A DNA stretch of 42,409 nucleotides from Patescibacteria group bacterium. GTDB lineage: Bacteria > Patescibacteriota > Minisyncoccia > HO2-45-28. Made by a program: the position numbers and the translations under genes. The DNA is taken from positions 1 through 42,409 of the forward strand of contig JADFMT010000002.1 in the NCBI GenBank assembly GCA_022563755.1. Direction: 5' to 3'. Each line of letters opens with the position of its first letter. Positions within the stretch are counted from its first letter, which is position 1. Positions 1-42,409 of the stretch are shown here, one piece after another. The notes beneath the pieces were generated by a model. It made no database searches. It saw nothing but the letters and a program-made list of their open reading frames with translations, and was not told where the DNA came from.

Positions 1-420
1 TCTGTTCGTCCCATAACATACATCTTTGTTCCATCTGGTTTGAAGAAAATGTCATGAGGGGCTGTATCCTCTCCTGATACGTCAAACAATTGATTGAATG
101 AAGCGGTTGAGACATCCCACGGAGTTGACAAATTATATTCGTTAACGTCAATACCTATAAGTCCTAAAACATACATCTTTGTTCCATCTGGTTTGAAGAA
201 AATGTCTGCGGGGCCTGCATCCTCTGTTGTTACGCTAAAGGTCTGGAGGAATAAAGATGTTGAGACATCCCACGGAGTTGATAAATCATATTCATTAACG
301 TCAGCGCCTTGGAATTCCAAAACATACATCTTTGTTCCGTCGGGTTTGAAGAAAATGCCCAAGGGGACTGTTGCTATTGTGCTAGTCGCCTGGAGAAATG
401 AAGCTGAACCAACTCTCCAT
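1..420 (-). repeat. In-frame 153-bp (51-codon) tandem repeat, at least 3 units, continuing beyond the window edge
   Basis: The motif aacatacatctttgttcc(a/g)tc(t/g)ggtttgaagaaaatg recurs at 15, 168 and 321, an exact 153-bp period. It encodes repeated IFFKPDGTKMYV...NEY(D/N)LSTPWDVST, a beta-propeller-blade-like pattern. Confidence 0.85.
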
Positions 421-2750
421 GAAAATCCAGAAGGTGTTGCTGCCATTGCTTGAGTTGAGCCGTCGGAGAATAGAAAAGCGTCTGACGCTCTTATGTTTCC
501 TTGTACGTCTAATGTAAAGCTTGGGGTTGTCGTTCCAATGCCAACATTCACCGCATTGGCTCCTGTTCCTCCTAAGATTAAACTGTTGCTTGCGCTAACC
601 TTTGCATTGGATCCAATCGCTATTGCATTGCTCAAGCCATCAATTGTTACATCTGAAAAAGCCCCGATAAATACATTGTTTGAACCAGTAAAATTATTGA
701 GACCCGTTAATTCACCTACTCCAACATTGCTGCCGCCCTCGGTATTATTCGTGAGGGCTTGAGAACCGAGCGCGGTATTGCCGCCCCCTGCTAGATTAGC
801 TATAAGAGCATTTAGACCTACAGCGACATTCTTAGTTCCTGTCATTGCGAAGTTGCCTGCATTTACTCCGGCAAAAAAGTTGTCTGTTCCAAAATTATGG
901 ATAAATGTATCGTCTCCTGACTTTATAATCCCCGCGGTTAGTGTAGAGGGCGGAAGACGAAAATTCCCAGTTATCTCAAACTGTTCATTTGGCGTTGTCG
1001 TCCCAATCCCCATTCTCCCATTCAATCCATCAATGGAGAGAATAGGAGTCGCAGTGCTTGAGGTTGCAATACTCCAGGCATTAATGGATTGAAGAATAGT
1101 TGTGGTGGCGACATTGTTAAAGATTAAAGTTCCGGCATTAAACGTCACCGTATCTCCAATGGCATCGCCCAAGGTGGTATTGTTCTCAACCGTTAAGGTA
1201 GAGATGGTGGTGAGTCCTTGGGTAACCGTTCCCGAAGTCGTCAAGTTGTTGGCAAACACGTCTCCCTCGGCATCCACAAGAAACTTTACCGAATCCCCTA
1301 CCGCAATGCCAAAAAGATTCGTATCGGCTACTGCGGAGGCCGGATTAATCAGAAGCGCGGCGTCCAGCACATTGGAGTTTGTAACTCCGGAAGCCCACGT
1401 CCCAAATGCATGTACTAGGGTAGGAATTTTGGTAAGGGAAAGTTGACCGGCAATGGTTGAAGTTGCCGTTCCCTCGATACTTAAGGTTTCAGATACCGTA
1501 AGAGTGGATGAAAACGATCCTAGGGTTGCAGAGAATGCATTGGACGATGCAATCGTAATATCATTAGGGATATCAGAGTCGGTAAGTCCCGTGACTCCAG
1601 AGACCGTTGCAGAGTTTAGTATAGAGTCATTGATGGTAACACTACTTAACGCATTAATCCTATTGGTCAGAGCAATGGCCCTGAAGTTTGCATTGGCTCT
1701 TGAGCTTACCAGAGCCCTTAGCTCTGCAATCTCATTTAAGAATTTATTGTTGAGAGCTTGGATGGCTAAGTCGAGCTCTCCCTGAGAAAGACCCGAGATG
1801 ATCCTTTCAATCGTTCTCTCTACAACCGTCTTTTCAATAATGGTTGGTTGGGTTTGGAGACCTTGAGATGTGAGTTCTTGGATTTTTTCTTCCAAGGACG
1901 GTCCTTGGATGGAAGTTTGTCTGGACGGTCCAACGTCCACGTCCTCCTTCCCTTTTTGAGAAAGGAAGGTCCTTGATCCGCCAACGGGCGGAGACGGCAA
2001 GACATATCTTACCACTTGCTCTTTGATTTTTGTGATGAGGGTGACGAGAGCTTTTGTTGTTTGCGCTCCTTTCTCTGAAAGCCAAGAACCAACCTGCCTA
2101 CCTACAAAAAGAGGCCCTGTCTCTAAGAATTCTTGAATGGGCGCGAATGTCGTTTTAATATCAATGTCGTAAATCCCTGAGATAGCTTGATGCAAAAGTG
2201 CACCACTAATGGTTGTTGCTTTCTTGCTTGCATGCTCAAGATTTGTATAAACACGCAAAGGAAGTTGAGGATGTTGCCATACAAAGAAACCCACAACAAG
2301 AATGAGCATGCTAAACACAAGGGGTTTGAGAGAGAGGTTTGCGAGAAAGGATGTGTGGCTTCGTACGGGAATGGTTACGGGCTCTTTTTCTACTGGTTTT
2401 TCGCCCAAGAGCACGTGGTCCCAGGGGTCCGCCTCGTCGAGTCGAGACGGGTCGGCGTTAGGAATTTCTTTTATGTCGATTACGTCAAGTTTTTTTGCAG
2501 GCGAACCAACCTCTGAAGAATTATCGAGATGTAAGGGCCTTTCTACTGATATCGAGGTTTTCTCGCGAAATCTTTTAAAAACATCTTCCTCAATAAACCA
2601 GGCGTTTCCGATTCTCTCGGCGCTTAATTTTCCACTGCGAATTAACTGTCCTAGATAATCTTTGTGATAGCCGCAAAGAGAAGAAGCATAATAAAGCGAA
2701 AGATACGCTTTGCCATTTCTCGAGATTGATTTTATTGCTTTTCTCGCCAT
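1..2750 (-). CDS. Large membrane-anchored surface protein, partial (C-terminus runs off the left edge): N-terminal excisionase/MerR-like HTH, one TM helix, tail-fibre-like Gly/Thr/Asn-rich region, C-terminal 51-aa tandem repeats
   Basis: Hand translation of the minus strand from ATG (cat at 2748-2750) stays open to position 1. It is absent from the ORF track because there is no in-window stop. The N-terminus MARKAIKS..YLSLYYASSLCGYHKDYLGQLIRSGKLSAERIGNAWFIEEDVFKRF resembles an HTH_17/excisionase fold. A hydrophobic helix LKPLVFSMLILVVGFFVW follows. Motifs GIGTTTPNEQFEITGN, GIGTTTPSFTLDVQGNIRA and FSDGSTQ are typical of tail-fibre-like proteins. The repeated DIFFKPDGTKMYV..NEY.LSTPWDVST units follow. 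The + strand ORFs at 94..1785 all lie antisense to it. Confidence 0.8.
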   Translation of the reverse strand, partial: MARKAIKSISRNGKAYLSLYYASSLCGYHKDYLGQLIRSGKLSAERIGNAWFIEEDVFKRFREKTSISVERPLHLDNSSEVGSPAKKLDVIDIKEIPNADPSRLDEADPWDHVLLGEKPVEKEPVTIPVRSHTSFLANLSLKPLVFSMLILVVGFFVWQHPQLPLRVYTNLEHASKKATTISGALLHQAISGIYDIDIKTTFAPIQEFLETGPLFVGRQVGSWLSEKGAQTTKALVTLITKIKEQVVRYVLPSPPVGGSRTFLSQKGKEDVDVGPSRQTSIQGPSLEEKIQELTSQGLQTQPTIIEKTVVERTIERIISGLSQGELDLAIQALNNKFLNEIAELRALVSSRANANFRAIALTNRINALSSVTINDSILNSATVSGVTGLTDSDIPNDITIASSNAFSATLGSFSSTLTVSETLSIEGTATSTIAGQLSLTKIPTLVHAFGTWASGVTNSNVLDAALLINPASAVADTNLFGIAVGDSVKFLVDAEGDVFANNLTTSGTVTQGLTTISTLTVENNTTLGDAIGDTVTFNAGTLIFNNVATTTILQSINAWSIATSSTATPILSIDGLNGRMGIGTTTPNEQFEITGNFRLPPSTLTAGIIKSGDDTFIHNFGTDNFFAGVNAGNFAMTGTKNVAVGLNALIANLAGGGNTALGSQALTNNTEGGSNVGVGELTGLNNFTGSNNVFIGAFSDVTIDGLSNAIAIGSNAKVSASNSLILGGTGANAVNVGIGTTTPSFTLDVQGNIRASDAFLFSDGSTQAMAATPSGFSWRVGSASFLQATSTIATVPLGIFFKPDGTKMYVLEFQGADVNEYDLSTPWDVSTSLFLQTFSVTTEDAGPADIFFKPDGTKMYVLGLIGIDVNEYNLSTPWDVSTASFNQLFDVSGEDTAPHDIFFKPDGTKMYVMGRT

Positions 2751-2803
2751 AAATCGTGTTATCTTAAAGTTTACCAACTACACTAGAAAGTAGAAATCCT
2801 ATG

Positions 2804-2848
2804 TGTGGATAAACCACTTGTTAGACAAAATCGGTTTTGTCTAACAAG
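2804..2848. promoter_or_regulatory. Perfect DnaA-box 9-mer (TTATCCACA on the minus strand) followed by a perfect 14-bp inverted repeat, in the divergent intergenic region upstream of dnaB
   Basis: tgtggataa lies at 2804-2812. cttgttagacaaaa (2817-2830), tcgg, ttttgtctaacaag (2835-2848) form the inverted repeat. The site is 75-120 bp upstream of the dnaB ATG. Confidence 0.35.
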
Positions 2849-2922
2849 GCAAGATCTTCACAGGTTATACAGAAAAATAGGTATGTTTGCGATTGAAGAG
2901 CTGTGCCATCTTTTGTTAGAGT

Positions 2923-4275
2923 ATGTACATCATGCCTGAAGGAATACGAATCCCACCGCAAAATATTGAAGCCGAGATGTCGGTGCTTGGTGCGTTGATG
3001 TTAGACTCGAATGCGGTTTTTAAAATTGTTGATCTTTTGAAGCCTCAGCATTTTTATCGCGAAAATCACCGCGTAATTTATGAAACGGCAATGGAACTTG
3101 CAGAGAGACGAGAACCTATTGACGTTCTTTCTTTGTCGAATCGTCTAAAAGAAAAAAATCACCTTGAAGCGATTGGGGGGAAAAGTTATTTGGCAGATTT
3201 GGTAAACGCCATACCGAGCGCTGCTCACATCAATCACTATGCAGAGATTGTTCATAAAAAAGGCGCGTTGCGTGAATTGCTTGAGGCAGCACAGCACATC
3301 AGCGAATTAGGATATCGCGAAGAAGAAGACGTTGATGTCTTGTTGGATGAAGCCGAGAAGAAAATTTTCTCCATTTCTCAAACATCACTTCGTCAACAAT
3401 TTCTACCGGTAGGATCCGCGCTTGCAGAAGCGTGGGAGCGGATTGACCGCCTGCATAAAAGTAAAGGAGAGATTCGCGGCATGCCAACGGGTTTTGCTGA
3501 ACTGGATAATATTTTAGCGGGATTTCAACCATCCGATCTTATTATTTTGGCAGGGCGGCCGTCCATGGGTAAAACCGCGCTTGCGCTTGACATTGCGAGA
3601 AACGCGGCCGTAAATCATCAGATACCGGTTGGGATTTTTTCTTTGGAAATGTCAAGCCAGCAACTCGTGGATCGGTTTATCGCAGCGGAGGCTCATATTG
3701 ATTCATGGAAGCTTAGAACCGGACGCTTGTCGGCTGAGGAAGATGATTTTACTCGAGTGCGCCAAGCAATGGAAAAACTTTCAAAAGCCCCCATTTATAT
3801 TGATGACGAAGCGTCTAACACCATTCTCCAAATGCGTGCGATGGCGCGTCGACTTCAAGCAGAGAAAGGATTGGGTTTAATTGTGGTAGATTATCTTCAA
3901 CTAATGCAACCTCGAGTGCATATAGAAAGTATGGTGCAGCAAATTACAGAAATTTCGAGATCTCTGAAGGCGCTCGCCCGCGAATTAAATATTCCGGTCC
4001 TCGCGCTCTCTCAGCTTTCGCGCGCCGTTGAACAACGCCACCCTCCCATTCCTCGCCTTTCTGATCTTCGAGACTCGGGAAGTATCGAGCAGGATGCCGA
4101 TGTTGTCATGTTTATTTATCGCGAGGATCGTTATAAACAAAGCAGCGATCGGATTAATCAAGTAGATATTTTAATTCAAAAACATCGAAATGGACCCTTG
4201 GGACAAATAACGCTCTACTTTAACCCACAAAAGGTGAGTTTTACAAGTCTTGCAGAAGAAGAATCGTTAAAATGA
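2923..4275 (+). CDS. dnaB: Replicative DNA helicase DnaB
   Basis: 450-aa ORF. It has the N-terminal PPQNIEAEMSVLGALMLD, Walker A GRPSMGKTALAL, Walker B LIVVDYLQLM, plus SQLSR and HRNGP motifs characteristic of DnaB. The start could also be the ATG at 2932. Confidence 0.95.
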   Translation: MYIMPEGIRIPPQNIEAEMSVLGALMLDSNAVFKIVDLLKPQHFYRENHRVIYETAMELAERREPIDVLSLSNRLKEKNHLEAIGGKSYLADLVNAIPSAAHINHYAEIVHKKGALRELLEAAQHISELGYREEEDVDVLLDEAEKKIFSISQTSLRQQFLPVGSALAEAWERIDRLHKSKGEIRGMPTGFAELDNILAGFQPSDLIILAGRPSMGKTALALDIARNAAVNHQIPVGIFSLEMSSQQLVDRFIAAEAHIDSWKLRTGRLSAEEDDFTRVRQAMEKLSKAPIYIDDEASNTILQMRAMARRLQAEKGLGLIVVDYLQLMQPRVHIESMVQQITEISRSLKALARELNIPVLALSQLSRAVEQRHPPIPRLSDLRDSGSIEQDADVVMFIYREDRYKQSSDRINQVDILIQKHRNGPLGQITLYFNPQKVSFTSLAEEESLK

Positions 4276-4278
4276 GCT

Positions 4279-4884
4279 ATGCGACCGCAAATAATTGAAA
4301 AGCTAGTCCATATTTTTACACAATTTCCAGGAATTGGCCCGCGCCAAGCTGCCCGTTTTGCATATTATCTTGTAAGTGCGAAGGCAGAGATAAAGATAGA
4401 GTTAAAAGACGCATTGGAGGGTTTAAAGAGGGTTAAGCGTTGTGGTCTTTGTGATCGGGTTCATGAAGGATACGGACAGACCTGCGCGCTTTGTAGCGAC
4501 AGCGCGCGGGATCGTCAAATGCTTGCCGTCATAGAAAAAGATGTAGATCTGGAGTCCATTGAGAAAGCTGGAATCTATCGCGGGCGCTACTTCATTCTCG
4601 GAGGTCTTTTGTCTACCTTGAACGCTCAAAGTAAAAGTCGTGCGCGCACGGAGAGATTGTTTGAATATGTAAAATCCTCACCTCATATTCGGGAGGTTAT
4701 CCTTGCGATGAGTACTACAGTGGAAGGAAGTTTTACAGCTCGTTATGTGGAAAAAATTCTTGAACCCCTTAAAAAAAATCGTACGCTTTCCGTAACTCAC
4801 TTGGCTCAAGGGCTTTCGGCGGGCGCCGAGCTTGAGTACCTGAATCGTGATACTTTAAAAAGCGCACTTGAAAACCGCAGATAA
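4279..4884 (+). CDS. recR: Recombination protein RecR
   Basis: It has the FPGIGPRQAARFAYYL helix-hairpin-helix, a Cys4 zinc finger (CGLCDRV...CALC) and a Toprim-like region (EVILAMSTTVEG). It starts 4 nt after the dnaB stop. Confidence 0.9.
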   Translation: MRPQIIEKLVHIFTQFPGIGPRQAARFAYYLVSAKAEIKIELKDALEGLKRVKRCGLCDRVHEGYGQTCALCSDSARDRQMLAVIEKDVDLESIEKAGIYRGRYFILGGLLSTLNAQSKSRARTERLFEYVKSSPHIREVILAMSTTVEGSFTARYVEKILEPLKKNRTLSVTHLAQGLSAGAELEYLNRDTLKSALENRR

Positions 4885-4886
4885 AC

Positions 4887-5660
4887 CTACCTCAACTTAT
4901 AAAACCCCTTGTTTTTAAATCGAAGGTCTAGATAATCCAAATTCTCGATCTGATCTTTGATGACAGAGGTAAGAAAAATATCTAAATTTTCTAAAGCGCG
5001 ATCAATATCGGTTTCGGAGTCCAACACAATCCTCCAGCCCTCCGTTGTCGTAAGCCAAAATGCGAGATCCAAAGTTATTTTAATCTCGATCGTACGAGTT
5101 TTATAAGTATCGTTTAGCCGTACGATAAAATTCTGTAAATTGATAACGTACTCGGTTTCAAGAAATGGTTTCCCCATTTTTACCATCATATCCCGTTCAT
5201 CAAATATTTTTAGTATAAGGTCTCCAAAAAAAACCGGCGCTTTTTGAAACACGATCCCTGAATTATCGATATAAAAACAGGTTGTTTCTATTTTATTTGG
5301 TTCTGTTTCCGGACACCACAGCGCCCACGGTTTTCTTTCTTGGACTTCAAGATGCAATGTTTTTTGAAAAAAGTTTCGCCGAACGTCCACTTCAGCGATT
5401 CGGGGAAACGAGGTTTTAAGACTTGCAATTAATTTTTTAGAGCTGAAGAAAAATGGAGTTTTTAGAAATTCTTTAACGCTGGATTCCAACTCCTCTTTTT
5501 TAAGATTCTCAATGCCCCGAATATTTACCTCTCGAGGAACAATGATTCGAGGTGTTATAATGCCGATAACAAGGGTTACGACACCCAGCACAAAAACGAG
5601 AGAAAAAATATTTTTAAGAAATCTTGAGCGTTGCGGTCTGCGAGAGCGGCTGGAAAACAT
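4887..5660 (-). CDS. FtsQ/DivIB-like cell-division protein (N-terminal TM anchor plus POTRA-like domain)
   Basis: A basic N-terminus is followed by the TM helix IFSLVFVLGVVTLVIGII and then IRGIENLKKEELESSVKEFL, which resembles a POTRA start. Size and topology fit FtsQ. Confidence 0.55.
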   Translation of the reverse strand: MFSSRSRRPQRSRFLKNIFSLVFVLGVVTLVIGIITPRIIVPREVNIRGIENLKKEELESSVKEFLKTPFFFSSKKLIASLKTSFPRIAEVDVRRNFFQKTLHLEVQERKPWALWCPETEPNKIETTCFYIDNSGIVFQKAPVFFGDLILKIFDERDMMVKMGKPFLETEYVINLQNFIVRLNDTYKTRTIEIKITLDLAFWLTTTEGWRIVLDSETDIDRALENLDIFLTSVIKDQIENLDYLDLRFKNKGFYKLR

Positions 5661-5664
5661 TATT

Positions 5665-6933
5665 TTATCGAGGCTTTATTACCTCAAAGCCTGTATATTT
5701 TTTAAGAGCTCTTGGCACGATAACCGAGCCATCGGGCTCTTGATAGTTCTCCAAAATGGAGATCAAGATTCTAGGGGTGGCGATTGCGGTATTATTTAAG
5801 GAATAGCAGAATCGAGTTTTCCCGTCTTTCGTCCGATAACGCGTGTTGAGACGACGAGTTTGAAAATCGTGGTAGTAAGAAGAAGAATGAGATTCCCGGT
5901 ATCTGCGCTCGGATGGTATCCAAACCTCTAGATCATAAGTTTTTACGTGCGCTCTACCCATGTCGCCACCACAGACAGTGACAACCCGGTATGGAAGATC
6001 CAAAACCTGCAAAGTTTTCTCTGCGCATTCGGTTAGCTCTTCATGCAGGCGAACTGAATCTTGATGGTCGGCAAGACTTAAAATTAACTGCTCTACCTTA
6101 AAAAATTCGTGCACGCGATAGATGCCCTTTGCATCTTTTCCGTGAGCGCCGGCTTCTCTGCGGAAACAAGGCGAGAAAGCCAAATACTTTTTTGGCAACT
6201 CTTCCTCTTTCAATATTTCATCCGAGTGAAGCCCCATGAGTGGAATTTCGGCGGTTGCCGAAAGATACAAGTCATCCTGGGTTTTGTACACGTCGTCTTT
6301 TGATTGCGGAAAATGACCAGTACCAAAAAGGTTTTTTTCCCGTACCAGTGCGGGAACCAGTAACGGCTGATATCCACGATCTCGAAATTGGTCAAATATA
6401 AGTTGCCACAGCGCAAAAGACAACAGCACGGCTTCGTTTTTCAAAAAATATCCGCGAAAACCCGAAACTTTTGCTCCTCGTTCCAAATCAACTAGGTCCA
6501 AATTTTTCATGAGCGTGACATGATCTTTGACTTCAAATTTAAATGACGGTATCTCCCCCCACCGACGGATTTCTTTGTTGTCACGTTCACTTTCGCCGTC
6601 GGAAACCGAAGGATCCGGAATATTTGGTACGTCAGACATGAGCTTACGCCATTCATTATCTATTCGTTTAAATTCGTATTCTTTTTTGGATAGAATCTCT
6701 TTCAGCTCTCGTAAATCTTTAATTGCACCACTTTTCTCTTTTTCGTCCTCTAGCGTAGCCACTTGTTCAGTTGCGCGATTGTGTTTGGCCCTAAGTTCCT
6801 CAATTTCGCCCGTCGCGCTGCGCCGCGTCTTATCAACTTCCAAAAGCCGTGTCACATCAAAATCCAAGCGCTTTTTTTGTGCTGCGGCGCGGATTAAATC
6901 AGGATTTTCGCGGATAAATTTAATATCGAGCAT
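5665..6933 (-). CDS. serS: Seryl-tRNA synthetase
   Basis: It has the canonical MLDIKFIRENPD start, a coiled-coil tRNA-binding arm, and class II core motifs (FSPCFRREAG, YRVHEFFKVE, SLNNTAIATPRILISILENYQ). Confidence 0.95.
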   Translation of the reverse strand: MLDIKFIRENPDLIRAAAQKKRLDFDVTRLLEVDKTRRSATGEIEELRAKHNRATEQVATLEDEKEKSGAIKDLRELKEILSKKEYEFKRIDNEWRKLMSDVPNIPDPSVSDGESERDNKEIRRWGEIPSFKFEVKDHVTLMKNLDLVDLERGAKVSGFRGYFLKNEAVLLSFALWQLIFDQFRDRGYQPLLVPALVREKNLFGTGHFPQSKDDVYKTQDDLYLSATAEIPLMGLHSDEILKEEELPKKYLAFSPCFRREAGAHGKDAKGIYRVHEFFKVEQLILSLADHQDSVRLHEELTECAEKTLQVLDLPYRVVTVCGGDMGRAHVKTYDLEVWIPSERRYRESHSSSYYHDFQTRRLNTRYRTKDGKTRFCYSLNNTAIATPRILISILENYQEPDGSVIVPRALKKYTGFEVIKPR

Positions 6934-6962
6934 AGAAACGCTTCAGTTTTATGATACCGCTT

Positions 6963-7718
6963 TTAGAGATAATCTAGCAAGCGTTCGTACTCAATAAATC
7001 GAAAAATCTTAAAACCGTAAGAGACGAGGAGCGCCATGTTGTCGGTGACCAAAAGGATTCCCAACAGTATCAAAAATATTCCTCCGATGACAGAAACTAC
7101 ATTTAAATATCGAGAAAGACCTGCAAGATGTCTGGAGGCCCAGCCAATGCCTAAAGCAATAGCTAAAAATGGAATGGCAAGGCCAAGTGAGAAAATAGAG
7201 AGTAAAAATGCGCCCTGAGACGCGGTTGCCGACGTTGAGGCAAGAAGTAAAATAGCGCCCAAGATCGGGCCCACACAAGGCGTCCATCCAAATCCAAACG
7301 CAGAGCCCAAAATGAGGGAGTTGAAAGAATTCCCCCGTTTAAATAAAGTCGGGACTTTAAATTGTTTTTCTCGTGAGAGGTATGGAATCTTTATGACATT
7401 CAACATGAAGAGCCCAAAGATAATGACAAAAATTCCGCCGATCCGAGTAAGCCATATTCGATACGGAGCAAATGCGATTCCGACGAGTCCCGCCAGGGTT
7501 CCAAAAATAATGAAAACAAGACTAAATCCAAAGACAAAGAAAATGCCGTTTAAGAAAATTTTCAGGCGCGCTCCTCTTGATTTTTTAGGGTCTTTGAGAT
7601 CTTCAAGAGAAACACCGCTTATAAATCCTAAATAAGCCGGCACCAAAGGCAGTGTGCAGGGGGCCAAGAATGTTAATAAACCAGCTATGAACGCCGGAAT
7701 AATTAATGCTAAATCCAT
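6963..7718 (-). CDS. ccdA: CcdA/DsbD-family thiol-disulfide electron transporter
   Basis: It is a polytopic membrane protein. The first conserved Cys lies in LAPCTLPLVPAYLGFISG and the second in GWTPCVGPILG, the signature of the DsbD/CcdA family. Confidence 0.85.
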   Translation of the reverse strand: MDLALIIPAFIAGLLTFLAPCTLPLVPAYLGFISGVSLEDLKDPKKSRGARLKIFLNGIFFVFGFSLVFIIFGTLAGLVGIAFAPYRIWLTRIGGIFVIIFGLFMLNVIKIPYLSREKQFKVPTLFKRGNSFNSLILGSAFGFGWTPCVGPILGAILLLASTSATASQGAFLLSIFSLGLAIPFLAIALGIGWASRHLAGLSRYLNVVSVIGGIFLILLGILLVTDNMALLVSYGFKIFRFIEYERLLDYL

Positions 7719-7733
7719 AAAAATGACTACTAT

Positions 7734-8198
7734 CTAATTTCTAATTCGGAATTTCTTTAAAGCTTCTCTTTGAACATCTTCCAAATGAGTAGAGGGGCGT
7801 TTCTCTTTTACGAATGCCTCGGCTTCCTCCCAAGTCATGCCTTTTGTTTTCATGAGGTATGCTGCCATCATTGTGGGCGCGCGGCCATGCCCGTTTTTAC
7901 AATGCAGATATATTTTTCTGCCCATTTTCACAAGGCGTTCGAGCGTATCCGTTCCAAAGGCAAGCTGGTCTTCTGCGGGCGCGGTGTGATTTTTAATCGG
8001 AATCCAGATATAGAAATCAACACCAAAGGGTTGATCTAGGCGTACTTCTTCCAATGAAATGTCTGCCGTAATCCCCTCTTTTTTTAATTGTTCATCAAAA
8101 TGCGTCTGGCAGCATTGATTTGTGCCGATATAAATCCCATCGGTAATATAATTATATTCCAGCTCTTTGCTCTCTGGGTGATCTAGGTGATTGATCAT
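7734..8198 (-). CDS. Dual-specificity (Cys-based, HCX5R) protein phosphatase-like protein
   Basis: The active-site loop is YLHCKNGHGRAPTMMAAYLM (HCxxGxxR). Its start overlaps the stop of the upstream TlpA-like gene by 4 bp. Confidence 0.75.
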   Translation of the reverse strand: MINHLDHPESKELEYNYITDGIYIGTNQCCQTHFDEQLKKEGITADISLEEVRLDQPFGVDFYIWIPIKNHTAPAEDQLAFGTDTLERLVKMGRKIYLHCKNGHGRAPTMMAAYLMKTKGMTWEEAEAFVKEKRPSTHLEDVQREALKKFRIRN

Positions 8199-8716
8199 AG
8201 GATTTTTTGAATACGTTCTCGGATCTCTTCAACGTCCATGGGACCGCGCTTGTGATCACGGATGTTACCTTCTCTATCTACAAAAATGGTCTCGGGCATA
8301 GAAAACCCGCCAATGGATCGGTAAAACGAATCGCCTGGGTCGAGCAGGAAGACGAGATCATTTGTGACCTCTAAATCGTCGGTATAACGTTTGGAAGTGG
8401 CAAGTGATTCTGCGCGATCAATGGCAATAATCACGACCTTATCTCCTAATTCTTTCTGTACCGCTGCAAAATCCGGAAGCTCATCAATACAAAATGGACA
8501 CCATGCCGCCCAAGAATTTATGACGAGTGGCACACCTGCAAAATCGGCCAAGCTTACGGTATTTCCTTGATAATCCTTCAGAGAAAAATCTGGCGCTTTG
8601 TCGAGAGAAGCTTCCTCGCCTGGTTGCATCGCCGGAGACCCGCTATTACGTAAAAACGTAGCCGCGCCAACCCCCAACACGATAAGAACACCGACAAGAA
8701 TAATTATTTTTTTCAC
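8195..8716 (-). CDS. Membrane-anchored TlpA/ResA-like thioredoxin-fold thiol-disulfide oxidoreductase
   Basis: It has an N-terminal hydrophobic anchor (IIILVGVLIVLGVGAATF) and the redox motif WAAWCPFC. It uses a GTG start. Confidence 0.85.
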   Translation of the reverse strand: MKKIIILVGVLIVLGVGAATFLRNSGSPAMQPGEEASLDKAPDFSLKDYQGNTVSLADFAGVPLVINSWAAWCPFCIDELPDFAAVQKELGDKVVIIAIDRAESLATSKRYTDDLEVTNDLVFLLDPGDSFYRSIGGFSMPETIFVDREGNIRDHKRGPMDVEEIRERIQKIL

Positions 8717-8728
8717 AGTAGTATTTGA

Positions 8729-9769
8729 TTATTTATATAATTCTGTATTTGGGTGAGCTGAGGCCCAACTAAACCAAAAAGATGAGAAGGGATTGATGCG
8801 CTCCTCATCGCCGTCCGGTAATTTTTTAAACATTCTTACGACATCAAGCGTCTGGTCGTAGCGTAATACAATATCTGTATCTTCAAATTTATCTTCCACG
8901 ATCCCCTTTTCTTTTACTGCCTCAATGCTGTATGCTTTTGCCTTGTCCGCAATGACAATGCCAAATACAAATGCATCATTTGGCAGGCGGGTATCGGTAG
9001 GTTTCGCAAGTGATAAAGAAAGATTGGTTACGGAAAAATAATCTCCGTAAGGACTTGATCCGTAAAAACGCGTAGCGCCCGTGTCGCGCGACAGCACCTC
9101 ACCGGCAGGGAATGCTTTTTTCCAATTGCCGTAGCGTATTTGATCTGACGGAAGTGTAGCAAGCTTTGTTCCGGTCATCTCGCCAATCACCGCCTCCCCT
9201 AATACTTGTGGCCACAAGCTATCGGTTTTACGATCATACATTACAAGATTTGCTTTCCATAATTTTCCTGATGTTCCAAACTCCACGCGCTCACCTTTTA
9301 CGCTCGGATCAAAGACAAACCCCGTAAGACAAAGTGGACAGTACGTAACTAAAATGCGTTCCCCCTCAACAGTATCATTTACAATCTCATGCCAAACAAG
9401 AATTTGATAAGGATAAAAGCGATGTGTGGTGCCTCTAGAAAACGCGATGCCTGGTTCTTCATCATTCAACCACTGGCTTGCATCTTCAATAGAGATAAAT
9501 TTTGGATTATCAATGGATGGGATGCCATCTTTAGGAGGACCTCCGCCCACAAGTTCATTTAAAGGAATGCTATGTTTTACGCCGTCGGTGATCATAATCT
9601 CTTTTGTGATTAAATCTTGTGTTTCCCTGTCGCCAGATATGACAATCGTTTCTTTTTTTGTCTCGCCGTCCCGCGGCAAATTAAAATCATCACGAAAGAA
9701 TCCTTGCCAAGCCAGAAATCCAAGAATGAATATAACGATAATACCGAGAAGCAGTGAATTAATTTTCAT
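8729..9769 (-). CDS. DUF3179-family exported protein
   Basis: It has an N-terminal TM/signal helix. The core YPYQILVWHEIVNDTVEGERILVTYCPLC matches my recollection of the DUF3179 signature (W-HE-V-ND ... TYCPLC). Confidence 0.7.
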   Translation of the reverse strand: MKINSLLLGIIVIFILGFLAWQGFFRDDFNLPRDGETKKETIVISGDRETQDLITKEIMITDGVKHSIPLNELVGGGPPKDGIPSIDNPKFISIEDASQWLNDEEPGIAFSRGTTHRFYPYQILVWHEIVNDTVEGERILVTYCPLCLTGFVFDPSVKGERVEFGTSGKLWKANLVMYDRKTDSLWPQVLGEAVIGEMTGTKLATLPSDQIRYGNWKKAFPAGEVLSRDTGATRFYGSSPYGDYFSVTNLSLSLAKPTDTRLPNDAFVFGIVIADKAKAYSIEAVKEKGIVEDKFEDTDIVLRYDQTLDVVRMFKKLPDGDEERINPFSSFWFSWASAHPNTELYK

Positions 9770-9965
9770 GGAGCTCCCAAGATTCTAGACCTTTTTTAAA
9801 CCAGCGTTTTCCCATGCATTTCAGACAGTCCGGAAACTTCGTGCCCTGCTTCAAATATTTTCGATAGCCGCACGGAACACAAACGTAAAAATCGTCCTTT
9901 TCTACCGTGCACCCGACGCGATATGTAGGGTTTTTGACGCCAAAAATTTTTCCGGGTATAAACAT
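9759..9965 (-). CDS. Small zinc-ribbon-like Cys-rich protein (hypothetical)
   Basis: 68-aa ORF with CVPCGYRK...CLKC (CxxC-N15-CxxC). Its 3' end overlaps the DUF3179 start by 11 nt. I recognise no family. Confidence 0.4.
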   Translation of the reverse strand: MFIPGKIFGVKNPTYRVGCTVEKDDFYVCVPCGYRKYLKQGTKFPDCLKCMGKRWFKKGLESWELHEN

Positions 9966-9973
9966 AACTAACT

Positions 9974-10210
9974 TTATTTAATACCAATAAGCTGGGTCAA
10001 TTTTTCTTTGTCAAAACCAACCACCAGATTGCCGTCCACATCCGTAACCGGAACGCCCATTTGTCCGGATTTTTTAATCATTTCGTCTCGGGCTGCCGCA
10101 TCGGTGGATACATCTTTTTCTGTATACTCAACATTATTTTCCTTTAAAAACTCCTTGGTCATCTTACAATAGACGCACGTTGGAGTGGTATAGATTGTTA
10201 CATTTGCCAT
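9974..10210 (-). CDS. Glutaredoxin/NrdH-like small redoxin
   Basis: 78 aa. It has IYTTPTCVYCKMTKEFL (CxxC in a thioredoxin fold) and GVPVT..G..VVGFD, typical of glutaredoxin-like proteins. Confidence 0.8.
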   Translation of the reverse strand: MANVTIYTTPTCVYCKMTKEFLKENNVEYTEKDVSTDAAARDEMIKKSGQMGVPVTDVDGNLVVGFDKEKLTQLIGIK

Positions 10211-10225
10211 TATAGTAATAGACTT

Positions 10226-10576
10226 TTAAGTTGATAATTTAGCTCCGACCAATTTAATAATTGATTTTACAACAGGATCATTATTTTTAATTTTATAACA
10301 AATCATCTGCCCAAGGCGCTCCCTTTGGATTAAGCCACACATTTCAAGCATTCTTAGTTGATGAGATGCCGCCGGAACCGAAATCCCAAATATATTAGCC
10401 ACCTCAGTAACGCATAAACCCGTATGTTGGGTAAGCAGCTTAAACATCCGAAATCGGCCGGGGTCGCTGAGTGCTGTAAATACCCGGGGAAGCTTTTCGT
10501 TTTCATGAAGCGTTCCCTGCTTTATTTTTGTGATTCGCTCTTTCGTAAGCATCTGAGAGTTTCGATAGTTAAACAA
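10226..10576 (-). CDS. ArsR/SmtB-family winged-helix transcriptional regulator
   Basis: FTALSDPGRFRMFKLL...LCVTEVANIFGISVPAASHQLRMLEMCGLIQRERLGQMICYKI matches the ArsR HTH_5 pattern. The real start may be the internal ATG (MLTKER). Confidence 0.8.
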   Translation of the reverse strand: MFNYRNSQMLTKERITKIKQGTLHENEKLPRVFTALSDPGRFRMFKLLTQHTGLCVTEVANIFGISVPAASHQLRMLEMCGLIQRERLGQMICYKIKNNDPVVKSIIKLVGAKLST

Positions 10577-10639
10577 TTAAGCAATATTTTAAGTATAGTC
10601 TTTGCGCAGAAAGCCTGTCAAGTATCCCTGTGGATAGAC

Positions 10640-10674
10640 CCCAAACGTCTCGATGTGACATCGAGACGTTTGGG
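10640..10674. repeat. Perfect 16-bp inverted repeat (3-nt loop) between tRNA-Ala and the arsR-like gene
   Basis: cccaaacgtctcgatg tga catcgagacgtttggg. It lies about 65-100 bp upstream of the ArsR-like ORF and about 70 bp downstream of the tRNA-Ala 3' end on the same strand. A one-mismatch DnaA-box-like 9-mer (tgtggatag, 10629-10637) is adjacent. Confidence 0.6.
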
Positions 10675-10746
10675 TATTGTGGACCCTACGTCGTTGAGAC
10701 TTCTCAGGATCCTACAAAAATATAGTCGCTTCGTTCCTTATTTTTG

Positions 10747-10819
10747 TGGACCTGACCGGATTTGAACCGGTAACCTTCCGCGTGCAAGGCGGATGCTCTA
10801 GCCATTGAGCTACAGGCCC
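10747..10819 (-). tRNA. tRNA-Ala (anticodon UGC)
   Basis: The reverse complement GGGCCTGTAGCTCAATGG..TCCGC-CTTGCAC-GCGGA..ACCGGTTCAAATCCGGT-CAGGTCC-A folds as a cloverleaf. It has the G3:U70 Ala identity pair and the anticodon loop CU-UGC-AC. CCA is not encoded. Confidence 0.9.
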
Positions 10820-10820
10820 A

Positions 10821-11495
10821 TTGCCGGATTTCATTATGTATTGTATATTAAAATCCACGATGGCTCAAGGTGCTTTTTATAAATTCATTCGCGAATTCAC
10901 AAAGCCGTATAATCTCGCTTTCATAATTTTTTGGTTGCTGTTTCTTTTTATCTGGGGCTATCTTTGGCAAGATGGCCAGCTTTTTGGTAAAGCATGGTGG
11001 TTTGATACGCTGGGACATGCGGTTTTTGGATTTTTCGGAGCATTCACACTTCTCTATCTTTTACGTGTTTATGCGATTAAAGGGATTTTTGTATTTGCCG
11101 GCAGAGTTTTTCTTAGCGTTTTTATTATCGCGATTATTACGATCCTCGGGGTTTTTTGGGAAGCAGGAGAGCTTTTCTGGGACCTAACGCTGCAACTCGA
11201 TTATTTTAATTGGATCGCAAAAGCGCAAAAAGACTCCATTGACACAACAGCTGATATCCTGACGAATACCGGGTTTGCGTTTTTTGCGATGCTTTTCTAT
11301 GGACTCTATAATAAATGGTACGAAAAATATTACCCGAACGAATATGAAAAAGAAGAAATTACTAAGATGAAAACAAAAATTGCCAGGTTCAGTAAAGATA
11401 TCCGTAAGCAGCGCCGAAGATATTTCAAAAAGGAGATGAAACCCGCTCTTAAAGAGCTCGTGGAAAATATAAAAGAGAAAACAAAAAGAACTTAG
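10821..11495 (+). CDS. Hypothetical polytopic membrane protein with a Lys/Glu-rich cytoplasmic tail
   Basis: It has about 4-5 hydrophobic helices followed by a highly charged C-terminus (KEEITKMKTKIARFSKDIRKQRRRYFKKEMK). The tracked TTG start abuts the tRNA, so an ATG at 10836 or 10860 is more plausible. Confidence 0.55.
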   Translation: MPDFIMYCILKSTMAQGAFYKFIREFTKPYNLAFIIFWLLFLFIWGYLWQDGQLFGKAWWFDTLGHAVFGFFGAFTLLYLLRVYAIKGIFVFAGRVFLSVFIIAIITILGVFWEAGELFWDLTLQLDYFNWIAKAQKDSIDTTADILTNTGFAFFAMLFYGLYNKWYEKYYPNEYEKEEITKMKTKIARFSKDIRKQRRRYFKKEMKPALKELVENIKEKTKRT

Positions 11496-12457
11496 CGTAG
11501 GGCGAGCGTTATAAGGTGATCTAATAGTTCTGGAAATTCTAACCCGATCGCAGCTGCTGCTTTTGGCGCTAAAGACTGAGACGTAAGACCGGGCAAAGTA
11601 TTTAGCTCGAGAATATAAACTTTGTTATCTGGCGAGACAATAAAATCTGAACGAGAATAATGGCGGCAGCCGAGCGATGCGTGGGCCGCAATGGCTGCTT
11701 TTTGAATTTTATCACGGACGTCCACGCTAAATCTTCCCGGGCAGATCTCCTGGGTTGAACCATCATACTTACATTCATAGTCAAAAAAAGATTTTTTAGG
11801 GGGTGGAATAATCTCTATTACGGGAAAGGTATAGTGCTTCTCGCCTCGAAAATCTTCAAGCAATGCGCAGGTTGCTTCCCGTCCTTCAATATATTTTTCA
11901 ACTAAAACTTCTTTATCGCAACGAAAAGCGTTCTCCATCCCAAGAACAAGTTCATAAATATTTTTTGCGTGTGTCACGCCTATCGAGGAACCGCGGCTTG
12001 CGGGTTTGACAACCAACGGCAAACTCATGCGGCGAATCGCTTCTGCTGCAAATATAGAAATATCATCACCTTTTTTAACAATCAACGTTGGCGGTATGTG
12101 AATGCCAGCAAGTTTGAAAATCTCGCGAGCGAGGCGTTTTTGCATTGCAACCGCCGATGCGGCTGTGCCTGAACCGGTATACTTAATGGCGTGGCGTTCC
12201 AAAAGCCGTTGGATCATGCCATCCTCTCCGTATTCGCCGTGCAAAGCATTAAAAATAACATCCACCACCCGAAAAACCTTTTCTGGCGAAACCACGATGC
12301 CAGAAAGATGCCATGCACCGTCCTTATCAATTAAAACATCAATAGGTTCGTAGCGATTACGATCCAGTGCTTGCAAAACCGCCTTACCGGTTTCAAGCGA
12401 TACTTCGTATTCTGATGACGGTCCGCCTCGCACTACTCCCACTTTAATTTTCGCCAT
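11492..12457 (-). CDS. ddl: D-alanine--D-alanine ligase
   Basis: MAKIKVGVVRGGPSSEYEVSLETGK is a canonical Ddl start, followed by an ATP-grasp core (LPLVVKPASRGSSIGV, YILELNTLPGLT). I trimmed the tracked ORF (to 12583) to the ATG at 12457. The extension overlaps the next gene and is not Ddl-like. Confidence 0.9.
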   Translation of the reverse strand: MAKIKVGVVRGGPSSEYEVSLETGKAVLQALDRNRYEPIDVLIDKDGAWHLSGIVVSPEKVFRVVDVIFNALHGEYGEDGMIQRLLERHAIKYTGSGTAASAVAMQKRLAREIFKLAGIHIPPTLIVKKGDDISIFAAEAIRRMSLPLVVKPASRGSSIGVTHAKNIYELVLGMENAFRCDKEVLVEKYIEGREATCALLEDFRGEKHYTFPVIEIIPPPKKSFFDYECKYDGSTQEICPGRFSVDVRDKIQKAAIAAHASLGCRHYSRSDFIVSPDNKVYILELNTLPGLTSQSLAPKAAAAIGLEFPELLDHLITLALR

Positions 12458-12484
12458 TGTTTTTATTATATCTCGTCTTTGTAT

Positions 12485-12519
12485 GAAATAAAAACACCCC
12501 GACATCGATTGAGGGGTGT
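12485..12519 (-). terminator. Rho-independent terminator after the P-loop gene 12534..13163
   Basis: On the minus strand, acacccc-tcaatcgatgtc-ggggtgt is followed by ttttatttc. Confidence 0.6.
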
Positions 12520-12533
12520 TAAAATTGCGTATA

Positions 12534-13163
12534 TTAAAGTTCGAGCCCGATTTGTTGAAAAATACACTCGCAGGCTTTATCAAACATCTCAGGTTTTGTT
12601 AGGTGTGTCGTGTTAATTGATGAAACCGGATTTTTCTTTTGTTGCATTTCTTCAAAGCTTTCACTAAAAATGCCGATCAATTCATGAATAGTTCGTTCGT
12701 TTGCATAATTCCCCTCTTTACTGGGAAATTTGGTTGGAGCATCTTTGCGCGCTCGCGCCATTGCTTCTTCTGGTTCACAAAAGACATAAAGACACGCGCT
12801 GATATTTTTTAACCACTGAATATCAGTAAAAAAACTTTGAAAACGTACTCTTTTTTCTTTTGTTAACTTCCCACGTCTTTCCCAAAATAGCATCCATGCG
12901 TGAGCGTCATAAAGAGCGCGATCCAGCAAAATAAAAACACGGTCGCCAATGGTGCTAAAACCCTGGATAACATTCTGCATTGCGTAACAGCCCGTGAGAA
13001 CATTATACATCGGAATTTCTCTTGATACGGTTCGAAATACTTCAGCACCCTCTTGAGGACGCATAACGGTAAAACCATTGTGTCGCAAAAGGCTGTCTAT
13101 GCCTCCAATAAGAGTTGTCTTACCGGAAGTTGGGGAACCAGTAAATTCTATAATGGTTGGCAT
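12534..13163 (-). CDS. P-loop NTPase, nucleoside/nucleotide-kinase-like
   Basis: It has Walker A GSPTSGKTTL at the N-terminus and an ILLDRALYD (DR) motif reminiscent of the dNK/dNMP kinase fold. An AAGGAG lies 7 nt upstream of the ATG. Confidence 0.55.
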   Translation of the reverse strand: MPTIIEFTGSPTSGKTTLIGGIDSLLRHNGFTVMRPQEGAEVFRTVSREIPMYNVLTGCYAMQNVIQGFSTIGDRVFILLDRALYDAHAWMLFWERRGKLTKEKRVRFQSFFTDIQWLKNISACLYVFCEPEEAMARARKDAPTKFPSKEGNYANERTIHELIGIFSESFEEMQQKKNPVSSINTTHLTKPEMFDKACECIFQQIGLEL

Positions 13164-13174
13164 CTCAAATCTCC

Positions 13175-13203
13175 TTGTAAAAGAAAATGTATTTGTCTAA
13201 AAT
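13175..13203 (+). promoter_or_regulatory. Sigma70-type promoter placing the transcription start at or next to the ATG of 13210 (leaderless mRNA candidate)
   Basis: TTGTAA (13175-13180), a 17-nt spacer, TAAAAT (13198-13203), then 6 nt to the ATG at 13210. There is no SD. Confidence 0.5.
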
Positions 13204-13209
13204 ACTAGC

Positions 13210-13830
13210 ATGCCAAATAGCCTCAAAATAGGCCTGGATTTAGATGGCGTCATTATTGACCACACGTCAAATAAGATTCAAAAAGCAAAAGAATTAGGAT
13301 ACGACATCATGCCCGAAGAAACGCATGGACGAATTTTGAAAAGGATTTTGAGCGATTCCGAGTATCGCGGGCTGCAACACTATATTTATGGAGAAGTATC
13401 TTTAACCGCTTCGGCCGTTGAGGGAGCTTTAGACGCAATAAAAAATCTATCGCAAAACCACTGTCTTTTTATTGTTTCCCGAAGAAACCTGGACGATGGT
13501 GGTAATGTGCTGGGGATGCGTTGGCTCGAGCAACATCGTGTTTTAACATACATGCCCAAAGAAAACGTCTTTTTTGTTCCGCACGATGAATCCGGGTCTA
13601 AAGAAAAAATTGCAAAAAGAATCGGTATTGAAATATTCTTGGACGATAAATTAAGCATGCTAAAAGAATTAGAGTCTGTAAAAACGCGCGTTTTGCTTGA
13701 TGTGCATGATGCGTATCCGTTGCCTCTGCCGTCCGAGATTTTAAAAATAAAAAAATGGCAGGAATTCACTGCCATGATCAAAACAATTGAAGAAATATCC
13801 AAAAATCGCTATAATATTTCACGGCTTTGA
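13210..13830 (+). CDS. HAD-superfamily phosphatase, 5'(3')-deoxyribonucleotidase-like
   Basis: It has the N-terminal HAD motif I IGLDLDGVIIDHT and a later FLDDK acidic motif. Size is about 200 aa. Confidence 0.65.
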   Translation: MPNSLKIGLDLDGVIIDHTSNKIQKAKELGYDIMPEETHGRILKRILSDSEYRGLQHYIYGEVSLTASAVEGALDAIKNLSQNHCLFIVSRRNLDDGGNVLGMRWLEQHRVLTYMPKENVFFVPHDESGSKEKIAKRIGIEIFLDDKLSMLKELESVKTRVLLDVHDAYPLPLPSEILKIKKWQEFTAMIKTIEEISKNRYNISRL

Positions 13831-13887
13831 CACGGAAAAGCGAAAACGCTACTATAGGACAAAATCACGAACCTTTAAAAGAAGGAG

Positions 13888-14487
13888 TTGCGCATGATTC
13901 GAGTAGCTATTGTTGGCGCAGCAGGGACCGGTAAAGATACCCTTGCGCGTCTTCTTTCAACAGAGCTCATACGATATTCTCCTCTAAAGGGAAAATTGTG
14001 CAAAGTTAGACAAATTCAAGAATTTTCCGTGCTGTGGGTGGATAAAACAGGAGGAACAAAAGAAGTCTTCGAGCAAGCTTTTATATTCAATGAGCAACGG
14101 CGATGGGATCATGATTATGATACACGCAAGAAAGACCAATACACTATCATTATCGGTGCCGCTCCGGCCTCTCTCGCCTATTTTTATGCCCTTGCTTTTG
14201 TAGACATCAAAAATTATAAACACCGACTTCTCTTGGTAAACCTGTATGAAAAGGCGATCAGCGAATTTTTAATGCATGACGAAATCTTCTACCTCCCCAT
14301 CGAGTTCGAAGTTCCTGCAGGTGACAGACTAAGAAATCCGAGCACCCGGATTTTTATAGATAGAGCCCTGCATTCCATGCTCATGAGTCACAAAATTCCA
14401 TTTACAAAAATTGACGGATCAGAAAATAAGAGAACGGATACGGCGTTTCGGATTATCAAAAAACGCATTGCGGAGAAAACCAACTAA
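13888..14487 (+). CDS. P-loop ATPase/kinase (NadR/AAA_28-like)
   Basis: It has Walker A IVGAAGTGKDTLARLL. GAAGGAG lies 6 nt upstream of the ATG at 13894, which is probably the true start. Confidence 0.55.
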   Translation: MRMIRVAIVGAAGTGKDTLARLLSTELIRYSPLKGKLCKVRQIQEFSVLWVDKTGGTKEVFEQAFIFNEQRRWDHDYDTRKKDQYTIIIGAAPASLAYFYALAFVDIKNYKHRLLLVNLYEKAISEFLMHDEIFYLPIEFEVPAGDRLRNPSTRIFIDRALHSMLMSHKIPFTKIDGSENKRTDTAFRIIKKRIAEKTN

Positions 14488-14517
14488 AATAGTTCTGACT
14501 TGTTAAACTTTAATTAG

Positions 14518-14548
14518 ATGCCATCCACGGATGGCATTTTATTTTTTT
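14518..14548 (+). terminator. Rho-independent terminator
   Basis: atgccatcc-ac-ggatggcat is followed by ttttattttttt, 30 nt after the stop of 13888..14487. Confidence 0.7.
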
Positions 14549-14565
14549 ACTTAAATTTTGCGTCC

Positions 14566-14593
14566 TTGAAAAAAGCCGGAAATTACGCATAAT
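14566..14593 (+). promoter_or_regulatory. Candidate promoter for tRNA-Ile
   Basis: TTGAAA (14566-14571), a 16-nt spacer, CATAAT (14588-14593). The tRNA starts at 14604. Confidence 0.4.
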
Positions 14594-14603
14594 TAGCTCT
14601 ATT

Positions 14604-14675
14604 GGGCGTATAGCTCAGTGGTAGAGCGCAGCTCTGATAAAGCTGAGGTCGAAGGTTCGATCCCTTCTACGCCCA
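14604..14675 (+). tRNA. tRNA-Ile (anticodon GAU)
   Basis: GGGCGTA-TA-GCTC-AGTGGTA-GAGC-G-CAGCT-CTGATAA-AGCTG-AGGTC-GAAGG-TTCGATC-CCTTC-TACGCCC-A is a clean cloverleaf. CCA is not encoded. Confidence 0.9.
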
Positions 14676-14683
14676 CATATACC

Positions 14684-14714
14684 AAAAAACCCCTTGAGTT
14701 TGAGGGGTTTTTTG
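14684..14714. terminator. Bidirectional hairpin terminator between tRNA-Ile (+) and the zinc-ribbon gene (-)
   Basis: aaaaaa-cccctt-gagtt-tgagggg-tttttt has an A-tract before the stem and a T-tract after it. Confidence 0.6.
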
Positions 14715-14757
14715 CTTAAAAAAAGCTTTTCTTATGTACCTTTTCTCCTGACAAGAA

Positions 14758-14940
14758 CTATTTAGCCTTACCGAGAATTCGGGTTATCTTCGTGCCGCAC
14801 CGCGGACACGTTCCTTGAGCCGCCCGCATCTGCGCCTTCCCCTTCATAATGATTTCTTTTGGATTCTGCATGGTTACGTCCTTCTTTCTGCACTTAACAC
14901 AATAGCCTTTATACTCTTCATCTAACTCTTTACCTGCCAT
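14758..14940 (-). CDS. Small Lys-rich zinc-ribbon protein (hypothetical)
   Basis: 60 aa with CVKC...CPRC (CxxC-N24-CxxC). It is convergent with tRNA-Ile and lies immediately 3' of the 16S gene on the same strand. Confidence 0.55.
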   Translation of the reverse strand: MAGKELDEEYKGYCVKCRKKDVTMQNPKEIIMKGKAQMRAAQGTCPRCGTKITRILGKAK

Positions 14941-14977
14941 AAATTTTCAGCTAACGGCTAATAATTTCGACATCTCT

Positions 14978-14986
14978 ATTATACCA
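14978..14986 (-). promoter_or_regulatory. Extended -10 element (TGgTATAAT) upstream of the zinc-ribbon gene
   Basis: The minus strand reads ctgg-TATAAT-agag, 37 nt upstream of the ATG at 14940. There is only a weak -35 (GGGACA). Confidence 0.35.
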
Positions 14987-15154
14987 GAATGAGCTTTATT
15001 TTGTCCCGTTCAGCCCCGCGCGCAATGTGAATTACGACGTATGGGGTCTTTTGGCCTCAATTTGAAGACTCCGAGGCCAACACCTTCGCCCAACCAGAGT
15101 TGGGACCGACCTAACTGTTCCGTCTTGTTGCGTTTTGCAAAAAGCGGGAAAGTT

Positions 15155-16679
<1,525 letters not shown>

Positions 16680-16880
16680 ACTGTTAAAATTTTCCGAAGA
16701 AAATTTGTTACAATTTTTTGACCTCACCCTCTATGCATATGAATAAAATTATTCTCTAGCTTAGAAAGTAAAGTACTAAGTTTTGCGACTCCGACGTAAT
16801 ATCGGATGCAAAACTTGAACGAGACAAAATAAAACTCACACTCTATTTATAATTTCAAGGTTCGTTGGCTTCTAAATACA

Positions 16881-16914
16881 GCCGCGATTGTCTCCTTAAA
16901 GAGACAATCGCGGC
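16881..16914 (-). terminator. Perfect 14-bp hairpin downstream of the GH1 gene and upstream of the 16S leader
   Basis: gccgcgattgtctc cttaaa gagacaatcgcggc. On the minus strand it is followed only by a weak T-tract (tgtattt). Confidence 0.4.
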
Positions 16915-17019
16915 CATACCGAATTAATTTTTAATAAAATTTTTACGGTGTCTCTGTTCCTCCAAACGTATTTTTATGTATTATTCCAATAATCATCTAC
17001 CTGTTTCTATTATACGTCC

Positions 17020-18168
17020 TCAAATATCACTGTCAAGGCCGTTATCCACAGCGATATTTTTGTATTCATAAGCGCTTGGACGAATTTTACGCTGCATTGT
17101 CTTGTAATCAACCTCAACAAGCCCAAATCGCGGCAAAAAGCCTTTATCCCATTCAAAATTATCCAAAAGCGACCAATAGAAATATCCCCGTACATCAACG
17201 CCGTTTTCTATCGCCTTACGAACCCAGCGAAGATGGTCGCGAATGAAAGCCGCTCGCTTTTCGTCTTTCGCATCCGCAATTCCGTTTTCCATAATATAAA
17301 TCGGTTTTTTATATTTGTATAAATCTTCTAGAACATGATAAATCCCTTCCGGATAAATCTCCCAGCCCATGTCTGAGATAACTTTATTTTCATTTTGATT
17401 GAACCTTAAACCCTGAATGCGGCTGTGAAAATAATAATTAAGGCCGATAAAATCCTGATGGTTTTTAATGTGATCTAAAAATCTGAAATTCCACCACCAA
17501 TCGGCAGCATGTTGAAGCAGCGCATTGATTCCTCTCCCCTCAAAATAGATATTATTTTTTGCGATGCCTACTTGCAGGTTTGAGTTTATCTTTTTTATTA
17601 CTTGATACGCCTGGATGTGTGCGTCCCTTAAATTTTTCAATATATCGATATATTGATATATTGATTTCTTTTGAGGCGGCCAAGTTCCTTTCAGATACGC
17701 ATTTGTTGCATAAAAGAGCGGTTCATTAAGGGTTATCCAAAATAACACGTCGCGGGAAAGTTCTTTAACAATCCTTTCTGCAAATCTGCTGAAATAAAAA
17801 CTAAATTTCTTATTTTTTAGTCCGCCTTTCTCTTGAAGCCATAGCGGAATCGTCCAATGCCAAAGTGTTACAAACGGTTCAAGATCGCGTTCGCGAAGCG
17901 CTTGTGTTACTTCTCGATAATGCTCAATTTCTTTTTCATTAAATTTGCCTTCCTCGGTCTCAATGCGCGCCCATTCAATAGACAACCGATGCGCATTGTG
18001 TCCCAAAGATTTAGCGATGCCAAAATCTTCTTGAAAACGACTGTAATGATCACATGCCCTGCCAGCATCGAAAACAGACGACCAGTTATTTTTTATCCCG
18101 CCTTCAACTTGATAAGCGCTGGTTGAAGCGCCCCAATAGAAATTTTTTGGAAAGTTAGGTTTGGACAT
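17020..18168 (-). CDS. Glycoside hydrolase family 1 (beta-glucosidase-like), short form
   Basis: It has FYWGASTSAYQVEGG at the N-terminus, TLNEP (acid/base Glu) and YIMENG (nucleophile Glu). At 382 aa it is shorter than the roughly 450 aa I recall as typical for GH1 enzymes. Confidence 0.85.
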   Translation of the reverse strand: MSKPNFPKNFYWGASTSAYQVEGGIKNNWSSVFDAGRACDHYSRFQEDFGIAKSLGHNAHRLSIEWARIETEEGKFNEKEIEHYREVTQALRERDLEPFVTLWHWTIPLWLQEKGGLKNKKFSFYFSRFAERIVKELSRDVLFWITLNEPLFYATNAYLKGTWPPQKKSIYQYIDILKNLRDAHIQAYQVIKKINSNLQVGIAKNNIYFEGRGINALLQHAADWWWNFRFLDHIKNHQDFIGLNYYFHSRIQGLRFNQNENKVISDMGWEIYPEGIYHVLEDLYKYKKPIYIMENGIADAKDEKRAAFIRDHLRWVRKAIENGVDVRGYFYWSLLDNFEWDKGFLPRFGLVEVDYKTMQRKIRPSAYEYKNIAVDNGLDSDI

Positions 18169-18174
18169 TAGAAA

Positions 18175-19170
18175 TTAGTTATTCGTCCTTTTTATTGCTT
18201 CCTTTGCAATCTCCCACATTTCGGGTTTATTTTCTACTTCTTTCAGCCAATACCACCATTCTACACCCCAAAAATAAAAGGTATCAAAACCCGAGCGCGC
18301 GGCGTACGCTAAAACGCCACGGAATACTTCCGGATTCATGGAAATATACTGTTCATCCACGTTAATCTCGTAGGTCATGCGCTTTGCCCATGATTCCCCT
18401 TGCAGCTCGATAATGACCGCGGGTTTATCACCCAGAACGAGGTTGATGAATCCGCGCTTTAAGCGAAAAAAAGAGGGTGGCAATGGATAGGTAAATGTGC
18501 CGAGCCATTCGTTCCAGATGACGCGATAAAGCGTTGAGCCGAAAATATCGGAACGCCGGGCAGCCGGAACCCAAAATGACAGTTCACCGGAATCGGTTAC
18601 CATAATAGGGCGCCCATCCAGTGAACGCACGAGCTCGATTTCGGCGTCAAGGAATTCTTTCGAAAAAGGAGGACATTCTCCGAACGCCAAAAAAGGTTCG
18701 TTCTCCACCTGCCACGTTTTAACCGCGGACGATTTTTTATAGCGATTTACAACTACTTCGATATATCGCAGTAGTTGTTTATTTTGCTCGGCTTCATCAA
18801 GCCTTTCTGCCCAATCCGGAATATGACATTCGGGCCAACGCGGGAGTTTGCGACCCACGGCAAGGATTACCTCAACGTTTCGCCTGCGAGCTTCTTGAAT
18901 TTGCCAATCCAAGCGCGAGAAGTTATACCTGCCTTGAGCGGGCTCAATTTCATTCCAATATGCCGGAAGTCGGATGTTTTTTATCCCAAGATCGTCAAAA
19001 AGGGCCAAATACACCTCTTTCGGATCCAGCCCAAAACGCTCGGCATAAAAAGATGAATAGGTTGCGCCAAACGTCTGGGGATTTAAGGACGGAGTGCGCC
19101 CGATAAGGATCGCGCCCACGCTTACGAGCATCACCATACCCCCGATTGCAATTTTAAGCCACGTCTTCAT
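18175..19170 (-). CDS. Membrane-anchored clan GH-A (TIM-barrel, GH5/GH42-like) glycoside hydrolase
   Basis: It has an N-terminal TM/signal anchor. IRLPAYWNEIEPAQGRYNFSRLDWQI and WQVENEP match the (beta/alpha)8 clan-A pattern with a catalytic NEP Glu. Confidence 0.6.
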   Translation of the reverse strand: MKTWLKIAIGGMVMLVSVGAILIGRTPSLNPQTFGATYSSFYAERFGLDPKEVYLALFDDLGIKNIRLPAYWNEIEPAQGRYNFSRLDWQIQEARRRNVEVILAVGRKLPRWPECHIPDWAERLDEAEQNKQLLRYIEVVVNRYKKSSAVKTWQVENEPFLAFGECPPFSKEFLDAEIELVRSLDGRPIMVTDSGELSFWVPAARRSDIFGSTLYRVIWNEWLGTFTYPLPPSFFRLKRGFINLVLGDKPAVIIELQGESWAKRMTYEINVDEQYISMNPEVFRGVLAYAARSGFDTFYFWGVEWWYWLKEVENKPEMWEIAKEAIKRTNN

Positions 19171-19209
19171 CCCATTAGAAGTCTGTATTTAATAAATAAA
19201 TGTCGGGAT

Positions 19210-20109
19210 TCATGTTTGAACGAGAAAAATAAACGCAATAGCAATGAATGCAACGCCTCCGAGCTTTGTTACCAGATCACGAATCGCAAATGATTCCTTT
19301 AGAATGGACGGGAAGGAGAATGTAAGAAAAAGGGCAAACAAAAATACAAAGAGATATTCAAAACCCTTCATTGCATTCACGAGACTTACGGGACCAAGCG
19401 CGATCGCATAATTTAGGAGCAAAAATCCTACTGCCCCAATACCTTTATTTGCAAGAAAAAATCCCGCCGAAGAAGTGCTGGTCGCCTTTGAGCTAAATCG
19501 GATATGGTGGCGAAAGACAGGAACACCAAGCATCGCAAGAGCTGCAACAAAACTTCCGAGGCGCGTCCAAATAAATCCCGAAATAAACGGCGTAACCTTA
19601 AATACTTCTTTTGATAAGAAAAAACTAAGTGCAAAAAAGAACGCAGAGGTGAGTGAAAAAAGGATCAATGCCCTGTCATAGGACATACCCTTGTCCTGAA
19701 ATTTAGACGAGAGCAAGATACCGCCTATAATAAACAAAACAAAGGCAATAAGTTGTTCCAATCTAACCGATTCTCCTAATATAAAACGCGATAAAAGCAA
19801 AATAAAAAAAGGAGAGGCAGCGCCGATGATTGGGAGCGCGCGCGACGCCTCACTTCTCTGAAGAGCTGTGTAGAGAAAATATAGAGCTCCCAGAAAAGAT
19901 ATGCCGCTTATCATTGCAATAAACGTGGTTCGAGGGGAAAGAAACGAGAACCCAAATGGAGCAAGCACAAAAACACCAATACTCAACAACCCAACATAGA
20001 ATGTATAGGAAAGCGGATTCGGAATGCGACGCGTTAGTAGAACTTTATCAACGGTTGCGGCAAGTCCGCTTAAAAAATACGAACTGATGGCAATCGGTAT
20101 CCAAAGCAT
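19210..20109 (-). CDS. EamA/DMT-superfamily transporter
   Basis: About 10 hydrophobic helices form two similar halves, typical of the drug/metabolite transporter fold. Confidence 0.65.
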   Translation of the reverse strand: MLWIPIAISSYFLSGLAATVDKVLLTRRIPNPLSYTFYVGLLSIGVFVLAPFGFSFLSPRTTFIAMISGISFLGALYFLYTALQRSEASRALPIIGAASPFFILLLSRFILGESVRLEQLIAFVLFIIGGILLSSKFQDKGMSYDRALILFSLTSAFFFALSFFLSKEVFKVTPFISGFIWTRLGSFVAALAMLGVPVFRHHIRFSSKATSTSSAGFFLANKGIGAVGFLLLNYAIALGPVSLVNAMKGFEYLFVFLFALFLTFSFPSILKESFAIRDLVTKLGGVAFIAIAFIFLVQT

Positions 20110-20130
20110 CTCTCGCAGTATATCATTATA

Positions 20131-20820
20131 TCATTTTTGGTGCGCTTTTCTCCATGCTTCTATTTTTTTATGATCGCCTGAAAGCAATATTTTTGGGACG
20201 CGGTACTTTTTGCCGCAATATTCTAAAATTTCGGGGCGCGTATAATGCGGATATTCCAGATCTTTGCCGCTTGTCCCTTCTTTGTGGATAAGTTTACTCC
20301 AATGTGATTCTTCTTCTAAAGATTCCGGTCGGATAACGCCCGGGATAAGACGGCTGACGGCCGAGATAATAACCATTGCGGGAACTTCACCGTCCGTCAG
20401 CACATACGGTCCGATGGAAATTTCCTCAGCCTTTAGAATGATGCGCACTCGTTCATCCACACCCTCATAGCGTCCAGAGATTAAAATAATATCGTCATAG
20501 TCTTTGGCCCACCGGTAAACGGTTTTTTGATTTAAAGCTTTGCCTTTTGCCGAGAAAAGTACGACTTTTACGCGCCGTCCTTTTTTGATTTTCCTGCGCG
20601 TTGCCTCTACCGTGCGCACAATGGGAAGTGCTTTTAGCACCATACCGACTCCACCGCCATACGGACGCCCATCCACCGTATGATGCTTGTCTTTGCTAAA
20701 TTTCCGGATGTCATAGCTAAAAACGCGAATAATTTTTTTTGCAATCGCGTGCTTCAAAATAGACTCGCCAAGATACGAATCAAAGATGTTAGGAAAAATG
20801 GTAATTACATGAAACCGCAT
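20131..20820 (-). CDS. trmD: tRNA (guanine37-N1)-methyltransferase
   Basis: MRFHVITIFPNIFDSYL is a canonical TrmD start, and GRYEGVDERV and LTDGEVPAMV are conserved. I trimmed the tracked ORF by 10 codons to this ATG. Confidence 0.9.
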   Translation of the reverse strand: MRFHVITIFPNIFDSYLGESILKHAIAKKIIRVFSYDIRKFSKDKHHTVDGRPYGGGVGMVLKALPIVRTVEATRRKIKKGRRVKVVLFSAKGKALNQKTVYRWAKDYDDIILISGRYEGVDERVRIILKAEEISIGPYVLTDGEVPAMVIISAVSRLIPGVIRPESLEEESHWSKLIHKEGTSGKDLEYPHYTRPEILEYCGKKYRVPKILLSGDHKKIEAWRKAHQK

Positions 20821-20886
20821 AATAAAAGACAAAAACCGCGCTTTTATCATAGCACGGCTTTTGTAAATAAAAGATGATTTCTTTTT

Positions 20887-21198
20887 TTAGAGTTTCAGAT
20901 CTTCCATAACACTGTCGGATTCTTGTCTTGCTTGTCCACCAGCCGGTTCCTCAATTTTCAAGTTTACGCGTGAACGGTTCTTTAGTCCCACGATGCGAAG
21001 AAGCGTTCGAATTGCTTTGGCGGTGTTTCCTCCTCTGCCAATAATCTTACCCATGTCGGCTTGATTAATTTTCAGAGTTAGTAAAACACCCATTTCATCC
21101 ACGCTACGGTTTACCTCAACGTCGTTTGGATTATCCACCAAGGCCTTCACAACGTACTCAAGAAAGTCTTGCTCTTGTGATTTTTCAGCCATACTCAT
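20887..21198 (-). CDS. KH-domain RNA-binding protein (KhpA/YlqC-like)
   Basis: It has the GKIIGRGGNTAKAIRTLL GXXG KH motif. Its position upstream of trmD is as in many bacteria. Confidence 0.75.
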   Translation of the reverse strand: MSMAEKSQEQDFLEYVVKALVDNPNDVEVNRSVDEMGVLLTLKINQADMGKIIGRGGNTAKAIRTLLRIVGLKNRSRVNLKIEEPAGGQARQESDSVMEDLKL

Positions 21199-21252
21199 TG
21201 ATTATCCTTGATAATTCAGTAGCTCGACTCCACTGCTACTCTATTGTCATCT

Positions 21253-21280
21253 AGTATAGCAGGAGAGCGGAGATCGTCAA
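21253..21280 (-). promoter_or_regulatory. Candidate sigma70 promoter for the KH-trmD operon
   Basis: The minus strand reads TTGACG (21280-21275), a 16-nt spacer, TATACT (21258-21253). AAGGA lies 6 nt upstream of the KH gene ATG. Confidence 0.45.
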
Positions 21281-21294
21281 CCCTAGGGTAATCC

Positions 21295-21846
21295 CTAGAA
21301 TTGTATTTCCTGGCGTTTTTGCCCCGCTAATTTTTCTAATTCCTGGTTAAAGACGTCCATCTTCTTTTGAAGCTTGTCTTTTTTGTGAAACTTTTCGTCC
21401 TCGCGCATCTCGCCTTTTCGTTCCTGTTCCTGAATTTCTTTCCAAACGTTGTCTCGAGCTTGGCGCAAGGAGACCCGAGCATCCTCCAATTTCTCTCCTA
21501 CGATTTTCAAAAGCGCCTCTCGTCTCTCGCCAGTAAGTTCCGGAAGGACTGTGCGTATCACTTCTTTGTCCACAATTGGCTCGAGACCCGTATTTGAGGA
21601 TCGGATCGCTTTTTCTATCGCTTCTAAATTCGCCTTATCCCACGGTTGGATCACAAGCGTTCGGGCATCCTTAACTCCAATGGACGCCAAATTTTCTAAG
21701 TTTGTTTTTGCGCCGTAACTCTCAACAACAATATCTTTGAGTATGGCTGGATTGACGCGTCCACTCCTGAGCACTCCGAACTCAGCGGCAAGCCAATCCT
21801 TTATTTTTTTAAATTGTTTCTCGAATTCTGAAAGTGAATATGCCAT
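21295..21846 (-). CDS. frr: Ribosome recycling factor
   Basis: It is 183 aa and has LRSGRVNPAILKDIVVESYG, IQPWD and LTGERREALLK, all typical of RRF. Confidence 0.95.
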   Translation of the reverse strand: MAYSLSEFEKQFKKIKDWLAAEFGVLRSGRVNPAILKDIVVESYGAKTNLENLASIGVKDARTLVIQPWDKANLEAIEKAIRSSNTGLEPIVDKEVIRTVLPELTGERREALLKIVGEKLEDARVSLRQARDNVWKEIQEQERKGEMREDEKFHKKDKLQKKMDVFNQELEKLAGQKRQEIQF

Positions 21847-21856
21847 GCCAAATTTG

Positions 21857-21978
21857 TATGAACGCTAGTGAATAATAAATTTGCTCACCCCGTTAGAAAC
21901 TCCTTTTTAATAAACCTTGGAGTCGTAGTTTTTATAAAAGATTTCGTAAACATGTTTCTAACAGGGTTATATGAACGC
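21857..21978. repeat. Intergenic repeat, copy 1 (segment A, a 79-bp segment B with 13-bp terminal inverted repeats, then a partial A)
   Basis: Segment A is 21857-21887 (tatgaacgctagtgaataataaatttgctca). Segment B is 21888-21966 (ccccgttagaaac...gtttctaacaggg). ttatatgaacgc follows at 21967-21978. Segment B is near-identical to 23638-23716. Confidence 0.85.
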
Positions 21979-22611
21979 ATTTAAATATTCAAGGCACATT
22001 TTTCGACCGATGCCCAAGGAACGAGATACGCGCCGAACCGTCTGAATTCTTGCAAGGAGGTCTCTTTTGTATTTATTTTTTCGAGCCCAGCTCTCAAGCT
22101 GATTTAAAAAATGATTAAAATTTAGTGAATCCTTACCGGCTTCCTCAAGCATGCGTCCACGCACAGGCAAGCTAGAATCAAGAAAGGGTTTTAAATCGTA
22201 CGAGTGCTCAGGCTCTCCAAGATATAATTCGATGAGACGTGAACGAATGGTGTCGGGCAACATATCTGCGCTTGAGGCAACAAGAAAAAAGTGACGACCC
22301 GCTGGTGGCTCTTCAAGAATCTTTAAAAGTGCAGTGGATGCCCAATGCCCCAGTAGGTCGGCATTGATAATAAAACATTTTCGCTTTCTCGCAAGGACCC
22401 CCGTATATGCTTTTTCTTTTATTTTTCGCACGTCCACGATGCGAACCTCATGTCTATACATCTCAACTTCTCCTCCTATCTCGCAAATCCATCTCGCCAA
22501 CCGATCATAATCAACTTCTCCAATTAAAAGATACCCGTGAGCAAGTTGACTATTCCTTGCGTGGTTTTCCAGACGAGGGTGTATCCCGTTAGAGATCCTT
22601 GGATGTATCAT
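21967..22611 (-). CDS. holB: DNA polymerase III delta-prime-like clamp-loader subunit
   Basis: It has AHGYLLIG, ALLKILEEPP and TIRSRLIE motifs and lacks an intact P-loop, as in delta-prime. Its start overlaps the mreB stop by 4 bp. Confidence 0.65.
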   Translation of the reverse strand: MIHPRISNGIHPRLENHARNSQLAHGYLLIGEVDYDRLARWICEIGGEVEMYRHEVRIVDVRKIKEKAYTGVLARKRKCFIINADLLGHWASTALLKILEEPPAGRHFFLVASSADMLPDTIRSRLIELYLGEPEHSYDLKPFLDSSLPVRGRMLEEAGKDSLNFNHFLNQLESWARKNKYKRDLLARIQTVRRVSRSLGIGRKMCLEYLNAFI

Positions 22612-23627
22612 GGCTGGCGTTTTCCAAAAAGACTTTTTTTGTAGATATCCAAATGTTCAAGCGCAACCCCGGTTCCCCTTGCAACACAAAATAATGCGCC
22701 CTCGGCAACGTATGCCCTTACCCCGGTGGCACGATAAACCAAATCTGTAATATTTTGTAACAGTGAACCGCCACCTGTCATCACAATTCCTTGGTCAATA
22801 ATATCGGAAGCAAGCTCGGGCGGGGTTTCTTGAAGGACAAACTTAATCGCTTTTGTAATATCTCGAAGCTCGTTTTCGATCGCCTTTGCAATCTCGTTGG
22901 TAGAGACTTCCGTGCTTCGCGGAAGGCCCGTTAAAATGTCGCGGCCTTTGACCGTATGCGTATCCTCTTTGTCAACCGGAATGGCAGATCCAATTGAGAT
23001 TTTAATTCCTTCAGCCATACGCTCCCCAATCGCAAGATTAAAAGATTTCTTCACATAATCGATAATCGCTTGGTCAATTTTATTTCCGGCTACCTTTACC
23101 GATTTGGAAGCCACGATCCCTCCGAGGGATATAACTGCCACGTCCGTTGTGCCCCCGCCAATATCAACTACCATGTGGCCGATCGGTTCATGAATGGGGA
23201 TACCAGCCCCGATCGCTGCCAAGATGGGCTCTTTCATGACATAGGCTTTCCGGGCTCCAGACTTCAGCGCGGCTTCAATCACAGAACGCCTCTCCGTAGA
23301 TGTTACGCCAGCCGGAACAGAAACCAGGACTTCGGGCTTAAAAATATTCGCGCGCCCGAGCGCCTTTCCAATGTAATACCGAAGCATAGATTCTGTTACC
23401 CGATAGTCCGCAATAACGCCGTCCTTCATCGGTCGATACGCAATGATATTGTCGGGCGTCTTGCCCACCATACTCTTGGCCTCATTCCCTACGGCAAGAA
23501 CTCTATTTTCTGATGCGGAAACGACCACCACGGACGGTTCGTTAAGTACCACGCCTTTATTCGGTACAAATACCAGAGTATTTGCTGTACCAAGATCAAT
23601 CCCTAATTTTTTCACAAAAAATGGCAT
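22608..23627 (-). CDS. mreB: Rod-shape-determining actin homologue MreB
   Basis: It has LGIDLGTANTLV, MVVDIGGGTTDVAVISLGGIV and IVMTGGGSLL, which are actin-fold phosphate and adenosine motifs. Confidence 0.95.
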   Translation of the reverse strand: MPFFVKKLGIDLGTANTLVFVPNKGVVLNEPSVVVVSASENRVLAVGNEAKSMVGKTPDNIIAYRPMKDGVIADYRVTESMLRYYIGKALGRANIFKPEVLVSVPAGVTSTERRSVIEAALKSGARKAYVMKEPILAAIGAGIPIHEPIGHMVVDIGGGTTDVAVISLGGIVASKSVKVAGNKIDQAIIDYVKKSFNLAIGERMAEGIKISIGSAIPVDKEDTHTVKGRDILTGLPRSTEVSTNEIAKAIENELRDITKAIKFVLQETPPELASDIIDQGIVMTGGGSLLQNITDLVYRATGVRAYVAEGALFCVARGTGVALEHLDIYKKSLFGKRQP

Positions 23628-23637
23628 GCCAATTTTA

Positions 23638-23753
23638 CCCCGTTAGAAACTCCTTTTTAATAAACCTTGAAGTCGTAGTTTTTATAAAAGATTTCGCAAA
23701 CATGTTTCTAACGGGGTTTATACGAACGCTAGTGAGTTAATAAAATTGAGCAC
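23638..23753. repeat. Intergenic repeat, copy 2 (segment B followed by segment A)
   Basis: Segment B at 23638-23716 differs from copy 1 at only a few positions. Segment A at 23717-23753 is tttatacgaacgctagtgagttaataaaattgagcac. It ends 10 nt upstream of the mreB ATG in transcript orientation. Confidence 0.85.
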
Positions 23754-23853
23754 CCAGCCTTCTATGCTCACGGTAAAACGTTCTTCTTTTGTATTTTTTC
23801 TATTAAATTTTATATTCTCTATTTTCATATATATGAGCTTAGAAAGCTGGGTG
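23751..23853. repeat. Long-range inverted repeat (20-nt arms, 18 of 20 paired, 63-nt AT-rich loop) in the murA-mreB spacer
   Basis: cacccagccttctatgctca (23751-23770) is complementary to tgagcttagaaagctgggtg (23834-23853). Confidence 0.7.
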
Positions 23854-23896
23854 AAAGTTTTACCATAGCATTTTCTTCGTTAAAAACTCGAAAATG

Positions 23897-25165
23897 CTAG
23901 TCAACTCTCTTTATATTAGCATTGATTTGTTTTAATTTCTCCTCAATCCGTTCATATCCCCGATCAATCTGATAAACATTATGGATGGTCGAACGCCCCT
24001 TGGCAACAAGAGCCGCAATCACAAAAGCAAGCCCTGCCCTTAAATCCGGACTCTCCATCTCCCTTCCGTGAAGTGGCGTGGGACCCAAAATAATCGCCCG
24101 ATGAGGATCACAAATAGTGATCTCTGCACCCATTCGTTTAAGGTCAATCATATATTCCAGTCGTCCGTCAAAAACCGTCTCAAAAACCTGGCTTTTCCCT
24201 TTCGTTTGGGTCAAAAAAACACTAAATGGTGCTTGCAGGTCGGTGGGAAAACCAGGATATTCACGCGTCTTCAGATCAAGAGAGGTAAATGTTTCTGGTC
24301 GGCAAACCCCCATCCAGTCGGACCCAACCTCCACGTTCACTCCTGCCGCCTCAAGATGCACGATCAGGCTCGCGAGATGCTCGGGTCTGCATTTTTTTAT
24401 TCGTAGATCCGTAGCAAGAAGTGAACCAAGAATCAAAAAACTACCGGCTTCAATCCGGTCCGGTATTATTTGAGACGGTTTGTTACTCTTTAGTCTTGCG
24501 TGTTTACCCAGACCCTCAATAACAATCGTCTGTGTACCCGCTCCTCGAATCTTAGCGCCTGCGCTATTTAGATAATGCGCAAGTGCTTCAATTTCTGGCT
24601 CACAGGCAGCATTTCGTAACGTTACCTTGCCCTCAGTAAGTACCGCTGCAAGCATCAACGTCTCGGTTACCGTCACGCTTGGAATCCGGAAAGTAAAATC
24701 TGCGCCTCGCAGATTATCGGCCTCGAACACATAACAATCGTCCTTTTCTTTAAACTGCGCCCCCATCTGTTCGAATCCCGCAATAAAAAGATCAATCGGC
24801 CGCTCACCAAACACACATCCTCCCGGATGCGGCAAGCTCACCCGCCCAAAGCGCGCAAGTAAGGGGCCAACCAGAACGACGGAGGCCCGAAAGCGCTTCG
24901 TGATCTCACGATCTAGGTCTGTGCGAAAAATGCCTGATGAATCAATACAAAAATCATTCTGGCCGGTTTTTGTGATTTTAGCCCCCAGTCCCTCGAGTAG
25001 CTCTTTCATCCGAAAAATATCTTCAATCAATGGGACATTTTGAATCGTAATGGGATCTTCAAAAAGCACTGAGGCGGCAAACAACTTAAGCGCGTGGTTT
25101 TTTGCTCCGCCAATCGTAACTTCTCCCGCAAGCGGCTCTCCGCCATGAATAATAAATTTTTCCAC
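23897..25165 (-). CDS. murA: UDP-N-acetylglucosamine 1-carboxyvinyltransferase
   Basis: 422 aa. It has GGAKNHALKL, an LPHPGGCVFGERPIDL active-site Cys loop and FPTDLQAP. It uses a GTG start. Confidence 0.95.
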   Translation of the reverse strand: MEKFIIHGGEPLAGEVTIGGAKNHALKLFAASVLFEDPITIQNVPLIEDIFRMKELLEGLGAKITKTGQNDFCIDSSGIFRTDLDREITKRFRASVVLVGPLLARFGRVSLPHPGGCVFGERPIDLFIAGFEQMGAQFKEKDDCYVFEADNLRGADFTFRIPSVTVTETLMLAAVLTEGKVTLRNAACEPEIEALAHYLNSAGAKIRGAGTQTIVIEGLGKHARLKSNKPSQIIPDRIEAGSFLILGSLLATDLRIKKCRPEHLASLIVHLEAAGVNVEVGSDWMGVCRPETFTSLDLKTREYPGFPTDLQAPFSVFLTQTKGKSQVFETVFDGRLEYMIDLKRMGAEITICDPHRAIILGPTPLHGREMESPDLRAGLAFVIAALVAKGRSTIHNVYQIDRGYERIEEKLKQINANIKRVD

Positions 25166-25252
25166 CTATTTATCATACCGATAATGTGCGTCCTTGCAAC
25201 TACCAACAAAGCGGTGTTTCTGAACGAAAGGAAAAAGTGTTACCATAATCCT

Positions 25253-28200
25253 ATGAGTTTTGTTCACCTTCATACCCACTCGCACTATAGCCTGTTGGAT
25301 GGACTGGCCAAAATTGATGATTTAGTCAAAGAAGCTGCCCGGCTCGAAATGCCGGCTCTGGCCTTAACCGATCACGGAAATCTTTATGGTGCAATAGAAT
25401 TTTATAAAAAAGCAACCTCGGCGGGAATCAAACCCATTATTGGGGTGGAAGCATATATTGCTACGGGATCTCGGCATTCTAAAAATCCGGGCACGGATGA
25501 ACGCAGGTTCCACCTAACACTACTTGCCGAGAATACTGAAGGGTATAAAAATCTCCTGCGCCTGGTAACGCTCTCTCACCTTGAAGGATTTTATTACAAA
25601 CCTCGGATGGATAAAGAAATATTGCGCAAATATTCGAAGGGGCTTATAGCAACATCTGGATGCTTGTCAGGAGAAATACCGCGTGCACTTTTTGTGCAAG
25701 ACTCAGAGAAAGCAAAACGCCTCATTCGAGAATATCAAGAAATTTTTGGCAAAGATAATTTTTTTATTGAGCTTTCCCATCACCCGAATATTCCCAACCA
25801 CCCAAAAATTCAAAATGCCTTAAGAGAGCTTGCAGTGGAATTAAAAGTACCGATCGTAGCCACGCAAGATATTCATTATCTCCACAAAGAGGACGCGAAG
25901 GCCCAAGATGTGTTGCTTGCGATCCAAACCAATACGCGCCTGGATGACGAAGACCGACTCACTATGAAAGACGATGACTTCTCTATGCGCTCGCCCCAGG
26001 AAATGAAAGAGTGTTTCCGCGATCTTCCGGAGGCAATTACAAATACAATCGCGATTGCTGATCGTGTAAATATCAAACTAGAGCTTGGAAAGCTCTCGTT
26101 CCCTCATTTTGAGGTCTCCTCATCAGATACTCCAGAGTCCCATCTAGAAAAACTGTGTCGAGAAGGACTCCTTCGCCGCTACGGAACGAACCCGCCCGAA
26201 AAAACAAAAAAACGCCTAGATTACGAACTTGGTGTAATCGGCAAAACCGGATTTGCATCCTATTTTTTAATAGTACAAGACATCACGAATTGGGCAAAGA
26301 AAAACGGCATTGTGGTGGGGCCCGGGCGGGGCTCGGCAGCAGGCTCCCTTGTGGCCTACTTAACCAATATTACGAACATTGACCCCCTTACGTACGATCT
26401 TCTTTTTGAGCGTTTTATGAGTCCGGACCGGGTAAGCCCTCCGGATATTGATCTTGACTTCGCAGATACTCGCCGGGATGAGGTCTTACACTATGTAACA
26501 AAGAAATACGGAGAAGACCGGGTGGCTCAAATCATTACATTTGGAACCATGGCAGCTCGGGCTGCCATTCGCGATGCGGGCCGCGCGTTAGGTATTTCTT
26601 ATACCCTCTGTGATGAGATCGCAAAAATGATTCCCTTTGGCGAATCGTTAAAAGGTGCGATCTCCTCGAACCACGAATTAAAAAGCTCATATGAAACCAA
26701 CCCAGATACAAAACGACTCGTTGAAGCAGCGAGTAAACTCGAGGGTGTTGCCCGCCACGCATCGGTTCATGCCTGTGGTGTGGTTATTGCAAAAGATCCG
26801 TTAGTCAATTCAATCCCGCTTCAATATGCAACACGCGGCAACACGCAAGGGGAAAAAACCGTGGTGACTCAATATGAAATGCACGCAATTGAAGATTTGG
26901 GACTTCTCAAGATGGATCTTTTAGGTCTTAAAACTTTGAGTATTATTGAAGCCGCACTTAACTATGTCAAAAGCCGAACGGGCAAGGCGCTCTCTATAGA
27001 AACCATGAAACCGGATGACTCTAAGGTTTTTGATATGCTCGCCTCGGGTCAGACGCTTGGCGTATTTCAGCTCGAAGGAGGCGGAATGACCCGGTATCTC
27101 ATGGAGCTTAGACCGACTCACATTGAGGATATTATCGCGATGATCTCTCTCTTTCGTCCGGGGCCGATGGAATTGATCCCCCAATATATTGCGCGCAAAC
27201 ACGGCAAAGAAAAAATCACCTATCTTCATCCGCGCCTCGAGCCGATTCTCAAAAAAACTTTCGGTATTATGATCTATCAGGAGCAATTGATGCAGACCGC
27301 GCAGGCCCTTGCAGGATTTACGCTCGTTGAGGCCGATGTTCTTAGAAAGGCCGTGGGCAAAAAAATAAAAAAACTTTTGGACGAACAAAAAGAAAAATTT
27401 ATCCGCGGTGTGGTAAAGACGATTGGCAATAAAAAAATTGCAGAGGATTTATGGAAGTTAATCGAACCCTTTGCGCGCTACGGATTTAACCGCAGCCACG
27501 GTGCGGCATACGCCCTTGTTGCCTACCAAACCGCCTGGTTAAAATGTCACTGGCCACTGGAATTTATGACGGCGCTCATGAATGCCGATGAAAAGGATGT
27601 AGAACGGATTGCATTTCTGGTAAATGAGGCGAAAAAAATGAATATAATGGTCTTGCCGCCTGATATTAATCAAAGCGAGGAAGGTTTTACCCCTTCAGCG
27701 GGTTCGGGGCAAGCCCCTAAACCGTTCATACGGTTTGGTTTGCGAACCATTAAAAATGTTGGAGCAAATGTCGTCTCCTCCATTATTGATGAGCGAAAAA
27801 TGAATGGACCTTATTCAAATCTGGCTGACCTTTTGGAACGTGTATCCTCAAAAAATCTAAATAAAAAATCACTGGAATCATTGGTTAAATCAGGAACACT
27901 GGACCGTATTGGCGAACGAAACCAAATGCTAAATAATTTAGAAGAGATACTTGCTTATCATCGTGACGCCGCCCGTCTGCGGGGTCAGAATCAATCGTCG
28001 CTCTTTGGCCTTATGACCGATCGCACCTCTCTGCCAACGCTTACATTAAAACCGGCGCCGCCGGCAACCTCCGATGAAAAATTACGTTGGGAAAAAGAAC
28101 TCTTGGGACTTTATATTTCCGGCCACCCCTTGCAAAAACTTCAAGAAAAACTGGAAAAAGAAAAAATGAACACCGAAACCATAAGGGCGATGAGCGAAGG

Positions 28201-28444
28201 TACGCCCGCGGTGCTGGGCGCCATGATTGAACATATCCAAAAAATCCTGACTAAAAAGGGAGAGCCGATGGTATTTCTAAAACTTATTGATTTTACCGGG
28301 ACCCTGGAAGCGGTTATCTTTCCAAAAACCCTTCAGCAATATGGCCACCTAATTCAAGAAGAATCCGCCGTCAAAATCAAAGGCCGTGTCTCACATCGTA
28401 ACGGTCGCCCCTCCCTTATTGCAAACGAGATAAAATCACTTTAA
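25253..28444 (+). CDS. dnaE: DNA polymerase III alpha subunit
   Basis: MSFVHLHTHSHYSLLDG marks the PHP domain start, GPGRGSAAGSLVAYL the palm, and there is an OB-fold C-terminus. I trimmed the tracked ORF start (25094) to the ATG at 25253, because the extension overlaps murA and is not conserved-looking. Confidence 0.95.
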   Translation: MSFVHLHTHSHYSLLDGLAKIDDLVKEAARLEMPALALTDHGNLYGAIEFYKKATSAGIKPIIGVEAYIATGSRHSKNPGTDERRFHLTLLAENTEGYKNLLRLVTLSHLEGFYYKPRMDKEILRKYSKGLIATSGCLSGEIPRALFVQDSEKAKRLIREYQEIFGKDNFFIELSHHPNIPNHPKIQNALRELAVELKVPIVATQDIHYLHKEDAKAQDVLLAIQTNTRLDDEDRLTMKDDDFSMRSPQEMKECFRDLPEAITNTIAIADRVNIKLELGKLSFPHFEVSSSDTPESHLEKLCREGLLRRYGTNPPEKTKKRLDYELGVIGKTGFASYFLIVQDITNWAKKNGIVVGPGRGSAAGSLVAYLTNITNIDPLTYDLLFERFMSPDRVSPPDIDLDFADTRRDEVLHYVTKKYGEDRVAQIITFGTMAARAAIRDAGRALGISYTLCDEIAKMIPFGESLKGAISSNHELKSSYETNPDTKRLVEAASKLEGVARHASVHACGVVIAKDPLVNSIPLQYATRGNTQGEKTVVTQYEMHAIEDLGLLKMDLLGLKTLSIIEAALNYVKSRTGKALSIETMKPDDSKVFDMLASGQTLGVFQLEGGGMTRYLMELRPTHIEDIIAMISLFRPGPMELIPQYIARKHGKEKITYLHPRLEPILKKTFGIMIYQEQLMQTAQALAGFTLVEADVLRKAVGKKIKKLLDEQKEKFIRGVVKTIGNKKIAEDLWKLIEPFARYGFNRSHGAAYALVAYQTAWLKCHWPLEFMTALMNADEKDVERIAFLVNEAKKMNIMVLPPDINQSEEGFTPSAGSGQAPKPFIRFGLRTIKNVGANVVSSIIDERKMNGPYSNLADLLERVSSKNLNKKSLESLVKSGTLDRIGERNQMLNNLEEILAYHRDAARLRGQNQSSLFGLMTDRTSLPTLTLKPAPPATSDEKLRWEKELLGLYISGHPLQKLQEKLEKEKMNTETIRAMSEGTPAVLGAMIEHIQKILTKKGEPMVFLKLIDFTGTLEAVIFPKTLQQYGHLIQEESAVKIKGRVSHRNGRPSLIANEIKSL

Positions 28445-28454
28445 AGTACGCTGT

Positions 28455-29690
28455 ATGGCGCTAAAAAAAGAAAAATCAAAATCCGACCCGTCTCGCAAAG
28501 ACAAGGTGGATCACCGAGTGCTGGGAAAACAGCTTGATTTGTTCTCCTTTCATGACGTGGCACCGGGGACGGTTTTTTGGCACGGTAATGGAATGATTAT
28601 CTGGCGTGAGCTTGAAAAATATTTCCGTTCCAAACTCGACCAAGAAAACTACGAGGAAGTTTCGACTCCAATTATGGTGAAAAAGGATTTGTTTGAAAAA
28701 TCAGGACATTGGACCCACTTTAAAAAAAATATGTTTACTCTCGTAGTCAATAATGAAACTTATGTCTTAAAACCCATGAACTGCCCGGGAAGCGCTCTCA
28801 TCTATTCTAGTCGGATCAGGTCCTATCGTGATCTGCCACTGCGGTTATCTGAAATTACCGATCGACTCCATCGAAATGAACTCTCAGGTACCTTAGGCGG
28901 ACTTCTTAGAGTGCGCCAAATGACCCAAGATGACGCGCATATTTATGCAAGGCCGGAGCAAATAGAGAGCGAGATACAGGGGCTCATAAGATTAGTGAAG
29001 GAATTTTATTCAAATTTTGATATGCCGCTGTCATTTAACTTCGCTACCAAACCCAAGGATGCAATGGGAGATCCCAAACTCTGGGAAAAGGCAGAGAGAG
29101 CGCTTGAGGCGGTACTTAAAAAATCAAGAGTGAAATACAAAATTCAGCCAAAAGATGGGACGTTCTACGGCCCCAAAATCGACATCAATGTCACAGATTC
29201 ACAAAATCGCGAATGGACAATTGCAACAATCCAGCTCGACTTTCAAATGCCTGAACGGTTTAAACTTGAATATATCGACGAAGACGGTTCTCGCAAACGA
29301 CCGGTCATGATTCACCGGGCGATTCTCGGAACGTTCGAACGTTTCATTGGAATTCTCATTGAACACTACCAAGGCGCTTTGCCCTTTTGGCTCATGCCGA
29401 TTCAAGTCGCAATTCTTCCGATCACCGATAAAATAAAAACATATGGCCTGTCCATAGAGCAAAAACTTAAAAAAGAGGGGCTTCGTGTTTTTGTCGACGC
29501 GCGTAACGAAACTATTGGCAAAAAGATTCGAGAAGCGGAGCTGAAAAAAATCCCTTATATTCTTGTAATCGGGGATGATGAGGTAAAAAAGAAAGGAGTG
29601 AATATAAGAAAACGTGGTGAGAAAAAACAAAAATTTATGAAAATTGATGCCTTCATTAAAGGAATTCTTAAAGAAAGAAGCCCTCGTTAG
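28455..29690 (+). CDS. thrS: Threonyl-tRNA synthetase, catalytic plus anticodon-binding domains only (no TGS or editing domain)
   Basis: DHRVLGKQLDLFSF lies at residue ~19; in my recollection the equivalent E. coli ThrRS motif lies roughly 240 residues in. Class II motifs (FRNE-like LHRNELSGTLGGLLRVRQMTQDDAHIY, HRAILGTFERFIGILIEHY) and a HisRS/ThrRS-type anticodon-binding domain follow. Total length is 411 aa. Confidence 0.85.
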   Translation: MALKKEKSKSDPSRKDKVDHRVLGKQLDLFSFHDVAPGTVFWHGNGMIIWRELEKYFRSKLDQENYEEVSTPIMVKKDLFEKSGHWTHFKKNMFTLVVNNETYVLKPMNCPGSALIYSSRIRSYRDLPLRLSEITDRLHRNELSGTLGGLLRVRQMTQDDAHIYARPEQIESEIQGLIRLVKEFYSNFDMPLSFNFATKPKDAMGDPKLWEKAERALEAVLKKSRVKYKIQPKDGTFYGPKIDINVTDSQNREWTIATIQLDFQMPERFKLEYIDEDGSRKRPVMIHRAILGTFERFIGILIEHYQGALPFWLMPIQVAILPITDKIKTYGLSIEQKLKKEGLRVFVDARNETIGKKIREAELKKIPYILVIGDDEVKKKGVNIRKRGEKKQKFMKIDAFIKGILKERSPR

Positions 29691-30555
29691 CGCAAAGAAC
29701 AAAAAACTCATTGTTATTGTCGGGCAAACGGCTTCTGGAAAATCTGCGCTTGCGGTTCGGCTTGCAAAAAAAATCAATGGAGAGATTATCTCGGCTGATT
29801 CACGTCAAGTCTACAGGGGGTTAAATCTTGCCTCGGGAAAAATAACCAAAAAGGAAATGGCAGGCATAAAGCATTATTGCCTGGATCTCGTCTCTCTGAG
29901 AACGGTTTTTACGGCTCGACGCTTCAAAACATGTTTTGCCTCGTCGCTTAAAAAAATCCAAAAGCGTGGCAAAACTCCCATCCTCGTTGGTGGAACAGGA
30001 TTCTATATTGACGCCGCACTTGGCATTATAGATATTCCAAAAATCTCTCCAAATTGGCCGTTTCGAAAAAAGCTCGAGGGGAAATCTCTTAAAATGCTTT
30101 TTAATATGTTAAAACGACTAGACTCCCGCCGTGCCTTAATTATCGAACCTAAAAACAAACGCCGCATCATCCGCGCTATTGAGATCGCAAAAACCCATCC
30201 CCAAGGACCGTTCTTGGAGAAGAATTACCAAGGACCATCCTTGGTTTGGCTTGGTATAAAAATAGATCCTCAAAAACTCAGAAAACAAATAAATCAAAGA
30301 TTAAACGAGCGGCTTGAAAAAGGAATGATTACAGAAATAAAAAAACTCCACAATCCGCCAGCTGGCAAAGGAGTATCGTGGAGACGTTTAGATGAGCTTG
30401 GACTTGAATCTAGGTGGGTATCGCGTTATTTGCGCGGACTTATCAGCAAGGAAGAAATGACCCGCCGGCTTGAGAATGCTATCTGGCGCTATGGTCGCCG
30501 TCAAATGACGTGGTTCAAGCGAAACAAAAACATTCGCTGGATCACAATAACTTAA
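29644..30555 (+). CDS. miaA: tRNA dimethylallyltransferase
   Basis: It has the P-loop VGQTASGKSALAV, then ISADSRQVYRGLNLASGKIT and GGTGFYIDA. Its start overlaps the thrS 3' end. Confidence 0.9.
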   Translation: MMPSLKEFLKKEALVSAKNKKLIVIVGQTASGKSALAVRLAKKINGEIISADSRQVYRGLNLASGKITKKEMAGIKHYCLDLVSLRTVFTARRFKTCFASSLKKIQKRGKTPILVGGTGFYIDAALGIIDIPKISPNWPFRKKLEGKSLKMLFNMLKRLDSRRALIIEPKNKRRIIRAIEIAKTHPQGPFLEKNYQGPSLVWLGIKIDPQKLRKQINQRLNERLEKGMITEIKKLHNPPAGKGVSWRRLDELGLESRWVSRYLRGLISKEEMTRRLENAIWRYGRRQMTWFKRNKNIRWITIT

Positions 30556-32005
30556 GCAAAATCTTTTTCACAACTTCAGGATTTGCGCTGCCTTTGGTTT
30601 CTCGCATGACCTGACCCACTAAGAATTGTAAAGTGGTTTCTTTACCGGCTTTGTAGTCACTTACGGCTTTTGGACTTGCATTAATAATTTTCTTTGCAAT
30701 CTTCTCAAGCTCGCCTTCTTTATTCATTAGTCCAAGGCCTTGATCGCGAACAATATCAGAAGGATCGCCGCCCTCCTCTACCATCGTCCGCAGGACGTCT
30801 TTTGTAACCCGCGAGGAAACTTCGCTTTGCGACAGCATTTTAATAAGTTCGGCAAAATTTTCCGGAGTCACCAAAAGCTCTTGCCACAAAATGCCTTTTT
30901 CTTTCACTAGCCCCTGAAGATCAGAGGTCAAATAATTAAACGCAAGCCTTACAAGCTCAGTCTTTTTTGTTTTATCTCCCCATTCTAGAAGCTCTGAGGT
31001 CGCCTCTTCAAAAAATCGAGAAAGGCGCTCATCTTCAATTAACATTGCGGAAGCTTTTGCGTCCATTCCGTATTCATCCTGAAAACGCTTTCGTTTCTCC
31101 CACGGAAGCTCGGGTAATTTTCGCCTGAGCATTTCAGGATTAAGCTCGGGGTCTTCATACACCTCAAGCGGTGGCAAATCTGGTTCTGGAAAATAGCGGT
31201 AGTCATGCGACTCTTCTTTTTTTCGTTGCGAGAAGGTTTTTTGTTTCCCCTCATCCCAACCGCGCGTCTCTTGTACCACGCTTTTGCTGCCTGCGAGTAG
31301 TTTTTCTTGGCGCTTAATTTCGTATTCAATCGCTCGGCGCAGTACATTGAATGAATTGATGTTTTTTACCTCCACCTTGGTACCCAATGAGGAATCGGCG
31401 CTTAAAGAAATGTTTGCTTCCAGGCGCATCTCGCCTTTTTCCATGTCGGCATCCGATACACCAAGATAGCGCAGGAGTCGCCGAAATTCTTCTCCAAATT
31501 CACTTGCCTCCTCGCTAGAGGAAATATCTGGTTTGGTTACCAACTCCATCAACGGAACGCCCGCACGGTTAAAATCAACCAGGCTTCCGGAACCGGCAGA
31601 ATCATGCACAAGCCGGCCCGTATCTTCTTCTAGGTGGATACGCTCAAGGTGGATTTTCTTTCCAGATGATGGTAACGCAAGCTCCCCGCCCTTAACCAGT
31701 GGATGTTGATATTGAGAAATTTGATATCCTTTAGGTAGATCCGGATAAAAATAATTCTTGCGGTCAAATCGAGAGTAATGCGCGACCTCACCCCCGAGCG
31801 CAAGGCCCGTTTTAAGCACAAGCTTTACCGCTTCTTTATTAATCACCGGCAGAGTTCCCGGATGCCCCATACAGACCGGGCAGATATTGATGTTAGGATG
31901 CTTTTCGGCAGAATCATTTAAAGAGTCGCAAAACATCTTCGTCTTGGTTTTCAATTCAGCGTGAATCTCCAATCCGATTGTAGGTTTATATGTATTCATA
32001 TGCAT
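30542..32005 (-). CDS. gatB: Asp/Glu-tRNA amidotransferase subunit B
   Basis: It has YKPTIGLEIHAELKTKTKMFC, CPVCMGHPGTLPV, EANISL and a C-terminal YqeY-like tail. No gatA or gatC is adjacent. Confidence 0.95.
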   Translation of the reverse strand: MHMNTYKPTIGLEIHAELKTKTKMFCDSLNDSAEKHPNINICPVCMGHPGTLPVINKEAVKLVLKTGLALGGEVAHYSRFDRKNYFYPDLPKGYQISQYQHPLVKGGELALPSSGKKIHLERIHLEEDTGRLVHDSAGSGSLVDFNRAGVPLMELVTKPDISSSEEASEFGEEFRRLLRYLGVSDADMEKGEMRLEANISLSADSSLGTKVEVKNINSFNVLRRAIEYEIKRQEKLLAGSKSVVQETRGWDEGKQKTFSQRKKEESHDYRYFPEPDLPPLEVYEDPELNPEMLRRKLPELPWEKRKRFQDEYGMDAKASAMLIEDERLSRFFEEATSELLEWGDKTKKTELVRLAFNYLTSDLQGLVKEKGILWQELLVTPENFAELIKMLSQSEVSSRVTKDVLRTMVEEGGDPSDIVRDQGLGLMNKEGELEKIAKKIINASPKAVSDYKAGKETTLQFLVGQVMRETKGSANPEVVKKILLKLL

Positions 32006-32048
32006 ACTTGCTTGTCTGCCTGTCCGCTAAAACATAAGCTACGGCAGA

Positions 32049-32076
32049 TTGATATTTCATAAATGTAGTATAAAAT
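32049..32076 (+). promoter_or_regulatory. Sigma70-type promoter placing the transcription start at the efp ATG (leaderless candidate)
   Basis: TTGATA (32049-32054), a 16-nt spacer, TAAAAT (32071-32076), then 6 nt to the ATG at 32083. There is no SD. Confidence 0.5.
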
Positions 32077-32082
32077 AGTTAG

Positions 32083-32685
32083 ATGCTCTCGTATAGCGAT
32101 CTACAAAAAGGCATCACTTTTCTTCTGGATGGTGAGCCATATCAGGTAGTGGAGTCACAATTCTTGCGAATGCAGCAGCGAAAACCGGTTATGCAGGCAA
32201 AAATAAAGAATCTGGTCAGTGGAAAAGTGATGTCTAAGAATTTCCATCAAAATGAATCTTTTAAGGAAGTAGAGATTGAACGTACTCCCATGATATTTCT
32301 TTTTGAACATCGGGATCAATTTACCTTTCACGTCTCCGACAACCCTGCGGATCGAAAAACGCTCGATAGAATACATGTAGGTGGGGCGGCAAAATTTCTT
32401 AAACCCAATCTTCAAGTCGAATTTCAAAAATTTTCCGTCCAAGGCGGACCCGCTTCGAATGAAAATGATACGGTCATTGGAATTTCGTTACCGATAAAAA
32501 TAGATTACATCGTTAAAGAAGCACCGCCCACGGAACGGGGAAACACTGCGCAGGGAGGAACAAAGGAAATTACACTGGAAAATGGCCTGCGGATCCAGGT
32601 CCCATTTTTTATCCGTGAAGGCGATGTTGTGCGCATAAATACCGAGACGAGTGAGTATGTCGAGCGAGCAGAAAAACAAAAATGA
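32083..32685 (+). CDS. efp: Elongation factor P
   Basis: DLQKGITFLLDGEPYQVVESQF is a canonical EF-P domain I start, and the three-domain length is about right at 200 aa. The loop normally carrying the modified Lys/Arg reads LRMQQRKPVMQ. Confidence 0.9.
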   Translation: MLSYSDLQKGITFLLDGEPYQVVESQFLRMQQRKPVMQAKIKNLVSGKVMSKNFHQNESFKEVEIERTPMIFLFEHRDQFTFHVSDNPADRKTLDRIHVGGAAKFLKPNLQVEFQKFSVQGGPASNENDTVIGISLPIKIDYIVKEAPPTERGNTAQGGTKEITLENGLRIQVPFFIREGDVVRINTETSEYVERAEKQK

Positions 32686-33345
32686 TTACTCAAAATACCC
32701 TTCACTCCACGAACAAAACGCACACTCAGAATGTTTCAGTGGCATAGGAGACTTTAAAACTTCGAGCGCTCGCTCAAATTCTTTTTTGGCATTCTCGCCA
32801 TTGGTTTTTACCTCCTTAACCTCAACATTGAAACTTACGTGTCCATTCTCGCGAACTTCTTTGGGAAAGTAATAAACAAGATAGGCTAAATGGTTTGTCG
32901 GATAATCATTCTCCTCCAATAAAAGGGTATAAGCATCAAGTTGACCTTGATAAAACCTGTGCCCATCTTCTTTTGGCGGATATCCTCTAGTTTTATAATC
33001 AAGCGCGGCATAATATTTGCCCTCCACCACACAGTCATCAAGGGCGCCCGAAAGGACTCCTCCTGCCCTTTCATCTTCATACCGAAGTCCGGTTCTCCAA
33101 TTACGCCATTTATTTAATATATCTAGATCGGGAAATAGCACGCCTCTTACTTTCGGACGAATCTCAGGTGGAAGCTCGCCCTTTTTGCGCCAGATATCAA
33201 AATATTTCTTAATCACCCCGTCCATTCCCGAGGGCAGTGACGGGAATGGTCCGGAAGGCCGATGGACCCGCTCGTTTACGCGCAGCCAAAAACAGCGCGG
33301 ACATTCGCGAAAGAGATTTAAGGTTGAAGGTGAAAGCCGAATCAT
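32686..33345 (-). CDS. PD-(D/E)XK (Cas4/RecB-like) nuclease-fold protein with terminal Cys pairs
   Basis: It has LSPSTLNLFRECPRCFWL at the N-terminus, ALDYKTRG (D..K core) and a C-terminal ECAFCSW. The four Cys are arranged as in Cas4-type Fe-S nucleases. No CRISPR array or cas genes are in the window. Confidence 0.6.
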   Translation of the reverse strand: MIRLSPSTLNLFRECPRCFWLRVNERVHRPSGPFPSLPSGMDGVIKKYFDIWRKKGELPPEIRPKVRGVLFPDLDILNKWRNWRTGLRYEDERAGGVLSGALDDCVVEGKYYAALDYKTRGYPPKEDGHRFYQGQLDAYTLLLEENDYPTNHLAYLVYYFPKEVRENGHVSFNVEVKEVKTNGENAKKEFERALEVLKSPMPLKHSECAFCSWSEGYFE

Positions 33346-33362
33346 GCTCCTATGATATCTTA

Positions 33363-33530
33363 TTACAGACCTTTATCTTCTTCAGCGTGAGCAGTAATTT
33401 CTAAATTGCAGCTATGATGCTCCCGGCACCATACCTCGCATTTCTCGGCCCAGTTCCTGTCTTCGTAATAGAAACTGCATTCCTCGCACTGATATAATTC
33501 TTTATTTTCTTTTTGAACAACTTTAATCAT
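33363..33530 (-). CDS. Untracked 55-aa Cys-rich protein (below the ORF-track size cutoff)
   Basis: Hand translation gives MIKVVQKENKELYQCEECSFYYEDRNWAEKCEVWCREHHSCNLEITAHAEEDKGL, with Cys at 15, 18, 31, 35 and 41. Its ATG lies 5 nt after the stop of the CcdA-like gene and its stop 17 nt before the nuclease ATG, so it sits within an operon. Confidence 0.5.
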   Translation of the reverse strand: MIKVVQKENKELYQCEECSFYYEDRNWAEKCEVWCREHHSCNLEITAHAEEDKGL

Positions 33531-33534
33531 ATAT

Positions 33535-34587
33535 TTAACGATTGTTTATAGATTCGACCTCAACTCCATGCCCACGTTCTACCTCAATCCATCCTGTAGA
33601 TGCAGAAAGTCCAAGAAGAATCAAAAGTAAACTAATAATCCAAAACTTCGCGCCTTGGATACCGCGCTTCAGCTTATACCAAATCAGCGGGGTCAAAATG
33701 AGCAGGATAAGCGACCACCATCCAGCCGCAAAAGAAGCTTCGAAAACCCCCGCCGCAACTGGATGATCCGGAACCTCGGCAAGATTGGAGGCGATCATGT
33801 AAATGAACTGATTCCACGAAGCGTGAAAGATGGAATCTTCCCACCAATGCATGCCAAATAATCCATAGGTGAGTATAAATGCGCCAACAATTACAAGTGC
33901 GGTACCGGTCCAAAGATTTATTTTTCCAGACACTTTACTCATCCATTGAATGCTTTTCATTCCCAAAAGGGTTAACACTACAAGAAAAATGAGCGGCGTG
34001 GCTCTACCAAGTCCATGCACCAACCCAAGCCATCCGCCGACAGCCATTGAACCGGTTGAAGCAATATACGTCAACAAAACATAAAACGCAGGATTGGGAC
34101 AACCAATACCGGCATTTCCTAAAAACATTCCCAGCAAAAATGTTTTCGCGTATCCTTGCATAATCCATGCGGGGACGCGATGCGTAAATACGGGAAGCGG
34201 AATACGGAAAAGGTCGAGTTCGGTAAGCGCGAAAAGAAGCGCCATCGAACCAGCAATAACAAACATGACTCTCGTAAATTGGTCGAGGCCAAAGTATCCT
34301 CCAAGAAAGGCTGTGGCAATTCCATAGAGAGCGAGCGTTACCGCAAGTCCAAATCCAAACGCCACTGCGATACCAAGTGCTTTCTGTAATTTCTTTTCCT
34401 TTACCGCTAGTGGAATAATAACAAAAGCAAGCGGAAGCGTGCAAGGCAGAAAAATCATCGAAAGGCCCGCCGCAAACGAGAGAAACACCGAAATCGAATT
34501 ATCGCTTTGCACAGCTAGCCACAACAACCCGCTCGCAATAACGATAAAAAGCGCAAACGCTAAAATTGCAAGAAGTTTATTATTCAT
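33535..34587 (-). CDS. CcdA/DsbD-like polytopic membrane protein (second, larger paralogue)
   Basis: It has FLPCTLPLAFVIIPL in the first TM region and GIGCPNPAFYVLL in a later TM helix, i.e. two membrane-embedded Cys-Pro motifs as in DsbD-family transporters. There are about 9-10 helices. Confidence 0.6.
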   Translation of the reverse strand: MNNKLLAILAFALFIVIASGLLWLAVQSDNSISVFLSFAAGLSMIFLPCTLPLAFVIIPLAVKEKKLQKALGIAVAFGFGLAVTLALYGIATAFLGGYFGLDQFTRVMFVIAGSMALLFALTELDLFRIPLPVFTHRVPAWIMQGYAKTFLLGMFLGNAGIGCPNPAFYVLLTYIASTGSMAVGGWLGLVHGLGRATPLIFLVVLTLLGMKSIQWMSKVSGKINLWTGTALVIVGAFILTYGLFGMHWWEDSIFHASWNQFIYMIASNLAEVPDHPVAAGVFEASFAAGWWSLILLILTPLIWYKLKRGIQGAKFWIISLLLILLGLSASTGWIEVERGHGVEVESINNR

Positions 34588-34688
34588 TTAGCTTAATTAC
34601 ATCATGAACCGTGGCATTTTTTATCCTTCGACGAGATCCGTCCGCCGTAGCTTATGCTTTGGCGGACTCCGCTTCTTCAAAAATAAAT

Positions 34689-37187
34689 TCACGCATTCTT
34701 GCCATGGCAGTGCTTATACTTAACGGATTTCCCGTCAGGCTTAGTCGCTCCGCACGGACAAGGTTCGTTGCGGCCGACCTTACGAAGTTTTGGGCCTTCC
34801 GCGCCTGTTTTAGCAGGAACATCGTACTTTGAAGGATGCTCACCGATTAGATGCGCTTCTTGGTGGATGGCTTCAAGAGGCTTTTGTTCTATGGCCGGGG
34901 CCTCCACAACGCGAAGTGCCAGAGTTGAAATATGCTCCTCAATAGAACCCTCAAGCTCACGAAAAAGCCGGACAGCTTCATTTTTATATTCAACCAAGGG
35001 ATCACGCTGTCCGTAGGCACGAAGCCGCACGGATGAACGCATATATTCCATAACATCTAAATGCTCCATCCAGAAATGATCAATAGTTTGCAGCCAAAGC
35101 ATCCGTAATATATGCGCAAATTCCTTCTCCCCCATCTCTTCTCTCTTTTTTTCAAAAATATTCGCCTTATCATCTTCAAAGAGTGCTTTACTACGCTCTA
35201 TAATATCGAGGGGTTTTGAAAAAAGCGCCTCCTTTCTTCTGCGATAAATTGCCGTTCTATGTTTATTCATCACGTCGTCATACTCCAGAAGGTGTTTACG
35301 AGTATCGAAGCTAAAACCTTCTACTTTTGCCTGCGCGGATTCCAAGGCGCGCGAGACCATTTTATTCTCTACCGCCTGATCTTCTGGAATGTTAAGCGCT
35401 TTCATCATGCTCTTTATCTTCTCAGATCCAAAAATGCGCAGGAGGTCGTCATCAAACGAAACAAAAAATTGCGTCTCGCCCTTATCGCCTTGACGGCCAG
35501 AACGCCCTCGAAGCTGATTATCAATCCGGCGCGCCTCGTGGCGTTCAGTACCCATTACAAAAAGTCCGCCGGCTTCCCGTACTTTTCTTGCCTCATCGGT
35601 TTCTGGAGGATTACCCCCAAGCACAATATCCACTCCGCGACCGGCCATATTGGTTGCAACCGTAACCGCTCCTAACATACCGGCCTGGGCGATAACTTTT
35701 GCCTCCTCCTCATGGTTTTTTGCATTCAGGAGTTGATGTCTTATACCTTCTTGCTTCAAAAGACTGGAGAGTAGTTCATTTTTCTCAACGGACGCCGTCC
35801 CAATAAGAATCGGCTGTCCCTGTTCACTACGCGCTCTAATTTCTCGAAGCACTGCTTTCCATCTTCCGCTCTCATTCTGAAATACTTTATCCGGAAGATC
35901 GCGTCGAATGAGCGGCAGATTCGTGGGAATCACGACAACTTCCAGATTATAGACTTTGTGAAATTCTTCGGCCGAGGTTTCCGCAGTTCCAGTCATACCA
36001 GAAAGTTTCTTGTAGAGGCGAAAATAATTTTGAAATGTGATCGAGGCTACGGTACGCGATTCTTTCTGGACCATAACCCCCTCCTTTGCCTCAACTGCCT
36101 GGTGTAAACCCTCTCCCCACCGGCGGCCGGGCATCAGACGCCCGGTAAATTCATCCACAATAACCACCTCTCCATTTTTCACCACATAATCTTTATCGCG
36201 ATGATGCAGAGCTTTTGCGCGAACAGCTTGCTCCAAATGATGCACATATTTAATACCCCCTTCGGTATACAGGTTGCTGATTTTGAGCATTTTCTCCACC
36301 CGTTCAATCCCTTCGTCGCTCAAACTTATGGCGCGCAGTTTCTCATCAATTGTATAGTCGCGATCTACCTGAAGCTTTTCGGCCACACCCGTAAATTTCT
36401 GGTAGAGCTCTCCCGATTCTGCATCCGGCGCGGAGATAATCAGTGGAGTGCGCGCCTCGTCAATTAAAATCGAATCGACCTCATCCACAATAGCAAAGTG
36501 ATAATCCCGCCCGGATATCTGCTCGGGGCTGTAGGCTAAGTTGTCTCTAAGAAAATCAAAGCCAAATTCGTTGTTCGTCCCATAGGTGATATCGGCCGCG
36601 TAAGCCTCTTTTCGCGGGCAGGGCCGCAAAAATTCATGGATAACCTGAAATGAACCTTGCCTGTCGCGTTCCTCATCTTTACTTGTATGACTTTCGTCAT
36701 ATATATAACCCGCCTCGTGATTAATACATCCGATCGTAAGACCCAATGCATGATATATCTGCCCCATCCATACCGTATCGCGACGCGCCAAATAATCATT
36801 CACCGTTACGATGTGTACTCCTTTTCCGTAAATAGCATTCAAATAAGCAGGTAGGGTGGCAACCAGTGTTTTTCCTTCTCCGGTTTTCATCTCAGAGATT
36901 TTTCCTTGGTGAATGATAATGCCTCCTAAAAGCTGAACATCAAAGTGTCGCTGGCCAAGTGTGCGTTTGGCTGCTTCGCGAACGGCTGCAAACGCTTCGG
37001 GTAATAATGCGTCCAGCGTTACTCCTGCGCCTAGCTTTTTTTTAAATTCAGCGGTTTTAGACTTCAATTCGCCGTCCGCCAATTTATCAAATTCACCTTC
37101 TTTTGCATTAATCTCTGCAAGAGTACCCTTAAATCCTTTAAGAAAACGTGCGTTTGAGTCCCAAAAAATCTTAGCAAATAGTGCCAT
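34689..37187 (-). CDS. secA: Preprotein translocase ATPase SecA
   Basis: 832 aa. It has MKTGEGKTLVATLP (Walker A), AIVDEVDSILIDEARTPLIIS (DEAD), TNMAGRGVDI and a C-terminal zinc motif CPCGATKPDGKSVKYKHCHG. Confidence 0.97.
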   Translation of the reverse strand: MALFAKIFWDSNARFLKGFKGTLAEINAKEGEFDKLADGELKSKTAEFKKKLGAGVTLDALLPEAFAAVREAAKRTLGQRHFDVQLLGGIIIHQGKISEMKTGEGKTLVATLPAYLNAIYGKGVHIVTVNDYLARRDTVWMGQIYHALGLTIGCINHEAGYIYDESHTSKDEERDRQGSFQVIHEFLRPCPRKEAYAADITYGTNNEFGFDFLRDNLAYSPEQISGRDYHFAIVDEVDSILIDEARTPLIISAPDAESGELYQKFTGVAEKLQVDRDYTIDEKLRAISLSDEGIERVEKMLKISNLYTEGGIKYVHHLEQAVRAKALHHRDKDYVVKNGEVVIVDEFTGRLMPGRRWGEGLHQAVEAKEGVMVQKESRTVASITFQNYFRLYKKLSGMTGTAETSAEEFHKVYNLEVVVIPTNLPLIRRDLPDKVFQNESGRWKAVLREIRARSEQGQPILIGTASVEKNELLSSLLKQEGIRHQLLNAKNHEEEAKVIAQAGMLGAVTVATNMAGRGVDIVLGGNPPETDEARKVREAGGLFVMGTERHEARRIDNQLRGRSGRQGDKGETQFFVSFDDDLLRIFGSEKIKSMMKALNIPEDQAVENKMVSRALESAQAKVEGFSFDTRKHLLEYDDVMNKHRTAIYRRRKEALFSKPLDIIERSKALFEDDKANIFEKKREEMGEKEFAHILRMLWLQTIDHFWMEHLDVMEYMRSSVRLRAYGQRDPLVEYKNEAVRLFRELEGSIEEHISTLALRVVEAPAIEQKPLEAIHQEAHLIGEHPSKYDVPAKTGAEGPKLRKVGRNEPCPCGATKPDGKSVKYKHCHGKNA

Positions 37188-37233
37188 AAAACAAGCCTTA
37201 TTTTAGCACGTTTTTGCACTTACGGAAAGTGCC

Positions 37234-37265
37234 AAAAAATAAAAGCGGAACCTTTGCGGTTCCGC
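37234..37265 (-). terminator. Strong rho-independent terminator after speH, before secA
   Basis: On the minus strand, gcggaacc-gcaaa-ggttccgc is followed by ttttatttttt. Confidence 0.75.
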
Positions 37266-37272
37266 TTTTACG

Positions 37273-37656
37273 CTAGCCAGGCCCAATATGTTCGAGGACA
37301 TTCCGCTTCGAACAATTTAGGTCTGGCTGAAAAACCCCTCGTAAATAATCGGCAGCTTTGATCGGATCGGCTTTCTTTCCACATGTAGAAATATCTACAC
37401 GAATATAGCCGCGTTCGGGCCAACCATGGACATGGACTGTAAGATGCGATTCGGAAAGCTGCAGCGTGGCGGTTAATCCTTGTGGAGAAAATTCATGTTT
37501 GAGTGGTTGCGCTCCCTCTTCCACAACCTTTACTCCAGCAACTTTCGCCGCTTCCCTCATGATCACAAGCATTTCCTCAGGATCCTGAGGAAGACAGCGA
37601 CAATGGAAAAGGTCATCGATAACGGTTGTGCCATAATGAACGCCCTCTGTCGTCAT
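37273..37656 (-). CDS. speH: S-adenosylmethionine decarboxylase proenzyme (SpeH type)
   Basis: It has LQLSESHLTVHVHGWPERGYIRVDISTCG, the ESH self-cleavage site and (T)WPE motif of class 1 AdoMetDC. AAGGAGG lies 6 nt upstream of the ATG. Confidence 0.85.
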   Translation of the reverse strand: MTTEGVHYGTTVIDDLFHCRCLPQDPEEMLVIMREAAKVAGVKVVEEGAQPLKHEFSPQGLTATLQLSESHLTVHVHGWPERGYIRVDISTCGKKADPIKAADYLRGVFQPDLNCSKRNVLEHIGPG

Positions 37657-37749
37657 TTCCCGCCTCCTTATTTTATGGTTGTGGTTTATTTAACCAAAAG
37701 GTACAACTAAAAATACAGTGTAGCGTTTTACTCACAAAAATCAAGACAG

Positions 37750-38325
37750 TCAAGGCTGTGGAAAACTAAAAAGAAAAACGGCTGCCGCAAATACCGTTGT
37801 CCACCATCCGTTCTTATTCACGCGTGCGGTTTGCGTTATGTTAAAGGTTTTTACAATTTTGCCAGACATCTTAAATACTTTCTCTCGTTCATCCCAAGAA
37901 ATATTTGGATCAAAATGAAGTCCAAGCGTAGCTGCAAGCATTTGCGCGGCAAGATCTTCTGCGTAATCCCCTGCATTCTGTTTTACCTTGCCGAAACCAT
38001 GGAATTCAGAAAGATAGCCGTACTGTTTCGTATCTTTAGGCACTGCAGCGCCAATAGAAGCGGCTAGCAGTCTGCCCGGTTCGTTCGAAGAAATTCGTGC
38101 ATGCACACTAAAAAGAATGCTGCCTTCTTTTCCTTTTAAATTTCCCAAACCTTCCTCGCGACTAATCCGCTTGCACCCAACGGGCAAAATACTTGAGAGC
38201 GATGATAATAAGTTAAACGGCGCAATACCTGCGTGGCGAAGGGCAACTTCAAATGAAGTTAATTCCTCTTTGTGCGCCCCAACACCTCGGGTAAAAAAAA
38301 CTTTCTCAGGCATCCAAATATTCAT
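37750..38325 (-). CDS. pdaD: Pyruvoyl-dependent arginine decarboxylase
   Basis: It has [40 protein letters not shown] (PdaD self-processing Ser-Ser region) and a C-terminal TTVFAAAVF. Its start overlaps the hpf stop by 4 bp. Confidence 0.85.
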
Positions 38326-38648
38326 CGGGAGTGTCTTTCTTTGTATTTTTTAATCTCGCCTAGAAGCTCGTACTTTACCTCGTCCACCGAAGCACGCAGA
38401 CTCTCGGTAAGTGCTTCTGCTCGCAGCATTTTCTTCTGGTAGGGCAGCGAGAGCTGCGCCTCGGCTCGCCATATCTTTCCTTTTCGATGATGCCGAGTGG
38501 TACGCGCAAGCTCGATATCAAACTGAATATCAGCCTTCTCGTCCAAGCGTTTCAAAAGCTTGGTGACTGGCCTTACTAGTTTTTCCTCAATTAGCGCCTC
38601 GACTGCGGGTGAGCGCCCAAAGTTCGTGGTTTTGATTAATATACGCAT
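38322..38648 (-). CDS. hpf: Ribosome hibernation promoting factor / S30AE family (short form)
   Basis: 108 aa with a beta-alpha-beta-beta-beta-alpha pattern. [22 protein letters not shown]...[18 protein letters not shown] is typical of the HPF/RaiA family. Confidence 0.8.
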
Positions 38649-38675
38649 ATCTCTAAAATATCACTATATATTCAA

Positions 38676-38710
38676 AAACAAAACAGTCGCCCTAGGCGAC
38701 TGTTTTGTTT
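38676..38710 (-). terminator. 16-bp perfect hairpin upstream of hpf and downstream of the paralogue array
   Basis: aaacaaaacagtcgcc cta ggcgactgttttgttt, with T-rich distal stem and flank on both strands. A second small palindrome ccgctcatgagcgg is adjacent. Confidence 0.55.
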
Positions 38711-39004
38711 CCGCTCATGAGCGGATGTTTGTTAGCGGCGGCTTTTTCGTCGTTTCTTCGGAGCCGCTTTCTTCTTTTTTCTTTTCACCATCAGTCTAGA
38801 CTATTTAATCTTGCAACAAACATCGACCGCGGTATGTTCGTTGTTCCAATAATACATGCAGAGCGTAAAAAAATTTGAAAAATCTTTTTACTTTTCTACT
38901 CCCAAGGTGCATCTATATTTATTATCCCAAACTTGAAACACAAAAACAACGAAAAACAACCAAAACTGTGGATAACTTCCAATTTTTCGCTACAAGAAAA
39001 TCTA

Positions 39005-39712
39005 TCACAATTTCTCTTCAATATCTTGAATTTCTTTCTCCATGTTTCGCCCTAACGTATCGAGTTCGCGAAGAACATGTTCTTTCCGGGCGCGTTCATC
39101 GGCTGAAAGTTTTTTCCCAGACAATTCTAAAATACGGAGTTCATCTAAAAGGTCGCGACGAAGTTCTGAGAGTCCTTCGCGAACCGAATCCTTAGCTTCC
39201 CTAATTTCCTTCGTTAGCAATCGCGCATTCAGTCGCTTTACTTTCCATGAAAAATACCAAAAAGCAGCTATACCCAAAGCCAATAAAACGACCACTAAAA
39301 ACGAAAGGAATGCGAATTTTATATTGATACCGCCAACCGTAATCCCAGAGACAATGGCCTTAAATACTCGCGGATTTGACCAGCTAGACGCGCTATCTTT
39401 GGCATGTAAAAGTCGCGCCCGCACTTCCCAATCGCCAGCCGTAAGCGGAACTTTCTCAGCAAGCACCCATTCGCCATTCACGTCGCTTCGCACGGTAAAA
39501 CGCACAGGCCGCGCGCCTTGCTTAGTTAGCTGAATTTGTACCGCAGAGTTCGGCCTAGAGACCCCTTCAATGTAGAGAATCTCATCCAATGGATAATACA
39601 CATCGGGGCTGATATTAATCGTAGGCGCAGGCAGATGCTCTGCGGCAATGAGAGTACCTGCAAATAAAAGAACCAAAGAAAGAGAGAAAGAGAATAATTT
39701 GAAAAGCTTCAT
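39005..39712 (-). CDS. Paralogue 1 of the tandem array: signal peptide, Ig-like ectodomain, one TM helix, cytoplasmic helical tail
   Basis: 235 aa. The signal peptide is MKLFKLFSFSLSLVLLFAGTLIAA. Ectodomain motifs are HLPAPTINISPDVYYPLDEILYIEG..NGEWVLAEKVPLTAGDWEVRAR..WSNPR. The TM helix is FAFLSFLVVVLLALGIAAFWYF, followed by a basic stretch. The tail has LSELRRDLLDEL...LSADERARKEHVLREL. Its start shares 1 nt with the stop of paralogue 2 (TAATG). Confidence 0.8.
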   Translation of the reverse strand: MKLFKLFSFSLSLVLLFAGTLIAAEHLPAPTINISPDVYYPLDEILYIEGVSRPNSAVQIQLTKQGARPVRFTVRSDVNGEWVLAEKVPLTAGDWEVRARLLHAKDSASSWSNPRVFKAIVSGITVGGINIKFAFLSFLVVVLLALGIAAFWYFSWKVKRLNARLLTKEIREAKDSVREGLSELRRDLLDELRILELSGKKLSADERARKEHVLRELDTLGRNMEKEIQDIEEKL

Positions 39713-40365
39713 TAAATGTCCTTTAGCCTTCGATTAATTTCTCTTTCAACATGTTCAAGATCGCGCAATAACTTATCGCGATGTTCTTCTTCTTCTTTAG
39801 AAAGTGATCGTTTTCGCGCTAAATGCCGAAGCTCTTCGGCAACATTGCGGCGAAGTTCTGAAAAATCCTGCTCGATCTGGAGCCCGGTTTTTTCGCGAGC
39901 AACCTGGCGCATTCGAAAGAAAAGATAAAAAATGACACCGGCGGCAATCATTAAAAGAAATGCAATCGCGCTAAATCTTATATTCACCCTGCCAATGGTG
40001 ACTCCGGTGATAATAGATTTAATTATCCGCGGGTTTGACCAAAGAGAGGTTCTCTCAGCCTCGATGACGCGAGCACGAACCTCCCAGTTCCCTCCTTCCA
40101 GCGGAACTCTTTCAGCGAGCACCCATTCGCCGTTTTGGTCACTTCTCGTAACCAGTTTTAACGGTTTTGCTCCTGGTTTTAAAAATTGGATTTGAAGAGT
40201 CGCATTCGGTTTTGCCCTCCCCTCAAGATATAAAATTTCGTCCACGGGATAATAAATATCAGGGTTGACATAAATGGTTGGGGTCGGCAAATCAAAGGCG
40301 GCCGAGGCAACTCCGACAAAAAGAAGAAAAAGGACGACAATAACTGAATAATGATATCTAGTCAT
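39712..40365 (-). CDS. Paralogue 2 of the tandem array (same architecture)
   Basis: 217 aa. It has DLPTPTIYVNPDIYYPVDEILYLEGRAKPN..NGEWVLAERVPLEGGNWEVRAR..WSNPR, a TM helix, and the tail IEQDFSELRRNVAEELRHL..LSKEEEEHRDKLLRDL. It has an ATGA overlap with paralogue 3. Confidence 0.8.
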   Translation of the reverse strand: MTRYHYSVIVVLFLLFVGVASAAFDLPTPTIYVNPDIYYPVDEILYLEGRAKPNATLQIQFLKPGAKPLKLVTRSDQNGEWVLAERVPLEGGNWEVRARVIEAERTSLWSNPRIIKSIITGVTIGRVNIRFSAIAFLLMIAAGVIFYLFFRMRQVAREKTGLQIEQDFSELRRNVAEELRHLARKRSLSKEEEEHRDKLLRDLEHVEREINRRLKDI

Positions 40366-41057
40366 AGAATGTCTCTTAATTTTTTCTCAATTGACTGTTC
40401 GGCTTCGCGAAGTCCTCTTAAAAGATGTTGGCGGTGATCCTCTTCTTTTGAGGAGAGCGGTCCCTGTCCGGCGCGTTCGGTTAAATGTTCGAGCTCGTCT
40501 AAAATGTTTCGCCTGAGCTCGGCAAAATTTTGCTCAATTAATACTTCGGCAGCTTCGCGCTCTTTCTCGCGCGTGACTTTCTTTACCCGTAAAAAGAAAT
40601 ACAAAATGGCAGCACCGCTTAAAATTAAGATGATAATCAAAAGAAAAATCAAAAAAGAAAATTTAATTGCAGCACCCCCAATACTCACGCCCGTTGCAAT
40701 CACGCGAATGATTCGCGGATTTGAGAAAGCAGATCCCAGTCCTGAACTTTCAATGATGCGCACTCGCACTTCCCAATTTCCGGCATTTAAAGGAACTTTC
40801 TGGGCAAACACCCATTCGCCGTTTATATCGCCCCTTACAATAAATTTTAAAGGCTTTGCGCCATCTTTTCGAAAGTTCACCTCAACATTGGTATTTGGCC
40901 GCGCTCTGCCCTCCAGATATAAAATTTCATCAAAGGGGTAATAGATATCCGGATTTACACCAATGGTTGGCGCGGGTAGATGCCTCACAGCAATTCCGGC
41001 CTCAGGAAATAAAAAAAACAAAGAAACAATCACGAGTAAAATAAGAAACGGTTTCAT
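40362..41057 (-). CDS. Paralogue 3 of the tandem array (same architecture)
   Basis: 231 aa. It has HLPAPTIGVNPDIYYPFDEILYLEGRARPN..NGEWVFAQKVPLNAGNWEVRVR..FSNPR, a TM helix, and the tail IEQNFAELRRNILDELEHL..LSSKEEDHRQHLLRGL. It has an ATGA overlap with paralogue 4. Confidence 0.8.
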   Translation of the reverse strand: MKPFLILLVIVSLFFLFPEAGIAVRHLPAPTIGVNPDIYYPFDEILYLEGRARPNTNVEVNFRKDGAKPLKFIVRGDINGEWVFAQKVPLNAGNWEVRVRIIESSGLGSAFSNPRIIRVIATGVSIGGAAIKFSFLIFLLIIILILSGAAILYFFLRVKKVTREKEREAAEVLIEQNFAELRRNILDELEHLTERAGQGPLSSKEEDHRQHLLRGLREAEQSIEKKLRDIL

Positions 41058-41758
41058 GAAATATTTTCTATTTTTTTCTTAATCGTTTCCTCGACCTCTT
41101 TAAGCTCGCGCAAAAGATGCTCGCGATGTTCTTTTTCTTCCTCGCTTAATTTTCCATCTTTCAAGCGTTTTTCTATATGCTCTAACTCTTGAGTAATTTT
41201 TGCTCGAAGCTCGGCAAAATTCTGATCAATGACTGCGCCCACAGACTCAAGTTCTTTTTTGCGAAGCGCCTCTTGAAATTTTTCCTTCATGCGACGCGCT
41301 TGGATCATATAATACCATGCGCCTGCCGCAGAAATGATCAAAAGAATGACAATAATAAACGTAAGAAGAGCAAATTTAATCGTAACACTGCCAATTGTAA
41401 TTCCGGTAACAATTACTTTAAAAATGCGTGGGTTGGACCACGTAGATACCGCCCCTGAACTCTCGGCTACGCGCGCTCTTACCTGCCAATCTCCTTTCTC
41501 TAATGGGACTTTCTCCGCAAACACCCATTCTCCATTCCCATCGCTCTTTGAGGTAAGCGTAATCGGTTTTGCGCCCTGCTTTTGAAACTGAATCTGAACC
41601 GTGGAATTTGGCCGTGCTCGTCCTTCCAGATACAAAATTTCATCCCCGGCGTAATAAATATCCGGGCGAATCGCAATAGATGGGATTGGCAAATGCCCTG
41701 CAGCCCATCCCATCTTCGCAAAAAATATCATTGCAAGAAGAATTAGAATTTTTTTCAT
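41054..41758 (-). CDS. Paralogue 4 of the tandem array (same architecture)
   Basis: 234 aa. It has HLPIPSIAIRPDIYYAGDEILYLEGRARPN..NGEWVFAEKVPLEKGDWQVRAR..WSNPR, a TM helix, and the tail IDQNFAELRAKITQELEHI..LSEEEKEHREHLLREL. It has an ATGA overlap with paralogue 5. Confidence 0.8.
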   Translation of the reverse strand: MKKILILLAMIFFAKMGWAAGHLPIPSIAIRPDIYYAGDEILYLEGRARPNSTVQIQFQKQGAKPITLTSKSDGNGEWVFAEKVPLEKGDWQVRARVAESSGAVSTWSNPRIFKVIVTGITIGSVTIKFALLTFIIVILLIISAAGAWYYMIQARRMKEKFQEALRKKELESVGAVIDQNFAELRAKITQELEHIEKRLKDGKLSEEEKEHREHLLRELKEVEETIKKKIENIS

Positions 41759-42409
41759 GTCATGTTGTTTAACCGTTTCTCAATTTTTTCCTCGCACTCA
41801 CGTAAATCCTTAAATAACTTTTCGCGGTGGTTTTCTTCTTCTGCTGAAAGCCTCTTGCCGCCGTGCCTTTTTTCTAGATGTTCTAACTCTTCCATAATAC
41901 TTTCTCGAAGTTCATTAAAATCCTGTTCGAGGTGCGCTTGAGTGGCTTCGTGTTCCTTCTCGCGTACTTTTTGCTCAAGCGCTTCGGTTTTTTGACGAGT
42001 CTCCTGCTCGAACACCAAACGCTGAATCTTGCGTATACGCAAGACGGAATAGACAAAAAGCGCGATGCCCAATGCAAGAATGAAGATAAGAAGCAGAATG
42101 ATCGGCACATATCGTATTTTAATGGACCCGAATAGAAAGCCTGAGACCACTGAACGAATAATCCGAGGATTTGACCAATCAGAAATTCCGGGATTATTGA
42201 TGACTCGTGCCCTGACGGTCCATTCACCGCGCGCAAGCTCCAGGCGATCGGCGAAAAACCATTCTCCATTCGAGTTTACCGCAACCTGCAAGCGAACCGG
42301 CTGTCTATCTGGTTTTTCAAAAAATAATTCTACCTCAGATAGGGAAGTCGCGATTCCTTCAATATAGAGCGTCTCTTCTAGAGGGTAGTATTTAGTCGGC
42401 GCAACACTA
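41755..42409 (-). CDS. Paralogue 5 of the tandem array, partial (N-terminus beyond the right window edge), more divergent
   Basis: The reading frame stays open upstream of the tracked TTG at 42291. Hand translation from 42408 gives SVAPTKYYPLEETLYIEGIATSLSEVELFFEKPDRQPVRLQVAVNSNGEWFFADRLELARGEWTVRARV..WSNPR, a TM helix, then LEQDFNELRESIMEELEHL..LSAEEENHREKLFKDL. Confidence 0.75.
   Translation of the reverse strand, partial: SVAPTKYYPLEETLYIEGIATSLSEVELFFEKPDRQPVRLQVAVNSNGEWFFADRLELARGEWTVRARVINNPGISDWSNPRIIRSVVSGFLFGSIKIRYVPIILLLIFILALGIALFVYSVLRIRKIQRLVFEQETRQKTEALEQKVREKEHEATQAHLEQDFNELRESIMEELEHLEKRHGGKRLSAEEENHREKLFKDLRECEEKIEKRLNNMT

Follow-up and report, generated by a model that had tools for sequence, protein, structure and literature searches.

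The five consecutive genes described here encode membrane proteins that we interpret, with moderate confidence, as transmembrane anchor subunits of a non-cellulosomal, CPR-specific cohesin-dockerin surface complex, the family having been expanded to a heteromer in this organism. The genes are located at the edge of a 42,409-nt stretch of DNA (the window), which corresponds to positions 1 to 42,409 of the forward strand of contig JADFMT010000002.1 (assembly GCA_022563755.1). The source is a Patescibacteria group bacterium (Bacteria; Patescibacteriota; Minisyncoccia; HO2-45-28). The gene order, gene fusions, protein folds, conservation, and selection observed for the genes of the complex form the basis of this interpretation.

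Five paralogous genes in a coupled array

All five minus-strand open reading frames reported in the initial annotation are present (Table 1). The junctions between them were also as described, with ATGA overlaps at copy 5/copy 4, copy 4/copy 3, and copy 3/copy 2 and TAATG at copy 2/copy 1. Copy 5 is cut by the window edge, and ~34 N-terminal codons are absent. In the relative L002 (88% DNA identity), copy 5 (86% identical to the window copy) is complete: it encodes 251 aa including a signal peptide, and the gene before it is a different one; thus, the array comprises exactly five copies. A longer operon terminates with the array in L002. In the window, the operon probably ends at a hairpin ~300 nt past the stop codon of copy 1. 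The predicted fold of the minus-strand RNA from positions 38665 to 38725 had an energy of −31.3 kcal/mol (z = −8.6 versus shuffles), and the hairpin was not flagged in a simple consensus terminator scan.

Table 1. Features of the array and of its copy 4 product in the window
Feature	Position	Strand	Basis
Copy 5, type A (A-type ectodomain + A-type tail)	41755..42409	-	Translation, L002 ortholog, clustering
Copy 4, mosaic type C, 234 aa	41054..41758	-	ORF, AF2 model, type comparison
Copy 4 signal peptide	about 41702-41758	-	AF2 model
Copy 4 Ig domain	about 41408-41659	-	AF2 model
Copy 4 juxtamembrane hairpin	about 41375-41407	-	AF2 model
Copy 4 TM	about 41306-41374	-	AF2 model
Copy 4 cytoplasmic helical hairpin	41057-41305	-	AF2 model
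Copy 3, mosaic type C, 231 aa	40362..41057	-	ORF, family HMM, dN/dS 0.14
Copy 2, mosaic type C, 217 aa, shortest tail (68 aa)	39712..40365	-	ORF, family HMM, dN/dS 0.17
Copy 1, type B, 235 aa	39005..39712	-	ORF, type comparison
Terminator-like hairpin, 15-bp stem then U-run	38674..38709	-	Sequence + RNA fold

A family HMM matched each copy with E values of 1e-62 to 1e-106, which places paralogy far beyond chance. Ectodomain sharing had been estimated by eye at half to two-thirds of residues, in good agreement with the 52 to 66% identity found among copies 1 to 4; identity to copy 5 was 42 to 44%. Purifying selection acts on all five copies, and the dN/dS values of copies 2 to 5 versus the orthologous copies in L002 were 0.14 to 0.17.

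Architecture of the family

Each copy has an N-terminal hydrophobic segment that terminates in an A-x-A-like site, one strongly hydrophobic segment at about residues 130 to 150 followed by Arg/Lys, and a charged helical tail of 68 to 98 aa. The AlphaFold2 (AF2) model of copy 4 (pLDDT 88) consists of a seven-strand beta-sandwich (residues 34 to 117), a short hairpin (residues 120 to 127), a continuous helix (residues 129 to 198), and a second helix (residues 206 to 233). Topology was assigned from hydropathy, the positive-inside rule, and the AF2 model, and the helical tail is predicted to be cytoplasmic because it is positioned after the TM helix and the Arg/Lys cluster.

The ectodomain is most probably a Big_13-type bacterial Ig-like domain. 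Among the five copies, Big_13 (PF19077) matches were reported for copies 4 and 5 only, with scores (21.8 and 15.6 bits) below the gathering threshold of 27 bits, and longer proteins with the same module had significant Big_13 matches in 23 of 27 cases (best, 7.5e-11). A common strand motif, ‘L..G.Y.V.VRA.D’, was identified with hhalign. Giant adhesins from many phyla contain this type of domain in tandem, and in giant proteins the ectodomain profile matched as many as 47 repeats in a row. The Big_13 repeats of giant bacterial adhesins have the same generic Ig sandwich as the family ectodomain, but only 1 of 48 giant adhesins has the hairpin-TM-tail module, whereas the family has a single domain attached to it. 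It is the hairpin-TM-tail part alone that is peculiar, being CPR specific and lacking a family model. The helical tail matched no family or structure, and searches of the five window proteins with Pfam and NCBIfam revealed no cohesin or dockerin domain, their fold being a seven-strand Ig sandwich. The proposal that the proteins belong to no recognisable family therefore stands insofar as no Pfam or NCBIfam model scored above threshold but not for the ectodomain, which is recognisable as an Ig domain, most probably of the Big_13 type. A search of the available literature yielded no publication describing the family.

Conservation is highest in the Ig domain and hairpin, where the mean frequency of the top residue across the family was 0.73 to 0.75; in the tail and TM it was 0.51 to 0.57. 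Within the TM, small residues occupy one position in 100% of members. The conservation of the Ig domain, the hairpin, and the small-residue position fits conserved protein-protein contacts.

Copy types and linkage to a cohesin protein

Most genomes have one or two copies of the family (types A and B), and the window array is composed of A, three mosaic copies, and B. The mosaic (type C) copies combine a B-like ectodomain with an A-like tail, and in the independent lineage L024 the types again run from A through C copies to B. Copy 1 is the ortholog of the distal copy present in nearly all lineages (55% identity overall to L010_2 and L003_2), its identity to type-B orthologs averaging 64% over the ectodomain and 56% over the tail. 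Copy 5 groups with members that adjoin or are fused to the cohesin protein in other lineages. Conservation does not extend to the five-gene array, as other lineages carry one to three modules; thus, a fixed 1:1:1:1:1 pentamer could not be the general mechanism. Copies of the family are often single, but they are never isolated.

At ~30 distinct loci in many Patescibacteria lineages, a count that takes in every family member for which upstream sequence is available, family members are directly downstream of c444/p285 or fused to c444. The c444 protein is a membrane protein of ~440 aa with an N-terminal cohesin domain. p285 is a conserved two-TM protein with a helical ectodomain; at many loci its gene separates the A and B genes, and it follows c444 where it is present. 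There are 105 proteins with the full Ig-TM-tail module, 82 of which stand alone and 23 of which have an N-terminal extension. A cohesin-type profile matched every one of these extensions (23/23), some of the proteins being simply a cohesin plus the module. The module is at the C terminus of 23 of 120 c444 homologs. In the fusions the hydrophobic region of the family signal peptide provides a second TM, and therefore both parts keep their topology.

The structure of c444 was evaluated with the AF2 model of P0191, which is 92% identical to the L002 ortholog (pLDDT, 92.5). The model superposed on cellulosomal type-I cohesins (4ums, 6kge, 2vn5, 4dh2, 4uyp, 1g1k, and 3ul4) with TM scores of 0.70 to 0.78 and rmsd values of 2.4 to 3.2 Å, and as modeled c444 carries a type-I cohesin with a nine-strand beta jelly-roll fold. 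The Pfam Cohesin model matched 6 of 12 c444 orthologs (best, 4.9e-7), and several c444 homologs are labeled ‘cohesin domain-containing protein’ by NCBI. Because the score of L002 c444 (17.4 bits) is below the Pfam threshold of 24.1 and the c444 cohesin profile had no match in the PDB by sequence, the evidence for the cohesin fold comes from the AF2 model.

A dockerin protein is encoded upstream of c444 in the same operon. Dockerin_1 was detected in 9 of 12 orthologs (best, 1.3e-8); the score of the L002 protein was 21.4 bits, below the Pfam threshold of 22.9. The dockerin profile matched solved dockerins (best, 2y3n_B at 3e-6), and both D-x-N-x-D...D loops (‘DLNCDGKxxLxD’ and ‘DFNxDxxVNxxD’) are invariant in the 12-ortholog alignment. 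Apart from the dockerin, a PamT-like motif at the N terminus is all that these proteins have, plus fn3/Big_6 domains in some cases. The giant proteins encoded upstream vary between lineages. Co-encoding in ~25 loci suggests that the dockerin of the operon may bind the cohesin of the operon directly and in a Ca-dependent manner.

A proposed cohesin-dockerin surface complex

In the complex proposed here, the five genes would be the 3′ end of the operon. Just past the window edge would be c444, a type-I membrane protein presenting its cohesin on an FnIII/Ig stalk with its own TM, and genes further upstream would encode a small TM protein and a giant surface protein in addition to the secreted dockerin protein with the PamT-like beta motif. 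Sec would export each family member, and its signal peptide would probably be cleaved, leaving the Ig domain and juxtamembrane hairpin outside the cell and the helical hairpin inside. The subunits may pack beside c444 via the Ig domain/hairpin and TM and provide a cytoplasmic coiled-coil base for the cohesin stalk. Capture of the Ca-binding dockerin by the cohesin would then tether the dockerin/giant-protein assembly to the cell. The minimal system would be c444 plus one type-B subunit, to which many lineages appear to add a type-A subunit, often fused to c444. The overlapping stop/start codons couple translation, the probable outcome being a heteromeric base whose subunits occur in fixed proportions. 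We infer that the proteins associate physically and that the cohesin binds the dockerin, and we likewise infer the stoichiometry and the kind of cargo. As counterpoints to this interpretation, most lineages manage with one or two copies, and additional anchors for c444 are not obviously needed, its own TM helix being present.

The initial annotation had suggested a hetero-oligomeric envelope or cell surface complex, for example in an episymbiotic small-genome bacterium. The gene context points to a multisubunit complex of this kind, and the organism is a Patescibacteria/CPR bacterium. The remark in that annotation that the full-length architecture could be matched to no characterized system needs revision: the architecture can be traced to a known principle, as the module that anchors cohesin-bearing CPR surface proteins in the membrane and is encoded beside a dockerin gene.

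One of the closest likenesses is to the single-cohesin anchors of cellulosomes, such as OlpA and OlpC of Clostridium thermocellum, in which a cell-bound type-I cohesin captures the Ca-binding dockerin of a secreted partner. The modeled c444 cohesin superposed on the OlpA/OlpC structures 3ul4 and 4dh2 with TM scores of 0.69 to 0.75, and the dockerin of the operon resembles cellulosomal dockerins. Cellulosomal anchoring proteins use S-layer-homology repeats, whereas anchoring in the CPR system would be through TM helices and separate Ig-TM-coiled-coil subunits. Unlike in cellulosomes, the dockerin protein of the CPR operon has no glycoside hydrolase; furthermore, the anchor family has no counterpart in cellulosomes, and its carriers are small-genome CPR bacteria. 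A strict cellulosome was rejected, as there are no enzyme-borne dockerins and c444 has a single cohesin, in contrast to multi-cohesin scaffoldins. The archaeal S-layer stalk protein SlaB, a Sec-exported beta-sandwich, has a coiled coil and is anchored in the membrane at its C terminus, thereby tethering the protein layer outside. It is a functional analogy only, with no sequence relationship to the family; a weak NCBIfam match (E = 0.12) is at noise level. The coiled coil of SlaB is extracellular and precedes the TM, whereas the helical region of the family follows the TM and is predicted to be cytoplasmic.

Wider and alternative explanations

A broader possibility, which we put forward tentatively, is that an undescribed surface organelle, widespread in CPR bacteria, is built from the family, c444, the dockerin protein bearing the PamT-like motif, the giant secreted protein, and the small TM proteins. 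It would be an appendage or adhesin plugged by a cohesin-dockerin joint into a heteromeric transmembrane socket, with the cytoplasmic coiled-coil tails, in their two recombinable classes A and B, coupling the socket inward. Host attachment would be a plausible role for the complex.

The family might instead consist of transmembrane signaling or regulatory subunits, the Ig domain sensing loading of the cohesin stalk and the tail relaying this inward, perhaps with p285. The tails are conserved in two classes, A and B, which have been recombined with ectodomains, and this suggests that the tail has its own specific partner; in addition, p285 is conserved between the A and B genes, and the cytoplasmic juxtamembrane helix of c444 has a nearly invariant W/H/H/D motif. 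However, no signaling domain was detected in the family tails or p285, the neighborhood contains no conserved kinase, sigma factor, or other output gene, and p285 is absent from the window's own lineage, making signaling an unlikely primary role. Such a role can coexist with that of anchor subunit.

It is quite improbable that the family contributes parts to a Pam-like pilus (CPR type, donor-strand exchange), either as PamR-like terminators or tethers or as PamC/PamD-like chaperones with one paralog per pilin type. According to the available text on the Pam pilus, its Ig-like/FnIII proteins have a C-terminal TM helix that keeps them in the membrane, an architecture like that of the family, and include PamR, a membrane-anchored terminator that tethers the fiber, and PamC and PamD, which are membrane-anchored chaperones (bioRxiv 10.64898/2026.03.03.709456). 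The same text describes PamC/PamD as a two-domain PapD/FimC-like chaperone fold plus a C-terminal TM helix and PamR, predicted to be RbmA-like, as two tandem FnIII domains with an N-terminal donor strand and a C-terminal TM helix (bioRxiv 10.64898/2026.03.03.709456), whereas the family has one complete seven-strand Ig domain and adds a long cytoplasmic helical tail to the TM helix, which alone is described there for PamC/D/R. The conserved N-terminal segment of the family is unlikely to act as a free donor strand because it is an interdomain linker in single-chain relatives. RbmA was among the Foldseek matches of the ectodomain, although weakly (rank 44; TMq, 0.24).

Both Pam and the family system are CPR-specific surface systems without a trans-envelope machine. 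The dockerin protein is similar to PamT over its first ~75 residues: 9 of 12 dockerin-protein orthologs were matched by NCBIfam NF058579 (‘CPR-type pilus protein PamT’; best E = 6e-9). However, that match covers model positions 6 to 79 of 241 only, reaches at best 35 bits versus a cutoff of 240, and falls in the neighboring dockerin protein, not in the family. The NCBIfam models for CPR pili did not match the family at E ≤ 1 or the scanned neighbors at E ≤ 0.01. Type IV pilin genes adjoin the cluster in L009 and L011. No PamA/PamB-type pilins, described as a beta-sandwich NTD, a linker strand, and a truncated Ig CTD in the available text, were found among 16 neighboring proteins in NCBIfam and Pfam sequence scans covering part of the upstream ORFs; according to the authors, distant Pam pilins are missed by sequence searches (bioRxiv 10.64898/2026.03.03.709456). 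Pam pilins are reported mainly from Saccharimonadia and Microgenomatia (bioRxiv 10.64898/2026.03.03.709456), whereas most family loci are labeled as other candidate lineages, and the available text mentions neither cohesin nor dockerin for Pam, in contrast to the cohesin-dockerin pair of the family operon.

Independent surface receptors or adhesins, each Ig ectodomain binding a host or environmental ligand, are very unlikely, although this would be the simplest form of the host-attachment idea in the initial annotation: the proteins are built like a type-I Ig-like receptor, Foldseek with the copy 4 ectodomain returned generic Ig-fold matches, adhesin extender domains, and immune receptors, and cultivated members of the group are described as episymbionts in the available text of PMC12206443, but the ectodomain is the most conserved part across lineages and paralogs, the opposite of a diversifying host-binding surface, a single ~100-aa Ig domain beside the membrane probably stays within the cell wall, and the invariable linkage or fusion to the cohesin protein points to a subunit role.

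Implications

Much of bacterial diversity falls within the CPR/Patescibacteria, whose cultivated members are attached to other cells, but the surface machinery of the group is poorly charted beyond type IV pili and the Pam pilus (2026). The interpretation of the family as anchor subunits turns an anonymous array into a defined, conserved operon for a membrane-anchored cohesin, a dockerin protein, and dedicated Ig-TM-coiled-coil subunits. In a Tn-seq study of a cultivated Saccharibacterium, a dockerin-domain envelope protein was essential (PMC10633639), which suggests, by analogy, that such modules can matter for CPR growth. If the proposed complex is correct, cohesin-dockerin biology would extend well beyond cellulosomes. 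If the genes specify a surface organelle, it would give monoderm bacteria with minimal genomes a new way to anchor structures outside the cell and might underlie episymbiotic attachment.

Five coupled genes at the end of an operon

The five minus-strand open reading frames reported in the initial annotation were found at exactly the positions claimed, as were the junctions between them, three ATGA overlaps and one TAATG. The copies had been described as clearly diverged; pairwise identity in a full-length alignment of all five proteins was 35 to 54%, and ectodomain identity was 52 to 66% within copies 1 to 4 (copy 1 being at the 3' end of the array) and 42 to 44% against copy 5. Comparison of the window with its closest relative gave dN/dS values of 0.14 to 0.17 for copies 2 to 5, indicating that these are functional genes. 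A hairpin and U-run past copy 1 probably mark the end of the operon. This hairpin was not flagged in a scan for consensus terminators and was found by folding that segment.

Elsewhere the window consists of ordinary chromosome, with a 16S rRNA gene and genes for DnaB, SerRS, MreB, DnaE, GatB and what we take, by eye, to be SecA. No 23S gene follows the 16S rRNA gene anywhere in the window, and considering also the positions of tRNA-Ile and tRNA-Ala, the rRNA operon is unlinked.

Coordinates of the array, other window features and features of related loci (L, related loci or contigs; P, homologous proteins)
Feature	Location	Strand	Remark
Copy 1	window 39005-39712	minus	
Copy 2	window 39712-40365	minus	
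Copy 3	window 40362-41057	minus	
Copy 4	window 41054-41758	minus	
Copy 5	window 41755 to window end	minus	
15-bp hairpin, then U-run	window 38709-38674	minus	~300 nt past copy 1; folding z = -8.6
16S rRNA gene	window 15155-16679	minus	full length, without insertion
tRNA-Ile(GAT)	window 14604-14676	plus	strand opposite to nearby 16S rRNA gene
tRNA-Ala(TGC)	window 10746-10819	minus	4.3 kb away
Two neighboring glycoside hydrolase genes, then EamA transporter	window 17020-19170	minus	GH1; GH5/GH42-like TIM-barrel
MreB	window 22608-23627		
Mosaic copies 2-4	window 39712-41758		
Further mosaic members	L024:5359-6057; P0004-P0007, P0019, P0021, P0030		
p285	L001:9076-9930, L011:10040-10873, L015:2587-3465, L017:8641-9504, L024:4521-5375; also L031, L035, L040, L047		
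Very divergent family copies	L012/L013, 9193-9960 and 9965-10699		neither cleanly A nor B
Gene upstream of cluster	L001:1-6154		annotated product 10,871 aa
Unannotated beta-helix-like repeats	L002:2-3439		giant protein
Type IV pilin/pseudopilin-like genes	L009:2288-5645, L011:11635-14880		directly downstream of cluster
Class-A beta-lactamase/DD-peptidase-like hydrolase	L018:4344-5450, L010:1933-2904		upstream of cluster
SpoIID/LytB-domain protein	L018:10834-11898; L016:6640-7156		downstream of cluster; L018 scanned, L016 resemblance by eye only
23S_rRNA_IVP-type genes	L001:6188-6562, L005:6808-7182, L025:5670-6014, L017:9558-9956		L017 assigned by eye only
Split or fragmentary family genes	L017:9992-10692, L048:3278-4089, L030:1867-2091		

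An Ig-like ectodomain on a helical anchor

Hydropathy agreed with the single-pass architecture proposed initially: an N-terminal hydrophobic segment with A-x-A-like sites at its end, and a strongly hydrophobic segment at about residues 130 to 150 followed by Arg/Lys. The charged tails are 68 to 98 aa long. An AlphaFold2 model of copy 4 built from 44 family sequences (pLDDT 88) has a seven-stranded beta-sandwich (residues 34 to 117), a short hairpin (120 to 127), a continuous helix that includes the transmembrane (TM) segment (129 to 198) and a second helix (206 to 233), which opens with a conserved S/T-x-x-E motif that we read as a helix-capping box.

The initial annotation recognized no family. 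This stood for Pfam and NCBIfam, in which no model matched any of the five proteins at threshold, but not for the ectodomain, on which Big_13 and CBM_35_2 were the sole recurring subthreshold hints. In an exhaustive search of 1.84 billion representative proteins, the family HMM had 1,497 matches at E ≤ 1e-3 and 82 at E ≤ 1e-30, and the Ig part by itself matched up to 47 tandem repeats in giant adhesins. Thus, the ectodomain belongs to the widespread Big_13-type Ig class. Many of these adhesins end in anchor or secretion signals presumably typical of other phyla; that they share the anchor of the family was ruled out, the tail being present in 1 of 48. Foldseek comparison of the family model with the PDB returned generic Ig, FnIII and KIR-type domains only and no specific relative. 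Subthreshold Pfam, NCBIfam and PDB-profile matches (ApoE-like coiled coils, DUF3461, PspM, FliL, SlaB and others) were dismissed as noise arising from composition or coiled coils.

The conserved operon

A Logan contig from the closest relative (L002), 88% identical in DNA sequence to the window at 39.7 to 42.4 kb, extends further upstream. In L002, copy 5 is complete at 251 aa and has a signal peptide of its own, which means that the window falls short by only ~34 codons. A different gene precedes copy 5, and the array therefore has exactly five members, which gives the count that the initial annotation had sought from an extended contig. The genes upstream encode, in order, a 444-aa membrane-anchored cohesin protein (c444), a 294-aa protein, a 158-aa TM protein, a 274-aa protein and a giant repeat protein of >1,145 aa. 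Close homologs of copy 4 and c444 (IIA95_03685 and IIA95_03675) also share a 10.1-kb contig of an NCBI Patescibacteria MAG.

We used custom HMMs to annotate about 30 distinct loci taken from Patescibacteria MAGs. Among the names that these MAGs bear are Giovannonibacteria, Brennerbacteria, Ryanbacteria, Magasanikbacteria, Paceibacteria and Nealsonbacteria; Saccharibacteria is the label of some bins. The order in which the genes recur starts with a giant secreted protein, either of the LamG/DUF2341 type or with unannotated repeats. Next come a variable 320- to 460-aa protein, which is LamG/TafC-like in one locus and a class-A beta-lactamase/DD-peptidase-like hydrolase in two; a small TM protein of ~140 to 160 aa; a dockerin protein; optionally, a short (~300-aa) cohesin paralog; c444; a type A family member; optionally, a ~285-aa protein with two TM segments (p285); and a type B family member. 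At every locus with upstream sequence, a family member is either fused to c444 or encoded directly after c444 or p285. There is one module in ~9 loci, two in ~13 and three in one (L024). A conserved array had been expected in related genomes; the linkage to c444 or p285 is kept, but five modules occur in the window's lineage only.

Several other features were observed at these loci (table). Giant proteins elsewhere are 900 to 1,400+ aa long with DUF2341 and LamG, or have repeats like those in L002. The pilin-like genes, with N-termini such as 'KGFTLIELLVVIGIIAILAAI', occur in two related lineages. The flanking peptidoglycan-related enzymes could serve local wall remodeling for a surface structure. 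In several lineages, small four-helix-bundle genes of the 23S_rRNA_IVP type lie at varied positions inside the operon, with a weak bAvd match in L005 to L007. Diversity-generating retroelements have bAvd as their accessory protein; the flanks examined showed no reverse transcriptase. At three loci, the family gene is in two ORFs or present only as a 74-aa fragment; frameshift pseudogenes and misassembly are possible causes.

Paralog classes

A neighbor-joining tree and region-wise identities separated three groups. Type A comprises copy 5 and the members next to or fused to c444, and type B comprises copy 1 and the distal copy that is present in nearly all lineages and kept in nearly all one-copy genomes. 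Copies 2 to 4 are mosaic: their ectodomains are 56 to 62% identical to B orthologs and 45 to 46% to A, whereas their tails are 40 to 46% identical to A and 29 to 32% to B. This pattern points to recombination between paralogs or domain-wise conversion, and suggests that ectodomain and tail have separable partners. The mosaic class occurs in other lineages too (25 of 95 classified sequences, in a sample biased by the use of copy 4 as the search query). The order in L024 (fused A, p285, mosaic, B) mirrors that of the window (A, three mosaic, B).

In many lineages p285 is encoded between types A and B; it is missing from the window's lineage. Its helical ectodomain is flanked by two hydrophobic segments, and it has a highly conserved C-terminal motif, 'HRPFGDIM.FL.DM..GKRGQRLYFSSP.REIKESEEIIN'. 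A HAMP domain read from the p285 sequence was dropped, since Pfam, NCBIfam and PDB profile searches were all empty. Two recombinable tail classes and the presence of p285 would fit a family of signaling subunits, but no signaling domain was detected, and we consider this function unlikely.

Cohesin and dockerin partners

Several c444 orthologs carry the NCBI product name 'cohesin domain-containing protein', and the Pfam Cohesin model matched 6 of 12 orthologs (best, 4.9e-7), the L002 protein scoring slightly below threshold. A search of the PDB with the sequence profile found no cohesin, and the fold was therefore established with AlphaFold2 and Foldseek. The model of P0191, a homolog 92% identical to the L002 protein (pLDDT 92.5), superimposed on cellulosomal type-I cohesins with TM-scores of 0.70 to 0.78 and rmsd of 2.4 to 3.2 Å. 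Beyond the cohesin, the model continues with a tandem FnIII/Ig stalk and a juxtamembrane hairpin, followed by a TM helix and, in the cytoplasm, a helix of 34 residues. In this last helix, a W..H..H.......D pattern (P0191, ~399 to 413; W399, H402, H405 and D413) is nearly invariant in 87 sequences and could be a metal-binding or partner-binding site. The cohesin protein of L012/L013 (Ryanbacteria and a related MAG) is longer, at 518 to 529 aa.

The 294-aa protein encoded upstream of c444 belongs to a family with a canonical dockerin: Dockerin_1 matched 9 of 12 orthologs, at best with 1.3e-8; dockerins of known structure from cellulosomes were matched by the profile (2y3n_B, 3e-6); and there is no variation in either Ca-binding loop. 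In 9 of 12 orthologs (best, 6e-9), the N-terminal ~75 residues also matched the NCBIfam model 'CPR-type pilus protein PamT' over its first third. This motif, together with the membrane-tethered Ig proteins of the Pam system, raises the possibility that the family is a Pam-like pilus anchor or chaperone. However, the PamT match is partial and subthreshold (35 bits versus a cutoff of 240), the family has a single Ig domain instead of two, no pilin or chaperone model matched the family or the 16 neighboring proteins scanned, and the taxonomic range is different; we consider such a role unlikely. A search with the PamT-like motif retrieved 13 small hypothetical proteins, with no named Pam protein among them.

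Fusions and conservation of the anchor

The complete Ig-hairpin-TM-tail module either stands alone at 210 to 280 aa or forms the C-terminus of proteins of 360 to 1,066 aa. Among 105 such proteins, 82 are stand-alone and 23 are N-terminally extended; all 23 extensions match the cohesin-type profile built from c444, and some proteins, such as P0130 (369 aa), consist of cohesin and module and nothing more. Thus, the hairpin, TM helix and helical tail are a peculiar, CPR-restricted anchor that is always associated with cohesin-bearing proteins. Of the 120 best c444 homologs, 23 (19%) are fusions of 473 to 766 aa (644 to 766 aa in 20) with a C-terminal family module. These keep the hydrophobic region of the family's signal peptide and so have four hydrophobic segments (signal peptide, c444 TM1, TM2 as the former signal peptide, and TM3), which would leave both ectodomains outside and the helical tail inside. 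Such fusions are classical Rosetta-stone evidence, from which we infer that c444 and the adjacent family member lie side by side in the same membrane. The membrane-proximal modules of the two proteins are not demonstrably homologous, since the sole hhalign match was an Ig strand motif of 21 columns (probability, 29%).

Across the family, conservation (mean top-residue frequency) is highest in the Ig domain and hairpin (0.73 to 0.75), compared with 0.51 in the TM segment, where one position is 100% Gly/Ser/Ala and one Tyr is 93% conserved, and 0.54 to 0.57 in the tail. This high ectodomain conservation argues against a variable host ligand and for contact with a conserved partner, for example neighboring subunits or c444 in its membrane-proximal part. 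It also makes a function as independent adhesins unlikely, as does the obligatory linkage of the family to c444.

A putative cohesin-dockerin surface complex

All family members with a source name are called 'hypothetical protein', and full-text literature searches found no paper on the family or on a CPR cohesin-dockerin operon. The preprint on the Pam pilus (bioRxiv 10.64898/2026.03.03.709456) mentions neither cohesin nor dockerin. Cellulosomes already exemplify the principle of a dockerin being captured by a cell-bound cohesin. The anchor module appears to be undescribed, as do its paralog classes and the CPR operon.

In the best-supported reading, which we hold with moderate confidence, a noncellulosomal cohesin-dockerin surface complex has the five proteins as its transmembrane anchor subunits. 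This reading rests on the observed gene order, fusions, folds, selection and conservation; physical association of the subunits is inferred from these. The minimal complex would comprise c444 and one type B subunit, with the operon's cohesin and dockerin presumably binding each other. Candidates for the tethered cargo are the giant secreted protein, a surface layer and a fiber with the PamT-like motif as its nucleus. In the window's lineage, this base may have been elaborated into a heteromer, the parts of which would be made in fixed proportion through translational coupling.

Follow-up and report, generated by a model that had tools for sequence, protein, structure and literature searches.

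Analysis of a 42,409-nt stretch of DNA (hereafter the window) revealed five tandem paralogue genes that encode members of a family of undescribed, Patescibacteria-specific surface proteins with a type-I membrane layout. The most likely reading, which is put forward tentatively, is that the family supplies the membrane base subunits of a cohesin-dockerin cell-surface complex; cohesin and dockerin-like genes neighbour the family in related genomes, and it is therefore probably the membrane base of a surface attachment complex. Patescibacteria, the ultrasmall CPR bacteria, represent a large share of bacterial diversity and are thought to live attached to other cells. To our knowledge, type IV pili and the Pam pilus, the latter a recent discovery, are among the few parts of their surface machinery to have been characterised. 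The family is widespread, and both its external and its cytoplasmic parts are under strong constraint; it is a concrete candidate, open to testing, for a second type of attachment structure among Parcubacteria-type lineages.

Organization of the gene array

Inspection of the open reading frame listing and translations placed the five genes on the minus strand at 39005-42408, where the array reaches the end of the contig. The gene at 41755-42408, the fifth, lies outside the region covered by the first-pass annotation and is cut at its N-terminus by the window end. At each junction the stop codon of one gene overlaps the start codon of the next, by 1 or 4 bases, and the array constitutes a single translationally coupled operon. 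The genes and their parts are as follows.

41755-42408, minus: copy 1, subtype E1T1 ('first after cohesin' type)
42112-42408, minus: copy 1, Ig domain
42163-42177, minus: copy 1, WSNPR
42037-42111, minus: copy 1, transmembrane (TM) helix
41758-42036, minus: copy 1, cytoplasmic tail
41054-41758, minus: copy 2, 234 aa, subtype E4T1 ('middle')
41699-41758, minus: copy 2, signal peptide
41375-41698, minus: copy 2, Ig domain
41426-41440, minus: copy 2, WSNPR
41300-41374, minus: copy 2, TM helix
41057-41299, minus: copy 2, tail
40362-41057, minus: copy 3, 231 aa, subtype E4T1
40986-41057, minus: copy 3, signal peptide
40662-40985, minus: copy 3, Ig domain
40713-40727, minus: copy 3, FSNPR
40587-40661, minus: copy 3, TM helix
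40365-40586, minus: copy 3, tail
39712-40365, minus: copy 4, 217 aa, subtype E4T1
40297-40365, minus: copy 4, signal peptide
39976-40296, minus: copy 4, Ig domain
40027-40041, minus: copy 4, WSNPR
39913-39975, minus: copy 4, TM helix
39715-39912, minus: copy 4, tail
39005-39712, minus: copy 5, 235 aa, subtype E4T4 ('last or only copy' type)
39641-39712, minus: copy 5, signal peptide
39677-39700, minus: degenerate CT-rich tract TTCTCTTTCTCTCTTTCTTTGG in the signal-peptide codons of copy 5
39317-39640, minus: copy 5, Ig domain
39389-39412, minus: copy 5, variable FG loop
39368-39382, minus: copy 5, WSNPR
39242-39316, minus: copy 5, TM helix
39008-39241, minus: copy 5, cytoplasmic helical hairpin

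A scan for promoters and terminators downstream of the array was uninformative. A functional link to the downstream genes of the window (HPF, ArgDC, SAM-DC and SecA) was rejected because these genes are not beside the array in the two loci checked downstream (L001 and L002).

Sequence conservation and identity of the family

A MAFFT alignment of the five copies, which are 35-47% identical to the first sequence, contained 41 invariant columns and reproduced the conserved motifs that had been proposed as common to the paralogues (P..YY..E.LY.EG, NGEW, G.W.VR.R, SNPR, ELR....EL and LS..E). The copies matched the family profile at E-values of 1e-80 to 1e-110, so the similarity is far above chance. 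The ectodomain motifs of the first-pass annotation were recovered, except that its invariant WSNPR has phenylalanine in place of tryptophan in the copy at 40362-41057. Its tail consensus with two histidines describes four copies and does not describe the copy at 39005-39712, which has the other tail type; no histidine is kept family-wide, and the supposedly invariant histidine positions mark the T1 tail subtype only. Tail residues E191, L192 and L217 are at least 90% conserved across the family.

Neither Pfam nor NCBIfam has a model of the family, whose members are named only 'hypothetical protein' in the source records. Scans of the five copies against Pfam and NCBIfam at E<=10, and of 118 family members, found nothing that reached the cut-offs; the matches below them were scattered coiled-coil or TM families. 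All informatively named homologues belong to Patescibacteria and come from Parcubacteria-type candidate phyla.

Structure of the ectodomain

The AF2 model of copy 5 (pLDDT 93.4) predicts a signal peptide followed by an Ig-like sandwich of nine strands, then a TM helix and, in the cytoplasm, an antiparallel helical hairpin. Strands occupy residues 31-132 and helices 133-197 and 204-234, the two helices being joined by a loop. A Foldseek search with the full model returned Ig-like matches only, including the bacterial adhesin repeats 6xi3, 4p99 and 4kdv, and this similarity is generic to the Ig fold (E of at least 1.5e-5, about 100 residues). The Big_13 model (PF19077) scored at best 21.8 bits in the window (E 2.8e-4, copy 2), below its cut-off of 27 bits, and matched 14 of the 118 family members at E<0.01. 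In giant proteins of 1,200-6,800 aa the family profile aligned, through its columns 50-120, to 9-47 tandem repeats. By model, fold search and profile, the ectodomain has the Big_13-type fold and the strand pattern G.W ... L.DG.Y.V.A..D.AGN.S. These sub-threshold Big_13 matches, the predicted sandwich, the Foldseek result and the giant-protein repeats together uphold the assignment of the central ectodomain to Big-type Ig-like domains.

Comparison with the giant Big_13 adhesins revealed a shared fold and a shared core pattern, EG.A.P...V ....NGEW ... L..G.W.V.A.. ... S. Unlike those adhesins, each family protein has a single Ig domain and no repeat array. It also has a family-specific N-terminal extension (LPxPTIxVxPDxYYPLDE), an SxWSNPR that comes after the D.AGN.S position, and an added membrane-proximal beta-hairpin, TM helix and conserved cytoplasmic hairpin. 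The WSNPR had been suggested to be a structural or processing site. In the model it forms part of the folded Ig domain, where strand G begins, directly after the Big_13-like D.AGN.S position, and a structural role is thus likelier than processing. No LPXTG or PEP motif of a sortase or PEP-CTERM-type sorting signal was found; unlike the short basic end of a sorting signal, the TM helix is followed by a structured, conserved tail of 65-90 residues.

Order of the subtypes

Three subtypes occur in the fixed order E1T1, E4T1, E4T4, and the window array contains one E1T1, three E4T1 and one E4T4 copy. In related loci E1T1 invariably takes the first place behind the cohesin gene, and E4T4 invariably closes the array or stands alone. 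Copy 1 groups by clustering with the copies directly after the cohesin gene in other loci. Scoring of the 118 alignment sequences plus the five window copies gave 23 E1T1, 35 E4T1 and 65 E4T4 proteins and no E1T4. The middle copies are chimeric, with an ectodomain and TM helix like E4T4 and a tail like E1T1. The three subtypes are ancient; T1 and T4 tails are each kept across class-level divergence, in fixed pairing with the ectodomain types.

Constraint on the cytoplasmic tail

The two helices of the model (pLDDT about 90) bear out the helix-loop-helix that had been proposed for the tail. They are amphipathic, with a hydrophobic period of 3.45-3.8 residues, and about 45-50% of the tail residues are charged. 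The tail motifs are positional and not compositional: averaged over the tail columns, the most frequent residue reached a frequency of 0.525 in 172 unique family sequences, compared with 0.188 (sd 0.001) when each tail was shuffled internally. Sequence identity among orthologues is lower in the tail (38-42%) than in the ectodomain (53-55%). Pooled dN/dS from 10 independent orthologue pairs was lowest in the tail (0.086), followed by the ectodomain (0.107), the TM helix (0.205) and the FG loop (0.287), and the tail is thus not a passive anchor. For copy 5 and its 93%-identical orthologue in L052, dN/dS was 0.16 in the ectodomain and 0.145 in the tail. The family is a rare bacterial example of a type-I membrane protein with a cytoplasmic tail constrained like its ectodomain.

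The tail matched no Pfam or NCBIfam domain and contains no catalytic or known signalling motif. The only recurrent match, DUF3461 (PF11944), scored at best 20.6 bits in the window against a cut-off of 27.4; it was found in 18 of the 118 members at E<0.01 (best E 1.2e-4) and covered only the C-terminal helices of the model. A profile search of the PDB returned only ApoE helices (E about 1e-3); homology to ApoE was rejected, and the match was read as amphipathic-helix resemblance. Foldseek gave no informative match for the helical tail.

Cohesin and dockerin-like genes in related genomes

Of the 35 related loci that carry sufficient upstream DNA, 33 show the order dockerin-like gene, cohesin gene and one to three family genes. 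In the two exceptions (L011 and L047), with 1.4-10 kb of upstream DNA, no cohesin gene precedes the family copy. The cohesin and dockerin genes are outside the window, and their presence in this genome is extrapolated from the related loci; the cohesin gene is not visible because the array abuts the contig end. In about 20 of 120 homologues the cohesin protein is fused in-frame with the first family copy (644-766 aa), and in other natural proteins cohesin domains are joined directly to the family Ig-TM-tail module.

When the AF2 model of the cohesin protein (pLDDT 89) is superposed on type-I cohesins, about 147 residues align with an rmsd of 2.4-3.0 A, and the TM-score normalised to the target is about 0.75. 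Pfam Cohesin matched this neighbour at E 1e-4 with 23 bits against a cut-off of 24.1, some homologues have a precomputed PF00963 assignment, and several are named 'cohesin domain-containing' by NCBI. A PDB sequence search with the cohesin-protein profile returned nothing, and the fold search alone was informative. At the level of the predicted structure, the neighbour in related loci is confirmed as a membrane-anchored protein with a type-I-like cohesin fold. Its cytoplasmic part carries the motif W..H.HHL.HAFRED. The dockerin-like protein matched Dockerin_1 below cut-off (E 5e-4 to 1e-3) and PDB dockerins at E 0.06-0.5; a single D.NCDG...D loop is kept without exception, and some orthologues lack the second Ca loop. 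Descent of the family from the Ig-TM anchor of the cohesin protein itself was considered and dropped, since hhalign aligned 25 columns at 30% probability, which gives no evidence of an anchor module shared by descent.

Clustering of neighbouring ORFs found no conserved cytoplasmic partner gene. Besides the dockerin-like, cohesin and family genes, the only recurrent neighbours were antisense shadow ORFs, a two-TM protein of 280 aa in 5 loci and, upstream, small TM proteins in 4 loci each. No account of this cluster emerged from literature searches on cohesin and dockerin in CPR or Parcubacteria. The anchoring scaffoldins of cellulosomes, whose cohesin modules bind dockerin-bearing proteins, are attached to the cell through SLH modules or sortase signals. 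The array of related genomes resembles them in being linked, and often fused, to a cohesin-fold protein and in following a dockerin-like protein. It differs in its means of anchoring, which are TM helices plus cytoplasmic hairpins, and in its Patescibacteria host; moreover, the dockerin-like protein lacks a glycoside hydrolase, and neither cohesin nor dockerin occurs in the window proteins themselves.

Proposed complex and alternative explanations

In the proposed complex, each family protein has a cleavable signal peptide, one external Big_13-like Ig domain and a TM helix that continues into the cytoplasm as an antiparallel amphipathic hairpin of 65-90 residues. The complex would further comprise the cohesin protein, itself anchored in the membrane, and a secreted dockerin-like protein whose N-terminus is PamT-like. 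In this genome the genes for these two would lie just past the contig end, a cohesin gene of roughly 430 aa directly upstream of the array and the dockerin-like gene beyond it. The TM helices and hairpins may bundle the subtypes and the cohesin protein into a hetero-oligomeric anchor, possibly also tied to a cytoplasmic partner; tail-mediated oligomerisation is suggested by amphipathicity, conserved subtype order and the gene fusions. The Ig domains would be exposed as a collar whose variable FG loops face away from the membrane, and the cohesin would capture the dockerin-bearing protein, giving the complex a putative role in adhesion.

That the proteins are passive membrane anchors, with tail likeness due to low-complexity E/K/R composition or to a functionless stop-transfer spacer, is very improbable. 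The high charge of the tail and its weak ApoE, DUF3461 and coiled-coil matches, typical of amphipathic charged helices, would suit such anchors, but the shuffle control and the low dN/dS contradict them, as does the retention of both tail types in fixed pairing. The first-pass annotation had argued from tail conservation for an intracellular partner or signalling role; functional constraint beyond anchoring is borne out, whereas no partner or signalling gene is conserved beside the array. This bears on an unlikely reading in which the proteins are transmembrane receptors, the Ig domain sensing a ligand or host contact and the hairpin relaying the signal to an intracellular partner. The single-pass type-I layout with an Ig ectodomain is consistent with it, the best structural matches include KIR/LILR receptors, and purifying selection on the tail is at least as strong as on the ectodomain. 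In addition, 5 related loci encode within the array the two-TM protein of about 280 aa, which has only a weak 4HB_MCP_1 match and, by eye, a HAMP-like segment. However, that protein is missing from the window and from most loci, the receptor likeness is generic to the Ig fold, the tail lacks catalytic and signalling motifs, and no kinase, regulator, nucleotide cyclase or other output gene is conserved beside the array.

Somewhat less probable again is a role as assembly or anchoring factors of a donor-strand-exchange filament, comparable to the membrane-anchored PamC/PamD chaperones or the PamR terminator of the CPR Pam pilus, with the dockerin-like protein as a PamT-like tip. PamC, PamD and PamR are Ig/FnIII-like proteins that are specific to CPR bacteria, exported by Sec and held in the membrane by a TM helix at the C-terminus, and their genes share an operon with the structure they serve (bioRxiv 10.64898/2026.03.03.709456); the family shares this description. 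The N-terminus of the dockerin-like neighbour matches NCBIfam CPR_pilus_PamT at E 3e-8, and the conserved N-terminal strand LPxPTIxVxPD recalls the extra N-terminal strand of PamR. The PamT match, however, reaches 33 bits against a cut-off of 240 and covers only profile positions 8-80, signal peptide included, and neither the five window proteins nor the cohesin protein match any Pam model at E<=10. The predicted Ig domain lacks no strand, since the N-terminal one is supplied in cis (pLDDT 96), and no pilin-like gene is conserved in the cluster. The family has no detectable sequence similarity to PamR, PamC or PamD and has one domain where these have two; its long conserved cytoplasmic hairpin is undescribed for Pam proteins (bioRxiv 10.64898/2026.03.03.709456). 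Pam homologues and pilins are reported to come predominantly from Saccharimonadia and Microgenomatia, and the text of that paper contains neither Parcubacteria nor Paceibacteria (bioRxiv 10.64898/2026.03.03.709456), whereas the named family homologues are Parcubacteria-type.

Repeat tracts and possible phase variation

An extension of the cohesin-dockerin base reading, which we regard as doubtful, makes the family the transmembrane coupling element of an undescribed Parcubacteria-type adhesion apparatus. Its members would be ordered, non-redundant base subunits whose hairpins reach an intracellular partner, for outside-in signalling or as a cytoskeletal tether, and slipped-strand mispairing in the CDR3-like FG loop would, in some lineages, switch the exposed subunit on and off. 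We know of no cytoskeletal partner in Patescibacteria. The type-I adhesins of Mycoplasma are very large, with conserved cytoplasmic tails and repeat-driven phase variation. They resemble the family in belonging to genome-reduced, host-attached cells, in being single-pass surface proteins with a functional cytoplasmic C-terminus, and in the homopolymer or dinucleotide coding tracts of some family orthologues; they differ in having no sequence or fold relationship to it.

Some orthologues of the last copy in related genomes contain perfect coding tracts, among them G9 in L008 and L020, (CT)8 in L009 and (CT)20 in L001. These hint at phase variation and, if confirmed, would represent clear contingency-locus phase variation in CPR bacteria. 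In the window, a 2-codon indel at the CT-rich tract separates copy 5 from its closest relative.

A five-gene array at the window end

Analysis of the window revealed five family genes lying head-to-tail at its end, each complete product predicted to combine a signal peptide, an Ig-like ectodomain, a transmembrane (TM) helix and a cytoplasmic helical-hairpin tail.

Family genes in the window
39005-39712, minus strand, copy 5, from the ORF listing
39712-40365, minus strand, copy 4, from the ORF listing
40362-41057, minus strand, copy 3, from the ORF listing
41054-41758, minus strand, copy 2, from the ORF listing
41755->42408, minus strand, copy 1, runs off the contig

Neighbouring genes overlap by one or four bases (TAATG or ATGA), which indicates a single operon with translational coupling. 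This is the biggest array seen, other arrays having one to three copies. Elsewhere the window carries ordinary chromosomal genes (DnaB, RecR, FtsQ, SerRS, Ddl, 16S rRNA, MreB, MurA, DnaE, GatB, SecA, S-adenosylmethionine decarboxylase, pyruvoyl arginine decarboxylase and HPF).

Conservation and selection

The five products were alignable over their whole length (35-47% identity), and the shared motifs listed in the first-pass annotation were located in the 41 invariant columns. In the 118-sequence family alignment about 30 positions were at least 90% conserved, including Y.E.LY.EG, GEW, G.W..R.R, S.WSNPR, one tyrosine of the TM helix and E191, L192 and L217 of the tail. WSNPR, previously called invariant, is highly conserved family-wide, although one window copy carries FSNPR. 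The histidines described as invariant in the tail are not: both consensus residues are missing in copy 5 and neither is conserved across the family. A compositional origin of the tail motifs, named beforehand as the refuting alternative, did not survive shuffling: the mean top-residue frequency per tail column was 0.525, compared with 0.188 +/- 0.001 after within-tail residue shuffling, and the tail signal is therefore positional.

Sequence identity among orthologues is lower in the tail (38-42%) than in the ectodomain (53-55%). Ten independent orthologue pairs (dS 0.13-0.98), aligned by codon, gave pooled dN/dS values of 0.107 for the ectodomain, 0.287 for its FG loop, 0.205 for the TM helix and 0.086 for the tail; copy 5 against a 93%-identical relative gave 0.16 (ectodomain) and 0.145 (tail). 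Constraint on the tail is thus at least equal to that on the ectodomain, which supports the earlier proposal that the tail is not a passive anchor. Comparison of the tail with Pfam, NCBIfam and PDB sequence families gave nothing above threshold; the recurrent matches to DUF3461 and ApoE were weak and of the sort typical of charged amphipathic helices.

Predicted fold

The AlphaFold2 model built from the family alignment (pLDDT 93.4) consists of a signal-peptide helix, nine strands within residues 31-132, a continuous helix 133-197 that forms the TM segment (about 133-157) and runs on into the cytoplasm, and, after a loop of six residues, another helix at 204-234. Hydrophobicity repeats every 2.0 residues in the ectodomain and every 3.45-3.8 residues in the tail helices, marking both of these as amphipathic and packing as a hairpin. 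Foldseek matches in the PDB were confined to Ig-like domains, spanned about 100 residues and lay in KIR/LILR receptors, adhesin Ig repeats and RbmA.

A total of 1,854 proteins were found in an exhaustive family-profile search of 1.84 billion representatives. The best matches were giant proteins with up to 47 repeat copies aligning to family columns 50-120 (consensus GTAEPnSTV..D....TAD..G.W.....L.DG...V.A.A.DAAGN.S). The family ectodomain works similarly to Big_13 repeats and is distantly related to them, but falls below the Pfam cut-off. S.WSNPR is placed directly after the AGN.S position of the repeat, at the start of strand G, and WSNPR is therefore a family-specific elaboration within a folded Big_13-like domain. 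Of the two roles suggested earlier for this motif, a structural one is favoured, and processing is less likely for a site inside the folded Ig domain.

Subtypes and their order

Clustering of 55 copies whose loci have a known gene order separated a 'first' type, always directly after the upstream cohesin gene where at least two copies occur, from a 'last or only' type. Ectodomain (E) and tail (T) profiles were applied separately to the sequences of the 118-member alignment and to the five copies of the window, and gave 23 E1T1, 35 E4T1, 65 E4T4 and zero E1T4; the window array reads E1T1, three E4T1 and E4T4. Middle copies are chimeric, with ectodomain and TM helix closer to the last type (0.54 vs 0.44 identity) and tails closer to the first type (0.38 vs 0.30). 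Such ancient, ordered and non-redundant subtypes, expressed together, suggest a hetero-oligomer.

Cohesin and dockerin-like neighbours

Of the 46 distinct related loci gathered from genomes and metagenomes, 35 extend about 250 bases or more beyond the first family copy on its upstream side. In 33 of these 35 the gene order runs from a dockerin-like protein, through a short cohesin protein in some loci and a cohesin protein of about 430 amino acids, to one to three family copies; L011 and L047 are the exceptions. Copy 1 belongs to the type that follows cohesin and is truncated where the contig stops, so a cohesin gene and a dockerin gene are expected just past window position 42409.

The N-terminal domain of the cohesin protein (AlphaFold2 model, pLDDT 89) superposes on type-I cohesins (target-normalised TM-score about 0.75, rmsd 2.4-3.0 A); after it come two Ig/FnIII-like domains, a TM helix and, in the cytoplasm, a short helix rich in His. 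The C-terminus of the protein (L002 9100-9226 and homologues) carries a juxtamembrane motif, W..H.HHL.HAFRED, that is cytoplasmic and nearly invariant; this His-rich segment could form the counterpart to the T1 tails, which are rich in His and Glu. About 20 of 120 listed homologues are 644-766 amino acids long, and those checked (P0129; the L008 ORF, NCBI protein P0270) join the cohesin protein in frame to the first family copy. In other natural proteins cohesin domains are set directly on the Ig-TM-tail module of the family. The dockerin-like protein contains a signal peptide, a short N-terminal domain and a Pro/Thr linker; its Ca-loop motif, D.NCDG...D, is invariant, and its dockerin matches are sub-threshold.

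In five related loci a protein of about 280 amino acids is encoded between the first family copy and the last; the window lacks it. The protein combines two TM segments with a helical extracytoplasmic part and, judged by eye, a HAMP-like juxtamembrane segment, its only Pfam match being 4HB_MCP_1 (E 0.04, weak).

Genes for the inserted protein
L008 8614-9492
L009 9190-10023
L014 836-1696
L020 155-1051
L048 32-487

Informatively named homologues of the five window proteins are all from Patescibacteria (Nealson-, Giovannoni-, Brenner- and Ryanbacteria), and those of the cohesin protein extend the range to Magasanik- and Pacebacteria; the sole exceptions among genome loci are two MAGs with automatic labels (Saccharibacteria, Gammaproteobacteria). 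Literature searches found no description of the family or its gene cluster. We rate it as an undescribed, Patescibacteria-specific family with a strongly constrained cytoplasmic domain without assignment.

Proposed function

On the model that these facts fit, the family supplies the base subunits, set in the membrane, of a cohesin-dockerin surface complex. These subunits would be bound to one another, or linked to a cytoplasmic partner, by their TM helices and cytoplasmic hairpins, and the Ig domains, each with a variable FG loop, would be exposed. Oligomerisation, cohesin-dockerin binding and a role in adhesion are what we infer for this complex. The cluster resembles cellulosome anchoring scaffoldins, but uses TM and hairpin anchors and has no enzyme cargo.

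Receptor signalling is less well supported: a conserved output partner is missing from the neighbourhood. The same holds for assembly of a Pam-like filament. The recently described CPR Pam pilus has membrane-anchored Ig-like PamC/D/R proteins (bioRxiv 10.64898/2026.03.03.709456), a layout parallel to that of the family, but homology is undetectable. The N-terminal domain of the dockerin-like protein does match NCBIfam CPR_pilus_PamT, weakly (33 bits against a cut-off of 240); this is the only Pam similarity, the Ig domain is predicted to be complete and pilin genes are absent from the cluster. That the family proteins are passive anchors is contradicted by both the shuffle control and dN/dS.

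Simple-sequence repeats

Last-copy (E4T4) orthologues carry perfect G9/G10 or (CT)8-20 tracts inside the gene.

Repeat tracts in last-copy orthologues
L020 1435-1443, G9, FG loop, in frame
L008 10273-10281, G9, same FG-loop spot, gene frameshifted
L009 10318-10333, (CT)8, same FG-loop spot, gene frameshifted
L001 5123-5162, (CT)20, signal-peptide codons, in frame
L047 2494-2503, repeat tract

Three tracts share one FG-loop position, in two frameshift-split genes and one in-frame gene. Related loci totalling about 350 kb contain just three long dinucleotide repeats, two of which are the L009 and L001 tracts. Copy 5 has a degenerate CT-rich tract, TTCTCTTTCTCTCTTTCTTTGG, in its signal-peptide codons (39677-39700, minus strand); exactly there it differs from its 93%-identical L052 orthologue by a two-codon indel and substitutions, with only point changes elsewhere. 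From sequence, the pattern looks like what slipped-strand phase variation of an exposed CPR surface protein would yield. Runs of 7-10 G or C bases are found, too, in the neighbouring genes for the cohesin and dockerin-like proteins, in a segment that overlaps L002's called 1,200-amino-acid gene, and in L044 at a single site without annotation.

G/C homopolymers
L002 5177-5184
L023 5278-5284
L025 98-104
L029 705-711
L044 2460-2469

Other genes in the window

The polyamine-synthesis genes for S-adenosylmethionine decarboxylase and pyruvoyl-dependent arginine decarboxylase are adjacent (37273-38325), directly downstream of the HPF gene and the array, an arrangement not kept in L001 and L002, the two loci whose downstream genes were checked. 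Two separate DsbD_TM-type (CcdA-like) membrane protein genes (6963-7718 and 33535-34587) are consistent with disulfide handling in exported proteins. A GH1 glycosidase gene (17020-19170) and a GH5/GH42-like glycosidase gene (15155-16679) adjoin the single 16S rRNA gene, which aligns with the full length of the Rfam bacterial SSU model (1,525 bases against model positions 1-1533).
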